The notes under the pieces are model-generated. The model was not told the origin of the DNA. It did no database searches and saw only the letters and a list, made by a program, of their open reading frames with translations. A DNA stretch of 64,000 nt, from positions 92,814,001 to 92,878,000 of the forward strand of contig OZ024747.1 in NCBI GenBank assembly GCA_964016885.1, written 5' to 3'. Positions 1 to 64,000 of the stretch are shown here, one piece after another; position 1 is the stretch's first letter; the number at the start of each line of letters is the position of its first letter. Both the position numbers and the translations under genes were made by a program. This stretch comes from Eledone cirrhosa. Lineage: Eukaryota.

Positions 1-564
1 GGACGGATCCGGCTATCATCTGAGTCCATCGTGAGGATTGCCGCGCCCTCCTCCTTTAGCCGGGAAGGGCAGGCAGTTTTTATCTGCCTGGTGGCGAAAG
101 AGATAGTATGGTGGACACGTTTGAAAGGGCTGAAGACGAGCACTTACCTCTTCGGTGATGCTCTGATTGACTTTTTCAAATTTCATTTGAAAAGGAAAAT
201 CAGAGTAGAGAGGGAAGTGCTCTCTTCCCAGCATTTTGTTGAAAGATGGGTGAGAGAAGCAAGAATGGCCCGAGTGAATGGGCCTACTCTGAGCATATAT
301 CTGTAAATTAAAGGTGGAAAACTGGGAGAGGGCACTTGCCTTGGTGGTCAGGGTCATTGTGGCTTTTTACTGGGCTCTCCACAAATGTCCCTCCGAAGTC
401 TCCCCCCTATTGGGGAATTTTTCATTGCTATTTTCATTGTTATTTTTGTTACATCCTCTGTTTTTGTTTTTTTACACGCAGAAATGCCCATTTGTACCGT
501 CCTGCATTGTCCTGCACTGTCCTTAATGTCTACTTCATGTAAACCCTTGTGGTTAATAAAGAAA

Positions 565-617
<53 letters not shown>
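1..617 (+). mobile_element. 3' end of a Tx1/L1-group non-LTR retrotransposon (ORF2 C-terminus, 3' UTR, (TTA)n tail)
   Basis: ORF remnant 31-306 (…VAKEIVWWTRLKGLK…FFKFHLKRKIRVERE…FVERW) resembles L1/Tx1 ORF2 ends. It is followed by a UTR with AATAAA and (TTA)n at 568-617. A second copy of the UTR lies at 49473-49730. Confidence 0.7.
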
Positions 618-619
<2 letters not shown>

Positions 620-2593
620 TCTTGGTAAAGCAGAGTAACTACTGATGTAAAATGTCTAGCTTTTTAATTAAGGCTTTGAGGAAAATGTTGTGGATTAGTT
701 AACAGCATGTAACTAATTCCTCCATAAATGAAGTTGTTAGGTTAGAAGATGTATATATTTTTAAGTATTTGTCTTTTATTATGAAGTTGAAAGTTAATTA
801 TTTCCCTAAACCTATCATAATTCTTGATTATTTTGGTAATTAAAATACAAAAGTAGCAAATTCTAGTTACAATTATGGTCACAAAACAGTTAATGTTAGA
901 GCAGGAATTCAGTTGAACAAATTATTATTCTAATAAAAATGACCTTTCCCATTTATTAAGGTATGGGAGAATACACATGAAAGAGAAAAAGAAATTCTGT
1001 ATAAAGTATTGTTTATGGTGCATCATAGTGTGAGATGTGAGTAAATATGAAAGTTGGTGCCATAAAACTTAATGAAACTCTCACATTAAAAGAGATTATA
1101 CTTGACTTTTAATTTTTCAAGTAAATAATCAATACTTAAATATCATATTGAATAAATTACTTATTTTATCTGCAATCGGTTACAGAACACTGTAAATCTT
1201 TTAGAAAACAAATTGTATAACAACAGAATGCTTGTTCAGTTTTAAATTCTAAATTAACATCATTTTGCCAAAGGAAACTAATCGTCTAAATAAGTTTCTA
1301 TCAGTTCTTCTTTTAATGGTTAATTAAACTAACTTTGAAATACTAATTTTTTATTTCTATAATTTTTCCTTAAATTATTTTACTTTTTAAATTTTTAAGT
1401 AGTAAAAACATAACTTTTATTTCAACAACAAAACATGCAACCATATGTCTCAACACTATTCTATATAAACTTCTAACCATTTTAGCTTAATTAGTATTAT
1501 TCCTATTAATCTTACAGCTACTAACAAATGCATTAGTTAATGAATCTATCAACCAGCTTGACAGCCAAGATCAATGAACTTATTAAATTCATCTTCTGTG
1601 TATGAATATGTATTTGTACTGTATATGTGTTTATTCTTTTTGCACTGCAAGTTGATTGGTACAAGCATCATTCATCTTTCAAGTCAGCATAGAACATTCT
1701 TTCATATTCACACCACCCAACTTATGCCAACTAGCAACGTTTGTAATTTATTTTAACCAAATATATCTATATCCCCTTAGCCTTATACTAAAATTGGTGA
1801 AAACTAAATAAATAACATTACCAATTTCCATAAGCTACTAGTAGTTTAAGGATTAAGGGAACTATGAAGTAATAATAATAAAATCATGATTAATGAGTTG
1901 CTTAAATATATCCTTTGAAGTAGATGATCAGAGATCAACTGAAAATGCATTCCTACTATCTTGGGACATAAGAAGAGACACCTTGTTATCATATCCGATG
2001 ATTGCAAACTGAAGATATGTCAAAAAAAAGAAAGTCTTTAACAAGAAGATAAGAAATAACAACAGGATCAATGATTTGAAGACTTTGTAAGTCATTGACA
2101 AAGTTTTAAATATTATCCTCTCTGATCAATATTGATTTAGTGGTGTTTTGTGTAGTAATCTTTGGTACTGTCACAATTGCATTTATTGAAGATAAGACAG
2201 GTTGCTGCATTCAGAATTTATTAATGTTTGATCTGTCGATAGAAAAAAATAATGAATTATACATTTTATTCATTTCCAATTTAGAGCTAATTAAAGTATG
2301 GATATCTCTATGTAATTGAGAAATCTATTTTTTCTGAGATGAAGATAGCATCTGTCAAGGATCTTACTGACAGGGGAGGTTAAGTGGAGAGTCTAATGAA
2401 TTCTAAGACACTTTGCAGTCAGCAACAACCAAGGAGTAATATATAAGTCCAGTTAAGATAAAACCATAGTAACAGCAACAACAACAACAGCAAAAGAAAG
2501 TATAATCTTGAATTGAAAGCAAGACTAAAAATATGGTAATCAAGTAGATAATTGTAACTTTTGATTCAATTGAAAGTGTGGGTTACTAAAGGT

Positions 2594-2735
2594 GTTGTAT
2601 AGTGGTATTGTGTTGGAGAGGTGATGTAGTTGTGGTGTTGTGTTAGGGAGGTGGTGTAGTTGTGGTGTTGTGTTGGGAAGGTGGTGTAGTTGTGGTGTTG
2701 TGTAGGGGAGGTGGTGTTGTGTAGGGGAGGTGGTG
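2594..2735. repeat. ~30-bp GT-rich minisatellite, 4-5 copies
   Basis: Repeated unit GGTGGTGTAGTTGTGGTGTTGTGTTGGGA(A/G). Confidence 0.8.
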
Positions 2736-2814
2736 CTATATCATTCAATTGAGTTTCCACCTAAGGGTTAACATTTTAGAGTAATGTTAGAAAATATCAC
2801 AGACTTAAGGAAAT

Positions 2815-3072
2815 GATTGACAAGTTCCCAGACCTCATTCGCTAACCAAGTTGGGAATAAATTATCAAATCAGACCAAGGAACCAATGTTTCCATTGATC
2901 ATTCCATTAGTCTTTCCATTGCTGATACTATCTACCAGCTGAAACTCCTGGTAGAAGGAGCAACATGAAATAAAGTGTCTTGATCAAGGATGTAATGCAT
3001 TGCCTGGTCCAGGAATCAAACTCATAACCTCATGATTGCAAATCCAATTTTCTAACCAATAAGCCATGTGCT
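2815..3072 (-). mobile_element. tRNA-derived SINE (family B)
   Basis: The reverse complement has a CACATGGCTTATTGGTTAG A-box head and a B-box. It shares the 3' part CAATGGAAACATTG…GAATGAGGTCTGGGA with 21008-21250 and 56625-56857. Confidence 0.7.
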
Positions 3073-4975
3073 TTCATAGGTTTAAAGTATGCTTTGATAT
3101 TAATGAAAGCATCAAACTTTCCTTAATGTTGTTTTCAAATATGTGCTTACCAAAATACGTATGTCTGTGGTATATATGGATCCTAACATATAAAAGATAT
3201 CTCAACTTCTAGTAAATATTTGTGGTTTGCAACCATTGACAAAGTTAATTGTTTATTTATAACCCCATTGTAATTCTTACTTAATCGATGACATAGATGA
3301 TATACCTAAAATGTTGAGCTGTTATAAGAAACATAGAATCATTCCTGGCAGAAAGTAATATAAAGTTTAAGAATATAATGCTGACTTCGCTTGCATGAAA
3401 AATAAAATATTGCCTATTTTCAACTCAGTGTGACTACACAACTATACTGTGCCTGTTTATCTATAAATATAGGTAAATAATTTAGTGCATCTATGTATAT
3501 GTATGTACATGTATTCATACAATAACAGTAAAAATATATATATGCATGTGTGTGTGTGTATATATGTTTGTTTGCATGCATGCATCTGTGTGTTTTTACG
3601 TGGATGCTTTACACACTTAGGAATATGCTACGTGCATTTTTACTTATATCTACATATATATGTAATTTTTCTTTTGAAGGATGTAAAGAAGGGAAAAAAT
3701 GGTTTTCTAGTGCCATTCTTTCTTCTTCTTTTTTTTTTAAAGTACCCCATCCCCTGTAGTACTATCTTTTTCAATACATACAGTAATTTAACATTTACAT
3801 TTAATTAAGCTCATTGGACTTTTTATACCTCTTTTAGTGAAGATGTTTTAATAAGTCTATATTATGTCTGAAAGAATACTTTCTAAATGAAGTATTGTAA
3901 AGTTATTAAAAGTGAATAGAAGTTGATATTCTTTTATTTTGCATCTTTATACAGGAAACAACAAATTATATTTACTGAGTATTTTTTATGATAACATCAG
4001 AGGGGGAAAATAAGAATAACCTCATTTATTCATAAGAAAGTATGGATGTCTAAAACTGTAGTTAGAAAGTTACTTTGATTCATCACTTTTTTTTTCTAAG
4101 TTAAAACTACAAATGAAATATTAAAATAATATCTAAGCTTGTTAAATCATAAAAATAAACATACAAAATGTACAAATTTTAAAGAATTTTTTCCCATGTA
4201 TTTGACAAAGTGTAACACTTTGGATAAATTATTCAGGTTTTTATGAACAAGTAAAAAAAAAACAACAATAAAACAATATTGTTAATGTTGCAGCACAGAA
4301 TGTGTTAAACAATATTTCACTTCTTCAAATCCTTCTACACATCATATTCAACAAAGTAATAGTGTAAAAAAAAGAAGGATCATGATGACGACGACGATGA
4401 GTGTGTATGCAGGTAAAGCATACACATAAACACACACAGATGCATGCAAACAAACATATATACACACACACATGCACATATATATTTTTACTGTTATTGT
4501 ATGAATACATGTACATACATATACATAGATGCACTAAATTATTTACCTATATTTATAGATAAACAGGCACAGTATAGTTGTGTAGTCACACTGAGTTGAA
4601 AATAGGCAATATTTTATTTTTCATGCAAGCGAAGTCAGCATTATATTCTTAAACTTTATATTACTTTCTGCCAGGAATGATTCTATGTTTCTTATAACAG
4701 CTCAACATTTTAGGTATATCATCTATGTCATCGATTAAGTAAGAATTACAATGGGGTTATAAATAAACAATTAACTTTGTCAATAGTTGCAAACCACAAA
4801 TATTTACTAGAACTTGAGATATCTTTTATATGTTAGGATCCATATATACCACAGACATACGTATTTTGGTAAGCACATATTTGAAAACAACATTAAGGAA
4901 AGTTTGATGCTTTCATTAATATCAAAGCATACTTTAAACCTATGAAAGCACATGGCTTATTGGTTAAAAAATTGG
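3044..4975. repeat. Long inverted repeat: arms 3044-3612 and 4413-4975, ~800-bp spacer
   Basis: Read directly: the arms are reverse complements with few mismatches. ORFs 3485(+) and 4534(-) both begin MHLCICMYMYSYNNSKNIY. Confidence 0.95.
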
Positions 4976-4984
4976 TTTCTACGG

Positions 4985-5185
4985 CAGATGCCAGTGTGTG
5001 CTAGGTGCTATTTGTCATGGCTTTTACACGACCACTTTACATTGTGGGCTGAGTGCTTTTCCTACACAACCACTTTACAGTGTGGGCTAGGTGCTTTTTT
5101 TCATGACACCTACACAACCACTTTACAGTGTGAGCTAGGTGCTTTTTGTCATGACACCTACACGACCACTTTACAGTGTGGGCTG
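4985..5185 (-). repeat. SINE-internal ~45-52 bp tandem unit (CACCTACACGACCACTTTACAGTGTGGGCTAGGTGCTTTT), ~4 copies
   Basis: The same unit is tandem at 5855-6040 (+), 17500-17600 (+) and 58545-58600 (+). Confidence 0.75.
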
Positions 5186-5599
5186 GAGGCTTCACTATAC
5201 TTGTAAAATAATATTAGATTTAAACAGCAAATTAAAAAACAAACTTATGATCATTAACCAATTGTATTACTGCAGACTCTCCTCAATACAATCCCTCCAC
5301 TTCACTTTATATGGTCTTCTTAATACTTTCATCTTTATTGGATGTGTGTTACAGCTGGTTTGAACAGAATGAGGTGAGAGAATTCTGGTCAGATACAGCT
5401 GATTTAAATGCTTATGGGTAACAGTGAATTGATGTACTTATCATTTTGACAAAAAGCTGTTTACTATCTTTTCAGAAACTTAGCAAAACACAAACAACCT
5501 ATCTGAACATGAAGAAGTTCTGCTTAGATTGTTTAAGCCTAACAATGAATATGAGCCAAAGGTCAACCATGTTAAACTAATTGATTCTACTTATTAGTA

Positions 5600-6226
5600 T
5601 GCTTGTGAAAAGCAAAGCAAAGATGAGCTGAGAAAGAGGCTAGATATAAGAGGAATTAAATGTAGTGTGCAAGAGAAAAGACTGTATGGCTATTTGATGC
5701 ATAGGGAAGATGAGTATTGGGAGAAGAATTACCAAGAAACTCAATGGAAGGGAGCTACATTTGAGGGGGACCAAGAAAGACCTGGGCAGAGGTTATTAGA
5801 ATTGATCTCAGGTTGACAAAGGACTCACATGAATAGAAAGATGCTGTAGTCATGGAAGTGTCACGCCAAAAGTGCCCAGTCTACACTGAAAAGTGATTGT
5901 GTAGGTGTCACGACAAAAAGTGCCCAGTCTACACTGTAAAGTGGTCATGTAGATGTCACAAAAAATAAATGCCCAGTCCACACTGTAGAGTGGTCATGTA
6001 GGTATCACAACAAAAAGCACCCAGCACACACTGTAAATGTAGTTCAAAACCAAGAAACCAAGCCAATATCAGACCTGATCTCTCACAAAGGGACAGCCCG
6101 TCCTACCCATTCTAGTATGAAAATGGACGTTAAACGATGATAATGATGATGCTGTTCTGGAAAGAACCCATCCAACCTATGCAAACATGGAAAAGTGGAC
6201 ATAAAATGGTGATGATGATGATGATG
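5600..6226 (+). mobile_element. Decayed RTE-clade LINE 3' end with (GAT)n tail, interrupted by a SINE 3' fragment (~5848-6150)
   Basis: Translates to ELRKRLDIRGIKCSVQEKRL.YGYLMHRED…RPRKTWAEV. It ends in CCAACCTATGCAAACATGGAAAAGTGGAC…(GAT)n. GATGCTGT flanks both sides of the inner insertion. Confidence 0.65.
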
Positions 6227-7512
6227 TATGGAGACCAGTAATATAACGTAGAATAGTTAGTTATTTATTTGTTTATTTTTATAAGCAGAGTCTTCATTGT
6301 TGAAATTGTAATTAGCAAAGTTCATTCTTAGTGATAATATCAGTTGAATGAAGTACATTTTAACCAAATTCATTCAAGTTTTCTGAGGTTAATTAATAAA
6401 ATATTTGCAATCACAATAAATGATAAAATGAAAGGAAGTTTTTCATAGGTTTATGAAATCAATAGTAAAATGTTTTTAGCAATAATACTAGTAAAAATAT
6501 TTTTTTAAATATTAAGACAATAATTATCTTCTGCTGTTATTAAATGTATTTCAGCATATAATGTTAATTTAAAAAAAAAAAAGAAAAAAAAAAGAAAATA
6601 TAACTGTTGTTCATTAGTAATATAGTGTGATAGTTTGTTTGCTTGTTTTTAAATGAAGAGGGATTTTATAAGCTTTGAACTTTAAATGCATTCGCTCCAA
6701 ATCTCAATCCTTTTGCTTTCCTATTCTAGACATGCAAATCTCAATGAAATTTTGTGATCCAAGATTTATGACAGCAATGAAAATATCAAGAAAAGGAGAG
6801 CCAAATAAAAACAAAGAAACAAATCATTTTCAAAGTAACTTTTAGAACACATGATACATTTTATATCTTATTTTTTGGCTCATTTAGCTCTAGTATTTTC
6901 TATATATTTTTTTAATTTGTTTATTTTGAATGCTGTCTTCTTTTTTCTAATTTTAGTATTTTTTTTTTTTTCTGCAGTCACTACATTTGATCACTAGCTC
7001 AAAAAATATCAATACTGAGAGATCTGAAAGTGTTAATTGGACAATTTTAAATGTCCCAATAAAAAAGGTTCAAAAAATATTCTCATTTTCATTTACTCCA
7101 TCTCTTTTACCACTTCCTGATGAACTAACATATATTTGAGCTGATTAACACTCATATATTTGACATGACTTTTAACACCTCTGATGATCTTTCAACTTGA
7201 TTTTTAATTTCAACTTTACATTTTCAGTTTTGCTATATTTATTTTATTTGCAAGGACTTAGTAATTTACAAAACATCTAAAAAGACACTTATTATGACAA
7301 ATTATTTATTTAATCATTTAATAGATTATATATTTTAACTTTTTTCATCATATGTTATCCTCAAGTGCAGATGATAAAATTTATATCAGTAAAAATAGAG
7401 AACGTTTTGTGATTTGAGCTTCTATAATTATTTGTAATAAAGCTAAGATGTATCTAGAAGTTATTAAAGTTATGAGAACTATGGAGACATAAACAGAATA
7501 GAATTAATTGTA

Positions 7513-7673
7513 CGTATGTGTGTGTGTGAGTGTGTGTGTGTACATGTGTGTGCATGTGTGCATATGTGTGCATGTGTGTGTGTGTATGTGTGTGCATGTG
7601 TGTATGTAAGTGTGTGTGTGTGTGCATGTGTGTATGCATGTATGTGTGAGTGTGTGAATGTATGTGTGTACAC
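7513..7673. repeat. (TG)n/(TGCA) compound microsatellite
   Basis: Read directly. Confidence 0.9.
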
Positions 7674-8411
7674 AAGAGTCTTTTATCTGTAAAATATCTG
7701 ATCAGTTGTATATTGGAAGATGAGATAAGAAGAAAAATATATTTTTAGCATTCTGGTGGGAGACCTCAACATAAATGTTAGAAATGATACTGTCAAGAAT
7801 GATTTGATACCTATCAATATTACCTAATGCTACTTAAAAACGAATATAGGGGTAGAGTGGAATGGATTCTAAAAAGCGAAATGGGAACATTTATGATGCT
7901 ATATGAAAATCTGAAAATTATGTATTAAAAAAGAAAACATTTGTTAAAAGATGCATTTGTGAGCATGTGAGTACACATGCTGTCTAATACATCTTTTAAC
8001 AAATGTTAACCAAGTAAAATGAAACTTATACAAATGAAAAATATAGAGATGCATTGAAAAGAAATTGCTATATTACTTTATAGTTCTACAATATGTGGTC
8101 CCCTTCATTTGCTAATATATTTAATAGCCCCAAATGATCACAGAATTTATGAAATAATTTCTTTTAATGTTTGCAAAATGTAAAAATAACAGTTTTTCAA
8201 ATATAAATCAATTTAATTTCAGTCATTCTGTGTAATACTGAATACATTAATAACAAGGTTGACTGACAAAATCTTTTTTTTTCCTCCTCATCATCATCCT
8301 AATATTGAATTACTATATAGTTAATCAGCTCAAACATATTTTAGTTCATCAGGAAGTGTGCCATCTTCAGCATTTGGTAATCAGAAGAAGGAAGGTAGGT
8401 GTAAAAGCCAA

Positions 8412-8770
8412 ACTCGCTATCATGAAACTTTGGTAATGACCGAAAGAATACTATCGCAAATACAAACAGCCAAAATGGGATTCCTCCGAAGGATCTTTGG
8501 AGTAACATTACTTGATAGAGTGCATAGCTGCTACTTCTCTGAATTTAGAAATCACAGCTCCTACACTATGGGCATGTGATTAGAATGTCTCAGGAAAGAA
8601 TCGCTGGACAAATTTCATGGACAAAACCACCTGGCAGGAGACCAAGGGGTAGACCCCAAGCAAGATGGTTGAATAAAATCCATGAGCTCAGCTGGTCTCG
8701 CTTAGGGATCCATCTGCTGGATCAGTTGAAAATGGTTGCCTCTGGCAGAACCCACTGAAAGGAGTGTTTT
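8412..8770 (+). mobile_element. RTE-clade LINE 3' fragment (family 2)
   Basis: YHETLVMTERILSQIQTAKMGFLRRIFGVTLLDRV…YYGHVIRMSQERIA…GRRPRGRPQARW is a typical RTE ORF C-terminus. Confidence 0.8.
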
Positions 8771-9006
8771 AAGTCAGTTAAAACGACAACTAGAGTTAAA
8801 ATAAAGAATTCATCTATCCATGATAATATGTTTGCATTTGTAAGGATTTATTAACAAAACAAATGACAGAGCATTAGTATAACCTGTCAAATATTAGCTA
8901 ATGTTAACATGTGGGCTACTGTACATCTCGTAATGTATAGTTATATTAAGGTAAGCTTATGTAAATCTATGTTGTCAGATACTGAGAAGAAAGGTCTCAT
9001 TAATGA

Positions 9007-9400
9007 TTTCTTCTTCTTCTTCTTCTTGGGAGGCTCATGGGGACTGAGTCCTCAAGTACACCTTCTAGCAAGTCTCTATCAGAAGCAACTGCCTCCAATT
9101 GATCATCCAGCTGAATCCCCAAGTTAGACCAGCTGAGCTCATCATCATTATCATCATCATTATCATCATCATTATCATCATCATCATTATCATCATCATT
9201 ATCATCATCTTTTAACATCTATTTTCCACACTGATGTTGATCCAACCATCTTGCTCTCGGTCTACCGCTGTGTCTCCAATCGGCTAGTTTTGCCCTTAAA
9301 ATCTGTCCAGTGATTATTTCCTTAAAGATACAACATGTCCGTAGTATTGGAGCTGCGATCTCTTGATTTGGAGGAGTAGTGGCTCTACTTAGAGTGTCTC
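9007..9400 (-). mobile_element. RTE family 2 3' fragment with (GAA)n tail, split by a (CAT)n-tailed SINE end at ~9140-9240
   Basis: ELSWSNLGIQLDDQLEAVASDR at 9060-9140. Segment 9240-9400 matches the upstream part of the copy at 39842-40095. Confidence 0.7.
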
Positions 9401-9484
9401 CCTCATCTCATTAATGAAGTCAGCTGCTTAAATCAGATATGGATATATGAGTACAAGCAGTATTTATGGCTATGAGAATATTTA

Positions 9485-9652
9485 CCTTATTTCCCAGCAT
9501 CGAAGACGCTACTTTTTTCCTAAAATAAGTCTCAAAATTCTACCATGCGTCCTGGAAGCCGAAGGTTGTTTATTATTTTTTTTCAAATTTTTGTTTGTCA
9601 AAATTAGGGTGCATCCTCGAGGACTAAGCATCTTTGGCGCCGGGAAATACGG
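9485..9652. mobile_element. pogo/Tigger-like (Tc1/mariner superfamily) MITE
   Basis: Imperfect TIRs CC(T/G)TATTTCCC(A/G)GC… and …GCCGGGAAATACGG, with TA on both sides. Confidence 0.7.
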
Positions 9653-10675
9653 TAATTTGTTGTTCTATTATGTAATTTTCTTAACAATGGTCTTAGAAAC
9701 TAAAATATTTAAATGACCCTGAACCAAAATTAGAACATAATGTTTGTTTATAAGTTGTGTACTCAAATAATTATTCAAATACTAATTATTAACTCCAACT
9801 AGGTCTTAAGTATATTTTATTTAAATAAAGATAGTTTAAGTCTATTATTATAAGTGTGTGTGTATATTTAAATGTTTATTACAAATAGCATGAAAAAGAA
9901 TTTATACAAAACTCAATTACTTCAGAATAGGAAATCTCAGAAAATTGTTGAGAAGAAAGTGGCCATAATAACAATTAGTTATATAGTGTAAGTTATAATG
10001 ATGTACAATAAGGTGACGAGACTGATACTTTTTAGTTTATGATATAAGTACCCTTTCCTTGGTCATTAACCATTTGTCACACCTCCTTATTTTCAGCTTA
10101 ACTATATACAACAACCTAAAAACAAAATCTGTCAAATATATCAAGAGTCTTGAACAGGAAAGAGACAAGTTGCCTACATCATTTTTTAACAAACAATTAT
10201 TAGAAAAGAAAAGTATAAGTAGTTCCATTAAATGTTCAAGATAAGTTATTGTTAATAAGATTATATTTTTTCAGACTATTAACTTCATATTTAGAGATGA
10301 AATATTTCTTTGATATTTACATCTGCACAATATTTGTTTTCGAAGCATAATTAGATATCTTGTTCTGAACATGTACATAGTACTGGATTTGATTCAAACT
10401 AGGAACCTTTATTTCTAAATTAATAAGTAGTGACACTCTTATCCCCTATCCCACTTGATACATGTACACTTAATGTTTTTTAGGTTATATAAACTTATCT
10501 TTCAGTAAAGCAACCATGTTGAGGTAATGTCAGCACTTGACTTACTGATTGGGTTTTCAACAAACTCTCTCTATATATTTGTAGTTCTATATCATTTATA
10601 GAAATTTCATTTCATTACAGTATACTATTTCTTAGCTGTATGCATCCAGTTTAAAATACGTACACCATATTTTTG

Positions 10676-10870
10676 CAGACCTGTCAACTCTTTCCAACCA
10701 ACAGGAAGATCTCCCACCCACTTTGGGGTAGGTGAGATATGTCTTCTCTTGTAAAAATGGATATAGCTTTCATTATGTAAAATCTCCCCATTTTGCCTCA
10801 TTTCTTTCTGTTTTGGGGCACCATTTTTCATGGTACTCCCCGTTTGGGTTTTTAGAGGTTGGCAGGTCTG
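10676..10870. mobile_element. hAT-like MITE
   Basis: TIRs CAGACCTGTCAAC and GTTGGCAGGTCTG, with TTTTTG repeated on both flanks. Confidence 0.7.
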
Positions 10871-10895
10871 TTTTTGTGTGCTGTGAGATGTGACT

Positions 10896-12814
10896 AAAAT
10901 ATTGGTGGATGTAAAAACTTATAATGGGGCCCACAAGGTTAACACCAACTTTAGCAAAGAAAATGGCCTTAAAACGCTTGTTGCTGTTGTTGTTTTTTGT
11001 TGTTGTTTTTTTTCTACCCGCAGCCGCCTGAGGATTACCCTCAGTAGGGCTAGACTCACGTGTGGGAGACGCACGAGTTCATCCATGCTGGAGTCGAGTT
11101 GGTGGTGATAACAATCCACCATCAAGGCCGGACATCTCATCCAAAGATGTTCAGAGGATTCTTCTTCCTCTCCGCACAGACGGCATGTGTTGATTTCCGC
11201 TTGGCCGATCATATGGAGCCATCTCCTTAATGACGTGTGATGTCCACTGCGGAAGCGGACGAGATGGTTCCTATCTGCTTTGGAGAGAGTTTGCTCACTC
11301 TCTTTATTTGGGTGGCGGCTAAAGACTGAATGTAGGCGTTGATGCTGGATCGGTGGTGGGCGAAATTCCCAGCGAATGACGGCGCGTTGGGTGGCGGCAT
11401 CGATTGAACTTTCCAGTTGAGTAGATGCTGAGCTTTGTTTCGCCTGGGCGTCCGCCAGTTCTTTCCCTTTGATGTTGCAGTGCCCCGGGACCCAGACAGC
11501 TGCTAAGGTTCCTCCTTTGTGATTTTGTTAGCGATCCCTTGCAGCTCGGTAATGAAAGGGTTATGGGGGAAGGGGTTGTTGACTGCTTGAACCAGTGACT
11601 TGCAGTGACAGATGACATTGGAGGACTCCCAGCTGGTGTCTGCCTGCAACCATAGGAGGGCTTGTTTGAATGCAATTCTTTCGGAATGAAAGGAACTGCT
11701 ACGAGCCCCCGTCGGAGTGTGCCACTCGTGAACTACCTCTTCATTTTGGATGGTTACAAGATCGGCACCGCCATTGGTCGTACTGTCGCATGTTGATCCA
11801 TCTGTACACACGCAAATGTCGACCGGGGGAGTGTCGATAGATGATCCAGTGCTGCTTTAAGTTGTAGTGCTACTGGCATTGATTTGCTCACCAGGGTAAA
11901 GGTAGCAGGGATTGGTGGTTGTAATTCCCACGGCGGCTTCTTATGTGGTAGTTGGGTGTCTGTTGTCGAGGGTATGCCAAGACGATAAAAGGCTGGCAGC
12001 TGTCTACATCGCCAATCAAGACGGCGGAGTTGGCGCCTTACGTTAGCATTGAGTAATTGGTTTCGATGATCGGAGGTGGGGAGGTGTGCCCATTCATCCG
12101 CCTTCAAGGGGGAGAGAGCATGAAAGCGGCATTCCAACGGTGGAATGCTTCAAGTAGGACAGCCTCAGTTGATGTTGTGCGTACATGTCCAGTGATCGCT
12201 CAAGCTGCTTCTAGTCGTGCTCTTTCAAGCTTGCTGATGTTAGTGGCTGACAACCAGGGAGCCCAGCCTGGGGAGCCATACTCGGCCAGGCTTCGGTGCA
12301 CTGCGATGTATACTTGATGAAGATCTGCGGTATGCCAGCCCCAGGAGGTACCCTCAAGGGTGTGCAGGATGTTGACGTGCTGTTGAAGATTTTGGCAGAT
12401 GTTTTTAACATGTTCCCCAAAGGAGAGTGTCCTATCATATGTGACGCCCAAAAAGACGGGATTAGGGTTAAAGGACAGTCTTACCCCGTCAATAGTAATA
12501 TTTGGTTGCCACCTCGCTTCTGCACTGGATGTTCCAAAGAAGGTTGACTCGCATTTTGATGTGTTAAGTGGGAGTTTAACTTCTTTACTCCATGCTATCA
12601 CTTTATCCACTTCCTTTTGTAACCGTTGCGCTATTTCCTCCTTTTTCTTACCGCAGCACGCGATAGCAAGATCATCGGCGTATGTGCTGACATGTGTTGC
12701 AACCAGGAAATTCCTTTGGCTGCAAAATATTGGTGGATGTAAAAAATTATAATGGGGCCCACAAGGTTAACACTAACTTTAGCAAAGAAAATGGCCTTAA
12801 AATGCTTGCTGTTG
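10896..12814. repeat. ~85-90 bp direct repeats (10896-10980 and 12724-12814) flanking the I-group LINE
   Basis: AAAATATTGGTGGATGTAAAAA…GGCCTTAAAA(C/T)GCTTG is present at both ends with about 3 substitutions. Confidence 0.92.
10981..12723 (-). mobile_element. 5'-truncated I-group (Ingi/I/Nimb-like) LINE: RT C-terminus, RNase H, CCHC finger, (CAA)n/poly-A tail; frameshifted
   Basis: STYADD at ~12672-12690; FLGVTYDRTLSF and GTSWGW in ORF 12200-12610; RNase H CTDGS…SSSFHSERIA in 11503-11811; CRLCGEEEESSEHLWMRC in 10919-11212; tail at 10981-11013. Confidence 0.88.
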
Positions 12815-13175
12815 CAGTATACTATTTCCTTCCTCATACCATATATGTTCAGCCAGTTCTCCTGATCCAGTGGTTTCTCTTCATATTAAGGCTTTCTACT
12901 TTTCCTCTATTCTGACCTTTAGAAGGCTATCAGTGTCTCTTTAATCTTTTGGCATTTAAACCAGCATGTGTTATAAACTGGTAAAATTGTGTCCCCAGAA
13001 AGTGTGGGGCAATGAAATTAAAATGTCCTAATAAGTGTATAAAGTTAGGTCATTTTGCCAAATATCAGTAGTTTGCGCCTACTTACAATATCAAGGACAC
13101 TTCATATGAAAGTGGCATTGCATCCACGCTCTATGTCAATAGTATAGATTTTGATGTTAAAGATATCTACTTTAA

Positions 13176-13383
13176 CCTTTCAGCATTTAAACCAGCTGGA
13201 TCCAGCCAGAATTCTCTCACCTCTTTCTGTTCAAAGTGGCAGTAACCAGACACTCATACTGATGTTAAGATATTGTTCTCAAAATAAATAATATCAAAAT
13301 CTCATAGATTCGATATTATGTGAGGTAAAGCCTTTACTGTGAAAATACAATGGTAAATATTGAATAATGTAAAAGCTAAAGTA
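13176..13383. mobile_element. piggyBac-type MITE family 1 (worn right end)
   Basis: TTAA|CCTTTCAGCATTTAAACC… with the same internal sequence as the other copies. Confidence 0.7.
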
Positions 13384-14129
13384 TTACAAAGACCTTCTGA
13401 AAATTCCTATGTTCTAGCCACTTCTTGGGAAGTTTGACTTTGGTGAGGAATCTGCTAAATGTAATGTTACTTTTGAACACAATTCTGATGCTATAAGAGT
13501 TGCAAATCCTCTAAAGTTTTTCAGACAGTTTCTTATAGTAAGGTAAAGGCACTGTAGAATTTGATTTAACCTATACTTTGACCTTGTGAATAGCAGTAGG
13601 TATTATATAATGGACTGGCTATTGTTTGTTATACAGGAATATATTTTTCATGTGACTCATTTCTTTTGTATAAGTGAATATATTGGTGCAGATTTGTTTT
13701 TGCTTGAAGTTGTAGGAAGTGAATAATTCCTTTCCTAACCAAAGATGTGGGTTCGACTCCCATGTACATCACTACTCATCCTTTTTCCATTCAGAGGGTT
13801 TTTATCCCCACCATCAGACTAATTTCTTAGTCAAAATGCGATGTAAACTTATATTCCTACTTTATTCCTTTCCAAACAAAATTGTTTTTCGGGACAAAGG
13901 AAATATTCTGTAATTATGTGTGTGTATCTCAATTTAGAAAGACACATAGACAAGACCCACTGGACAGATGCAATGTATCCGAACAGGGAAGAGCTGAACT
14001 CCCACTGTCATCACCCCCATCTCTCTCGCCCTCCCAATCTCTCTATATAGTCAGCAAATGGGGTCCCAGAATGGAGAAGGCATTTCCCCAAGGAATATTT
14101 TTTGAATGATAAGACTAATAATTTAAGTA

Positions 14130-14490
14130 GAGTCTAGTGGCAGACGGTCTTGAAATAATGATATTCTGATATCTGTTTCAATCCTTTTTACCAATATATC
14201 AAGAAATGACAGTTGGTTGGTTTTTCCTCTTTCAGGACAACCTAACTGATGTATATTCATGTATGTAAGTGCAATTAAATTTACAAGAACTGTGACATCT
14301 TCTTTATGTTGCCAGAGTATGAAGGTGTAAACCACATATCTTATTCAAGCTGTGAGTTCTAGCATTGTTCTGTTTAAAGATAAGTCTTCTAAGTAATCAG
14401 ATGTAGATGTTTGTCATTACTAATGATGATCGTGAATACATCCCTTCCACCTGCTGGTAAATTTCATCAACAATCTGGAAAATAACCATT
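14130..14490 (-). mobile_element. Decayed Penelope-like RT fragment
   Basis: NQLSFLDILVKR…IRISLF resembles the Penelope RT motif (L.FLD+.V.R). Confidence 0.55.
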
Positions 14491-14499
14491 CTTAAGTGC

Positions 14500-14930
14500 A
14501 ATCGGAGAGCATCGGACAACATGCTTAATGGCATAGAGTTACTGCCCTTTAAGATCTGAGTTCAAATCCTGCCAAGGTTAACTTTACCTTTCATCCTTAC
14601 AGGGTCAATAAAATAAAGTACCAGTAATACACAGGGGTTGATTTAATTTACTTTCCCCTCCCCTTCAAATTGCTGGCCTTGTACCAAAAGTAGAAATAAA
14701 TTATTACATTAGGGTGGTAGATTGCAGTATTGGTAGAGTGTCAGACACCCTGCTTTACAGCATAGAGTTATGGCCCTTTACGTTCTGAGTTCAAATCCTG
14801 CCGAGGTTAGCTTTGCCTTTCATCCTTACGGGGTCGATAAATTAAAGTACCAGTAATGCACTGGGATCGATTTAGTCAAGTTTCTCTCCTCCAAAATTGT
14901 TGGCCTCGTGCCTAAATCTTAAACGATTAT
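14500..14930 (+). mobile_element. Two tandem tRNA-derived SINEs with Nin/Deu-like core (family A)
   Basis: B-box GAGTTCAAATCC, core CTTTGCCTTTCATCCTTACGGGGTCGATAAA…AGTACCAGT, and 3' end GGCCTTGTGCCTAAA…AAACAATTAT. Confidence 0.85.
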
Positions 14931-16800
14931 GAACATTTTACAATACCTTATCTGTTGGTCATTTTACTGCACATGATTAGAATGAGCTCCATTGTTTACA
15001 TCTGAAGAAGTTCTATCCATGAGAGAGAAAGTTATGTCAACCAAAAATAAAAACAGCTTAGTGAATGGTAATAACTGATTACAAATCTTATGTAAACTCG
15101 AGGCTTATGTATTTTTTGTTAGGTCCTAGTTATATATTGTCTGGATTGACGCATCAAGAAGGCCTCTGCTCTTCTTAAGTTATTAGAAGAGATAACATGC
15201 AAGGTTATGCATAAAAGAATTTTCTAAGAAGAAAATAATACCAAACCTGTCTTTTCAAATGCCACCAGAAATATTCAAAAGAATATATCAAGCAATCTAA
15301 ACTTTATTTATAGAGGGTTTATGGAGAAAAAATTACTATTTATACCTTCCTTGTTCTTTCTTTATTTCTTCCCCTTCTTTTTGCCATTCATAAACTATTT
15401 TGAAATAGCTCCCGTACATTGAGGAAAAAAACTAGAGTAATAGCAGAATGGAATCGGTAGAATATATAATTAAAAGTGAGAATATAATCAATTCTAAATA
15501 ACCAACAAGAACAAGTAGATGTAGAAGATATTGTGATGAGAGGAGTTTAGGAGGAAAACAAAAGATGATTTTGACTTGTTAATCAAGCAGGTGTCACTGG
15601 TCATTGTCTATGGGAATACTTTTCTGGTCTTGTCTCAGGGCACTGCCCCATTACCACTGTACCCTAGCCCAAGAGCCTATCACCCTCCCCCTTCCTTCTC
15701 CTCATTCTTCTGTGACACTAGAGCTCTTGCCTTTCCATTCCTTTTCGTTATTTTTTTATATTTTCTTATCTTACATTCCATTCTTTCTTCTCACTCTATT
15801 TTTTTTTCTTGTTCTTTTCATTTGTATATTAGTTTACTTTGACAGTTGTCAATAAAATACTAATAAATATTATTTCATTTTAATTCAAAATATTTCTAAC
15901 ATAAATAATTAATTGACTTCTTAAATGCTAACTGTTTTGTTCTATCCCAAGGTTTCCTTGAAATTAAGACAGAAAACCAAGTGAACAGTGAAATAAAAAA
16001 GATTAAAAAAAGTATTAACTTTTATTTTTTTTAAATATAACAAGTGTAAATATATAAGAATTACTCTAGATAGAAGGAAATGTTATTAAAAAGACAAACA
16101 TTGTGCAACAAAGGAAGATATATGGCCAGCAGAGCCATATGAATTACAGAAGGACAAGAATGTGGATAACAGAAAGAATAAATGCATGAAAAATATGAAT
16201 AGTAAATGAAGGTGTATATAATGAGAATAATATAGATTCTTGGCAATATATGTTGAACTAATTAACACTCAATAGAAATTGCATGAGGAAAATAAAAGAA
16301 TTAATAATCTATTAGATATATTTGATGGTTATCAAGATGAATATAAATGGCGATATGGAGCAAAAAGTTAGATGAATAGAGGAATCTAATTACCAAGAAA
16401 ATATCTTCATTCACTTTTGTTTTGGTCTCAAGATGATATAGAGAAGAGATTCTGAATAGAAACTATAATGTACACAACTACAGAATTTAACAATAGTTAA
16501 AAAGCAGGTTGTACTAAGTAATGCTAATCAGTATATCTCTCTCTCTATATATATATATATATAAAATAGAGTGCTCAACCGGCATACCGCCTATGGAAGC
16601 ATCTTAGCTACCATAAGACACACACATATATATATCATTGTCATCATTTAATGTCTATTTTTCCATGCTAGCATGGGTTAGAGGGGTTATTCTATTTGAG
16701 GCAAGTCGGGTCAGGTGACTTTGTCTTGCTCATACAGAACTGTTTCTGGTTTGGTTTCTACAGCTATATGTCCTTCCTAATGTCCACCAAATTTACAGTT

Positions 16801-16841
16801 TGTGCTAGGTGCTTATTATCATGACACCTACATAATCACTG

Positions 16842-16881
<40 letters not shown>

Positions 16882-16922
16882 CAGTGATCATGTAAGTGTC
16901 ATCATAATAAGCACCTACCACA
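16801..16922. repeat. Palindrome centred on (TA)n: arms 16801-16844 and 16879-16922
   Basis: TGTGCTAGGTGCTTATTATCATGACACCTACATAATCACTGTAA is mirrored across the (TA)n tract. Confidence 0.9.
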
Positions 16923-16932
16923 TATATGTATA

Positions 16933-16981
<49 letters not shown>

Positions 16982-17492
16982 GCTTTTATATATATATGAG
17001 CAAGGCATGGTCAGCCGACCAGATACTGCACACAACAGGACAACCCGTCTAACCCATGCTAGCGTGGAAGAACGGACGTAAAACGGTGATGATGATGATG
17101 ATGATGATATATATATATGCTTTTTATCATGCCACCTACATGATCACTGTAATATATATACATATATATAGTAATAATTTATTTCGATAATCCGCGAAAA
17201 GCAGACAACAAACAGAACGTCTTCCTGTCTTCCTCCAGTTGCAACGTTGTTTGAAATATCCAGTTGTGCGTTTACAGATTGACTTTGTTAGTTTCAGAAG
17301 ATCTCGTTAAGGGTGAAAGCAGCGATTCTTTGCTTAAACTTTGCTTAAACTTTAATCTGTTATTTAATAAATATACATATATATATATACACACGACCGT
17401 GACTTCTGGCGTCACGCAGTAATACAGGGTACCCGACCTCCCATGGGTACATGCTGAAGCATATAAACAATATGCCCCCCCCCCCCCCCCCC

Positions 17493-17763
17493 ACCGCAAG
17501 GTGGTCGTGGAGGTGCCACGGCAAAAAAGCACCCAGCCCACACTGTAAAGTGGACGTGTAGGCGCCACGAAAAAGCACCCAGCACTAACTGTAAATGAGG
17601 TTGGTGTTAGGAAGGGCATCCAGCTGTAGAAATCAAGCCAGATCAGTTCCTGTATGAGCAAGGCATGGTCAGCCGACCAGACACTGCCCACAACAGGACA
17701 ACCCGTCTAACCCATGCTAGCGTGGAAGAACGGACGTAAAACGGTGATGATGATGATGATGAT
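17493..17763 (+). mobile_element. 3' half of an RTE-tailed SINE with (GAT)n tail; tail duplicated at 16995-17108
   Basis: GTTGGTGTTAGGAAGGGCATCCAGCTGTAGAAA…CCCATGCTAGCGTGGAAGAACGGACGTAAAACGG(TGA)n. Confidence 0.8.
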
Positions 17764-17767
17764 ATAT

Positions 17768-17959
17768 AGTTTTAATATAGATGAGATTCTACAGGACTAG
17801 AACTGTTTCATTCTTTAGAAATCAGGGATTCCTGATGATTTCTAAAGAATGAAACAGTTCTAGTCCTGTAGAATCTCATCTATATTAAAACTTTTATACT
17901 CTGCTATGTATTGAGTACCTTACTTACTGTGGTTACCTCCGATTCAACCCGGAATAACG

Positions 17960-17960
<1 letters not shown>
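17768..17960 (+). mobile_element. Penelope-like pseudo-LTR fragment with perfect 57-bp inverted arms (17768-17824 and 17836-17892)
   Basis: Perfect palindrome containing a hammerhead core. The downstream part 17895-17958 is homologous to the minus strand of 58930-58995. Confidence 0.75.
17825..17877 (+). ncRNA. Type I hammerhead ribozyme (core intact)
   Basis: Stem I GGGATTC/GAATCTC; CTGATGA at 17832-38; stem II TTC-TAAA-GAA; GAAA at 17851-54; stem III CAG-TTCTAGTC-CTG; cleavage triplet GTA ending at 17870. Confidence 0.8.
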
Positions 17961-18018
<58 letters not shown>

Positions 18019-18119
18019 AAATGGAAGTTCAGTAGAATCAAAGCCCTGGATGCGGCCATGTTAATGAATGCAATCCGGAATGTGCAGTTAAGCACTCAAT
18101 AAGGTAGTTTTACCTTAGA

Positions 18120-18313
18120 ATAATAACTGTTTCTACTTTAGGCACAAGGCCAGCAATTACCCAGTGCATTACTGGTACTTTATTTTATCGACCCCGTAAG
18201 GATGAAAGGCAAAGTCAACCTCGGCAGGATTTGAACTCAGATTGTAAAGGGACGTAACTATGCTGGAAAGCATGGCGTCCGACCCTCCACCGATACTGCC
18301 AATCCACCGCCCA
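18120..18313 (-). mobile_element. SINE family A
   Basis: Reverse complement of the family A head (GGGCGGTGGATTGGCAGTATCGGT) and core. Confidence 0.85.
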
Positions 18314-18809
18314 ATAATACCTTAGAATAATAACATTACGTTTAGGCAGCTTGACAAATTGAAGATTGTGACCGGTGAGCCAGCCGCAAGGACCAAAGCA
18401 ACGAGAAAACCAACTCAGGATAATTTGATAGTAAATGACAGCTATTTTTTTTTTAAGCTTTTGTTGTGTACTGTAAATTTGGATGTATATATAAAATATA
18501 TTAGTGTACTCCACCTACAGACGAAACTCCAGAGCAACAAGACTTTGGCCTGAAGTAGTGTATATTGTATACTATATATTTGGTTGACTCCATAGGTCAA
18601 TGTACAATTATTTGTGATTGATCCCATGTGTGTCATTTACATATAGTAGTGGAGGTGTGAACATAGGGAGAATATAATCTTCTATATAGATTGTCTCTTG
18701 TTAAAGTTTGATATGTCTTATTATACATTTATATTATTGGATATTTATGTGTATATATATATATGTCATTCACTATTTTATAATGATATATATATATATT
18801 ATATATATA

Positions 18810-19152
18810 GCAAAGGAAGTGTGGTAAGAAACCAGGTGGACCATAACGCACCAGAGTACTTAGGGTAGTATATATATTATGTGTGTGTGTGTGTGTGTGT
18901 ATTTACATGTATGCACACACTGTATTGCATATACCTAGTCTTACTTAACTCGTATATGGAATTACCCCTTGAAGAGTTCGGCTATATCAACACCACACTA
19001 AACATTTAATTTAGTCCAGAAATAGCTGTCGAGACAGCTTGAGCTCTGCCGTCGGGGTCCTGTCTCTTTTCCTATTACCCACTCTACTACCCAAAGTATC
19101 GAGTACTCTGGTGCATTATGGTCCACCTGGTTCCTTACCATACTTCCTTTGT
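18810..19152 (+). mobile_element. Penelope-like pseudo-LTR remnant with decayed hammerhead and an inverted terminal copy (18811-18861 vs 19101-19151)
   Basis: TTGAAGAG…GAAATAGCTGTC at 18969-19030. CAAAGGAAGTGTGGTAAG…AGAGTACT is mirrored, and the element sits in (TA)n. Confidence 0.6.
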
Positions 19153-20474
19153 TATATATATATATAATATATATATTAACATCTGGTAATGGTATTTTGT
19201 AATCTCTTTTTCTTTTCTTTTTAATATACATAACCTCTACAATTGTATATTTTCTTATGAAGTGATTCAAAGAATTATCTACAACGCTGAGTCAGCATTT
19301 TAGATTTAGAAAATTATTTTATTTATTGGAATAACATCAAACAATTAGCCACTGAAATAACTATAAATGACTATATTCTAATTAATTTCATCATCAATAG
19401 TTTGCATAAAAAGAATGTTAAATTTACCTTAAGAATTAAGAGATTGTTTATCAAGACTCATTTGTCATTATAAGCCTAATTATTGTCTATTTCCTTTATC
19501 AATTGCATTCAATCAGTTTTGCCTATTAATGATATTTTGTTTATTAGTGTTTATAGAGATTTTTGTTTTCAAGCTGAAATAGCTAAACAGCATTTAAAAA
19601 TAAAAGTATTCATTGGTTGTGGTTGATCATGTAAATTGTCAGAGTTGATTCTTTATGTATTTGACTGAGTAATTTTTATAAAATTTCATTGAATATTCTT
19701 CATCATCTTCTTTATGTTCTATTTTTTCTGCCTTTAAACCAAAAATTATTTTAATATGTGTTTATTTTTCTTTCATAATGATCAAGGACTTGTTCTCAAG
19801 CTGCTTTCTATACAAACATTATACACCAAATTTGATTTGTTTAATAGCATCGAAAACTCTTCACAATAATCTTAATTAGATTCATTTCAAGAAGAATTTC
19901 AGTTTTTTTCCCCAGATAAAGCAGTATGAGCTACAACATTAGCCATAATTTATTGTTCCTTTTGTCAGATTTTTAAAATCTTTTTGATTCTCTTTAGGTA
20001 TATATATATATGGATATTCTTTACTGAGTTTCTTTTGATATAATTATGTCAATTCTACAACGTTTTCTTTCTCTATTATGTCCTTTTTATTTTTTTTTTC
20101 CATTTTTTTTTTCTGTATCAATATGATTAAACATTGCAGCTTTCATTGCCAAGCAGTAGCTGGATTTCTCACAATTAATATCTTCCCTAACCCAGGTGAA
20201 AATACACAAGATAAGAATGAAGAGCTATAAAGTCTATCAATTAAATAATTGATACACTTCTTGAAAAGGAATGAAAAGCTCAGTTTAAACAAACTTATTT
20301 TAAAATGCTTTGAAAAATATATTATTAGTGTTTTACATTCAATTTCTTATTTATGTTGTATTATGATGTATTATTGCTAACAACTCTACACATAGTTCTT
20401 TAGATTTTCCTATTCCAAATTCCACCTCCAGTTCATCAGCTCCATTCACTATGCATTTGATAACTGATCCCTAA

Positions 20475-20694
20475 CCCTTTAGCATTTACTTTACTCTATA
20501 TTTACTATTGTATTTTGTGGTAAAAGCCTTATCTTACATAATTATCTCACATATTATCGAATCTACGAGATTTTGATGTTATTTATTTTGAGAACATTAC
20601 CTTAACTTCAGTATGAGTGGCCAGTTACAGCCAGTTTAAACAGAAAGAGGTGAGAAAATTTTGCCTGGATACAACCGGTTTAAATGCTAAAGGG
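20475..20694. mobile_element. piggyBac-type MITE family 1
   Basis: CCCTTTAGCATTTA … TAAATGCTAAAGGG|TTAA. Confidence 0.85.
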
Positions 20695-20737
20695 TTAAGA
20701 AACATGGATATAGATATTGTTAATAATTATTTACATA

Positions 20738-20916
20738 ATAATTGTTTTTACTTTTGGCACAAGGCCAACAATTATCCCAGTGGATTACTGGTACTTTATT
20801 TTATTCGACCTCATAAGGATGAAAGTCAAAGTTAACCTTGGCAGGATTTAAACTCGGATCGTAAAGAGATGTAACTATGCTGGAAAGCAGGTCCGACCCC
20901 CTACCGATACTGCCAA
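20738..20916 (-). mobile_element. SINE family A
   Basis: Reverse-complement match to the core and head. Confidence 0.8.
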
Positions 20917-21007
20917 TAATATCTGCTAGTTATATATAAGTTGTGAAGGTATGTGGTTTAGTGGACTAGATTTAGTACTTACATGTCAGTAATTAAATAT
21001 TGTGATT

Positions 21008-21250
21008 GCACATGGCTTAGTGATTAGAGAATTGAATTTGCAATTGTGGGGTTGTGAGTTCAATTCCTGGACTGGATGGTGTGTTATATCCTTGAGCAAA
21101 ACATTGTATTTCACATTGCTCTTTCTGCTTGGAGTTGCAGCTGGGAAATAGTGTCAATAATAGAAAGACCGATGGAAACATTGTTTCCTTGGTCCAATTT
21201 GATGAGTTGTCACCCCACTTGGTAAGTGAATGAGGTCTGGGACCTTGTTG
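21008..21250 (+). mobile_element. SINE family B
   Basis: GCACATGGCTTAGTGATTAGAG…GTGAGTTCAATTCC…CCTTGAGCAA; 3' part shared with the copy at 56625. Confidence 0.8.
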
Positions 21251-21263
21251 ATTGATTTAAATA

Positions 21264-21264
<1 letters not shown>

Positions 21265-21305
<41 letters not shown>

Positions 21306-21324
21306 TATACACACACACACATAT

Positions 21325-21417
<93 letters not shown>

Positions 21418-21440
21418 TACACACACACACACATATATAT

Positions 21441-21483
<43 letters not shown>

Positions 21484-21484
21484 T

Positions 21485-21557
<73 letters not shown>
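21265..21557. repeat. Compound (TA)n/(CA)n microsatellite with higher-order periodicity
   Basis: Read directly. Confidence 0.95.
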
Positions 21558-21558
<1 letters not shown>

Positions 21559-21768
21559 CAGTTTGTCTTGTTTACTCGTTTTATTTCCGTTTTTTTTTTA
21601 CTTTACTTGTACTACCTTTTATTTTCTGTATTTATCCTTTGTGATCCTGTCTCTATTTTTGTACTCCTGAAGAAGGGCTAAAGCCTGACACGTCGAACTT
21701 TCTTTCTTCTTTTCTATATAAAGCATGAAACTAATAAGACATTTGTACCTCTGCTTGTTGTTTCCTTG

Positions 21769-21772
<4 letters not shown>
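21558..21772 (+). mobile_element. Penelope-like pseudo-LTR fragment with mutated minimal hammerhead (21664-21697)
   Basis: CTC-CTGAAGA-AGGGCTAAAGCCT-GACA-CG-TC-GAA, embedded between (TA)n tracts. Confidence 0.6.
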
Positions 21773-21829
<57 letters not shown>

Positions 21830-23435
21830 TTTAAAAACCTTGTATCATGATTCTCTATGAAACCCTTTGTTAAGTTATGCTGCAAACACTTAATAATGAG
21901 GAAGTTAAGTTATTAACTTTTTTATTATCAAACCCTTGCAAATTCTTAATTATTTTCATAGTTATTTGAAAATCAGAGGTAGTTTCTTTTATTAGAAGTA
22001 TGGTAATGAAAGGGTTGCTGGACTAGATAAGCACAGAATAACAAGGTATCATACTTAGACAATAAACACTACTCCTCTGAACCCAATCAGTTTTGCTGAA
22101 AATAGATGCCTTTCACATTTGCTTGACACCATAGCGTCTATGTGATTAGTTATAAAATAATTTACACTCACAATTTTTGTCAGTATGATAACCTGAACAC
22201 ATTACTAAAGCATTTTAAAGTTCAAAGTTTCTAAAAAAAAAATAAAACTCTATATGATGAAATTCTTACATAAAACGGAGCTAACACTAGCTTTTAAAAT
22301 CTACCCTAAAATGTTTTTCAAATTTGTATTCTGTATTTCAGAATATATCCATTAACCTACAAAGAGCAAACCACCTTTGTATGTAACAATAATTATAAGA
22401 AATCTAGAATAATTAAAGATATATAAATAATTAAATTATATCCTTAAAATTCCAATGATTTCAAATAAATTTTCAAAAATTTATTTAAAATCTACGAAAA
22501 ATTTCCAGTGTATGCTGTTTTGTTTCTGTACTCAGCTACTTGTTAAAAGTATTTCATTCCTGCTGAGAGATTTAACCATATTTCTCTGCTTGCTTAAACT
22601 TAGCTCACCACTCAACAACTACCCTTGAGCATGCCAATGTATCTTCATGACATTAACAGTGATTCCTCTGTGAGATTTAAGCCTGTTTAATTGTTCTTTA
22701 AATGCATGTTAAAATATCTGATTATTTGGAATCATGAAAGGATTGTAATTTTTATTTTCTTATATTTTTTTCACTCTCATTAGTTTTTTTATTTCTCACT
22801 ATCTTTACACTACACTTTCACAGAAGTTTATGTAAATGTTATTGAAGTCAGTATATGACTTTAGATCCTAATCTTTCTTTATCCACATCTTCACTCTCTC
22901 GTGACTTGACATCACGAGATTCTTCTAAAGTAGTTGGATGTCAGCTACTTTATTTGTTTCTTCAATTTATTTATTTACTTTGAAAGCTTCTAAGATATGA
23001 CTGTTAACCATGACAAACTTGCTAAAAAGAATCAGCTCTCTGATGATATTTTCTATTTTGCCTTTACTGTATTTTAAAGATATTTAAATGTTTTATAATA
23101 TTAATTTATTCAAAATATAACTAAACTTTTTTTAGTATTCTTACTGAAGTATTTAACAAAATAAACTTGGAGCTTTTATTGGCTGGTCTTTCAAGTTTAA
23201 TTAAAGTAAAATTGTAATTTAATCACTATAGACAAAACAACAGCTAAACAGACCCTATTATTACGAATTCCTCCTCTTCAGAAAACAAAATTTGTTCTGA
23301 TTAAATATCATCATTAGTATCATCTGCTATTCTCCATTCAAAACAAACTTTTCTAAATGTAACATTTAAAGTTTGTGTATATCAGAATGTGTAGATATGT
23401 AGGTATATGTATTTTAATAAAGAAATGTAGATAAC

Positions 23436-23492
<57 letters not shown>

Positions 23493-23846
23493 TGTATATT
23501 TGTATGTGTGTGGATAAATCTCTCTCTCTTTCTCTCTATATATATATAAATATATATGTGTGTGTGTAATGCACGTGATTCCCCCTCCTCTTCTTTTGTT
23601 AGTTATATATAATGTTGTTAAACAATGAAAGAATAAGAAAAGTAGTTAATTAATCCATTGTTTTATCATTATTTCAGAGAGCAAAATTATAGATATGCAG
23701 ACCAATGGATGGCAGTTATGTTTATATATATAAGTTAAGTGTGTATGTGTGTGTATATGTATATATATGTATTTGATCTCAAAATGGCAAGAGCTCAGCA
23801 GTCAGGCCCTGACTCTCTAATATATATATATATATTCATACACACT

Positions 23847-23902
<56 letters not shown>

Positions 23903-23949
23903 ATAACCTAGTTTCTAATATTAGTCGTAGGATCTCAACTCTATCAACA

Positions 23950-24900
23950 ACCAGAAAGATATTTGATAATGTTGCACTATACTACAACTGGGCCCTCAGC
24001 AGTTTTAGGACAAATTAAGTACACACCCAATCAACCTCAACCCAACCATACTAAAAATGTCAACAGAAAAAGAATAATTATCTGGTTCGCAGCCCACCTT
24101 TCACTTAACATAAAGACTAATGTCGGTAAGACGTTTTTAGATTTAATAGATAGACATTTCCTACTACAATATAGATACAGTAAAATCTTCAATTGTAATT
24201 CCGTCAAGATATCCTATTCATGTGGCCCGTCTATGAGATAAAAAATGACCACAAAAAATAAACCTGATGTAAATCCAAGTTGCTGTTGTAGGATTAAAGA
24301 GAACTGCCCTCTCCAACAGAAATGTAATATGAAATCCATTGCGTATGGAACAGAGATTACCCACAACACCACAGAAAACACTGAAGTTAGCAAACAATAC
24401 GTAATTTTACTCAAATTTCCACTCCTTCAGAAACCCTGATATAAGAACCCCCATGATCATGGCAAAATGAGTCTAGCAATTAAAGGAGAAAGGAGTCCCA
24501 CATAAGATTACTTGGAAGGTACTTAAAAGTTCCAGACCTTATACCAATGGTGCCAAGAGATGTCTCTACCTCAGTGAAAAATTCAGGATATTACAAGAGT
24601 CAACTGAAAAGTCCATAGGCTAACCAAGATAGTATCATGGAAAATATTCCACCTGAAAATAACTATTTAGAGCTACCAATCAGGAGGATCCTTCACCTCT
24701 ACACACCAGGAATCAGAAAAATATATCAGAAACATGTCCTTGACTATGTATAATTCTTCATCCTCAGCAAGTTTCTACCACCCAGCTGAAATTATACACT
24801 GCCCACTAGTGGGTGGTACCACTAAGGTTGATTTAAATTAGTAGCAGTTGAAAACTAGCCATGCTTCTTTCTTTCTCATTGTATTATTTTCAAAATGTAT
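23950..24900 (+). mobile_element. Decayed Penelope-like element: RT thumb, Cys-rich linker and GIY-YIG region
   Basis: RKRIIIWF…NIKTNVGKTFLDLIDRHF…KIFNCNSVKISYSC followed by CCCRIKENCPLQQKCNMKSIAY. Confidence 0.8.
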
Positions 24901-25406
24901 TGTTCATTATAACAGTAAAACTATTTATGAAGTATTAAAGTTTCCTATTTTAGAATAGAAAAATTCTTTAAATTCTAATAGTTTATCTCTTTTTGATACC
25001 ATCATCATCATCTTCATCATCAATTTTGTAATTAATTTTCCATTTTGGGAGGAGTTGGATGGGTCTGTAATTGCTCTATTGCAAGTACTTCTAATTATTA
25101 AAAAAAATATAATGAAATTATGTTGTATTTACAACTTATTTCAAAAATCTTTAAATGTCCCCTACTAGTTGAATTTTTTTCAAACAAACCTGAATAAAAG
25201 GCAATCAGTTAACATTGATTAAATCTGCTTGCTGAATTTTATCATTATTATTACTTTTCCGAAGTATTATTTTAATTGTGTGCTTTCACAATGCCAAATG
25301 CAGCTCTATGTGCCTTGGATGTGTGTAATGTTTTGTTTTAGTTTTGTATTTTCTATTGTTGTTGTTGTTAATATCATTGTTGCTGTTGCTGTTGTTGTTG
25401 TTAGTG

Positions 25407-25670
25407 GTGGCGGTGGTTTAGCAGAATCATTAGAGCATCAGACAAATTGTTTTGCAGCATTTCGTCATGACTTTTTATATTCTGAGTTCAAATCCCAGCA
25501 TAGTCAACTTAACCTTACGGAGCTTTATATTCTGAGTTCAAATCCTACCAAAGTAAAAATTTCATGGGGTTGATAAAATATAGTACCAATAATATACTGG
25601 TGTTGATATAATCAACTGCCCCTCCCCTCAAATTGCTGGCCTTGTGCATAAACTAACTAAAAACAATTAT
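25407..25670 (+). mobile_element. SINE family A with an internal duplication of the B-box segment
   Basis: TTTATATTCTGAGTTCAAATCC occurs twice (~25474 and ~25524). Confidence 0.75.
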
Positions 25671-26502
25671 TTTATTATCATCACATTTTATGGTAGTCAG
25701 ATGTTGTTTTGTTTGACTCTCCTTTACTGTAGATTATTACCAAATGACACTAAGAGGAAAGGCATTTTTTAATGAAAAGGTTTCAAATACAGAAGGTAGA
25801 AATTTAATTGTTCACATTAATTCTTTCTTGTTTTGGTAAAAAAAAAGACTTTAATTTACGAAGAAATCTCTTTTCATTTCTGCTACCCAGAAACAAACAA
25901 AATGGTTATAAGGTTTAACAAACACCTTCCCAAAAATTTCCATTGAAAACAAACATGTTTTTACAGGCAGTAGACAGAAAATTAGAAAAATAAGTTCAAT
26001 TCCTCAGCAGAATATATTTATTACATAACAAGAAAATATAATGAATTTTTGACAGAAAACGACATGTATAACAACAACAGCAGCAATAACACACACACAC
26101 ACTCATACACACTAGCAAAATAATGAATGGAGAGTTCAAATTCAGGACAATCAGATGTGTTTCTAACCTTCCTTTTTTACTGAAGCTGCCTCAAACAAAT
26201 AAGCCGTAGATTTGAATTATTTGACAAAGAAAATTTGTCAGGTCTGGTATTACAAGAGAAGCTGCATCAATACCTTGGTCCTTTATCAAACATTGAGAAA
26301 TAAAATAAGTAATTTATCTTTGCATCTTGAAAAACACAGGTAAGGTAAAAGGTGAGGGAAGCACAATTACAGACAGCTCTAGTTGGTGTGTAGAATAACA
26401 TATCCTTCATTGGTTGAGAAAAAAACATAGCATCTTATGCATGATATTCAAAATGGAAGATGAAGGAGGAGGGGGCAGAAACAGGCTAAGCTGCTGTATT
26501 AA

Positions 26503-26648
26503 CCCTTTAGCATTTACATTATTCTGTATTTACTATTATATTTGAGAACAATACCATAACATCAGTATGAGTGGCCGGTTACAGCTGGTTTGAACAGAAT
26601 AAGGTGAGGGAATTTTGGCCGGATACAGCCGGTTTAAATGCTAAAGGG
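26503..26648. mobile_element. piggyBac-type MITE family 1 (internally deleted)
   Basis: TTAA|CCCTTTAGCATTTA…TAAATGCTAAAGGG|TTAA. Confidence 0.9.
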
Positions 26649-27114
26649 TTAAACACCTACCATGAAGATCAACAGCACTGTCAGCCACACCATCAATATC
26701 AGCCTCAAGCATGGTAAAAAACCACAAATATTTTGGCTTGCATCCAAGAGAAAGGTAAGGTAAAAGATGAGTTGCCAAGATTCACTCATCTCTGGCCTTT
26801 AAATGGATACTTTCCTTACTCTGCCTATTTTTACCATTACTACCCATAACCACTCACCGTACTCATCTCTCCTCCTCTTGTCACTCTTATTATGTCTTAC
26901 CCATTTTCAAGCCCTGTACTAGCCACTTCCCAACTATTCTTGCTCAGAACTTCAACTCCTTTTAATCTCATTCCAGGATTATATAGTTCCTACAGCTCAT
27001 GTTGAGGTGCGATCACTGGCAATATCATTAAAGTATTCTTGCAGAATTCAGTTCTGGCTATTTTCATTCTGTGTTCAAATCCCACTAAGGTTTTCATTTT
27101 TACTTTCATCCTTC

Positions 27115-27321
27115 CACGGAATTGCTGGACAGATTTTATGGGCAAAACCAACAGGCAAGAGACCCAAGGGTAGACCCCAAGCAAGATGGTTTGATAACAT
27201 CCATGAGCATGGTAGGTCACATTTGGAGATCCAGCCAGATCAGTTGGAGATGGATGCTTCTGACAGGACCAGCTGGCAGGAGTGTTTGAGGACTCTGCCC
27301 CCACAACCCTCTCAGGAATAA
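27115..27321 (+). mobile_element. RTE family 2 3' end fused to a preceding SINE head (27003-27112)
   Basis: IAGQILWAKPTGKRPKGRPQARWFDNIHE…LRTLPPQPSQE*. Confidence 0.8.
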
Positions 27322-27717
27322 GTGGACAAGGAAGAAGATTTTTCCAGGGTTGATAGAATAAGTGATAGTCAAGTATCAGGTGACATTTAACAGACCAACC
27401 CCTCCACCAATTTTCTGTTGTTGTGCCGATGTAAGAAATAATAGTTACCATTTTACCAGTGGCACTTTTCTCAGCTGTTCTAGGTATATGATGGACTGGA
27501 GACCTTAGGGGAATTTAGTGCCTACCTCAATGGCCTACCACAGCTTTCAGTCGAAAATAAGGCATGCTATTAAAAGCTAGTTATTTTTCTCTTGTGTCAA
27601 AGTTCAAACAGGTTACCACTCAACATTGCCAATGTCTGCAGTAATGGCACATAAGTCTGTACATATAGAAGGGATGAAAGAGGATACCCTAGACAGATTG
27701 GGATTCACATTCATTAA

Positions 27718-28126
27718 CCCTTTCCTTATGATGAAAGGTGCTGCCTATAATTTTCAAATACTTTTTTAAGTAATCAAGAATTTGAATTGATTGAATTGGC
27801 AGAAACAGTAGAGCGTCAGACAACATGTTTAACAGCATAAAGTTATGTCCCTTTACGTTCTGAGTTCAAATCTCACCGAGGTTAGCTTTGCCTTTCATCC
27901 TTACAAGGTCTATAAAATAAAGTACCAGTAATGCACTGGGGTCGATTTAATTGATTTTCCCCTCCCCTAAAACTGTTGGCCTTGTGCCTAAATCAGAAAC
28001 AATTATTAATCTAGTGTTTATATAAATTTTTGATGGGAGGTTTTTAGATAAATATAAACACTTTAAATTAATCAGTTTTGTATCATAAAACTGGGGGTAG
28101 TTTCAGGCAGTTTGATATCAAAAGGG
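27718..28126. mobile_element. piggyBac-type MITE family 2 with a nested family A SINE (~27793-28006)
   Basis: TTAA|CCCTTT … TTTGATATCAAAAGGG|TTAA. Related pieces lie at ~21860-22015, 39330-39470, 39680-39800 and 42888-43310. Confidence 0.7.
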
Positions 28127-28610
28127 TTAATATTTCGTTTCTATTAACTCCATTCTATCTTGTTCTTTAACTGCAATTAAATGGCTTTTTTTAATACAAG
28201 AATATTGAGAAACATTTCAAGTGAAAGATGTCTGCCATCTTACTGTGTATTGAATCAAGAATAAGATTTTCTAAAGTAAAATATATTCTCAATGTAAAGA
28301 GAAGAGATTCCCCACTCCCCAAAAAATTAAACGATTTAATTCTAGTTTCCTAAAATTGATGTTAGTAAATAAGATATATGTTAAATACATATATGCTTAT
28401 ATATATATATATATATACATATGTGTGTGTGTATATATATATATAAATATATATATATATACACAGACACATACACATATATACATGTGTGGGTGTGTAT
28501 ATATATGTGTGTGTGGATGTGTGGATGTATATATATACATGTGTGTGAGTGTGTATTTATATATATATATATATATACATGTGTGTGTGTGTGTGTTTAT
28601 ATATATATAT

Positions 28611-31385
28611 GTGATGGGGTTTTCAGCATTACTGGGTACAACCTTTTCCGCAAGGACCGCATTAATCGCTGTGGTGGTGGTGTGATGGTCTACGTTCGTT
28701 CAAACTTTTCGGTAATTCCTTGCATTGATTTGAACGAATCACAAGAAGAAGTTTTTTTTGTGACATACGTATGACCATGTCAACACTTCTGCTTGGTGTT
28801 GTTTATCGCCCCCCCAAACTACCATCAGGACACACAGCTTTGCGATATCCTCAGAGTTGCTGCCAAGAAAACAGCCACTTATGTGTTTATTGCAGGTGAC
28901 TTCAATCATCCTGAGATCGATTGGGAAACCTTTCATTGGTCACAAGGTGCAAACGATTTCCTTGAACTAGTGCTGGACTCAAACTGGTCACAAGTAGTCA
29001 CCTCTCCAACAAGAGGTGACAACACTTTGGACCTGATCTTCACCACTACTCCTGAAGTGGTTATCAGTTGTACTACTGAGGAACCTCTAGGCGAATCTGA
29101 TCATGCTATGATCATTGCCAATCTGGCTCTTGCGGGCAGCAACAAAAACCAGAGACATCTCCAATCTGCTTGCTTTGATTGGAAGAAAGCAAATTGGAAC
29201 TTGTACTGCACTGAGCTACAGCACCCAAACTGGCATGAGATGTATAACTTTGGAGATGTGAACACTATACTCCAGAGTATCCTGGACTCAATATGGATAG
29301 CGTGTGCAGCATCGGTGCCATGTAAGCAGAAAAAAAAATACCCCAAAAGTGCAATTTGGGAAACTTCAGTGGTCCGACTTGCCAGGAAAGAACGTCGGAA
29401 CGCTGAACGGGAATATAAACTGCATAAATCAGATGCCAACAGAAAAAAGCGGAATAAATCTTCTAACCATCTCAAGCAAGTGACAAAGAAGGCAGTGCTT
29501 GAATTTGAACAGTGCATAGCAACCAATCCTGACAGTAAAGTGTTCTGGAAATATGTTCATTCAAAGCAGAGCCCTCACTCTCCAGTTGGTCCTCTTCGCA
29601 ATCCCCACACAAGCCAGATCACTGACGATCCCAAAGAATGCGCAGAACTCATTGCTGAGTGCTATGCAAGTATTTTTACTGTTGAAAACCAGAATGTACC
29701 ATCTCCACCATCTCTAACATCAAATTCCATAACAACTATGGAATTTTGCGACGTCACCTTAAGAATAAGCGCAACTATGCCTCCCCTGGTCTTGATGGTG
29801 TTACATACCTGCTTCTCAAACGTGGCAGGTATTTCCTTTTGTGCCAGCTTTCTTTCTTCTTTCAATACTGTCTCAACAATGGTGCTACTCCGGAGCAGTG
29901 GAAAACTGCCAGTGTCATTCCCCTGTTCAAAAAGGGCAACCGCATGTCACCTGTCAACTATCGTCCAGTCAGTCTTACTAGCTGTATGGCCAAACTGATG
30001 GAATCCTGTGTCAGAGAAACACTTTGGAACTTCTGGAGCTCTCACAGCCTCATCCGGCCCTAACTTCAGCTGCTGTGATCAGCTTATCAAGTTCCTTGAA
30101 GACATCACCCGGATCACTGACAGCGGCTCATGGGTGGATGTTGTTTACCTTGACTTTGCTAAGGCTTTTAATTCTGTGCCACACAAAAGACTGATGGCAA
30201 AACTCTCTGTAATGGGTGTGAGGGATGATCTTTTCGACTGGTTGAAATCCTTCATTCTCAGCCGAAAAGAGGTAGTCTCGGTTCTAGGACAGCATTCTTC
30301 ACCATATGAGATGTTATCTGGTGTACCACAGGGATCTGTTCTTGGTCCCCTTTTGTTTGTGGCATATATTAATGACATAGATGCCAACTTACAGAATGCC
30401 ACGGTACTGAAATATGCAGATGACATCAAGCTATACCTTGAAATCAAAAGGACTGATCCTGAAATCTACAACTCCTTCCTACAATCAGACCTGGACACAA
30501 TGCAGCAATGGATCACAGACTGGCAACTGAAGCTGGCTGTGGACAAGTGTACCACCATGCATTTTGGGAGGAAAAATCCAGCATCAACATACTCCCTCCA
30601 CAACACTGATATCAAGAAGTCCTCTTGTGAATGTGACCTGGGCATTACTGTCAGCAGCGATTTGCATTGGACAAAGTATGTCTCTAAGATTGTCAAGAAG
30701 GCGGAGGGTGTCTTGGCATCACTCAGCAAGACCTTTGTTAGCCGCTCTCCAGCCATCTATTTAAAACTGTATACAGCTATGGTACGACCACACTTGGAAT
30801 TCGCATCATCAGTCTGGAACCCCTATCTTGCTCAGAACATTGACCGCCTGGAAACTGTTCAGAGACATGCAACCAAGCACATACCCTCCATCAGACACCT
30901 ACCAGACTCTGAACGCCTTGCTTCCCTGGGCATGGATTCATTGAAGCTCCGACGTCTGGCAATGGACTTGGTAAATACCCACAAAGTTATTAACCATCTC
31001 ACCAACAACAACCCTGAGCACCTTTTTGATCTCCATGTGTCTAACACACGTGGACATGCCTACAAAATCAGAAAACAGCACAGCTCCCATGACTTTCGTA
31101 GACATTTTTTCACACTAAGAGTTGCTGAAGCATGGAACAAACTGCCTGCGTCAGTTGTTAGCTGTCGAGACACTGCATCCTTTAAGACACTCATGCTTCC
31201 CGAAATACGCCAAAACTACACCTGATGTACCCCTTCCATACACATGTACACATGTGTGTATCATGACTCATGCACTGTTCATTTTCCTGACGTTTGTACA
31301 TTACCCTATGTACTATACATACACTTTTTGATGAGTTGTAGTGCACCTGAGCACTGTACACAATATTTCATTATTATTATTATTA
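28611..31385 (+). mobile_element. CR1-clade LINE ORF2 (APE endonuclease + RT), 5'-truncated, with frameshifts and small deletions; (ATT)n tail
   Basis: APE motifs GYNLFRKDR…GGGV, GDFNHP, TRGDNTLDL and SDH; RT motifs YRPVSLTS, YLDFAKAFNSVPH, GVPQGSVLGPLLF and YADD; CR1-type end TRGH…FFTLRVAEAWNKLP. Inserted in (TA/TG)n. Confidence 0.93.
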
Positions 31386-31568
31386 TATATATATATGTGT
31401 GCGTGCGTATATATGTATATATATATTATAAAGAGTTGAGAACCAACGGCTGAACTCTTGCCATTTCAACAGTTAGTTCCTGACTCTGTTGAGTAATGAT
31501 CTAACAAGTTTTAAACTGGTTCTATTCTGATATATATATATATATTTATATATATATACATAGGCATG

Positions 31569-31611
<43 letters not shown>

Positions 31612-31634
31612 ATCGTCTTTTTCTCCCTATTTTC

Positions 31635-31695
<61 letters not shown>

Positions 31696-31926
31696 TATCC
31701 GGGAGCTTCCAACAGAAATGGTCACATTCTTTAAGGGTATGTCAATATTTATTTATAAAACTGCTCTATATTATATTTTATCTGATGAAAGCACACCATA
31801 ATTTAACTTGGTGTCCTTGAAATATGTATAATGAAATAAATATGATTTTATAAATATAGTTTCCATTTGTTAATATATTGTATATATATATATATATATA
31901 TATACATATGCATGTATTTATATATA

Positions 31927-31987
<61 letters not shown>

Positions 31988-32584
31988 TGTATTTTTATTT
32001 ATATATATATATAGAGAGATATATTTATATGTATATATATGCATGTATTGATATATATATATATAATCATCATCATTTAATGATTATTCTTCCATTATAT
32101 ATATCTGTCAATCTATGTGTGTGTCTGTATGTGTGTATGTTGTATGTGTATGTATACGTGGGTGTGTGTTGTATGTATACGTGTATTGTGAATTAACTAA
32201 AGAATCTTTTATTCTACAGAAAACATATATTTTTTTATTATAGTAAGAGGAAAGCTAAAACTCTGTACAATTACTTTGATATTGTGTAAAAAGTAAATGT
32301 ATAAAGAGTTAGAGAAAACTTTTCTCTAATTTACTATTGCATATGAAGCTGGCCTCTGTCATCAAATTGGATATGTTTAGCTGTTGATACAGTATATACA
32401 AATGCTCATGTTAACACCAACACACATTTATGCACACACACATATGCACGCTTACTCACATAGATATATGCACACGCATATATCTATGTGAGTGTGCGTG
32501 CATATGTGTGTGTGCATATGTCCATATATATATGTACACACGCACGCACATATATATATATCATATCATCATTATCATTATATA

Positions 32585-32629
<45 letters not shown>

Positions 32630-32720
32630 TCATTATCATACATATATATATATCATCCTCATCATCATCATCATCATCATCATCATCACGATTTAACGTC
32701 CATTTCTCTATGCTACCATG

Positions 32721-32768
<48 letters not shown>

Positions 32769-32795
32769 TATATATGCACAGATTTACAGTCATGT

Positions 32796-32833
<38 letters not shown>

Positions 32834-33023
32834 GTATATATATATAATACATGTGCATGTCTGTGTATGTGTCTATGGGTCTGTATGTGTGTATGTGTGT
32901 TGTGTGGACAGAGGTAGGAGTGAAAGATTGGTAGAGACAGTTTATTCATGCAGATATCTGAGGCATCAAGTTTCACTCAACCTTCCTTTCACTCCCAGAA
33001 AACACTCATACATGCATCTATAA

Positions 33024-33532
33024 ATATACATACATACATACATACATACATACTTATATACATACATACTTATATACATACATATTTATATACATACATA
33101 CTTATATACATTCATCTATAAACATACGTATATACATGCATACTTATATACATACTTATATACTCATATACTTACATACATGCATATATACATCCACATG
33201 CATGCATACATGCACACATGCATACATACTTACATACTTGCATACATACATGCTTGCATACATACATGCACGCATGCATGCTTGCATACATACATGCACA
33301 CATATATACATGTACACACACACATACATACATACATACACATATATATATACATACATATATACATGTATATATACATAAATACATACATACACACATA
33401 CATATAGATACATGAATACATACATACATACATAAATACATACATACATACATACATACATACATACATACATACATACATACATACATACATACATACA
33501 TACATACATACATACATACATACATACATACA
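33024..33532. repeat. (TACA)n tetranucleotide array
   Basis: Read directly; pure from ~33437 onward. Confidence 0.95.
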
Positions 33533-33580
33533 TGTGTGGAGCATTTCTATATATATTTGTACATGTGTGATTTTGGTTGT

Positions 33581-33629
<49 letters not shown>

Positions 33630-33636
<7 letters not shown>

Positions 33637-33640
33637 CAAT

Positions 33641-33692
<52 letters not shown>

Positions 33693-33695
33693 TGC

Positions 33696-33726
<31 letters not shown>

Positions 33727-33757
33727 TGCATATATATATATATATATGCAATTGTAG
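33630..33757. repeat. TACAATTGCA motif x3 spaced by (TA)n, plus an inverted fourth copy
   Basis: Read directly. Confidence 0.85.
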
Positions 33758-34255
33758 GCACTTTTGTATTGTAATAAATAAGGACTGGCTTCATATCCAG
33801 TTTTTACAAGTTTCAATGAACAGAAATGATGTCTGGAGGAGAGCCTTACTTGCATTAAGTATTTCCTTCTATCTACAACTACCAAACAGCCAAAATCAAT
33901 GTTCCTTTCAAGAAATGAAGTGGCAGTAATAAGGTACATACCAGTGTTGTTATTGTTGTTTGTTTTTTTATTGTTGTGTATTCTTCTTCTTTCAAGTGAG
34001 CAATAACTCACCAGCAGTCTACAAAGACACTTAGCTTAAAATTATAATCTTTATTGAGAAATGTGTCTTGTGTAATTATCAAAGAACTGACACATTCTTC
34101 TAACTTGTTTTTTATGGCATCGTTTAGATAATGAAGTGTAATTAAGACAAGTGCTTAGCTTACTACTGGTGTTCAATATTTTTTTCTTATTTTCTATTGG
34201 CAGATTTTTTTCAGAATTTGCTTTTTATATATTTCCTCCTTCTCTCTCTTTCTCC

Positions 34256-34360
<105 letters not shown>

Positions 34361-35067
34361 CAAAGAACAATATATTTTCTCTTCTCTTTTATCTTTTTCC
34401 CTCTCCCTCACTCACTCTCTCAAACTATTTATCTATCTATCTCTTACTCTCGCTCTGTCTCTCTATCTCTCTCACTCTTCTATCTATTGTCTTTCTCTTC
34501 TCTTCCATGAAAGAGAGGGATAGAAATAAATAAAATAGTGGGTAGGTCCTTTGGTACTCGATTTCTTTTTATATATTTCCATTCTTTCGAATATCTATTC
34601 AATCCAACTAAATAAGAAAGAGCAAGTGGACATAGTATGCAATTAAACACAATTGCATTTCATACTCCAGTCAATTTTTACACCATTTCTAAAAGAAAGT
34701 TACATTATGAAAATTAATTTTATAGCTTATATCACAAAATGCTATTTATTTATTTTGGTGCTAGCTTTCTACATTTAATGATAGTAGTGATAAGAAAGAA
34801 CTTACTCATATTAAGAGAAAGAAAGAAATAAAAAAATAAAAAATAGCTATTTTATTATACATTATACATGAGAAGCTAGCAAACTCAACCTAAAGTCACA
34901 GCAATTCTGTCAATGTAATGTAATTCGAGCATTTATTACAGTTCTAAGATATTCTATAAGACAGTGGCTCCCTAGAAAGTTCTTTTATAGAAGTTAAAAT
35001 TAGAAATACCAATCAGTCTTAGGATATCATCTAAAATTTGGCTTTTTAATTACAAGAACACATAACA

Positions 35068-35110
35068 GAAGAAGAAGAAGAAGAAGAAGAAGAAGAAGAA
35101 GAAGAAGAAG

Positions 35111-35140
<30 letters not shown>
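35068..35140. repeat. Pure (GAA)n tract
   Basis: Read directly. Confidence 0.95.
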
Positions 35141-35141
<1 letters not shown>

Positions 35142-35676
35142 CCACTCCTTAAAACTTTCTCTCCTCAACTTTCTATAATAGGACATCAATAAACTAGTAA
35201 CCTTTCTCATCCAAATTTAAAACAAATAATTAGTAATTTTAATATTTATAGTAATTTACAATTTATTTTATTTTTAATGTTGATCAATAAAATTTTAGAT
35301 GTTCATAAAAACTAAAAAAAGGTGGAAAAAAAGAAAGATGAAGGAATGTTCCGGAATAGAAGCTAGATATCAGACAGATGTAGCAAGCAGAGAAACTGGG
35401 GAGAATAAGATGTTGCCAGTAGTTTTTGGTCCCGTGAGCTTCAGAGGTGTCAACTGTTGCAAATGACAAGGTATTTAGCATTTAAACTGGCCGTATCCAG
35501 CCAGAATTCTCTCACCTCTTTCTAGAGGTTGTCTTTGTCTGTCATTATTCAGGGGTTGATAAAATAAGTACCAGTTATATACTGTTTTGATTTAATAGTC
35601 TATTCCGAGAGTAATTTGTGATCTTGTTCCTGTCTTAGGATTAATATTAGCACTGTCTTTTGTGTCACCACCTTAA

Positions 35677-35884
35677 CCCTTTAGCATTTAAACTGGCCAT
35701 ATCTGACCAGAATTCTCTCACCTCTTTCTGTTCAAACTAGCCATAACTGGCCACTCATACTTATGTTAAGGTATTGTTCTCAAAATAAGTAATATCAAAA
35801 TCTTATAAACTCGATATTATGTGAGGTAATGCCTTTACCAAGAAAATATAATAGTATATATAGAGTAATGTAAATGCTAAAGGG
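35677..35884. mobile_element. piggyBac-type MITE family 1
   Basis: TTAA|CCC…GGG|TTAA. Confidence 0.9.
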
Positions 35885-36069
35885 TTAAATCAGGACAGTG
35901 TTGTTGAAAAGTATGTATGTAATAATTGTTTCTACTTTAGGCACAAGGCCAGCAATTACCCAGCGCATTACTGGTACTTTATTTTATCGACCCCGTAAGT
36001 ATGTATGTAATAATAATGGTTCAATTGCTCTCTATGAAAATGAAAAGGGGCAGGAAATACTGCTTATAA

Positions 36070-36289
36070 CCCTTTAGCATTTACATTACTCTATATTTAC
36101 TATTATATTTTCACAGTAAAGGCTTTACCTCACATAATGATCTTCCATAATGTTGAATCTACGAGATTTTGATATTATTTATTTTGAGAACAATACCTTA
36201 ACATAAGTTAGAGCAGCTGGTTACAGCCAGTTTTAACAGAAAGAGGGAGAGAATTCTTGCCAGATATATCCGGTTTAAATGCTAAAGGG
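36070..36289. mobile_element. piggyBac-type MITE family 1, opposite orientation, ATAA target duplication
   Basis: ATAA|CCCTTTAGC … GCTAAAGGG|ATAA. Confidence 0.85.
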
Positions 36290-37037
36290 ATAAGGAGTTG
36301 CAGAATGAAAAACCATCATTGCCCGTGTGCAACACACATCCAAACCAATGCAGTCTTCTCTCCTGCACACTACCTACACATTTCTCTTAAACCTTGCTTC
36401 TCCTTCAACTCATCCAAGCTCTGCCTCAGTAGGTGTCGATTAGAGTTGGGTTCTCAACTTCAGCCTTATTATAGTTCTCAATGTCATAACAGGTGAACTT
36501 AAGACTGGCTGTTCATGAGAACTTTTATAAGCTGATGGCCTAGTTTGATTTAGAGGAGAAGTTTCAAATGTAAAGAATAGAAAGCTTTAGTTAGCAGGAA
36601 AAAATACAGAATTCTATCGCCATCTTGGAAATGAACAAATGACCATAGTGGATATGCAAAACAGGAGTAGATGGGAATTCTATGCTATATACTAAATGTA
36701 AACTAGGGGTGCACATAAGATGCAGTGGTATTAAAGGCAGGTTAACATGGAAGAAGAACTTTATATATACCAATTGCACAGGAGTAGTTAGCAGTAATGG
36801 TACTCATGAAATAAATTATTCCAAATGCCCAGCATGCTTGCAAAAAATAGGTAACCTCTTCTGTTACCTATATGAGTTACTTGTATGACCTAATCAGCAG
36901 TGAAAGTGGATGTTGTGATAAAATTCAAGGGATGTGCAAAGGCTAGATAGAAATGAAGCAAATATGCTCTGCTGAATATAATCTTAACATTTAGGAATGA
37001 CTGAGCATATATAAGATGAGGAGGAAATTGTATAGTG

Positions 37038-37494
37038 CAGCGGTCACCAACCTTTCGGACCTCATGGACCACTAAATTCATAATTTTAAATCACATGGAT
37101 CACTAAGAGGAATTTTTTAAAAAGATAAATATATTTGTAAAATAATGATCAGAGACCTTCCATTTTATTAATATGAAATGCACCTATTGAATATAACAAC
37201 ATTATAAATGCTTATGTAATCATAACAAAATCTTTAAAGTAAATAATTGTTTCTACGTTAGGCACAAGGCTAGCAATTACCCCAGTGCATTACTGGTGCT
37301 TTATTTTATCAACTCCGTAAGGATGAAAGGCAAAATTAAACACAGCAGTATTTAAACTCAGAACGTAAAGGGTTATAACTCTATGCTGCAAAGTAGGATG
37401 TCTGACACTCTACTGTTACTGCCAATCCAATAATGTCCAAATTTTGCTGCGGACCACCAAAATTTTCTCTCGGACCACCAGTTGACGACCGCTT
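37038..37494. mobile_element. hAT (Charlie-like) MITE with a nested family A SINE (~37243-37430, minus strand)
   Basis: TIRs CAGCGGTCACCAAC and GTTGACGACCGCTT; 8-bp TSD GTATAGTG/GTATAATG. Confidence 0.8.
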
Positions 37495-38077
37495 GTATAA
37501 TGTACAAAAGTGATTATTGCATTGGTACAGTCATAATAACCTCCGACATAAAGGCTGGCAGTGTCAATCTATTCCAAATACCTTTCTCTGAGTCACCTAC
37601 CTGGTGTCTATTTTCTAGCCAGGTAATTTACCCATGATGAAAAAAAAAATGGATAATCTACATAAAAAAATTAAAATCCTAATCTTGATAGATTCAAGTT
37701 TATAATAAACTCTAAAGTTGTTTATCAAACTAATTATCTTCAGAACTCTGTTACTCTGCTTTCACACAAAAACACTTAATAATAATACCTTTCATCAATC
37801 CTTTGCTTTATTCACCAAACCTGCCAACTATTGTCTTACTAAGCAGTAGCCTGTATTTTCTATATTTTGTTTCATACTTTCATTACCTTCATATGGTAAT
37901 CTCCTATAATTTTCTCTGTTGAGCCTTTCATCTTCACTTGACAATTGTTGTATGAGATTTGATTAGCTAAGTGTAAGACTAACTTAATATCTATCCTTGT
38001 GAAGTGACAGTGATGTATATGCTTATATCTTGAAAACTATCTCTGATTGCTATGTATAGGGAGGAGGTTATTACATG

Positions 38078-38141
<64 letters not shown>

Positions 38142-38164
38142 AATATATACACACACACACAATA

Positions 38165-38246
38165 TGTAGGCAACCATATATATATATATATAGGCAACTA
38201 TATATTTATATAGGCAACCATATATATATATAGGCAACCATATATG

Positions 38247-38307
<61 letters not shown>

Positions 38308-38320
38308 CAACCATATATGT

Positions 38321-38364
<44 letters not shown>

Positions 38365-38395
38365 CAACCATCTATATATATATATGGTTGCTTAT
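38165..38395. repeat. TAGGCAACCA motif x6 spaced by variable (TA)n, plus an inverted copy
   Basis: Read directly. Confidence 0.85.
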
Positions 38396-39131
38396 CGAGG
38401 GGATTAGATATACTTAAGTTCAAAACAGTGTACCACACTTTATTTAATTCTAATAGAGGTTTTTGTTTATATTTCACATTTTCTTGTATTATCCGCAGTA
38501 TTTTAATTTTTGACATTGAGTTTCAACCTGTATTTTGGAAACACCAATTACAGGAGTTTTTTTCTTTTTGTTTCTTTTTGTTTGTTTGTTTTTTGTTTTG
38601 TTTTGTCTTCTGTTGTTATTTTAGGTTTAATATCAGTTACTTTCAAATTATACATATCTTATATTTATATTCTAAGATAAAATATAAAGCATACAAAATG
38701 TTAAATTTAAGTAGGTAGTTGAAATGGTTTGCTATAGTATTTTTATCGTTACTTTTTTGTTGTTTTCTGGTTATTTAGGTTATTGCAAACATTCTGTCTA
38801 CTGTTGCCTCATGTTCAATATTATTAGTATTTTTGTTTTATTGTGTAGTTGGTCAGTATGAACCTTATGATAATGAAAAGTATGTTATTTTGTCATCTTT
38901 GTAGTTTTTTATGTCTTGCTCTAGAGACTTAGGGGTCCAGGTAAAACTGGTATAATATATGATGGATTGAATAAATTGGAGTTTTGAAGAGATGTTGTAT
39001 GTAATTTGTGGTATTTTTCCCTGTTATATATGTGGTGTATTTATGTTAAGTATGATGGCTGGTTGTAATTGGTGTTCTCTGATGTTGCTGATATGTAAGG
39101 AGATGGTGGTTCTTGACAGGTGCTAGTTTAA

Positions 39132-39312
39132 TCCTTTAGCATCTAAACCAGCCATATCCGATCAGAATTCTCTTACCTCTTTCTGTTCAAACTGGCTGTA
39201 ACCAGCCACACATACTGATGTTAAGCTATTGTTCTCAAAATAAATAATATCAAAATCTCATAGATTCGATATTATGTGATGTAAGCCTTTACCATGTAAA
39301 TACAATAGTAAA
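39132..39312. mobile_element. piggyBac-type MITE family 1 (right end lost)
   Basis: Internal sequence matches the family. Confidence 0.7.
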
Positions 39313-39841
39313 AAAAAGCTTCCATCATAATCTTGTGTAAGAATCTTTGTTAAGTTATGCTCCACCAGCATAATAATGGAAAAGTTAGTTATATTACTAA
39401 ATCTTTCCAAATTCTAAATTATTTTCAAAATCAGAGACAGTCTTTCATTATAAATATAACCAAAGGATTAGCTATACAAGAACCCCTTGTCATTGGCAAC
39501 ACATTAAGAAGTGAAGTTAGTAGAGAACTGAACATGAGTGTAACCAACAGTTGATTAGTACCAACATGTTCATTGGTTTTTCTTGTATCTCCATTTATTC
39601 ATTTTATTCAGAATGCCAGAACCACCCATCAAGTCTTGTTAGTACAAAGTAGAATTGATATATAACTCATTATAAAATTTTAACCCATCTGATACCAGCC
39701 TTTCCAAAACTACTTCTGTTTAGATGAAACAAAAACAATTATTTTAAAAGGTTCCTATTTAAATCAAGACATTCACACATAACTTAATATAAGAACCTTT
39801 TGATAAATTTTGTTACAAATACCACCTTCTTTTCTTTGCTC

Positions 39842-40095
39842 ACTTATTCCTGGGAGTCCTTCCAGCGAGTCCTGTCAGAAGCAACTGTCTCCAACTGATC
39901 CAACTGGATCCCCAAGTGTGACCAACCAAGCTCATGGATGTTATCAAACCACCTTGCTCGGGGTCTACCCCTGGGTCTCCTACCTGTTGGTTTTGCTTGT
40001 AAAATTTGTCCAGCAATTCTTTCCTGAGACATTCTAACCACATGCCCATAGTATTGGAGCTGTGATCTCTGGATTTGGAGAAGTAGCAGCTCCAC
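39842..40095 (-). mobile_element. RTE family 2 3' end
   Basis: LLLLQIQRSQLQYYGHVVRMSQERIAGQILQAKPTGRRPRGRPRARW. Confidence 0.85.
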
Positions 40096-40539
40096 CAAAA
40101 TTGTAGAAATAATGAAATAATTAATAATTTTAGCAAATCCAAACTCTTCATGAATTAATTGAAATACAGTGTATTTCATTAGAAATATGGTCACTGAAGG
40201 ATTAAAGCATGATTAGACATTTCCCAATAAATAATGCTTCAATTTAGCTGTTCTTAAAATCATTGAAGAGTAAAACTGTTAAATTACATATTCCTTTCTA
40301 TGACCACTAAAGTGATGTCTGTTTGTTGTTCAACATAAGATAAAACAGATTTGTTTCAGTGATATTAAGATAAATATCTTCTGCAGAAAATTTCTGAAAC
40401 AACTTGGACATTTTCTGATATCAATCTGCTTGAGACCACCACTGGTTAAATGCTATGAAACCTCTTGTTTTAAAGTTTTCATATTTAAACTAATCTTTCT
40501 ATCATACTTTTCTTTTAAGTTATGTTCTAAACATCAAAT

Positions 40540-41505
40540 TAATAATTGTTTCTATTTCTGGTACAAGGCCAGCAATTATCCCAGTGTATTACTGGTACTT
40601 TATTTTATCGACCCCGTAAGGATGAAAGGCAAAGTTAACCTGGGCGGGATTTGAACTCAGCCATAAAGGGCCGTAGCTTTTTGCTGCAAAGCATGGAATC
40701 CGACCCTCTACCGATACTGCCAATCCACCGCCCTAAAAACATCAGATTAATAATGGTTTCTGATTTAGGTATATGGCCAACAATTTTGGATGAGAAGAAA
40801 GTCGATTAAATAGACCCCAATGCATTACTGGTACATTATTTTAATGACCCTATAAGGATAAAAGGCAAAGTTAACCTTGGCAGGATTTGGACTCAGAACA
40901 TAAAGGGACATAACTCTATATTTCAAAGCATGTTGTCCGTCGTTCTACCAATACTATCAATCCACCAGCTTAATAATTGTTTCTGATTAAGGCACAAGGT
41001 CAACAATTTTAGGGGAGTTTTAGAAAGTTGATTAAACCAACCCCAGTGCATTACTGGTACTTTATTTTATCGATCCTATTAGGATGAAAAGCAAAGCTAA
41101 CTTCAGTGGGATTTGAACTCAGAATATAGAAAGTCGTAACTCTATGCCACGAAGTAGGGTGTCCAATACTCTACCGATACTGCCAATCCACCACCCTTTC
41201 CACCAGCTTAATAAGGATTTCTAGTATAGGCACAAGGCCAGTAATTTAGGGGGGAGGGGAAAGTCGATTAAATCGACCCCAGTACATTACTGGTACTTTA
41301 TTTTATCGACCCTGTAAGGATGAAAGGCAAAGTTATCCTCGGCAGGATTTGAACTCAGACCATAAAGGACCGTAACTCTGTGCTGCAAAGCATGGTGTCC
41401 GACGCTCTACCGACACTGCCAATCCACCACCCTTTCCACCAGTTTAATAATTGTTTCTACTTTTGGCACAAGGCCAGCAATTACCCAGTGTATTACTGGT
41501 ACTTT
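40540..41505 (-). mobile_element. Head-to-tail array of four full and one partial family A SINEs
   Basis: Units start at ~40540, 40749, 40970, 41209 and 41445. The four full units each have the core and end in CAATCCACC. Confidence 0.9.
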
Positions 41506-41769
41506 CAGTTTAATAATGAAAGATAATTATTGCACTAAATCCTCCAAATTCTTGGTTATATTCAAAATTAAATGAAACACATGATCAATGATTCCATCAT
41601 AACTGTAATAATAGAACTGTTAAGTGTTGGCCAACTACAATGTGCCATCCAGACAGCCAACCATAAGACACTTTGGAATCATTGTAATCAATCCAACATT
41701 TTAGTTAACTCATTTGACTTTACACATTTGAAATATTTATCTTTGAGAGTATTATTTAATAACCACCTT

Positions 41770-41985
41770 GGTGGAGTGGCAGAATCGGTAGAGCATCAGA
41801 CAACATGCTTTGCAGCATAGAGGTAACAGCTGTTTGCATTCTGAGTTCAAACCCTGCCGGAGTTAGCTTTGCCTTTCATCCTTATGGGGTTGATAATATA
41901 TAGCACCAGTAATACACTGGGGTCGATTTAATCGACTTTCTCCTCCCCCAAATTGCTGGCCTTGTGCCTAAATCAGAACCATTAT
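41770..41985 (+). mobile_element. SINE family A
   Basis: Complete head, core and tail. Confidence 0.85.
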
Positions 41986-43001
41986 TTAATTACAATCTCA
42001 CAGTCAGAATCCTTACCAAGTACTTAGATTTGTTCAATGTTTGAAAGTGTCCTTTGTGTAATGTCCATTCCTTTCATAGTTTATCTTGCTACTACAGCAA
42101 GTATTTGATCGTAAATTTCAGTTATTTCAACCAGCCAATGATAATTGTTGGTTTTTGATTGTGTCAATGAAGGCAATTTAATTAGTTAGTTACAATATTT
42201 ATGTCTCGACTTAGCAAACATCTGAAATTTTACAAAATCAAAACAACAAAAATAATATATTTTTTGAATTAAGAAATTGTTTTAAATTTCTATTCTATCT
42301 GAATAAATCTTTTCAAAAATTAGAGGAAACTAGTTGCAGGTTGTAGGAGAAAAAGTCACCTTAAAATATTAAAAAGGAAAAATGTAATATATTGGTGTGC
42401 CTTAAGAAAAACATCTAATATGTTAGACCTGTCATCAGAAAATGAGAAATTATGAAATAATTTTCACAAATAATAGTAATAAAACAAGAGAAAAATAAGT
42501 AGAAGCAGTAAGAGAAGGAGAAAAGGTGAAATAGAAAAGAAGATTGACCTAAAGTTGAGTGCAAAGAGCAAGGCAAAAGGTAAAAGAAAATAATTACATG
42601 ACTAAAATATATACGAAGGTCAAAAGAATGGTAATAGATTAACAGCAAGCCCATGAATTAGACAGATGACTAAGCTTTATTCTGAGATCTATTCTATATA
42701 TGAAGTAACTATTGTTACAAACTGGAATTTATTTGAGAGAGAGAATATTTTATATTTGTCAAGAATATCCTTTATTTGTCTAAGATATGAAAAATGGAGA
42801 AGTCATTGTATCATAATTAATGTAACAATTCCTTTACAGGAACATTAGAAAATAAATATAACCTAATTCAATGTTTTAATTAGAATTTTGACCTTTTTGA
42901 TACCAAACTACCAAAAACTGTCCTTGTTTTTATGATATAAAACTGTGTTTATATTTATCTAAAAAACTTCCTTCATAATTTTTTGTTAGAACTGCTCTTA
43001 A

Positions 43002-43222
43002 CCCTTAAGCATTTAATCCAGCCATATCCGGCAAGAATTCTCTCACCTCTTTCTATTTAAACCAGCTGTAACCGGCTGCTCATACTGAAGTTAAGGTATT
43101 GTTCTCAAAATAAATAATATCAAAACCTCATAGATTCGATATTATGTGAGATAATTATGTGAGGTAAAGCCTTTACCGTGGATATATAATAGTAAATATA
43201 GAGTAATATAAATACTAAAGGA
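43002..43222. mobile_element. piggyBac-type MITE family 1 nested in a family 2 MITE
   Basis: TTAA on both sides; family 2 sequence continues on both flanks. Confidence 0.8.
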
Positions 43223-43681
43223 TTAAGTTATTCTCCAAACACCAGCCCAATGATGTATAAGTTAGTTATATCATTAAATCTCTCCAAATTCTTGATTATT
43301 TGAAAAACATCTCATGTTCAAATCTTGTCAGGTTTGAGGTTGTCTTTAATAACTCCAGGTGTTATAAAATATAATATTACTCATGTACTGATATTGATTT
43401 CATATATTCTATCTCTCTACAATAAATTGTTTGGCATTAACCAATGAAAGATGACAATATCATTTACACAGCAGACAAAATACCTTGTAGATTCTAATTT
43501 CATCTCCTTACCTTCTGAGTTCAAATCTCATAGAGGTTCTCTTTGTCTGTCATTATTCAAAGGTTGATAAAAAAAAGTACTATTTATATACTGTTTCAAT
43601 TTAATAACCTATTCCCAGAGTAATTTGTATTGGAAATCATTAGGATTAATATTAGCACTGTCATTTGTGTCACCTCCTTAA

Positions 43682-43899
43682 CCCTTTAGCATTTAAACCG
43701 GCCCTATCTGGCCAGAATTATCTCACCTCTTTCTGTTCAAATCGACAATAACCAGCCACTCATATTGACATTAAGGTATTGTTCTCAAAATAAATATCAA
43801 AATCTCATAGATTCGATATTATATGAGATAATTATGTGAGGTAAAGCCTTTATTGTGAAAATATGATAGTAAATATAGAGTAATGTAAATGTTAAAGGG
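43682..43899. mobile_element. piggyBac-type MITE family 1
   Basis: TTAA|CCC…GGG|TTAA. Confidence 0.9.
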
Positions 43900-44649
43900 T
43901 TAAGTGATTACATATCTATATTTTCAATAATTATTGCTCATGTAGCTTGAAATTTCTAGTCTATTAACTTTAACTTTCAACATTCTATTGCAAACTGTAG
44001 AGTTAATAGTCTGGAAATTTTAAATTACTCTAGCAATTATGTATCCCAGAAAACAAAATTGGATAAAGTGGTGGAGGCTAACAAAAGGCAAAACTTCATA
44101 AAGGATTTGACAAAGAATCATGACAGGTGGTAATACATTGTTTTGAAGAAAACCTATTTACCTTGGCAAGCATCACAAAATTGTTAAAATAATGTTGGTG
44201 ATAGGAGATCTCTTAAATACTATATTCCTGCTGACTCTAGACACTTTTGCACACAACTTTTAACAGCTGAGAGAGAAACTGCTACACTGAATTGTCTCCA
44301 TTCCATTTCAATGTCATAAGTTTGTTCAGAGAGTTCTCTAAATTTGAATGCATATCTGCATAGTCCTAACCTTCTCATCAGCCAGCATTTCCCACTTTAT
44401 GCCATAGGTTGAGCTGGACATGACAGTTTGGGGGGGTTTTCTTGACTTTAGGTAGTCACAGATTACAGATAATTCAGTTCCCTCTCTTAACCTGAACATC
44501 CAGTACAGAATCAAAGAGATCAGAGACAATGAGAAAATCAATTACTGATCTCTATCTCCAATTTCTCTTATACCTTGTATATTTATGGATATCTTTGTGC
44601 TGGAAGGTGTTCATAATATAGAGCCCATTATTTGAACTGAAGTCTAATA

Positions 44650-45050
44650 CACCCTTTTTATTTGAATTTAGATCAGGGTGGCCTTTCCTTCAAATCATTC
44701 CTTTCCGTGTGAAGTAATTGATGCCAACATGTGCATTGCAGTCTCCTGGTTGGCAGATAAACTTGCACCATCGGGGACTTGTGAGTATCCCCAAAGAAGA
44801 AGAACATTCCATGCACTGTCCTCTTTCATCTGTTAACCACCCTCTATTCACTGTACCCTGCTGCCTATATAACAAGGGATGGTATTGGAGCTGTCCATAT
44901 CAAATCCCCTACCTACAATAACTCTTTATCACTCTACCTTTCTTCTACCATGACATCTGTATAATGAGGGATGGCATCAATACCTCTTACCATTACTTTT
45001 CTTCACTCGCTATCATTCTCTTTTTCCTGTAAAATCCTTCATTGACATCC
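44650..45050 (-). mobile_element. Very decayed RTE-type APE endonuclease remnant
   Basis: PGDCNAHVG corresponds to the RTE GDFNAHVG motif. A similar plus-strand remnant (LVGDLNINV) lies at ~7753. Confidence 0.45.
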
Positions 45051-45087
45051 ACCACCTACTATTAACATTACCCAACATTATTGCAAT

Positions 45088-45230
45088 GTTCCGAGTTCAA
45101 ATCTCGCTGAGGTTAGCTTTGGCTTTCATCCTTGTAATATATAGCACCAGTAATGCACTGGGGTCGATTTAATCAACTTTCCTTCTCCCACAAAATTGCT
45201 GGCCTTGTGCCTAAATCAGAAACCATTATT
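45088..45230 (+). mobile_element. SINE family A (5'-truncated); an opposite-strand older SINE lies at 45588-45750
   Basis: B-box, core and tail matches. Confidence 0.75.
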
Positions 45231-46126
45231 GCAATCCTTCAACTCTCTCTCTCTTCCTCTCTCTCTCTCTCTCTCACTCTCACTCCCTTTCTCTCTCTCT
45301 CCCGTTTCTCCCTCCCTTCTCTCTCTCACACACACCTCACACCACTCTTTGTTTACATAGCTAACTCTATTATTTCTTGCCATTCATCTTTCTCCTTTGC
45401 TTTCTCCTTTCATCACCCCTCTCTGCCCCTCAATAGGGACACCATATTGACATACAACATTTCTTGGGCATTTTTTAAAGCCTGGTGGAGTCCATCTCCT
45501 CTCCAGGCCTGAGTACACCAGATTTATTCCAGAGAAAGATAGAAAGTGAGAGAGAGGAAATGAGAAAGAGATATAGAGGAAGAATCCACCCCAGTACTAG
45601 ATTGGTACTTCTTTTTATCGACCTCGAAAGGATGAAAGGCAAAGTTGGCCTCGGTGGGATTTGAACTCCAAGAGCAGAAATCAGATAGCCAGAACAAATA
45701 CCATAAAGCATTCTATCCGATGTTCTAACAACTCTGCCAATTTGCCACCATATTGGACTGTATCTTTATCTAAAATGTGACCTATTACTAATGTTCGACA
45801 TGGATATTTATGTAAGCATAAATTTGCCTTTTAATATCTGTAGAAGCAAATAAGAGAAGTTAAAAATTTGAAATCTTATGTTTTTGGTTTTGCTTCTTTT
45901 TTTGTTTGTTTTTTTTTGTCTATATTATTATATTTTTAATCTCTGCTTTGATATATTGACAGATATTCGTAATTTTCTTAAAACAATTATTCATTGAGAG
46001 TTCTTTTTTACTATCAGTTTATTTTTAATTTGTTATGATGATGATGATGATGTTATTAGGTTTATGACCAAAAGTTCACTTCTGTTTTTTTGTTGTTTAC
46101 ATTTGTTTTCTTATTTGGTAATTTTT

Positions 46127-46450
46127 ATCATCATCATCATAGCCATCATCATCATCATCATCATCATCGTTATCACCATTATCATCGTCATCACCATCAT
46201 CACCACTATCACCATCATCGTTTTCATCATCATCTTCTTTATCATTAACATCATCTTCATCACCATCAATTTCATCATTATCATCATCACCATCATTCTT
46301 ATCATCCTCATCATCATTACCATCATCATCGTCGTCACCATCATCATCATCATCATTACCATCATCATCATCGTCACCATCATCCTCATCATCATCATCG
46401 TCTTTATCATTGTCATCATCATTATTACCATCATCATCGTCACCATCATT

Positions 46451-46512
<62 letters not shown>

Positions 46513-46590
46513 TCCCATCATCATCCCCATCATCATTATCATCATCATCATCATTATCATCATCCTCATTACCATCAACTTCTTCATCAA
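46127..46590. repeat. Degenerate (CAT)n trinucleotide array
   Basis: Read directly. Confidence 0.95.
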
Positions 46591-48234
46591 AATATAATGC
46601 TTTGTTGCCATTCTAAATTGGTTCTGTTGGTGTCTGGCATTCATTAGCTGTTAGTGACTCTTAGGTCAGCTAATCATTGGGTTAAGAAGATTAGATAAAA
46701 CATAAAAAAAATGAAGATATGTCTATAGACAGGAATAAAATTCTAATATTGATTTACCTACCCAATGATTATGATTTCTTCATTACAATTTTATATATCA
46801 TTTCAACTCTAGTGACTTATTGCTACAGAAGCTGCTATTGCTGCTGCTGCTATTGTTCTTCTTCTTGTTGCTGTTGTTCATTTTACATTAAGTATTTGGA
46901 GGAAAAGACAGCAATTAATCAGTAAGGAAATTTTATATCAAATATCAAGAAATATCAATAAGAAATATTTTACTTTTACTTTTCTTTGATTGTTGTTGTT
47001 TTTATTTTCTGATTATATACATTTCTAAGGGTGTTTCCTAACATATGTACTTATACTCATTACTAAAGAACATACATATTCATATATGCAGATAGGCTAT
47101 GTATGTATTAAAAGGTTAAGGAGCAAATAAAAATTACAATAGAAGTTCTTTTAATTTTAATTTATAGACTTAAGAATACCTATTTACTTTTCTTTCTTAC
47201 ACTGTAACTACTTATCTGTTTGATGTTGACCAATCAGCAAATTAAAAGTTGTCAATATATTTTTTAGATACCATCAGCCTAATTTCATTTATTCAGTTTT
47301 ATTTTATTTATACAGTTTACACTTTTTTGTTACAAAAGATTTCATAATGGATATTTAAAACTCATTTAGTGGATGGTAGGAATGGTATAGAACTAAACAA
47401 TATTCTTGTGGTATCTATTTAAATCCCTTTATTTTCTGAGTTCAAACTTCACTAGAGTCAACTTTGCTTTTCATGTTTCTGGGGTTTATATAATAAGTCA
47501 CAGTTAGGTATCTGATCAATTTGAAATTGATTGTGCCCTCTTTCAAAATCATTGATATTGTGCTAATGTTAGAATCTATTTTATTATTTTGATGCTCTTC
47601 TAGTAGTGGAGGGAAAAAGCAGTAACATATAGAATACATGAACGTGCACCACATAGTAGTTAGGGTGTTAATATTGTGAGTGTAATTGTATGAGTTATAG
47701 TTCCAGTGCCACATTGTGTTTTTAAACAAGACACTTTATTTCCCATTGGCAAAAATGTGCCTCTAATTCAAAGAGCTAGCCTTGTCACCCACTGTACAAT
47801 GCTGAATCTCCCTAAGAATTACGTTAAGCTTACACAGGTCTGTAGGATGCTCAGCTTCTTCATCATCATCATCACCATTGTTTAACATCTGCTTTTTCTG
47901 CGAGTAAGACCACACTGTATAGCAGTAGTGCTGATGCCCTGATAAAAAGCACCCAATACATGGAATGAAGTGGTTGACTCTAAAAAATGTATCCAGCTGT
48001 AGAAGCTATACCAGAATGGAACATATGAGTGTAACAGTCATCTAACCTATGTAGGCATGGAACATTTCTCAATCTAATCTATCAAAATGTATCATTTTAA
48101 ACAGAATTGTTCACACAGGAAAGCTTCACATTTCCCTGTTGGTAGTATAGTGACTGTTACATTAGATACTATAAAGGTAATGTAATTGTCAGACATAATG
48201 AAACACAATCACATGTCTCTTAGGTGGAGTTAGA

Positions 48235-48645
48235 TACAGTCAAATATAGACACATGTAACAACTCACAGTCACATGTAACACGTTACAGTCACATGAGCC
48301 ATGGCACAGTCACATGAGCCCAGACACAGTCACATGAGTCAGGTCACAGTTACATGAGCCATAACACAGTCACATGTGCCAATTCACAGTCACAGTCTCA
48401 TGTAACAAGACACAGTGACATGTAACAAGACACAGTCACATGTAACAAGACAGTCACATATAACAAGACAGTCACATGTAACAAGTCACAGTCACATGTA
48501 ACAAGACACATTTGCATGTAACATGACAGTCACATGTAACAAGACACTGTCATATGTAACAGGACACAGTCACATGAGCCCAGACACAGTCACATGATCT
48601 CAGACACAGTCACATGTGACAAGACACAGTCACATGGCTCAGTCA
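48235..48645. repeat. 20-bp minisatellite ACACAGTCACATGTAACAAG, ~20 copies
   Basis: Read directly. Variants include …CATGAGCCCAG. Confidence 0.9.
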
Positions 48646-48869
48646 GATATGTACCAAGTCTAATCTCTTAAATGAAGACATTTTCCACATGATTCTAGCA
48701 GCAGCCTTTATTTTTTCATATATAATATAATTAAACCATACAAAAATATTGCTACAGTATTGAGAACGATTGCAAAATACTATTATGTAGGCTTATAGCT
48801 CAATATAATTCATGTTAGCATGAAAAAACAGTAAAGATTTAAAAGCATACACACACACACACACACATG

Positions 48870-48947
<78 letters not shown>

Positions 48948-49472
48948 CACCCTTGCAAGCAGGGAAAAGCAGACGTAAAATGATGACGATGATGATGATA
49001 TATAGATATAGTTATATAGATATAGATATATATATAAATTAAAAGTGACAAAGGCACTGTATGGTTACTAATAAATATATATATATTATATATGTACACA
49101 TACATATATATAAATATGTACATATACATATGTATATATATACATATACATATATACACACATATATATATATATATATATAAATATGCACATACATATA
49201 TACATATACACACACATACACATATATATATAAATAGTATGAATTGATAAACAGAAAGTAATACAATCTGTATAATCCTCACCTGCTTTGAATATGTCAT
49301 GAAGAGGTGCAAGGCCATTATAGAAACTGAGAAAAACAATTATATCATTTTAAATTACAATGAACGAACATGGCTTAGTGGTTAGGATGTAGAACTGATG
49401 ATTATAAGGTTGCAGGTTCTCTTCCTGAACTGGGTGGAGTGTGGTCTTCTTCTTCTTATTATTATTATTATT

Positions 49473-49776
49473 GTGTCTGTAAATTAAAGGTGGAAAACTG
49501 GGAGAGGGCACTTGCCCTGGTGGTCAGGGTCACTGTGGCCTTTTAATGGGCTTTCTCCGCAAATGTCCCTCCGAAGTTTCCCCTCTATTGGGGAATTTTT
49601 CATTGTTATTTTTATTACATCCTCTGTTTTTGTTTTTTTACACACAGAAATGCCCATTTGTACCGTCCTGTATTGTCCTGTACTGTCCTTAATGTCTACT
49701 TTATGTAAACCCTTGTGGTTAATAAAGAAATCATTATTATTATTATTATTATTATTACTATTATTATTATTATTAT
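49473..49776 (+). mobile_element. Tx1-like 3' UTR fragment with (TTA)n on both sides
   Basis: Close match to 296-617. Confidence 0.85.
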
Positions 49777-51581
49777 AGTTGCATTTATCTTGCTTTATGT
49801 TCATATGAGTTATCACCAAGTCACAACCCGTGACCTCAAGAGACAACAAGGTCTGCCATGTTCAACATACACACACATGCATCTTTAGGTGTTTAGACTT
49901 GTGATGTACTTATATTGACAGAAGCTTCCTTAGTATATGGGCAGTTCCCATTAGTACTATCTTTTGTATTTCTCCTATACGCGGGTTTCCTGGGATTTGA
50001 GATAAGTAATCATTAGACCCCTTAGGTATCATTCCTAGAGCGCCTACAACCACTGGTATTGTTTTAGTTCTCAATTTCCACATTTTTCCAATTTCTATCT
50101 CCAGGTCCTTATACTTGCTCAATTTTTCAAATGTTTTTATAGATACATTCTTGTCTATTGGAACGGACATATCAATTAGCAGGCATACCCTCTTTTTAAA
50201 GTCCTTCAGTATTATATCAGGTCTATTTGTATCTATTTTTCGGTCTGTTTGGATGCTAAACTTCTACAAGATTGAGATGTGATCTTTTTCAAGTATGGGA
50301 GGTGGTTGATGCTCCCACCAATTCTTTTGATGGGGCAGGTCAAAATGCTTACACATTATCCAATGTATGTATTGTACAGCTCTGTCATGCCTGTTTAGGT
50401 ATTCGGTTGGAGCTATAGGACTGCACATTGAAATTATATGGTCAATGGTCTCTGGTTGTTTTTTGAACACATGGCATAATGGGCTCCATCCATTTTTTAT
50501 TATGTTGGCTTGGTAATTTTTTGTTGGCAGACACTGATCTTGTGCTGATATAATCAGTCCTTCAGTCTCCGATTTCAGTCCAGAGGATGCCAACCGCTGG
50601 TGGGTTAAAGTTTTGTCAACATCAGGATTGTTAGCTCGCTCTAGGTATTTTCCATACAGAGGCTTTTCTTGCCATTTCTTAGCCAGTTTCTGTAGCAGTT
50701 CTTTCTTTGCAGTTACTTTTACCTGCTTTGCTTTTTCTGTGTTTTCCATTTCAGCAGTAAATGGGACTTCTGAAATTTGTAGTCCATTACTGTATCTTTG
50801 TGCATCTTTTGTAATGGAATATGATCTTTTGATGCTTTCGTGTTTCAAAACGAGTTTGATCATCCAATCATGTGATTCCCTTAGATATGTAGATAATCCA
50901 ATTGTTGCAGTTTTCAACGCAATGTCTAACTGGACTAACCCACGTCCTCCTTCTTTCCTAGGGAGATATATTCTATCTATATCTGCCTTAGGGTGATGCA
51001 TTCTGTGCATGGTTAAGAATTTTCGAATTTTTGTATCAAGCCTACGGATCTCTGTGCTTGACCAGTTGATGACATTGTAACTGTAGGTTACTACTGGTAT
51101 GGCAAGCGTGTTTATGGCATCGATCCTATTCCTTGCATTCAATTCCGTTCTTAAGATTGCTCTTACTCTGCGGTAACATTCCTTCCTTATCCTTTCCCTC
51201 ATTGTCGAGTGCTTGATTTCGTCTCCTTCACAAACACCTAGATATTTGTAAGTTTTTTCTTGATCAAGTTCTCTTATCACGTTCCCCCGATCAAGATTAA
51301 TGTCTGAACTCTTCAGCAGCTTTCCTCTGGTGAACGTTGCTTTGGCGCATTTATCTAGTCCAAACTCCATTTTAATGTCATCACTGAACTGCTCCACAGT
51401 GGATAATAGCCCGTGCAATTGTTCATCATTTTTTGCAAATAGTTTCAGGTCATCCATGTAGAACAAGTGATTAATGGTTTTGTCATAGACTCTATATCCA
51501 TGTTTTGTTTCATTGAGCATTTTACTTAATGGTATAAGTGCGATGCAGAATAAAAGCGGTGATAAAGAGTCACCCTGAAAA
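49777..51581 (-). mobile_element. Dong/R4-clade non-LTR retrotransposon, copy 1 (RT, CCHC, restriction-like endonuclease), 5'-truncated
   Basis: FQGDSLSPLLF, HLFYMDDLKLF, YKYLG, RKEGGRGL, ETIDHIISMC…RHD and NRPDII…IDMSVP…KLSKY. There is a premature TAG at 50264 where copy 2 has W. Flanked by (TAA)n. Confidence 0.92.
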
Positions 51582-51624
51582 ATTCTTCTTATTATTCTTC
51601 TTATTCTTCTTATTCTTCTTATTC

Positions 51625-51680
<56 letters not shown>

Positions 51681-51682
<2 letters not shown>

Positions 51683-52630
51683 AGTTGCATTTATCTTGCT
51701 TTATGTTCATACGAGTTATCACCAAGTCACAACCAGTGACCTCAAGAGACAACAAGGTCCGCCATGTTCAAGAAAGAACATACATATTCACACATGCATC
51801 TTTAGTGTTTAGACTTGTGATGTACTTATATTGACAGAATCTTCCTTAGTATATGGGCAGTTCCCATTAGTACTATCTTTTGTATTTCTCCTATACGCGG
51901 GTTTCCTGGGATTTGCGATAAGTAATCATTAGACCCCTTAGGTATCATTCCCAGAGCGCCTACAACCACTGGTATTGTTTTAGTTCTCAATTTCCACATT
52001 TTTCCAATTTCTATCTCCAGGTCCTTATACTTGCTCAATTTTTCAAATGTTTTTATAGATACATTCTTGTCTATTGGAACAGACATATCAATTAGCAGGC
52101 ATACCCTCTTTTGAGTCTTTCAATATTATATCAGGTCTGTTTGCATCTATTTTTCGGTCTGTTTGGATGCTAAAGTTCCACAAGATTGAGATGTGATCTT
52201 TTTCAAGTATGGGAGGTGGTTGATGCTCCCACCAATTCTTTTGATGGGGCAGGTCAAAATGCTTACACATTATCCAATGTATGTATTGTGCAGCTCTGTC
52301 ATGCCTGTTTAGGTATTCGGTTGGAGCTATAGGACTGCACATTGAAATTATATGATCAATGGTCTCTGGTTGTTATTTACATTCACGGCATAATGGGCTG
52401 CACCCATTTTTTATTATGTTGGCTTGGTAATTTTTTGTTGGCAGACACTGATCTTGTGCTTATATAATCAGTCCTTCAGTCTCCGATTTCAGTCCAGAGG
52501 ATGCCAACTGCTGGTGGGTTAAAGTTTTGTCAACATCAGGATTGTTAGCTCGCTCTGGGTATTTTCCATGCAGAGGCTTTTCTTGCCATTTCTTAGCCAG
52601 TTTCTGTAGCAGTTCTTTCTTTGCAGTTAC
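51681..52630 (-). mobile_element. Dong/R4-clade element, copy 2 (more truncated)
   Basis: Near-identical to 49777-50715, with (TAA)n on both sides. Confidence 0.92.
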
Positions 52631-52677
<47 letters not shown>

Positions 52678-52862
52678 CTGAGAAGGTCGTTGGGGGCAGA
52701 GTCATCAAACACTCGTGTCAGAAGTAACAGTTTCCAACTGATCCAGCTGGATCCCCAAATGAGACCAACCAAGCTCATGGATGTTATTCAACCTTGCTCG
52801 GGGTCTACCCCTGGGTCTCTTGTTGGTTTGTTTTGCCCGTAAAATTTGTCCAGCTCTTTCTG
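52631..52862 (-). mobile_element. RTE family 2 3' end with expanded (TAA)n tail
   Basis: AGQILRAKQTNKRPRGRPRAR…; ends TCTCAGGAA(TAA)n. Confidence 0.8.
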
Positions 52863-52887
52863 CCAGGAGTTGTAATGAACAGATATT

Positions 52888-53173
52888 AAGGTTCACTTTG
52901 CCTTTCATCCTTACGGGGTCGATAAAATAAAGTACCAGTAATAGACTGGGATAATTGCTGGCCTTGTGCCAAAAGTAGAAACAATTATTAGGCAGTATCG
53001 GTAGAAGGGCCGAACGCCATGCTTTTCAGCATAGCTACGTCACTTTACATGGTCTGAGTTCAAATTCCGCTGAGGTTAACTTTGCCTTTCATCCTTATGG
53101 GGTCGATAAAATAAAGTACCAGTAATACACTGGCATAATTGCTGGCCTTGTGCCAAAAGTAGAAACAATTATT
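52888..53173 (+). mobile_element. Two tandem family A SINEs (short-tail subtype)
   Basis: The core and the tail GGCCTTGTGCCAAAAGTAGAAACAATTATTA each occur twice. Confidence 0.85.
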
Positions 53174-53953
53174 ACCACAGGAAAAACCAATATAACACTA
53201 TTTTCCTTTTGTTTTGTTTTTGTTTTTTTTTCCCAATCTGACAATTGGATCCTTTGCCTTTTAGTTATATTTAAAATCCAAGTAGATTTCTCTCTGGTCT
53301 TTTTAGACTAAACCTCAGTTGTAGCTATATATTGCAAGGAGCTGCTATCAACAATCTACTGTAAAACAGGTTGTATGTTCATATATCATACTTTGTTTTT
53401 ATATTAATCCTGCCTTGAATGAATCTGTAATAATTTGGTGTCTGTAATTGAGATGGTTAACAGTTCTCATTCGCAGTCTTTTCATGGTTTGCCAGTGAAC
53501 ACACATGATATACTGCATGAACATACTAGCTTAATTGTTATAAATTAATGTTTTGTCTCTTGTCTCTTACTCCACTTGATAGCATTTGACTTATGTCAGA
53601 TGTTGTTGTCCCGGTTGAACCAGCTGTTGGTAAGGCACAAAACTGCCAAAGTCCATCTCAACAGTCGATGACCCTGGAGTTCGGTGTCCTTTGTTTGTAT
53701 ATTTATTTTAAAAAATGATTTTTTAAGGTTTCCCCTTAAAAATTCTTTTTCGTTTTGCTGTGTTTCCATTAGTTTTCTTGTCTTCTCTTTGTTGATTTTT
53801 TTAATTTTATATATATATATGTATGTGTATGTATGTATATCTATACAAGTAAGACACAGTCACCCGATCAATCTTGCCTCAAGTGGGACAATTCTTGTTT
53901 AACCTATGCTAGTGTGGGAGATAGACATTAAACGATGATGATATATATATATG

Positions 53954-54017
<64 letters not shown>

Positions 54018-54151
54018 TATATATATATATTTCATAATCTTCATCATCAACATGATATAAAGTATGGATTGGCATCAAGAAGGGTAAAGAAAACTTGCTA
54101 CATAAAAGTTTCATCTCAACCCATGCAAACATGGAATAAGCAACTGTAAAA

Positions 54152-54655
54152 GGGATGATGATGATGGTGGTGGTGGTGGTGGTGGTGGTGGTGGTGGTGG
54201 TGGTGATGGTGATTGGTGGTGGTGGGGACAATGATGATGACGGTGACAGGTGGCGGTGACGACGATGATGACAGTGGTGGTGGTGATGATGACAGTGGTG
54301 GTGGTGATGATGGTGGTGGTGGTGGTGGTGGTGGTGGTGGTGGTAATGATGGTGGTGGTGGTGGTGACGATGATGACAGTGGTGGTGGTGGTGGTGGTGG
54401 TGGTGGTGGTGATGGTGATGGTGGTGATGGTGATGACAGTGGTGGTGGTGATGGTGGTGATGGTGATGGTGGTGGTGATGGTGGTGGTGGTGGTGGTGGT
54501 GGTGATGATGATGACAGTGGTGGTGGTGGTGGTGGTGGTGGTGATGATGATGACAGTGGTGGTGGTGGTGGTGGTGGTGGTGGTGGTGGTGGTGGTGGTG
54601 GTGGTGGTGATGATGATGACAGTGGTGGTGGTGGTGGTGATGATGATGATTATAA
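54152..54655. repeat. (GGT)n/(GAT)n array with recurring GATGATGACAGT punctuation
   Basis: Read directly. Confidence 0.95.
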
Positions 54656-56624
54656 TGAGAAGGAAGAAGAGGAGGGATGAGAGATGTATGACACCAACGT
54701 TGATGATATAAGTTAGTTTGTTTTATTTTATAATGTTCATTATTATTATACAATATAATAAAATTATGTCAATATTGCTAATTGCCTTCATTGTCTTTCC
54801 AATATTATGACATATTTCTCTCAAGTTTTCATATCATGTTTGCATATTTAACAATTAAACTTAATCTGTTACCCTGTCATATTTCATGCTCTTTCAACAA
54901 TTTAACAGCTTCCTTTTGATGTTAAAGTCTTTTATAGTAAAACGATGAGAGGATTTTCTTTGTAAAAAGAATTGAATTTTGCAAAATATCAATGCAGTAC
55001 CCAACACTGTGAACCTTACTTATTAATGGATATAAAGAGAAACCCCAATGTATACATTAGCTTGATTTTTTGTTGTTTCATGTCTTCATATTTTTTTCCA
55101 GCTTTAACATTTAAAAGAGATATATTGACTGCAGGATGTAGTCAATATATCAAATGTGGCAATACTTAACCAATTTATTATTGATCAACTCATTATTCAA
55201 TATACAAGAAAAGTTAGGACAAAGACAGTTTTGCAAACTTTCTCAACTTATGCCATCATACAAAATATAAATTTAAAATACAAACAATGATGATTTTCCT
55301 TGTTTTGTTTTGTTTTGTTTTGTTTTGTTTTGTTTTGTTTTGTTTGTATCAATTATATTTGCAAAGAATTTCCCTCATAATTATCTTTTTATATGAGCTA
55401 TAAATTTTATATACCCTTACTTATATCAACACGCTTATATCAATGTTTATATATCAATGTACATATATCAACATACTTAAAGCAACATATTTATATTAAT
55501 GTACAAACTTCCAGCCATAGACAAGTTGGATTGCCCCTTCATTAAATTACTCTTACTTTATCTTTGATTGATTCTAGTACAAAAGTTTTAATAAAATTGT
55601 TCTACAATTGTAGTCAAAAGTCATCATTTCAATATGGCTGTCTCAGAGAAGCAAGTTAAAAGAGTTTTGGATAGCATACAAAAATCTGATTTAAAAAATG
55701 TATAAGCATGGTGTATCGAACACTGCATTTACAACAAAGAAAGGAAGATTGAGGCAGATGTCAAATTGAGTGTGTAATAATCCTTATGATTATAGGGTTA
55801 TGGTAGAAACATTTAATATCTATCTCAGAAAATATATGTTTTCCAAACATCACTTGTTATTTTCTATTAGAATAGAATGTATTTTAGTTATGACTGTATC
55901 CTAACAATGCTTATTTTGTGGTTGATTTTCTATTTATACAAAGATATTAATGCATCTGTTTCTTTCTATTTATAGCCAATATATAATTACCTTCACAAAG
56001 CAGCTTCTATAGATTATGATGTCTTAGATTTCTAGTATGTTTCATAAATACTATAGCATTAAGACTTGTTACTGGTACTATAGTATCTAATAAGGTTAGC
56101 CTGGTGTTCCATCAAGGTCTAACTTGATATTCTAATATAAAATTGTGCATTAAGTAGCTGAAGTAAACATTAAATTTATACCTGTACTTATATATTACAA
56201 AGTTTAACTGAGACTGCATAAATGTGTACAGGTATATCTCACCTTATGTTGTTAATTGGTTCCGAAAAACAATGAATGTCAAATTAACCCAACTATAAAT
56301 CATTAATGTGGAGGCACGTGGCCTAGTGGTCAGGGTGTTGGACTTACAATCATAATATCATGGGTTCGATTCCTGTATTGGGTTGCATCTTGTGTTCTTG
56401 AACAGTTAAACAGTTAAACTGTGCGCTATATAAATCTGATATTATGCATTTGATTCAATAATTTTAATAAACTCTTGTGTTCGACAATGTATATTGTATA
56501 TATTACTTTTATGAGTATATTATATGCACTAATGACTTAGCTATGAATGTTATTGCTCTTAATTTAGAAATAAAGTTTAACAGTCCAAAACCAAACACAC
56601 ACACAGACATATACATATATGATG

Positions 56625-56857
56625 AAGGCACATGGGTTGGTGGTTAGAGAATTAGATTCGCAATCATGAGGTTGTGAGTTCAATTCTCAGACCTGGTGAT
56701 GTGTTATATCCTTGAACAAGACACTTTATTTCATGCTGCTCTTTCTGCCCAGAGTTAGTATCAGCAATGGAAAAACCAATGGAAACATTGTTTCTTTTGT
56801 CTGATTTGATTAGGTCCACCCCACTTGGCAAGTGAATGAGGTCTGGGATCTTGTCAA
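56625..56857 (+). mobile_element. SINE family B
   Basis: tRNA-like head and the family 3' segment. Confidence 0.8.
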
Positions 56858-57939
56858 GTGATATATACATTCATATAGATATATATATTGTGGTAAAAAC
56901 CGAGGAGGTAAAATCCATAGTTGGTAGAGTACTCAGTCCCCCAAAGAACAAGTTTGATATAGAGTTAGATCCACAATAAATTAGCAAACCATACTGGATT
57001 ACATGCATTTCACCAAATGGATTTTCAACCCTTGTATCTGTTCTCACTGCAGCCATACATGGGCTGAAAATCTATCCAGTGAAGCATGCATCCTCGAGTA
57101 TGATTTGAGGGATCTGTTCTGTTTCTTTGCAGATGTCAAGCAAGTGCATTAACTACAACTTAAATAAAAGTTGGTAAAACCGGGTGAAGTTCTCTAGAGA
57201 AAGAAAAATGTGAACACAAATACAGATAACCACGACTCTCTCTTGTTCATCATGTGGTTAGCTTTTTGCCTAAACTTTGGCAAAATAACTTCTATAAGTT
57301 AAAAATATGCACCATTATCTTTTTTTTTATAGCTAGCCATTATTTGATTGCACAAATTTGACACTAAATCACAAATTATTCTCTTGACATGAACATTTTC
57401 TACACATATTATCCAATTGACTTTGTAAAACATTAAAATACATATGTATATTTTTTTTAACACTTTTTCTATAATACAAATTATCTAATTGCCTTCTGCA
57501 TATACATTCCATCACATTTATGTAAACTCTGGTTTGGTTGATGCCGTAAATTAAGAGCTATTATATTCTATGTTTGAATTAATTCTGTCTTATCTGAAAT
57601 CTACTTTCACAAACATTGTGCTGTATAATTTTTATCACATGTATTCTACCAACAAGATGTAAAGAGGTCTATTTCCTCTTGGTCTGTAGAAAGTAAAATA
57701 ATATATATATACATAATTAATTATTGTTGTCATCCCTACAAACAACCCTTTTAATTTCCTACAATTTACATTGAAACAGTTTACTTTAAGCTAACAATCT
57801 TTCAAAAATACAAAATGTGCTCACTGTTTCTGGAATACAATTGATTCTTTGATTAAATTGAATAATTTTTTATTATACAACCTATTATTTTTTATTTGTA
57901 TTATGCTAGTATATATATATTTATATATATATATAAAAG

Positions 57940-58213
57940 TCTAAAGTCTGTCTTAAGTCAGAAGGATCATTTGGCCGGTGCTTAGCCCGGTTTCATGGCG
58001 TGAAGCAACTGAGAGTACAAGACTCGCCCCTGGACAGGACACCAGTCCATAGCAGGGTTAGACCCCCAGCTATTGCTGGTACTCATTTTCAGCTGAGTAT
58101 ACTGGAGCAACGTGAAAATGAAGTGTTTGCTCAAGAATACAAGACACAACCCAGGAATCAAACCCATGACATTATGATCACGAGTTCAACACCCTTACCA
58201 CTAGGCCATGTGC

Positions 58214-58215
<2 letters not shown>
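57940..58215 (-). mobile_element. tRNA-derived SINE, head-to-head with the SINE at 58372
   Basis: The reverse complement starts GAGGCACATGGCCTAGTGGTAAGGGTGTTG and includes TTGCTCCAGTATACTCAGCTG. Confidence 0.8.
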
Positions 58216-58245
<30 letters not shown>

Positions 58246-58298
58246 CTCTCTCTTTCTCTATTTCTACTTTTCTCTCTCTCTCTCTCTCTCTCTGTCTC

Positions 58299-58371
<73 letters not shown>

Positions 58372-58373
<2 letters not shown>

Positions 58374-58710
58374 AGGCACATGGCTTAGTGGTTAGAGCAT
58401 TGGCCTTGCAATCGAAAGGTTGTGAGTTCAATTCTCAGACTGGGTGATGATTTGTTTCCTTGAGCAAGACACTTTATTTCACATTGCTCCAGTTTACTCA
58501 GCTGTAGAAATGAGATGATAGGGACTGGGGGTCCTTATCATTCCACTGCAAAGTGGTCGTGGAGGTGCCACGGCAAAAAAGCACCCAGCACTCACTGTAA
58601 ATGAGGTTGGTGTTAGGAAGGGCATCCAGCTGTAGAAATCAAGCCAGAATCAGTTCCCGTCCCACCCTTGCAAGCAGGGAAAAAGCGGACGTAAAATGAA
58701 ATGATGATGA
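58372..58710 (+). mobile_element. tRNA-derived SINE with RTE-type 3' tail
   Basis: A/B boxes, CCTTGAGCAAGACACTT, GGAAGGGCATCCAGCTG and CGGACGTAAAA(TGA)n. Confidence 0.85.
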
Positions 58711-59025
58711 AATGATGTTGAAGTTGTAGTTGCAGTATAGCAGTCACAAAGCATTCAATGGTGCGAAAAGTTAATATATTTTCGTCCAGAGTAAACAGAA
58801 AGTTAAGAAAGAGTGACACCATGACTGGCATGACCCAGTGTAGGTGGCCATAGTTTATATAACTACAACAACAATAAATACAAACAGGTTGTATATATAT
58901 ATAAATATATACATGTGTGTGTGTATGAGTGTATCCCAGATTCAATCAGGGGTAACTACAGTAAGTAAGGTACTCAATACATAGTAGAGTATATACAATT
59001 ATATATATATATATATATATATATA

Positions 59026-59426
<401 letters not shown>

Positions 59427-59496
59427 AAAAAGAGATGAAATCGAAAATGCAACTGGAGTCTTATTTTTTTTTTTAAATATATATATTTATTTGGTT

Positions 59497-59534
59497 CCTT
59501 TACCGGTTTCGCAGTTCTTCTGCTTTTCAAAAGT
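59497..59534 (-). ncRNA. Decayed minimal hammerhead ribozyme (Penelope-type)
   Basis: Minus strand reads CTT-TTGAAAA-GCAG-AAGAA-CTGC-GAAA-CCGG-TA-AAGG, then AATAAA. Two core substitutions. Confidence 0.55.
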
Positions 59535-59818
59535 AGAGTTGAGATGGAGGGTCTGTGGTTTTTCTCACATATATCACCATCATCATCATCATCGTTTAAC
59601 GTGCATGTTCCACGCTTGCATGGGTTTGGACGGGAGTTTTCCCACTTGAGGCAAGAGTGGTTGTCATTGCTCGCATCCTAACACCATTGCTTCCTAACAC
59701 CAACCACATTTACAGTGTGGGGCTGGGAGGTTTTTACTGTGTTGCCTACACAGCCATATATATATATATCTGTGGTTCTCACATATATATATATATATCT
59801 GTGGTTTTTCTCACATAT

Positions 59819-59867
<49 letters not shown>

Positions 59868-60332
59868 TATATATATAATATATATATATATAAATGTCGG
59901 TAGATATATTAATTCTTTATAGTTATATTAATTCTTTATAATTATCTCCAAATTATTTGTTGAGCAAAATTACTACTGTGACTAATAGTAGTGGCTAGGC
60001 TCTGTCTTAATATCACCCCCCACTCCTAGCTGATTAACCTCAGTGTCACGTGATTGATTCTTTTGAATTTGCCACTTGACCAAGTAGGCAGTGAATGTTT
60101 CAATGTCTTGGAATCTAGCCCCGCTCGCTTTTTTCCATCCACTGAATTATTTTTATATAAGTTCCCAGTGTCCCCACACTGCCTGGAAGCTTAGCTGAGA
60201 ATAGACTCCCTGATGACGTAAGGCTTCTCTATAGTTATATTACGTAACTATATTTATCCCCTTACAGAAACTAATTAGTTGGAGTGAAATTTTAGTAAGT
60301 AAGTCAATTTTCATAACTTTCTTATTTACGTC

Positions 60333-60370
<38 letters not shown>

Positions 60371-60385
60371 TATATATATATAATA

Positions 60386-60465
60386 TTGGGTCGTCAAGTA
60401 TGAAATGTGTAGAAATTTGTAAACAACAAAACAAATTTCTACAAATTTCATACTTGACGACCCAA
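60386..60465. mobile_element. 80-bp mariner-type MITE (35-bp TIRs, TA TSD)
   Basis: TA|TTGGGTCGTCAAGTATGAAAT…ATTTCATACTTGACGACCCAA|TA, with one mismatch between the arms. Confidence 0.85.
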
Positions 60466-60813
60466 TATATCATCATCATCATCTTGACCACGCCCCACTC
60501 ATTTTTTACATGGGTTCTATGGTTGGAAGCCTTTCCTAATGAGTCACCCCATGGCATGTGTTGAATCCACTTCATCATAACACTATCTCCACCACCTAAC
60601 AGTGTGGACTGGGTGCCTCTATCATGGTTAGGTGCATCTAACATGGTGTGCATTTCACAAATTATTCATAATATATGCCTTTATATCAATTTACATGACT
60701 ATAAAAGACCACATACCACATGTATTCATTATATGACAGCCATATCTTTTTCTTTCAAGCATAAAATTCAAAACTAAAAATAGATATGCTTTTGTACTTT
60801 ATGACTGTCAGAG

Positions 60814-61063
60814 CAGTAGCGGAGCTAGAAGTTGGAGCTGTCTGCACTGGGTGACACTTTTATGGGGGTGACACTTTTGGGTCTGCTATAGGCTATAAGT
60901 GTTCTTTTAATCCTGCAGCATAATATTATAATTGTACACTGACTAGTTAATATATATATATAACTTTAAGAGTGTCACTGAGCAATATGTATTCTTTGTG
61001 GGGGCCCTAGGGTGGCAAACTGAAGGGCTGCCCCAGGCGGCACACACCCTAGCTATCTCACTG
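60814..61063. mobile_element. hAT-like MITE
   Basis: TIRs CAGTAGCGGAGCTAG and CTAGCTATCTCACTG; TSD TGTCAGAG/AATCAGAG. Confidence 0.7.
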
Positions 61064-62403
61064 AATCAGAGATGTTGATTTAACTACATTTTAAAAAAAT
61101 GAAATCTTTTAGAAGTGCTGATTATTAATTGTTTTCAAATATCTAGTAATTTGTCTTTAACCCATGAATGTGTTTTAAAAGAGTTATTAGAACCCACTTT
61201 TGGTGAGAAATTTAGATCTTGGTTTGGTATGAGAAAAAAACACAATATCCACACATATTTTGTATCAGATCAATTACTTCATCTTGAGACTTCTTTATTC
61301 AGGTTTTTTGTCTTTTCTTCCATGGAACATAGTGTTCAATAGCTTAAGAAACACTTACACACATCTTCCAATATTTCTAATCAAGATATGGTGTTGTTTC
61401 TTATCATTTCTGCACCAGTCTCCACTGATATATTAGCTTATGTTGTTTGCCATTGTTTCAGAATCTGAAAATATTGATGTTCCTATCTTGTTCCTATTTT
61501 TCATTTAATTCATTCAACTGACTGTCACTTTATCCATATATGTCCTTCACTGAATTATGTATGTATTGGACCCAAAACTCCTGGTGGAGTTGTAGGGACA
61601 TCATAGTGACATACAGTGCTTCTTGTGCATTTTAAACTTGGTGGAGCCGTTTCCCTCTCCAGATCGGAACACAGCTGATTTGTTCTTGAGAAAGAAAGAA
61701 AGCATGATAGGAAGTAAGAAAGTGATATTGGTGGAAAAATCAACACCAGTACTGGACTGATACTTTATTTATCGAGCTTGGAAGAATGAAAAATAAAGTT
61801 GACCGTGATTTAAACTTGGAGTGCAGAGAACCAAAACATATACTGCAAAGCATTCTACCCAACATTCTAATGGCTCTCAATTTGCTGCCTATCTTGACTG
61901 GATATTTCTCAATAAATCTTCAATCATATGCTGAAATTTCATTTGTGATATCAAAATTAAGCTTTATAAATTGATACAACTTCATGTTTCTTTCAAATAC
62001 TGCATTAAATGATTTTCTTCAGGCACCAAAGCCTAGTAGTAAACATTCTTCTCCAGATCTAGAATACTAAAATATTCAAACTTAGCTAAATTTAGAATTA
62101 TATGATCAATTTTATATAGTCCAACACAAACACACTTGATAAGACAACACTAGATGTTATTTTGAAGTGGAGATTCTGTACACTTCAATAGCTGCTCTAT
62201 TATGCTTTTAGTAGAAAACACACACACATATTTGCTTGAATGAATTGGAAATAATGAAAATTATATTCAGTTACTATTTATTTTTATAGTGTCTTTTAAT
62301 TAGAAAACCTTTCTTCTCCAAAGTGATATACTTGTTATATAATATCTTTGTTCAGTAGTTCAGTTTATGTTGCATAGAAATACGATTCTATTATATACCC
62401 ATA

Positions 62404-62577
62404 TATTGGTTTCTGATTTAGGCACAAGGCCAGAAATTTTGGGAGAGGGGAAAGTTGATTGAATCGACCCCAGCGCACAACTGGTACTTTATTTTATCAA
62501 CCCTGTGAGGATGAAAAGCAAAGCTAACCTCAGTGGGATTTGAACTCAGACTGTAAAGAACCGTAACTATATGCCAT
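62404..62577 (-). mobile_element. SINE family A; an opposite-strand copy lies at ~62755-62938
   Basis: Core and tail matches. Confidence 0.8.
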
Positions 62578-62612
62578 ATTTACCCATATAATATACTTCT
62601 AGACTCACTGTG

Positions 62613-63206
62613 AACATGTTGCAATTACCTCAGCATCCAGGATAAGAGTCGTGGATGAATTCACTGCCTTTACAGATCTTCAGAATGCACTCACACCAGA
62701 ATGCACTCACACCTGGATGCTGAGGAATAGATGGCAATATTTTCTTGACGGAAAACATGGTTTATGGCATAGAGATACAGCCTTTTATGATCTGAGTTCA
62801 AATCCTGCCGCGGTTACCTTTGTTTTTCATCCTTATTGGGTCGATAACATAATGTACCAGTAATGCACTGGGATCGATTTAATTGACTTTCTCCTCACAC
62901 AAAATTGTTGGCCTTGTGCTTAAATCAGAAACCAATATTTTGTTATAGGATTTAGTAAATAAATTATTCTTGTTGAAAGATTATTTACATATAGCTCATA
63001 GTTGATTAGCTCCTATTAATTAACAACACTAACACAGTGTGATTGAGAATAAATGTGTGAGAGAATCCATATACAGTATGTTTATGTATAATAAGCATAC
63101 ATCTAATCTTGCTGTAAATATTTAAACTGCAAACATATTGCAACTACCTCAGCAGTCAGGCTAAGAGTATCAGATACATTTCACTGTCTTAACGGCCCTT
63201 CAGCAC
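62613..63206 (-). mobile_element. Two diverged Penelope-like pseudo-LTR remnants (62613-62685 and 63132-63206) with decayed hammerheads
   Basis: Shared AACAT(G/A)TTGCAA(T/C)TACCTCAGCA…CTTCAG. The minus strands read CTGAAGA/CTGAAGG-stem-GAAT/GAAA. Confidence 0.55.
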
Positions 63207-64000
63207 AATTAGATGAGTGGTCCCTTTTGCTTTTTTATATATTTAATTAGCCTGAATAAGACAAGAAATCTTTTGAACTTTTAAACAATGTTCCTTTTGT
63301 GCAAACCAATTTTGGTTTTATATGTTTATGTAATATTTTTCCAGCCAAAACTAATGTAGTGTTAGTATTTCAGTCTCCATTATAATGTTCTCCACATATG
63401 TTTTGATGTTAGATCGGATTTACACATGGTATTGTAGATGAGTCAACACAATATTATTTCATCTTTCATCTATAATACATAAGCATTGTTGAACCAACGA
63501 GGTTTTCTTCATAGTTGCTCAACTTGCTAGATATATTGTTTAAAAAAGGGAAAGATGCATTGATTAATGTAGTATAGTGTATAGTATTTATGAAAACATT
63601 ACTGGGTGGTCATGGATTGAATGGTTTTAATCATGGATCTATCCAACCAAAGCTGACTTGAGGCTAAATTGTTGCAATAACTTTGATATTGATCTTATAC
63701 TTTCAATTTCTTTCATTGATTTTCCAGTTTATGTAAGAGAAATAATCATAATTTTGTATTCATCACAAGTTTGTATACTCCATTACACCAAAGATGACTC
63801 ATAAGAATTATCAAATATTTAATTAACAATAATCTTTCTTCTATATGAGAAACACAAACAGTATACTCTAGAATGTTCCAAAAATTTATAGAAGTACCTT
63901 TTTAAATTTATTCATTAGAAACGCTAGGTCTAAAATTTCATGAAAAATAAAATATCTTAGAATTTTTTTAAATGTTTAAAATTAAATGTATTATTAAAAG

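Follow-up and report, generated by a model that had tools for sequence, protein, structure and literature searches.

Hairpin copies of a Penelope-like element in Eledone cirrhosa that end at the first bases of a hammerhead ribozyme motif

The window analyzed here is a stretch of 64,000 nucleotides of Eledone cirrhosa DNA (assembly GCA_964016885.1, contig OZ024747.1, positions 92,814,001 to 92,878,000 of the forward strand), and positions below are those of the window unless another copy is named. An insertion of approximately 190 bp lies in it between two TA runs. The left insertion site is a short TA run (17762..17767) where a repeat that recurs at 16995-17105 (family D5, 111 nt, 98%) ends in (GAT)n, and the right one is a (TA)n run (17960..18017). 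The insertion begins with a second copy of the hammerhead region, inverted and without a tail, on the minus strand (17768..17826), which lacks 3 nt of an ATC repeat that most copies have. On the plus strand it is followed by the first native bases GATTC, at -5 to -1 before the catalytic core, in the 5' strand of stem I (17827..17831); by the core, stem II and GAAA (17832..17854); by stem III and the GUA triplet (17855..17870); by the 3' strand of stem I and the pseudo-LTR end (17871..17892); and by a 68-nt tail identical to the lead-in to the open reading frame (ORF) of full copies (17893..17960). Positions 17768-17824 are 100% complementary to 17836-17892, forming a 57-bp perfect inverted repeat of which the hammerhead is the right arm. 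From 17827 onward, 142 of 144 bases of the window copy agree with those of a native copy (L033). The upstream TATA region is missing from the window copy, which carries no promoter.

The hammerhead motif itself spans 17825..17877 on the plus strand. The 5' strand of stem I, as read in the window copy, is GGGATTC (17825-17831) and is followed by the catalytic core CTGATGA (17832-17838), stem II with a U-U pair and then TTC/GAA closing a TAAA loop (17839-17850), and GAAA (17851-17854). Stem III consists of CAG (17855-17857) and CTG (17866-17868) around the 8-nt loop TTCTAGTC (17858-17865), which holds CUAG. TA, the last bases of the GUA triplet (17869-17870), and the 3' strand of stem I, GAATCTC (17871-17877), complete the motif. 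All parts named in the original prediction were found in place by reading the sequence, with the triplet ending at A17870, after which the cut is predicted. CUGANGA, GAAA and NUH are present in type I order; with the native match L033 and the full element described below, this arrangement bears out the proposed class, and the motif is, on its sequence, almost certainly the type I hammerhead of a Penelope-like pseudo-LTR. A stem I of 7 bp with one G-U had also been described. This pairing is present, but the native stem is 6 bp (AGATTC/GAATCT); because G17825 and G17826 derive from the junction with the inverted arm, two of the stem I pairs are junction-made and the 7-bp stem is partly accidental. 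Hammerheads of the Hydra clade usually carry such a U-U at the foot of stem II, and many of their rows in file S2 of PMC8557442 read ctgatgat...tgaa.

Comparison with Rfam, which had been proposed as a check, failed to recover the motif: no hammerhead reached the gathering score in the whole 64-kb window, and the 40 matches obtained at E ≤ 10 in 17500-18200 included no hammerhead, with miRNA-like hairpins present below threshold only. The isolated 53-mer folded no better than its shuffles (z -0.10). Pairing of two copies through stem and loop III, also raised in the original prediction, was favorable, as two 16-mers cofolded at -12.8 kcal/mol compared with -1.4 kcal/mol for the single hairpin.

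The inverted repeat folds at -92.9 kcal/mol (z -18). Forcing the hammerhead fold with the left arm present was predicted to cost +63.5 kcal/mol, compared with +4.2-5.7 kcal/mol in native contexts, because RNA entering from the left includes the complementary arm. According to these fold models, the hairpin arm likely blocks the window motif from folding as a hammerhead, and the window copy is probably inactive as a ribozyme. Self-cutting of this copy in a plus-strand transcript had been anticipated, with the weak stem II as the main caveat. The lost TATA region and the uphill fold argue against the former, and the hairpin, not stem II, is the main obstacle.

The motif is abundant in the genome. 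Its 35-mer had 12,882 exact matches on both strands, whereas the reversed control had 0, which answers the question of copy number posed with the original prediction; 4,670 of the matches kept the native upstream sequence. A chance motif was ruled out by these counts together with the covariation in stem I reported below. A full copy (L063) contains, in order, a hammerhead, the tail, an open frame of 758 codons, a 3' region rich in microsatellites, and, ~6 kb from the first, another hammerhead that lacks the tail. Its single ORF encodes a reverse transcriptase (RT) followed by a C-terminal GIY-YIG domain, with the motifs DKT, YRDD (RT), CxCx5C, YIG (GIY-YIG), CxxC..E, and CxH. Pfam analysis of this protein gave a weak GIY-YIG match only (E value, 0.019) and no RT, and PF01541 was detected on some homologues. 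There were 1,199 homologues among 8,000 candidates scored, with ~40% identity for most of those listed. The position of the RWK motif reads RWR in L063; among 120 homologues, 84 had RWK and 31 had RWR. A TA/TG microsatellite of ~3 kb lies in the 3' region of L063 (~1330-4350 of that copy), so that the element spreads its own target sequence.

The family has a Hydra-like layout, with (TA)n insertion, a pseudo-LTR hammerhead, an inverted 5' copy, and a one-sided tail, and the motif set of L063 matches the marks of the Hydra clade (PMC8557442). Judged by these motifs, the parent appears to be a Hydra-clade-like Penelope element. The parts of PMC8557442 covered here describe a clade, including Hydra-1_Obim, that shares with it the single ORF with RT and C-terminal GIY-YIG, DKT, CxCx5C, the CxxC and CxH around E and N, the (TA)n target, the pseudo-LTR hammerhead, the inverted 5'-truncated copy, and the tail at one end only. 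The octopus family Hydra-1_Obim differs from the window family in hammerhead sequence (PMC8557442 supplement). The window family is also larger (~6 kb with a ~3-kb microsatellite 3' region, vs. under 3 kb), has a longer tail (68 nt vs. 30-40 nt), carries RWR in place of RWK, and has a loop III of 8 nt (PMC8557442). It is thus a new family of a known kind; hammerheads in pseudo-LTRs, inverted 5' copies, tails, and palindromic junctions are already in print. A retrozyme-like array of the same family was observed at G000:C1 ~83,679,800-83,691,700 (part in L201), where twelve head-to-tail units of ~1.08 kb each consist of the 3' region, TATA, hammerhead, tail, and a TA run. Judging from this arrangement, dimer cleavage could be possible within the array.

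Older subfamilies were represented by 12,697 matches to a pattern with stem I AGCTTC/GAAGCT or GGCTTC/GAAGCC and a freely variable loop II. Among 13 hand-picked, related variants, both sides of stem I had changed at 2 of 6 pairs between subfamilies, whereas stems II and III were paired without any double change; the covariation looked for was thus present in stem I only. Across the same hand-picked, related variants, 98.8% of cells were paired, and 0 of 500 shuffles scored as high. Common motif variants in the contigs of four public runs affected loop II and a covarying stem I base, and no common core variant was present among the matches listed from those contigs. These sequence patterns suggest that the hammerhead structure is maintained by selection in the source elements only, where cleavage is predicted.

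The 5' ends of short copies were determined for the first 100 of 7,497 tail matches (exact 34-mer), taken from the first 65 Mb of one contig. The 5' reach was defined as the furthest point of either arm, counted from the C of CUGAUGA. It lay at -8..-3 in 41 copies and at -2..+5 in 13, with 14 copies reaching beyond -400, 19 ending at -399..-13, two at -12..-9, six at 6..37, one at 38..42, and four beyond 42. An inverted arm was present in 59 of the 100 copies, and the tail-less arms ended within the stretch matching 17871..17892 (54/59 at positions 54-61). Arms starting at the pseudo-LTR end, at the tail end, or slightly inside the ORF share one stop position; therefore, the stop is set by place and not by distance. 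Genome-wide, fold-backs within 24 nt of the core gave 5,812 strand matches (~2,900 loci), compared with 35 loci near the cut site, for which the gap width differed from that of the core-centered count. Non-inverted stops at the same base were few (80 matches to one pattern).

In 38 of 46 rows, a TATA sequence, TATAAATA, was located 31 nt upstream of the A that opens stem I; a spacing of 30-34 nt covers 44 of 46, and single outliers lie at 25 nt and 38 nt. Because most of these rows belong to one subfamily and TATA was a requirement of the search, they do not amount to 46 independent tests. Several subfamilies with different spacer sequences keep the TATA box at its usual distance upstream of the stop. 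The stop site reads CCAGATT, which we take to fit the initiator pattern YYANWYY. By contrast with the TATA boxes of this family, the D. virilis Penelope promoter is described as TATA-less in the part of that report consulted (PMC2377424). Positions 17827..17831 are the 5' stop hot spot and, on this sequence evidence, the likely RNA start.

Comparison of the two arms was informative about how the hairpins arose. Among the 59 arm pairs, 35 variant positions were mirrored on both arms, and 39 changes affected one arm, mostly as singletons; 19 distinct junctions were found among 23. The mirrored subfamily variants, the private one-arm changes, and the differing junctions together suggest that the hairpins were made anew from one template. 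Junction spacers were 2 nt or shorter in 9 of 23 cases, and both arms reached at least 5 nt in 9 of 23. An extra G at the junctions, a possible sign of a cap, was indistinguishable from the GG of the other arm.

Longer copies showed a different distribution of 5' ends. All 87 copies running from the tail into the ORF were collected, comprising 52 with at least 1 kb of ORF and 35 with shorter continuations. The 52 long copies ended past -13 (41 copies), at -12..-9 (one), at 6..37 (two), at +40 (two), and beyond 42 (six), and none ended at -8..+5. Of the 35 shorter continuations, six stopped in -8..-3 and five in -2..+5. Stops at -8..-3 thus occurred in 41 of 97 tail-ended copies but in 0 of 52 long copies (Fisher p 8e-10), some of the latter possibly being duplicates of each other.

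We consider it probable, taking the chain as a whole, that the short hairpins derive from run-off cDNA of uncut RNA ending at stem I, joined head to head into an inert product. The first base of the element's RNA would be the A or G with which stem I opens. On (TA)n DNA that has been nicked, RT would begin at tail ends, close to the 5' end of the uncut transcript, and would run off the RNA 5' end at the first bases of stem I after ~65 or 130 nt. The run-off product would then be joined head to head with a second copy, the inverted arm arising anew at each insertion through snap-back or through priming on both target strands. The resulting hairpin would keep a copy such as that in the window from folding as a ribozyme, leaving an inert by-product. 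For a Penelope element of Anolis, cDNA was reported to start at tail ends in vitro, with both strands extended and uncut RNA used (PMC11167929). Core-centered fold-backs outnumber those near the cut site, counted with their different gap width, which speaks for an uncut template, in agreement with the unprocessed RNA substrate of that report. Two other templates were rejected. Hammerhead-cut RNA as the usual template does not fit the 35 loci near the cut site, nearly all of which retain bases 5' of the cut. A spliced template was considered since TTTTTTGATACCCAG resembles a splice acceptor and since helix I is where the intron of D. virilis ends (PMC4209133, in the part covered); it was dismissed because the 23 junctions hold no constant extra exon sequence and an older copy (L220) reads TCGG there.

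Other explanations of the stop and of the hairpins were weighed against run-off from uncut RNA. The stop at stem I might instead result from a block that acts only early in synthesis, which would fit the passage of the long copies through the stop site, or from self-priming on an antisense template, as has been proposed for head-to-head palindromes (PMC3846280, in the part covered). Against these stand the TATA boxes, placed at the usual distance in several subfamilies with different spacers, and the expectation that, with its partner strand already copied, the 5' strand of stem I would no longer be paired. No cause was seen for an antisense 3' end at the stop base. We regard both as improbable. 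Still less likely is a ~190-bp hairpin that forms a non-autonomous family of its own (MITE- or retrozyme-like) and spreads as a unit. The search for the ~190-bp unit gave 627 candidate copies, of which all 40 scored covered nearly the full 199 bp with 97-100% identity, and TA-run placement was seen in all 30 copies inspected. That search, however, selected for the junction of the window copy, and unselected copies have many junctions. Moreover, the one-arm changes are mostly private, and the short copies, which are scattered and not arranged in tandem, have no TATA region.

We likewise find it very hard to credit active ribozyme cleavage of host or read-through RNA by the window copy after A17870. 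Neither its core nor its triplet is damaged, and an RNA that starts at 17825 could form 7 stem I pairs. However, the 57-bp complementary arm lies upstream and opposes the fold by ~63 kcal/mol in our models, there is no promoter within the copy, and the 119 plus 13 open frames of the window contain no non-transposon Pfam domain. Minimal Penelope hammerheads were found to cut poorly even as dimers (PMC4209133), and the Anolis hammerhead needed the element's protein (PMC11167929), as far as the parts of these reports covered here go. Dimer cleavage by small Penelope hammerheads was described by Lunse et al., according to the summary in a review (PMC6765202).

With run-off from uncut RNA as the preferred origin of the short hairpins, a single linear RNA species is insufficient because 0 of 52 long copies stop at the site. 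A linear RNA from the pseudo-LTR promoter, a tandem read-through from it, or an equal-failure template jump would be expected to leave -5 stops in long copies. A circle, host read-through, or a block on the first pass only would leave none. It is possible, although we put this forward tentatively, that two templates are used, with linear uncut RNA giving the short hairpins and a unit-length, ribozyme-made RNA circle giving the ORF-bearing copies. Such a circle might come, should this still doubtful route operate, from hammerhead cleavage in both pseudo-LTRs and ligation, which would give a template with no 5' end. A circular template for Penelope elements has already been proposed (PMC4209133, in the part covered). 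The use of two templates predicts the contrast in stops between short and long copies, the upstream extension of 41 of 52 long copies, and the 2 of 52 near the cut. If true, it would assign a definite function to the ribozyme and account for partial tandems; the part of PMC8557442 covered calls the role of Penelope hammerheads unclear and gives no defined origin for the tandem and inverted ends. Two of the 52 long ORF-bearing copies (L235 and L294) start at +40, a single base away from the predicted cut. Their starts may be taken as a weak hint of cleavage in vivo.

Minus-strand strong-stop DNA of LTR retroelements is produced by internal priming near the 5' end and run-off, and twin priming of L1 produces an inversion at insertion. 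Both are analogies only, as Penelope has no tRNA primer or integrase and both arms copy the same stretch. The Poseidon element PAc of Anolis resembles the present family in tail-end cDNA starts, in cutting and extension of both target strands, in an AT-rich target, and in an uncut RNA substrate, but it belongs to another clade and its ORF starts inside the hammerhead (PMC11167929). The parts of that report covered contain no account of genomic 5' ends or of short versus long copies, and the parts of PMC8557442 covered describe no 5' stop at stem I in Hydra. Metazoan non-LTR retrozymes are likewise small non-coding units derived from pseudo-LTRs with a type I hammerhead; they are head-to-tail tandems that give RNA circles, whereas the window copy is a single head-to-head hairpin (PMC7229834; bioRxiv 10.64898/2026.07.22.740005, in the parts covered). 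The window holds no head-to-tail tandem units of it, and a retrozyme identity was therefore not upheld.

The single locus is ordinary, being one among thousands of truncated Penelope ends. Thousands of young copies, however, form a base-level map of cDNA stops: short copies end where the ribozyme begins, none of the 52 long copies does, and stops at the cut site are rare. This map turns the circular-template idea (PMC4209133, in the part covered) into a test with named positions. The stop position and the contrast between short and long copies are the part that goes beyond the published descriptions found: a search of titles and the beginnings of abstracts in the openly accessible literature gave no prior description of a stop at the first base of a hammerhead or of such a difference between short and long copies. 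Transcription of the thousands of ~60-bp hairpins, should it occur, could supply double-stranded RNA against the element.

A search built for hairpins of this type, which provides no denominator, returned 24 strand matches at 14 loci, 12 of them with unrelated hammerheads. Hairpins centered a few bases 5' of the core were observed in at least five unrelated hammerhead families (L315-L338), with a TA run on one side in most. This suggests that the hairpin-at-core pattern is wider than the present family.

Further repeats were found in the window. A 62-bp tail fragment of the same Penelope family, 87% identical, lies on the minus strand at 58932-58993. Another TA-flanked inverted pair (18786-18860 and 19102-19176; 75 nt, 89%) is possibly the end of a different Penelope-like family, and a decayed frame at 23902-24593, 30-44% identical to P0001, represents a distant Hydra-like element. 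Broken LINE-type frames with RT, APE endonuclease, or RNase H-like domains occur at 10919-12766, 28775-31225, and 50264-51700. Weak tRNA matches at 56319-56376 and 58379-58442 are likely SINE heads, and a 236-bp repeat is present in three degenerate tandem copies at 40743-41482.
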